Shown here piece after piece: positions 1 to 8,360 of a DNA stretch of 8,360 nt. The notes beneath the pieces are model-generated. The model did not search any database. It was given only the letters and a program-made list of their open reading frames with translations, and was not told where the DNA came from. Position 1 is the first letter of the stretch; every line of letters starts with the position of its first letter. Source of the stretch: an uncultured Gammaproteobacteria bacterium (GTDB lineage: Bacteria; Patescibacteriota; Microgenomatia; Daviesbacterales; UBA10151); contig CAZFVS010000044.1 in assembly GCA_964522265.1 (NCBI GenBank), positions 1-8,360 of the forward strand. The letters are read 5' to 3'. A program made the position numbers and the translations under genes.

Positions 1-533
1 AGTTGTTTGGTGGTTTCAATCTTTCTCAGTTTTCTCTCTTCAACAATTTTTCCGGCAATTTTTTTGGCAAACTTCTCCTCCCCCAATCTCCCAAAAAGGT
101 CTGCCAGCTCATCCTCATACAACCCGTTTACTAAATCACTGGCTTTCACACTGGTCGCAGAATCCATCCTCATATCCAAAGGTGTATCTTTACTGAAACT
201 AAATCCCCTCAAACTACCCAGCTGGTAAGACGAAACTCCCAAGTCAAAAAGTATTCCAGAAATAGTTTCATCATTCACTATTTTTTTTAAATCAGCAAAA
301 TTACCCTTATTGAGAATTAATCTTTTTTCTTCTATCTCTTTACGGAATTTTTTGGTAACTTCTAAAATTGCTTCCGAATCCTGATCAATCCCCAAAACCT
401 TCCCCCCTGCTTTTAAAATCTTTTCCGTATGCCCTCCTCCCCCTAAAGTCGCGTCAACATATAAACAGTCTTTTTGGATATTGAGGCAGTCAACAACTTC
501 ATCCACTAAAACTGGGGTATGGAAATTATCCAT
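1..533 (-). CDS. rsmH: 16S rRNA (cytosine1402-N4)-methyltransferase RsmH/MraW, N-terminal 177 codons; the 3' end runs off the window
   Basis: My own translation of the minus strand from ATG at 533-531 gives MDNFHTPVLVDEVVDCLNIQKDCLYVDATLGGGGHTEKIL...GILFDLGVSSYQL...RGFSFSKDTPLDMRMD..., open to base 3. It contains the hallmark RsmH motifs H-x-PVL, DxTxGGGGH and D-L-GVSS-Q. The ORF track omits it because it is partial. Confidence 0.9.
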   Translation of the reverse strand, partial: MDNFHTPVLVDEVVDCLNIQKDCLYVDATLGGGGHTEKILKAGGKVLGIDQDSEAILEVTKKFRKEIEEKRLILNKGNFADLKKIVNDETISGILFDLGVSSYQLGSLRGFSFSKDTPLDMRMDSATSVKASDLVNGLYEDELADLFGRLGEEKFAKKIAGKIVEERKLRKIETTKQ

Positions 534-1854
534 ATATGTATTTTACAACAGTATTTAACTGAAGTTGTTGTTTTGGGGTTAAATATTTCTCCGATAAAAT
601 TGAGGTATTAATTTGTCCGGATTTCGCTATCGCACCTAATAAATATGCACCATCCCTTAAGGTCCTTGCTTTACTTTTTTGGTCTAATGAAATCAAACCA
701 AATTTATACTTATTACCCAGCATCCATTCCTGTGTATCAATGGACGCCCAGTAATAATAACCATTGATTTTTACACCTTGACTGATCGCCCCTTCTATAG
801 CAATCAGGTGGGTTAGGATATAAAAAGCCTGCATCTTACCTTCCTTATCTGCAATACCATTTTCTGTAATTATGATAGGTTTCCTGTATCTCTTGTGTAA
901 ATCCATTAACAGGTCATGGAAAAAAACCGGCGTTATAGACCACCCTGTATCAGAAACAAATCCTTCCGGTTTAACAGTTTCCAAAAAAGGTGCAGTCTTT
1001 ATCACACCTTCAGCATCATCACGTAAAGTTACCTTTATGGTTGGTTTAAATTTTAGGAGATAACTATGATAATAATTGACACCGATAAAATCTACAAAGT
1101 CTAAGCTTGAATCAATTAATTTATTATTCCCCAAATAATTTGCAATACCTGTTATTTTCCTGTCCAAAAAGGAGTTGGGGTTGTGAGGGGTCAAAAACTT
1201 GACTGCATTTGCAACTCCGACTTGAGCATTCGGGATATGTTTTTTTAAAAGTTCAAAGGCATAATAGTGAGCCTTTCTCAAATTTTGCTCCACCTGGAAA
1301 ACTTGATCTACTCTAAATTTTTTACCGGGCGGCCAACTGCCAAAAATATATCCCATATCAATAATTTGACTGGGTTCGTTTAAGCTGACCCATTTCGAAA
1401 CATCTCCAAATGCGTTTACCACAACCTCGGTATATTTTTTAAAGTCTTGGGAGATTTTTGGATTTTCCCAACCACCTTTACCGGCTGCCCAAACCGGCAG
1501 GGTAAAATGATTTAGGGTAATCATCGGTTCCATCCCCAACCCTTTCAGGCTGTCAACCATTTCTCTGTATCTTTTAATTGAACCTAAATCTATCTTTCCT
1601 TCTTCAGGCATAATCCTCGCCCACTCAAACCCTAATCTTTGGGCATTTAATCCCAAATTTCTAAGGGTTGTAAAATCTTCTTCAGCAACACCTTTTACCC
1701 ACCAGTTTGGATTTATTCCATCGGGATGGCTTAAATTTTTTTCAGGGTGTCTTTGTAGATAATCGTCCCAATCTGTTTTTCTATCTCCAGTGTTACCCTC
1801 CACCTGATATGGTGAAACAGCGCTGCCGAAAAGGAAACCTCTGGGAAATTCCAC
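526..1854 (-). CDS. Glycoside hydrolase family 1 beta-glucosidase/beta-galactosidase-like enzyme (442 aa)
   Basis: The 442-aa ORF has a GH1 N-terminal signature (FPRGFLFGSAVSPYQVEG). The acid/base motif LNEP has its Glu codon at 1375-1377. The nucleophile motif ITENG has its Glu codon at 862-864. The start is GTG (1854-1852). The TAA stop at 526-528 overlaps the rsmH ATG. Confidence 0.9.
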   Translation of the reverse strand: MEFPRGFLFGSAVSPYQVEGNTGDRKTDWDDYLQRHPEKNLSHPDGINPNWWVKGVAEEDFTTLRNLGLNAQRLGFEWARIMPEEGKIDLGSIKRYREMVDSLKGLGMEPMITLNHFTLPVWAAGKGGWENPKISQDFKKYTEVVVNAFGDVSKWVSLNEPSQIIDMGYIFGSWPPGKKFRVDQVFQVEQNLRKAHYYAFELLKKHIPNAQVGVANAVKFLTPHNPNSFLDRKITGIANYLGNNKLIDSSLDFVDFIGVNYYHSYLLKFKPTIKVTLRDDAEGVIKTAPFLETVKPEGFVSDTGWSITPVFFHDLLMDLHKRYRKPIIITENGIADKEGKMQAFYILTHLIAIEGAISQGVKINGYYYWASIDTQEWMLGNKYKFGLISLDQKSKARTLRDGAYLLGAIAKSGQINTSILSEKYLTPKQQLQLNTVVKYIYG

Positions 1855-1861
1855 AGACTGC

Positions 1862-1914
1862 AGTATAATTTTAAGATGCCTCTTCTTGCAATAGCCTAAA
1901 CTTTATGATAACTT
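1862..1914. promoter_or_regulatory. Putative back-to-back divergent promoters sharing one palindromic -35 hexamer
   Basis: TTGCAA at 1886-1891 is its own reverse complement. On the + strand, a 17-nt spacer leads to TAACTT (1909-1914), then 8 nt to the tldD ATG at 1923. On the - strand, an 18-nt spacer leads to TATACT (1867-1862), then 7 nt to the GH1 GTG at 1854. No purine-rich SD precedes either start. These are motif matches only. Confidence 0.35.
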
Positions 1915-1922
1915 CCTAACAA

Positions 1923-3488
1923 ATGTCAAAATCAATTGAGATAACAGACCTGGACAAAATTAAACAGGTTGTAGGCAATATCGTTTCGGATTCTAAAAAT
2001 TTACCGGATACCAGTTATATAGATATCCGTGTTGAAGCAGGCGAGGGAATTGGTTCCTACAGCGAAGATGGTGAACCGAAAAGCACCAGTAAAGATTGGA
2101 ATTTTTCCCTAGGTGTGAGGGTCATCGCCGGAAAACAGATTTTAGCTGCAGGCTACTACGGCAAACAGTTGGGGGCAGCGGACCTTAAAAAATTTTCCAT
2201 TACGGCCAGGGAGGCTATCGCCATCGCTCATGAGCGTGCTGCAGCAAATGCATTTTACAAAAATGGGTTTGTCAAGAATTGGGGTGATTTTGGCCACACC
2301 GTCAATCCGACAAATCTTGCCCCAATTGAAATTCATAACCAAACTATAGCAGCAGAGTATGAGATTGATCCCCGCTCGATAACCCCTGAAAACATCACAG
2401 ATTATGCTTGTGACTGCGCCAGAGTTGCTAAAAACCATCATCCGAATATTAAAAGGGTGGAGCTTGTAGTAAACACCGGCATCTCCCGCCAGATCTTTGC
2501 TTCATCCGAAGGATCTCTAATAGATCAATCATTTGCTTCAAGCGGGGGGACCGTTTTTGTAGTTGCAGCAGATGATCAGGGCGGCAAACCAGTGGATTTA
2601 TATCACCATACCGGCAATCAGCTTGGGTTTGAAGCCTTAATTCAAGGTAAAAATTCCCACGAAAAAAACTTTGCGCAGTTTGCGGAACAGATCGCAGAAG
2701 AAGCATTGCAACTCAGCCGGGCTAAACCAGCTCCGGCAACAGATAAGCAGGTAGTTGTTGTTTTAGATCCGGATCTTCTCGCCCTTTTTGCCCATGAAAT
2801 AATCGGGCATCCTTCTGAACTGGACAGAGCCTTAAAAATGGAAGCAGGGTATGCGGGCAGGTCCTGGTTTTTACAGGACTTAAACCATACAATGGTTGGC
2901 AAACAGGTTGGTTCAAAAATTTTAACCGCTTTCTCCGATCCAACCCTTAAAGGAGGTTATGGCCACTATCTTTATGATGATGAAGGCACTCCTGCCAAGA
3001 GAGTTTACCATATTAAAAACGGCATCTATCGTGATTTTATGAACAGCCGCCAGACAGCCGGCATCATCGGCGCCAAACCAAACGGGCATTACAAAGCAAA
3101 TGACGCCTCAGTCATCCCCGTAATCAGGATGTCTGTTTCTGCGATAGCACCCGGAGATCAAGACCCCCAAAAAATCATATCCGAAGTAGAACACGGCTAC
3201 TATTGTGTGGGCCACCGGATCCCGTCAATCTCTGAATCCAGGGAAAATTTTCAGATCGCTCCAAGGCTTATTTATGAAATTAAAAACGGGCAGATTGGAG
3301 AAGTCTTCCGCGATGGCAGGGTCACTGCAGATTCCAAAGATTTTTTTCTGTCGATTGATGCTTTGGGGAAGGATTTTAAAATATTTGCCATACCAAATTG
3401 TGGTAAAGGTCAGCCGATGCAGGCAAAACAGGTCGGTAACGGCGGGCCTACTGCCAGAGGCAGAGCCAGAATAGCAAGGGGGGAATGA
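1923..3488 (+). CDS. tldD: TldD-family zinc metalloprotease (521 aa)
   Basis: The 521-aa ORF has an HExxxH motif, HEIIGH, at nt 2793-2810 (res 291-296). It also has the conserved C-terminal TldD motif N-C-G-K-G-Q-P...GNGGP, with the Cys codon at 3399-3401. It is paired with a PmbA-like gene through an ATGA overlap, as is typical of tldD/tldE. Confidence 0.85.
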   Translation: MSKSIEITDLDKIKQVVGNIVSDSKNLPDTSYIDIRVEAGEGIGSYSEDGEPKSTSKDWNFSLGVRVIAGKQILAAGYYGKQLGAADLKKFSITAREAIAIAHERAAANAFYKNGFVKNWGDFGHTVNPTNLAPIEIHNQTIAAEYEIDPRSITPENITDYACDCARVAKNHHPNIKRVELVVNTGISRQIFASSEGSLIDQSFASSGGTVFVVAADDQGGKPVDLYHHTGNQLGFEALIQGKNSHEKNFAQFAEQIAEEALQLSRAKPAPATDKQVVVVLDPDLLALFAHEIIGHPSELDRALKMEAGYAGRSWFLQDLNHTMVGKQVGSKILTAFSDPTLKGGYGHYLYDDEGTPAKRVYHIKNGIYRDFMNSRQTAGIIGAKPNGHYKANDASVIPVIRMSVSAIAPGDQDPQKIISEVEHGYYCVGHRIPSISESRENFQIAPRLIYEIKNGQIGEVFRDGRVTADSKDFFLSIDALGKDFKIFAIPNCGKGQPMQAKQVGNGGPTARGRARIARGE

Positions 3489-5044
3489 ATATGCAGAGTT
3501 TGGAAAAACTGAGAGAAACCACCAAACAGGGGATAGAGATTATAAAAAAGCAGCCGAATATGATCGAAGGCTTAGTGTATGCATCATCTAATTCCAGGAC
3601 TGTCGGCCGCATTGTTTATACCACCCATATCTCCTGCAATGGGGTGGAAGAGTTGAAATCGGATGAAGACTTTGGGGTGGCTGTCGAAATCTGGTTTAAA
3701 AAAGGCAAAAAGAAACTTCTCGGATTCGGACACGAACCAAACGATTTAAGCTTAGCAGGCGTCAAGAAGGCCTTAAAAAAGGCCAAAAGAGACGCTGTAG
3801 AAGATAAGGATTTTAACGGTTTTTTAAAACCCGCGGATTTTCCTCCACGCCAAAAACAACTCAAGACAAATTACCATGATCAACAGGTTATGAATATGAC
3901 TTTTACAGATGAAGCGCAGCTTCTTGCAAAATTAAGCTGGGAAACAATAAGCGGCGCTGTTGACGCAACTATTCCGTTTGCGAAAAAGCATAAGAAATCA
4001 CCTGAGGATCTATCCTTTATCTTAAACGGCGATAACTTTATTATCAAAGAAAGGATGGCGCTTGAGACAACCAATGGTATCTCAGACTCGGATGAAACAA
4101 CCGTCATCCTGTCGTTTTTAACTGCTATGCTGGAAAAAGAAAACTCCAAAGGCTCTTCCTGGGGAGGAAGATTAAAATTCGGCGACGACTTTTCTGCTTA
4201 TGAAATCGGCAAACGGGCTGCTCTGGCAGCCATAAACGGTATCGGAGGAACCCGCATACCTTCCGGAAAATACCAGGTGGTATTCGGTCATCAGGCAGTA
4301 ACGGAACTGTTTAGTCTGCTTGCCGGCCATCTCAATTTGGGGATGGTTGATATGGGGGCAACAATATTTTTAGGCAGATACGGACAAATGGTTGCCTCTG
4401 AAAATTTGACATTATATGACGATGCCACCCTGGAGGGAGGAGCCGGATCAAAGAGGATTACTTGTGAAGGTTGTCCAACAGGCAAAACCCTCCTCATTGA
4501 TAAAGGTGTACTCACGGGGTATTTAACAGATTGGCGCACTGCAACCAAAGTTTTAAATAAAAAACAGGAATCCTCCCGAAAACTGGGGGTTGACCCTCAT
4601 GAAATAAGACATGCCTTAAGCCCTAATAATGGTTTCCGTTTTGCCAGGGGAGGAGGCAGGGTAGCAAGCTCAGGAATTGGAATCAATGCAACAAACCTGG
4701 TTGTGGACAGCCCAAAACCATTACCCCCTGAGAGAATCATCAAGGATGTAGAAGACGGTGTATTCATCGGCAGACTTTGGTACACATATCCCGTGGGAGG
4801 ATACTCTTCAGGAATAATTTCCGGCACTGCAGTTGCAGACTGTTACAGAATAAAAAATGGCAAATTATCCGAACCAATTTTGCCAAACACCTTAAGGCTG
4901 GAAGATAATTTAGGCGAGATGATTAAAAATATCATGGCTGTGGGCAACAACCGCGAGCAGACTATCCTTTGGGCCTCTGACGAGATCACCCATGCTCCCT
5001 GGGTGGCAATAAAAGATGTAAATCTTGTTTCAATTGCAGAATAG
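3485..5044 (+). CDS. pmbA: PmbA/TldE-family protein, the non-catalytic partner of TldD (519 aa)
   Basis: The 519-aa ORF has TldD/PmbA-like C-terminal features (GxxxGRLWYT..., G-rich segments) but no HExxxH motif. Its start ATG 3485-3487 overlaps the tldD TGA 3486-3488. An alternative start at ATG 3491 lies 7 nt after the G-run AAGGGGGG (3476-3483), which is a better SD spacing, so the true start may be 3491. Confidence 0.75.
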   Translation: MNMQSLEKLRETTKQGIEIIKKQPNMIEGLVYASSNSRTVGRIVYTTHISCNGVEELKSDEDFGVAVEIWFKKGKKKLLGFGHEPNDLSLAGVKKALKKAKRDAVEDKDFNGFLKPADFPPRQKQLKTNYHDQQVMNMTFTDEAQLLAKLSWETISGAVDATIPFAKKHKKSPEDLSFILNGDNFIIKERMALETTNGISDSDETTVILSFLTAMLEKENSKGSSWGGRLKFGDDFSAYEIGKRAALAAINGIGGTRIPSGKYQVVFGHQAVTELFSLLAGHLNLGMVDMGATIFLGRYGQMVASENLTLYDDATLEGGAGSKRITCEGCPTGKTLLIDKGVLTGYLTDWRTATKVLNKKQESSRKLGVDPHEIRHALSPNNGFRFARGGGRVASSGIGINATNLVVDSPKPLPPERIIKDVEDGVFIGRLWYTYPVGGYSSGIISGTAVADCYRIKNGKLSEPILPNTLRLEDNLGEMIKNIMAVGNNREQTILWASDEITHAPWVAIKDVNLVSIAE

Positions 5045-5068
5045 GAAACAACTGGCAATCTGCCAATT

Positions 5069-6619
5069 TCAATTTGTATAGTCTCTGATAAATCTACCAT
5101 TTCTATATACTCTTGTTGGCACATCATAAACATTGACAACACCAGTTCTAAGGTTAAACATTCCATATACAAAATCTGCTTCAGTATTATAATTACCTTC
5201 CCTATAACCAAATTGTATTTTCAAAGATAATTGACCCTCTATCTCTTCAATTATTATACCTTGTCGTTTAAGAAAAGCTTTATAATCAGCAGCGTGAATA
5301 TCTATATCTCTTAATTCCAAGGATAACATCTGAGCTAATCCATTCTTTACTCCTGTAAAACATGAAACCAAACCAATGGCTGCATCTTGAGTAAAAGCAT
5401 CTCTTAATTTGCCTAAATTTCTCAACTGAGTATCGATATTGGCTCCACCTAAACCAATACTGGATCCTGATTCATCTTCTCCGCCTAAATTTATAAAGTC
5501 AGTGTCTCCATGAGCCATTAGTAACATATAGGCAATTCCTCCATGATTGTTTGCAGCACTTCTAATTACTCTGGAAATATCTTCAACATTTCCGGCTTCA
5601 TATACTTTTAGTCCATATCCAATTGCTTTAACCTGTTTAAAGGCATGAGTTATTTGTTCTTTCTCTTTATAAGCCACCCCATTGATATCGTGCTGTGCTC
5701 CAATAATAATTCCATATGGAATATCCTGTTTTTCGTAGAAATCATACTGCTCTATTAATAAATCTAAGGGGTATCTAAAAAAGCTTAAAATTCCATACCT
5801 ATTGATTAAAATTTTGGTTATTCCTGGTCTCGTTTTTTCCAATTGACAAATAAGCCCAAAATTATCAAAATATATTGATTCACTGCCTTTGGTTCTATCT
5901 TGTGTTTTTCCTACTGAATCATCCCAAGCATTCATTATTCTGGTAGATTGTTCTCCTGTTAATTCATCCAAAACAGCTGCCATCCGCAGTGGCCTGTCAT
6001 ATGTATTACTTCCCAAAACACCTAAATTAAGAATTGAATTTACCTGTCGGGAAAATCTTCTTGATAGGGCTCTATCTGGGGTGATTGCAGCTCTTACAAG
6101 TCCTTTAATTTGCTGAGGAGTCCCCGTTGCAATTAACCGTTTTACAGCATTTTCAACTTCTCTGTCGCTAATCTTCTCAGTTTCTAATAAAAGATTAAAA
6201 TTGTTTGTTATTATTCCATCTGCTATTGCCACCAACTTTGGATCAGGCATATCCCCAAAAGAATGGGCCAATTTAAATGCTGGCGCAAGATATGTACCAG
6301 GCTCTTGTTGAATATAACTATTTATATCCTGAAGAATAATTTGTGCAAAAGCGGGAATTGCATCTACCAAATCTCTGTTGGATGAAGTCCGTCTCATTTT
6401 AGACAGACGTTCTAATAAATTCAGAGTCGTTGTAAAATGAGGCGTTCCTAAGGACAATTTGAACAAGTGCATGCTTTCTTGTATTACAGCAGCAACCGAG
6501 GTTGCCTTATCTATACTCATAAAACCTGCATTTAATGCATCTCCACAACTCCTTAAAGCTTCTTCATAAGCAGTAAGATCAAAATCCTGCCGTAATATTC
6601 TATCTGATTGTTCAACCAT
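5069..6619 (-). CDS. Hypothetical protein (~516 aa): helical N-terminal region plus a C-terminal domain with a caspase/CHAT-like His...Cys dyad (putative clan CD-like cysteine peptidase)
   Basis: This is a long uninterrupted ORF. I place the start at ATG 6619-6617 (MVEQSD...) rather than the track's TTG at 6655, because that TTG is the first half of a perfect -35 box. The C-terminal third alternates hydrophobic strands with catalytic-looking residues: YGIIIGAQHD; AYMLLMA-H-GD (His codon 5510-5512); 50 residues later, AIGLVS-C-FTG (Cys codon 5360-5362). I recognise no family for the N-terminal ~300 aa. No obvious signal peptide or TM segment was seen. Confidence 0.8.
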   Translation of the reverse strand: MVEQSDRILRQDFDLTAYEEALRSCGDALNAGFMSIDKATSVAAVIQESMHLFKLSLGTPHFTTTLNLLERLSKMRRTSSNRDLVDAIPAFAQIILQDINSYIQQEPGTYLAPAFKLAHSFGDMPDPKLVAIADGIITNNFNLLLETEKISDREVENAVKRLIATGTPQQIKGLVRAAITPDRALSRRFSRQVNSILNLGVLGSNTYDRPLRMAAVLDELTGEQSTRIMNAWDDSVGKTQDRTKGSESIYFDNFGLICQLEKTRPGITKILINRYGILSFFRYPLDLLIEQYDFYEKQDIPYGIIIGAQHDINGVAYKEKEQITHAFKQVKAIGYGLKVYEAGNVEDISRVIRSAANNHGGIAYMLLMAHGDTDFINLGGEDESGSSIGLGGANIDTQLRNLGKLRDAFTQDAAIGLVSCFTGVKNGLAQMLSLELRDIDIHAADYKAFLKRQGIIIEEIEGQLSLKIQFGYREGNYNTEADFVYGMFNLRTGVVNVYDVPTRVYRNGRFIRDYTN

Positions 6620-6655
6620 GTTGCGTATTATAAGATATTCTATACGCAGTGTCAA
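6620..6655 (-). promoter_or_regulatory. Consensus sigma70-type promoter driving a probable leaderless mRNA
   Basis: The minus strand reads TTGACA (6655-6650), a 17-nt spacer, TATAAT (6632-6627), then ACGCAAC (7 nt), then ATG (6619-6617). Both hexamers are perfect consensus with optimal spacing. No SD is present between the -10 box and the ATG. Confidence 0.6.
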
Positions 6656-6680
6656 ATACCCTAAGCTATGAGTTCAGTTC

Positions 6681-6772
6681 TTCCCAGTGTCATCCCCGCG
6701 AAAGCGGGAATCCATACCAATAATTATTTGTATAGATTCCGTGTCAAGCACGGAATGACAATGTACTGGGAA
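6681..6772. repeat. Nested composite palindromic element (REP/MITE-like), non-coding
   Basis: The outer inverted repeat is TTCCCAGT (6681-6688) / ACTGGGAA (6765-6772). An inner repeat is GTCAT (6689-6693) / ATGAC (6755-6759). Hairpin 1 is CCCGC-GAAA-GCGGG (6695-6708). Hairpin 2 is ATTCCGTG-TCAAG-CACGGAAT (6736-6756). An alternative central stem pairs GGAATCCATAC (6707-6717) with GTATAGATTCC (6730-6740), 10/11 bp. The element is locally GC-rich within an AT-rich intergenic region. Confidence 0.8.
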
Positions 6773-6944
6773 ACTCTGAATAGTTACCCCTAAGCGGGAT
6801 ACCAATGTTGGCAACTGTCTTAAATGTGGACGAAGTTTTTACGAGCGCAGCGCGTACTCCACGAAGCGGAAGAATCACCAACTAGTCTTGCATTCTGAAG
6901 TAAATCTAAAACCCTACTACCTTCTTGTAAAGGATCAACTCTAT

Positions 6945-7475
6945 TTAGACGGTTATTGTGTCTTCTTCTAACAAATGCATCCTCTCCATATCGTACGGGT
7001 TGATAATAACCATATATGTAGAAGTCAAGGACATTTGCGACATCCCTCCTTTCTCAATTAAATATTGTAATGGACTTTTAAGGTCTAAAGATTTATGTGG
7101 CCTCACTGTGTTATACCAGATTAAATACTCAGCCAGTTTCTGGTTAAGTAATACTTTGTCATCCAAAATGTCTAAATTATTATCAATAAATTCTTCCTGA
7201 ATAGTCCTGTTATATCTTTCAATGTAGGTCTGGATTTTAGGACAGTGTGGGTAGGAGAAATAATGGGTAATCTGATCCTGTTTTAGGGCATCATCAAACT
7301 CCCCAAGATTCTCTGCCCCATTATCTGTCTGCCAAGTTTTAACTACTCCCGGATACACACTTTTAAACCTCTGGTAAAAATCCTTCATGTTTCTGGAACT
7401 TAATCTCTGACTTCTACAAAAATTTGCATTTTTAGGGCGGTTGTGATAATATAATTGTACTAAAATCTCCTGCAA
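6945..7475 (-). pseudogene. N-terminally truncated rve-type (DDE) transposase/integrase remnant, IS481/IS3-superfamily-like
   Basis: The 176-aa ORF contains WQTDNGAENLGEF (second Asp of the DDE triad). The motif IERYNRTIQEEF follows, with its Glu exactly 35 residues after that Asp. The typical C-terminal YNTVRPHKSL..SP motif is also present. The first catalytic Asp and the N-terminal HTH region are absent. The frame is closed by TGA at 7517-7515, and the listed TTG start is arbitrary. Confidence 0.75.
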
Positions 7476-7502
7476 GGCCGAAAGGTGTTTGCAGGATTTT
7501 TT
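7468..7502 (+). terminator. Rho-independent-terminator-like hairpin plus T-run on the + strand (possible insulator)
   Basis: An 8-bp stem pairs TCCTGCAA (7468-7475) with TTGCAGGA (7489-7496). The 13-nt loop GGCCGAAAGGTGT can extend the stem internally (GCC-GAAA-GGT). TTTTTT follows at 7497-7502. No + strand gene lies upstream, so its role is uncertain. Confidence 0.4.
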
Positions 7503-7510
7503 GTTATAAT
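7502..7510 (+). promoter_or_regulatory. Extended -10 promoter element (TGnTATAAT) for the NYN gene, with a probable leaderless transcript
   Basis: TGTTATAAT at 7502-7510 is a perfect extended -10. Only 6 nt (GGCTTC) separate it from ATG 7517, and there is no SD. No good -35 box is present, which is consistent with an extended -10 promoter. Confidence 0.5.
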
Positions 7511-7516
7511 GGCTTC

Positions 7517-8056
7517 ATGACTAATAAAAAGTGCATTATCCTCATCGATGGCAGTAACCTTTTCTTCAAACTAAAAGACCTACAACTTCATAATCTGTTG
7601 AGTCTGAATTTCTCAGCCTTTACCAAAAAGTTAGCTAAGAACTGTGAAGTTGTTAAATCCATCTACTATGTAGGAAAAATCAGAACAGATGGTATCAAGA
7701 AAACCCAGGAAATGCATACTAATCAGCAAAAATTATTTGAGCATCTTAAAAAACATAAAGTCTCCTATTCTTTAGGTTATCTTTTAAAATCCGATGGTAA
7801 ATTCCATGAAAAAGGGGTAGATGTAAATATTGCAGTTGATATGTTGGTTGCCACTTATGAGAATTTAGCCGATAGAATAATTCTTGTTTCTTCTGATACT
7901 GATTTACTTCCAGCTATTAAGAAGGCCAAAGAAAAAGGTAAATGGGTTGAATATATTGGATTTTCTCACCAACCTTCAATTGCTATGGTAGCTAATTGTT
8001 CAGAATCAACATTATTTAAGAGAGAAGATATAGCGCCGTTTATAGAAAAACATTAA
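7517..8056 (+). CDS. NYN-domain (LabA-like, PIN-related) putative ribonuclease, 179 aa
   Basis: The ORF carries the NYN/LabA signature blocks: CIILIDGSNL (N-terminal Asp), KGVDVNIAVDM, and IILVSSDTDLLPAIKKAKEKGKWVEYIGF (SxDxD followed by a G-K-x-V strand). Confidence 0.85.
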   Translation: MTNKKCIILIDGSNLFFKLKDLQLHNLLSLNFSAFTKKLAKNCEVVKSIYYVGKIRTDGIKKTQEMHTNQQKLFEHLKKHKVSYSLGYLLKSDGKFHEKGVDVNIAVDMLVATYENLADRIILVSSDTDLLPAIKKAKEKGKWVEYIGFSHQPSIAMVANCSESTLFKREDIAPFIEKH

Positions 8057-8188
8057 CCAATTTCAAACCATATGGTGACGGGTTGTAATAAAGTTCGCAA
8101 TTTTGAAGAAAATAGTGGATACATTTTGATTATTTTTGATATAGTCTAAATAACTCAGGAAATGTGACGATTAGTTTGTTCTGGTAAT

Positions 8189-8360
8189 CTAATTAGGCCA
8201 GTGGCAGCGTTTATACTTTTTGCCACTCCCACACCAGCAGGGGTCATTACGCCCTATCTTCCCATGAGGTTTCGTCAGCTGCCCCTGCTCCCCATAAGTT
8301 TCCTGCGCTACTACCTCCCCATGTCTTTCAATGGTTACTTTAGTGCGGGTGGCAGGTTCA
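8189..8360 (-). CDS. secA: C-terminal 56 codons of a SEC-C motif protein, most likely the preprotein translocase ATPase SecA; the 5' end is outside the window
   Basis: My own minus-strand translation from 8359 gives [56 protein letters not shown], with TAG at 8191-8189. [18 protein letters not shown] is the canonical SEC-C CxCx8CH zinc-binding tail found at the extreme C-terminus of SecA. Other SEC-C proteins cannot be excluded from 56 aa. Confidence 0.6.

Follow-up and report, generated by a model that had tools for sequence, protein, structure and literature searches.

What kind of protein is encoded on the minus strand between positions 5069 and 6655 of the window (the whole stretch of DNA that was analysed, 8,360 nucleotides), and does it work together with the products of the surrounding genes? 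Much of bacterial diversity belongs to the CPR, or Patescibacteria, which combine tiny genomes with dependence on host cells, and to our knowledge most of their conserved genes are without an assigned function. A sequence-only reading of the window had described the product as an orphan of about 516 residues with a His...Cys pattern like that of caspases, legumains and CHAT domains, and had speculated about a conflict system linked to the neighbouring genes. Judging from its sequence and its predicted structure, the protein is most likely a distant relative of bacterial toxin-processing and type VI effector proteases. The gene is delimited as follows:

5069..6655, minus strand: open reading frame of the ORF list, 528 amino acids counted from a TTG
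5069..6619, minus strand: coding sequence of the 516-residue protein, from the ATG at 6617-6619 to the TGA at 5069-5071 (codons verified)

The ATG at 6619 aligns with the starts of homologues sharing 48-51% identity, which agrees with the length of about 516 residues proposed earlier. The nearest relative in a word-index homology search was a Daviesbacteria protein with 51% identity, which suggests that the window comes from a Microgenomates-like CPR bacterium. Searches of this kind yielded only three relatives for the full protein, ten for a profile of the C-terminal region and four for a Tce1 fragment. The impression of an orphan arose because word-index searches find few members of this family, and it did not survive an exhaustive HMMER search, which gave 1,464 cluster representatives (964 at E ≤ 1e-10) as compared with three. 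Nearly all CPR lineages, Saccharibacteria among them, are represented in the 32 genome loci collected. Three metagenome-assembled genomes with non-CPR labels also carry the family, one labelled as Omnitrophota and one as Bdellovibrionales; in the Omnitrophota-labelled genome the intact domain corresponds to residues 1981-2212 of an open reading frame of at least 4,211 amino acids. The window protein falls outside the models of Pfam, NCBIfam and PADLOC, and a direct search of PDB sequences with it gave no match, so that a confident assignment to a characterised non-protease family was found in none of these four resources; the literature on Patescibacteria with caspase and on CPR with cysteine protease returned nothing on this family. 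The protein is a member of a very large and previously undescribed CPR-wide family within the known clan CD. The family comprises more than 1,400 sequence clusters from almost every CPR lineage sampled and has no curated model of its own in Pfam, NCBIfam or PADLOC; it opens a way to study a protein which small genomes have kept despite strong reduction.

Residue conservation was followed in 153 family representatives clustered at 50% identity, and together with AF2 models it divides the chain into three parts:

5936..6619, minus strand: residues 1-228, all-helical ARM/HEAT-like solenoid, hypervariable (AF2 model, Foldseek, identity)
5726..5935, minus strand: residues 229-298, conserved family-specific helical subdomain of four helices, pLDDT 96-99 (conservation in the 153 representatives)
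5072..5725, minus strand: residues 299-516, clan CD alpha/beta core followed by a C-terminal beta-hairpin region (AF2 and Foldseek)

The conserved region had been thought to begin near residue 300, but its start lies at about residue 229, where the helical subdomain precedes the alpha/beta core. This subdomain precedes the part of the chain covered by the DUF4347 alignment and bears the signature W232...N253...L260-E261...P265-G266...L271...G276-I277...F280-x-R282-Y283-P284...L288...Q291-Y-D293. In an earlier AF2 run with four sequences the C-terminal domain stayed below a pLDDT of 50; the model remade with a 149-sequence alignment reached a pLDDT of 93.1 and a pTM of 0.90 for residues 229-516, and includes a C-terminal hairpin made of strands 449-460 and 463-475. 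A segment resembling a transmembrane helix occurs in only 3 of the 153 representatives. As for the N-terminal region, residues 10-190 reached a pLDDT of about 80-90 in the four-sequence run, with weak Foldseek matches to importin-alpha, beta-catenin and TOG domains, while the corresponding columns of the family profile matched only designed and natural helical repeats in the PDB, a non-specific result. Pfam found nothing in this region, neither sensor nor signalling domain, and pairwise identity is 14% there versus 35% in the C-terminal domain. According to the models, then, the N-terminal 230-260 residues or so are a hypervariable solenoid of ARM/HEAT-like type.

Four positions of the C-terminal domain are of particular interest:

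5510..5512, minus strand: codon CAT of His370, the predicted catalytic His, with Gly371 next; 153 of 153 representatives; aligned with the His of Tce1 ATHGT and caspase SHG
5360..5362, minus strand: codon TGT of Cys420, the predicted nucleophile, in the motif L-x-S-C-S/F-T-G; 153 of 153; aligned with the Cys of Tce1 YGCD
5687..5689, minus strand: codon of Asp311; 149 of 153; just after strand beta-1 (secondary structure of the model)
5597..5599, minus strand: codon of Glu341; 153 of 153; end of strand beta-2

His370 (in YMLLMAHGD) and Cys420 (in IGLVSCFTG) are separated by exactly 50 residues, and the AF2 model predicts a beta-strand before each of them (362-368 and 409-418), so that the arrangement recognised earlier, with both residues at the ends of hydrophobic strands, agrees with codons and model alike. 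This is the order found in clan CD: His before Cys, each after a hydrophobic strand, and Gly after the His. Neither residue changes in any of the 153 homologues, which takes the dyad far beyond chance and passes a refuting check set by the sequence-only reading. Gly371 is kept in 148 of them, Leu288 and Glu341 are also fully conserved, and Asp311, Glu261, Arg282, Tyr283, Gly371 and Gly423 are each found in at least 96%. Around the Cys, the window protein reads V-S-C-F-T-G where the family consensus is S-C-S-T-G. Fold matches and alignments suggest that His370 and Cys420 lie close to each other in space, and Asp311 would be a candidate for lining the S1 pocket or orienting the His.

The predicted fold is of the caspase type, the alpha/beta/alpha sandwich that caspases have in common with legumain, gingipain, clostripain, separase and C80, and not one of the other folds that would have refuted the sequence-only reading. 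In a Foldseek search of the PDB with the model of residues 229-516, the top 24 matches were all clan CD peptidases, comprising Tce1 (a DUF4347 protein), caspases, the cysteine protease domain (CPD) of MARTX toxins, a C11 peptidase and CED-3, and Rossmann-like folds and dehydrogenases appeared only from rank 25 down. Caspases-11, -7, -4, -3, -8 and -9 and MALT1 were among the matches of this search. The best match was Tce1 (9qpe_G, E 5.9e-5, TM-score 0.57 when normalised to target length), followed by caspase-11 (E 1.9e-4) and the Vibrio cholerae MARTX CPD (3gcd, E 2.7e-4); TM-scores normalised to the query were modest, at 0.3-0.4. Viral caspase-domain proteins also match the model by structure. 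Profile comparisons point in the same direction, since an hmmsearch of PDB sequences with the family profile again gave 9qpe_G as the best match (E 0.007), both dyad residues falling on their counterparts, and also aligned the His of caspase-3 and caspase-4 with that of the family, and hhalign of the family profile against Tce1 kept the same His/Cys register (E 4.6e-5, probability 68%). In all, three profile methods placed the His and Cys of the family on those of Tce1. At the level of single sequences the relationship is faint: the window protein misses the gathering threshold of DUF4347 (PF14252), scoring 14.6 bits (E 0.027) at full length and 15.8 as the domain alone with a cutoff of 24.6. 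A Pfam scan matched this model to 9 of 33 family members (best E 1.2e-5); only some relatives attain the gathering score, among them P0049 (25.0 vs 24.6). Structural and profile-profile similarity with the dyad in register thus establish remote homology to DUF4347, as far as alignments and predicted models can carry it. Peptidase_C80 (PF11713) was matched by one of the 33 members (E 0.0045), with no match of the window protein at E ≤ 1; C14 (PF00656) gave none at E ≤ 1 either, and the pentapeptide Q-A-C-x-G is absent; CHAT (PF12770) matched neither the window protein at E ≤ 1 nor any of the 33 relatives at E ≤ 0.1. The placement in clan CD made by the sequence-only reading is therefore well supported by the predicted fold, the invariant dyad and its register with Tce1, but the likeness to CHAT domains, legumains and caspases needs revision, as DUF4347 and C80 are closer and neither CHAT nor C14 was matched in Pfam at E ≤ 1.

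Tce1 (PA0256) is a cargo loaded on Hcp3 of the H3 type VI secretion system (T6SS) of Pseudomonas aeruginosa, seen in chain G of PDB 9qpe (PMC13323088). It is described, like Tce2, as a putative cysteine protease in which the His/Cys pair overlays that of the TcdB CPD; the toxicity of Tce2 in yeast is lost with the C115S mutation, and both proteins are thought to act in trans (PMC13323088). Like the window protein, Tce1 has two parts, a non-catalytic N-terminal region and a protease-like C-terminal domain. In contrast, the window family adds the highly conserved 70-residue helical subdomain and a long ARM/HEAT-like N-terminus, lacks T6SS or Hcp genes at the loci examined, and belongs to CPR bacteria instead of proteobacteria; identity with Tce1 amounts to about 14% when the two are aligned by structure and 24% by hhalign. 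In this way the family carries the DUF4347/Tce branch of clan CD, which has few members, far beyond proteobacterial T6SS effectors.

The C80 proteases of the MARTX toxins of V. cholerae and V. vulnificus and of Clostridioides difficile TcdA/TcdB share with the family the fold (matches 3gcd, 8yjc, 3eeb and 3fzy), the order His then Cys at a spacing of about 45-55 residues, and a protease placed C-terminal to a variable cargo region, with one relative of the window protein embedded in a giant protein; however, the window protein belongs to no recognisable toxin. C80 enzymes process themselves after Leu and have a basic InsP6-binding pocket with a beta-flap, of which the C-terminal hairpin of the model may be the counterpart. 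The resemblance to C14 lies in a catalytic His-Gly after a hydrophobic strand and a Cys after the next parallel strand. On the other hand, the Cys motif of the family is L-x-S-C-S-T-G and not Q-A-C-x-G, the HMM alignment to caspase-4 slips by one residue at the Cys, there is no sign of p20/p10 processing or dimerisation, and conserved residues near the expected S1 positions are acidic, not basic. CHAT domains share the clan and the His...Cys order, but no CHAT-containing structure was among the listed Foldseek matches, and the window family comes without TPR-CHAT, CRISPR or other signalling partners. A further cysteine protease conserved across the CPR, CPR-C4, is presented as a 'highly conserved novel protease from the Candidate Phyla Radiation' (PMC9108980); it is vasohibin-like according to the title of that paper, and thus apparently of unrelated fold, and it is absent from the sequence and structure matches of the window family.

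A caspase-type fold with an invariant His-Cys pair makes a cysteine protease the most likely identity, and we consider it likely that the protein is a cysteine endopeptidase of a new clan CD family, a distant sister of DUF4347 (Tce1) and C80, working as a two-part, soluble and stand-alone enzyme, on the evidence of sequence, model and analogy. Residues 229-516 would form the catalytic module, with the four-helix subdomain packed on the clan CD alpha/beta core. If catalysis follows the pattern of clan CD peptidases, the nucleophile would be Cys420 and the general acid/base His370, followed by Gly371. For Asp311 and Glu341 a place in the wall of the S1 pocket or a part in orienting the His is probable, and in the first case a basic P1 residue would be favoured. 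The solenoid of residues 1-228 most likely provides recognition of substrate or partner, or else keeps the protease latent. A conserved protease joined to a hypervariable protein-binding solenoid suggests that target recognition evolves fast, a point that bears on host interaction, and the placement in the caspase/C80/DUF4347 clan together with the invariant dyad gives a concrete, testable biochemical hypothesis.

How such a protease would be used is less clear-cut. Following the model of C80, where the CPD sets free the glucosyltransferase part of TcdA/B and, in MARTX toxins, the effector domains, the C-terminal domain might cut its own chain near the domain boundary on a cofactor cue and release the solenoid as an effector. 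The TcdA/B domain order of variable N-terminal cargo and then protease is shared, the MARTX CPD structures 3gcd, 8yjc and 3eeb are among the best fold matches and one member matches Peptidase_C80, the embedded layout of the Omnitrophota-labelled protein recalls MARTX, and the N-terminal part evolves much faster, as its lower identity indicates. A semi-conserved motif [YF]-G-[LIV]-D found 8-11 residues before W232 lends this idea weak support, but it is conserved in only about 45%, and its equivalent in the clade of the window protein, VLDELT, falls inside a predicted helix, atypical for a cleavage loop. Moreover, bacteria are not known to us to synthesise InsP6, the activator of C80, no secretion signal or nearby delivery system is encoded, and the nearest relatives, Tce1 and Tce2, are believed to work in trans, all of which leaves self-processing a tentative idea that we would not expect to hold. 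It would in any case be one form of the protease reading, not a competitor of it. A bolder version is distinctly unlikely: that these proteins are latent C80/Tce-like factors across the CPR, in which the caspase-fold module responds to a metabolite or protein of the bacterium or archaeon that the epibiont lives on, cuts, and frees or activates a hypervariable ARM/HEAT-like effector that manipulates that host. If true, this would parallel, for bacterial hosts, the autoprocessing of toxins triggered by InsP6, and the presence of the domain in giant proteins of Omnitrophota, which are likewise host-dependent nanobacteria, and in the Bdellovibrionales-labelled genome would mark it as a shared tool of episymbiotic or predatory lifestyles. 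The same fold could also serve another chemistry (transamidation, ligation, deamidation, acyl transfer or a thioester-type reaction) or a regulatory pseudo-protease scaffold. Clan CD does hold a transamidase, the GPI-transamidase subunit of MEROPS family C13; Tce1 is itself only a putative protease, and the helical subdomain with its conserved Glu261, Arg282 and Tyr283, for which the DUF4347 model has no equivalent, could give rise to another kind of active site. We nonetheless find this unlikely, as all significant structural relatives are endopeptidases, and the absolute conservation of the dyad in its His-Gly/Ser-Cys context across diverse sequences argues against a pseudo-enzyme.

A last proposal makes the protein an effector of a defence or conflict system coupled to the NYN nuclease, TldD/TldE and the transposase remnant, comparable to the CHAT and caspase-like proteases of CRISPR type III, CBASS and Avs-type systems. 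Clan CD proteases do act in prokaryotic defence systems, and the neighbours named by the earlier reading are all in place in the window, namely the TldD/TldE pair, a truncated rve_3 integrase as the transposase remnant and the NYN protein. The NYN protein matches the PADLOC candidate-system model HEC-09 (E 9.4e-18), and the gene adjoins the transposase remnant and a repeat element. However, in about 35 independent loci no adjoining gene family occurs in more than 4-5, and none of NYN, TldD/E or rve recurs beside homologues, so that links to these neighbours were rejected. The close homologues adjoin housekeeping genes (L19, RNase HII, DnaE, GatCAB), the window protein itself has no match in PADLOC-DB v2 and carries no sensor or signalling domain, and tblastn of phage and plasmid collections was empty, by which a mobile-element origin was also rejected. 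The conflict-system link is largely refuted by this lack of conserved context, and we regard it as very improbable. Two other candidate partners were discarded: the hypothetical genes of about 200 residues beside several of the close homologues show no relationship among themselves or to the window, and MreB lies within a few kb in only four loci, which was taken as chance. The preferred picture, a stand-alone endopeptidase, would correspond to a chromosomal single-gene function across the CPR/Patescibacteria, outside any operon or multi-gene system, transcribed from a consensus sigma-70 promoter. The signals that frame the gene are these:

6627..6655, minus strand: sigma-70-type promoter TTGACA-17 nt-TATAAT, 12 of 12 consensus positions
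5050..5068, no strand assigned: short hairpin between the convergent stops of this gene and the TldE-like gene, with terminator-like sites on both strands

The promoter was correctly read as a full consensus (12/12 at 6655..6627). It is the sole TTGACA-17-TATAAT site in the window, where 0.01 would be expected by chance, and such a site arose in 3 of 200 shuffles. Only 7 nt separate the end of the -10 box from the ATG, and there is no Shine-Dalgarno sequence, which together imply a leaderless mRNA; a TATAAT lies 7-9 nt upstream of the start in all three of the closest homologue loci as well. The transcript is probably leaderless, and leaderless translation would follow from the same sequence features. 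At the other end, the hairpin is weak (-8.5 kcal/mol, z = -1.35) and might possibly act as a weak bidirectional terminator. The gene had been placed in an AT-rich stretch, but its GC content of 0.33-0.38 is that of most of the contig, and it is the TldD/E pair, at 0.45-0.47, that deviates.

The C-terminal domain of the target protein (residues 229-516) adopts a clan CD fold, that of the caspase-hemoglobinase cysteine peptidases, with an invariant His-Gly/Ser-Cys pair in the canonical order and at the canonical strand positions. Both motifs, from which the sequence-only reading had proposed such a fold, lie where that reading had placed them, exactly 50 residues apart:

5510-5512, minus strand: His codon of YMLLMAH370GD, codons checked
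5360-5362, minus strand: Cys codon of IGLVSC420FTG, codons checked

Given four input sequences, AlphaFold2 produced a good model of the N-terminal helices and not of the C-terminal domain; with 149 sequences, residues 229-516 reached a pLDDT of 93.1 and a pTM of 0.90. The model runs from four helices through an alternating beta-alpha core to C-terminal beta-hairpins, His370 lying two residues past strand 362-368 and Cys420 two residues past strand 409-418. In the Foldseek comparison with the PDB, the top match was Tce1 of P. aeruginosa (9qpe_G, E 5.9e-5, TM 0.57 normalised by target length), a DUF4347 protein, followed by caspase-11, the V. cholerae MARTX cysteine protease domain (CPD), caspase-7, the V. 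vulnificus MARTX CPD, a Bacteroides C11 peptidase, caspase-4 and CED-3, with MALT1 further down. No different fold was seen among the leading matches, generic Rossmann-type dehydrogenases not appearing before rank 25, and a search of a viral structure library with the domain model also matched caspase-domain proteins.

Sequence profiles led to the same relatives. The best match of the family profile among PDB sequences was again the 'DUF4347 domain-containing protein' Tce1 (E 0.007), in an alignment that sets the family HG on ATHGT and the family SC on YGCD, and the histidine of the SHG motif of caspases falls in line with the family His. The register of the dyad was unchanged in hhalign of the family profile against the Tce1 fragment (E 4.6e-5, probability 68%). 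Pfam DUF4347 was matched by 9 of 33 family members, at best with 1.2e-5 and in one case above the gathering score, and Peptidase_C80 by one member. The family is thus a remote homologue of DUF4347 and, at greater distance, of C80, the family of the MARTX/TcdA/TcdB CPDs. For the window protein itself, Pfam returned DUF4347 (PF14252) alone and below threshold (14.6 bits; cutoff 24.6), no Pfam match to C80, C14 or CHAT was reported, and NCBIfam, PADLOC and PDB sequence searches gave no match, so that no confident non-protease family emerged. On its predicted structure the protein would be clan CD peptidase-like, and it lies outside every curated family, being under the DUF4347 gathering threshold.

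The protein had been taken for an orphan, and a word-index search found only three relatives (48-51% identity), one of them from a Candidatus Daviesbacteria MAG. That description was overturned by an exhaustive HMMER search with a profile built from these four sequences, which at E<=1e-3 recovered representatives of 1,464 clusters, with 964 reaching E<=1e-10; these define a very large family, new within clan CD, whose members, where their sources name them, are called 'hypothetical protein'. The relatives are typically ~500 aa long and have in common the C-terminal ~250-290 residues. Among 153 representatives with no pair above 50% identity, His370, Cys420, Glu341 and Leu288 are invariant, and Glu261, Arg282, Tyr283, Gly303, Asp311, Gly371 and Gly423 are at least 96% conserved, with the consensus ISFAIIGGHGT...SI.FG and PTIIL.SCSTG...GIAQ.LS round the dyad. 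The conserved block, earlier supposed to start at residue ~300, in fact begins at Trp232, with W..(N)..LE..RPGI...L...FGI..F.RYP...L..QYD as its signature over residues 232-293. A TM-like segment occurs in only 3 of the 153 proteins, which are therefore regarded as soluble.

When one genome of each species was scanned with a profile built from mainstream family members, 32 loci came up, spread over Paceibacterota, Saccharibacteria, Levy-, Kaiser-, Doudna-, Lipton-, Magasanik-, Moran-, Adler- and Peribacteria and WS2; MAGs labelled Omnitrophota, Bdellovibrionales and Gammaproteobacteria supplied three more. The occurrence under the non-CPR labels Bdellovibrionales (L034) and Gammaproteobacteria (L035) may be genuine, or may come from horizontal transfer or mis-binning; the latter locus holds two tandem family paralogues (5209-6750 and 6813-8567).

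Across the family, the first ~260 residues are hypervariable, with pairwise identity averaging 14%, versus 35% for the C-terminal domain, and many N-terminal segments of the family are BLAST singletons. In the window protein, residues 10-190 are confidently helical in AlphaFold2 and weakly resemble ARM/HEAT/TOG solenoids (importin-alpha, beta-catenin, CLASP TOG; E ~2e-3 to 1e-2), and the full-length profile also matches designed helical repeats and PUM-HD proteins. This weak but consistent resemblance points to a protein-binding solenoid.

Altogether, the window protein is probably a cysteine protease. Cys420 would act as the nucleophile and His370 as the general acid/base of an endopeptidase, while Asp311, past beta-1, and the invariant Glu341, at the end of beta-2, might shape the S1 pocket or orient the histidine. 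In clan CD enzymes S1 is often shaped by the residues following beta-1, and the acidic character of these two positions would therefore suggest that P1 is basic. Helical subdomain 229-298, which is conserved, would be a family-specific piece of the catalytic module, and the variable solenoid would pick substrates or partners, or hold the enzyme latent. Cleavage may take place in trans, as proposed for Tce1 and Tce2, or in cis, as in the C80 toxins; we regard the second, self-processing case as rather unlikely, and retain cysteine protease activity in general as the favoured reading.

Tce1 (PA0256) and Tce2, both H3-T6SS cargo, are putative cysteine proteases; on superposition their His/Cys pairs coincide with the dyad of the TcdB CPD, and the toxicity of Tce2 in yeast is abolished by C115S (PMC13323088). 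In contrast to Tce1, the window protein has an extra helical subdomain and a long solenoid, and its family shows no T6SS context at the loci examined and differs in phyletic range. CPR-C4, the sole CPR-wide protease that the literature search brought up, is unrelated in fold, being described as vasohibin-like (PMC9108980). The fold assignment is by itself unsurprising; the value lies in a large, CPR-wide and unannotated protease family as a directly testable entry to CPR biology, and further in the combination of a hypervariable recognition domain with likely leaderless, high-level expression.

The gene and its flanking signals are made up as follows:

6655-5069, minus strand: target ORF, 528 aa if read from TTG
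6655-6627, minus strand: promoter TTGACA-17-TATAAT, perfect 12/12 match
6617-6619, minus strand: ATG start, giving 516 aa
5069-5071, minus strand: stop codon TGA
5050-5068: short, weak hairpin between the target gene and the convergent TldE-like gene

The 5' TTG is made of the first three bases of the -35 hexamer, and it is the ATG that agrees with the homologue alignment. The consensus promoter noticed earlier held up as the sole such site in the window (0.01 expected from dinucleotide-preserving shuffles). Since its -10 box ends 7 nt upstream of the ATG and a Shine-Dalgarno is absent, translation probably proceeds from a leaderless transcript. Boxes resembling a -10 element, at 5-10 nt 5' of a start-proximal ATG, were found in 13 of 35 family genes versus 20 of 237 other genes of the same loci (Fisher p = 3e-5). 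At the three closest homologue loci a perfect TATAAT likewise precedes the start codon by 7-9 nt, without Shine-Dalgarno, and in the L006 homologue its position makes the internal Met9 the probable true start:

6620-6655, minus strand: leaderless layout of the window
~7540-7580: the same in homologue locus L001
~700-742: the same in homologue locus L005
~180-206: the same in homologue locus L006

The neighbours, which include a GH1 glycosidase, are as they had been described:

1923-5044, plus strand: TldD/TldE-like pair, 521 and 519 aa, stop/start overlap 3485-3488
6673-6780, both strands: nested palindromic element, ~108 nt, directly upstream of the target promoter
6945-7475, minus strand: integrase core, 176 aa, C-terminal part only (rve_3 E 4e-12, rve_2)
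7517-8056, plus strand: NYN-domain protein, 179 aa (matches the generic NYN model and HEC-09, a candidate defence model of PADLOC, E 9.4e-18)

The 176-aa ORF, which lies just upstream of the palindromic element, is what is left of a truncated transposase. The supposed links of the target gene to TldD/TldE, NYN or this transposase remnant found no support: across the window, five independent loci of its own clade and the 32 genome loci, no neighbour family recurred in more than 4-5 loci, and the NYN protein was not beside target-gene homologues. Membership in a defence system was likewise unsupported, with no PADLOC match to the protein and no conserved context. The ~200-aa hypothetical genes beside several close homologues are mutually unrelated, and close homologues sit amid housekeeping genes (among them L19, RNase HII, DnaE, GatCAB, CTP synthase). 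Because no neighbour family recurs beyond 4-5 loci and neither the phage and plasmid collections nor PADLOC gave matches, the gene is seen as a stand-alone chromosomal function. Nor are its surroundings distinctively AT-rich, as had been thought: the GC of the gene (0.33-0.38) equals that of most of the contig, and the outlier is the TldD/TldE pair (0.45-0.47 versus 0.32-0.41 in the remaining contig), whose clearly higher GC suggests another origin or another codon-usage regime.

Two loci show particular arrangements. The MAG labelled Candidatus Omnitrophota carries an open reading frame that continues without a break for at least 4,211 aa and runs off the locus (L018:88-12720); this frame embeds an intact family domain with His and Cys (aa 1981-2212), recalling MARTX-embedded CPDs, and shows winged-helix/HTH matches clustered at aa ~2600-3200. 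At L042 (2322-7926 and 10996-17470), in an arrangement absent from the other loci examined, the homologue P0010 lies downstream of six consecutive hypothetical genes, at least three starting with signal-peptide-like N-termini, and near a gene for a 2,909-aa product that runs off the locus end and has faint phage-integrase SAM-like matches.

The palindromic element consists of an outer stem (6673-6688/6765-6780) and two inner hairpins, and folds as RNA far better than shuffles (z = -4.2). Its sole Rfam match was weak (FtrB, E 0.13). We take it to resemble the Neisseria dRS3/NIME repeats, and the consensus, reverse-complement form of its hairpin, not the exact sequence of the window, was found in a Neisseria paper. 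The 24-nt hairpin GATTCCCGCTTTCGCGGGGATGAC has exact copies in no fewer than 120 metagenome contigs, whose organisms range from AT-rich to GC-rich, and is usually seen as an inverted pair, GTCAT(T/C)CCCGCGAAAGCGGG(A/G)ATCC ... GGATTCCCGCTTTCGCGGGGATGAC, 20-40 nt apart; the element would seem to be a repeat of REP- or dRS3/NIME-like kind with a very wide distribution.
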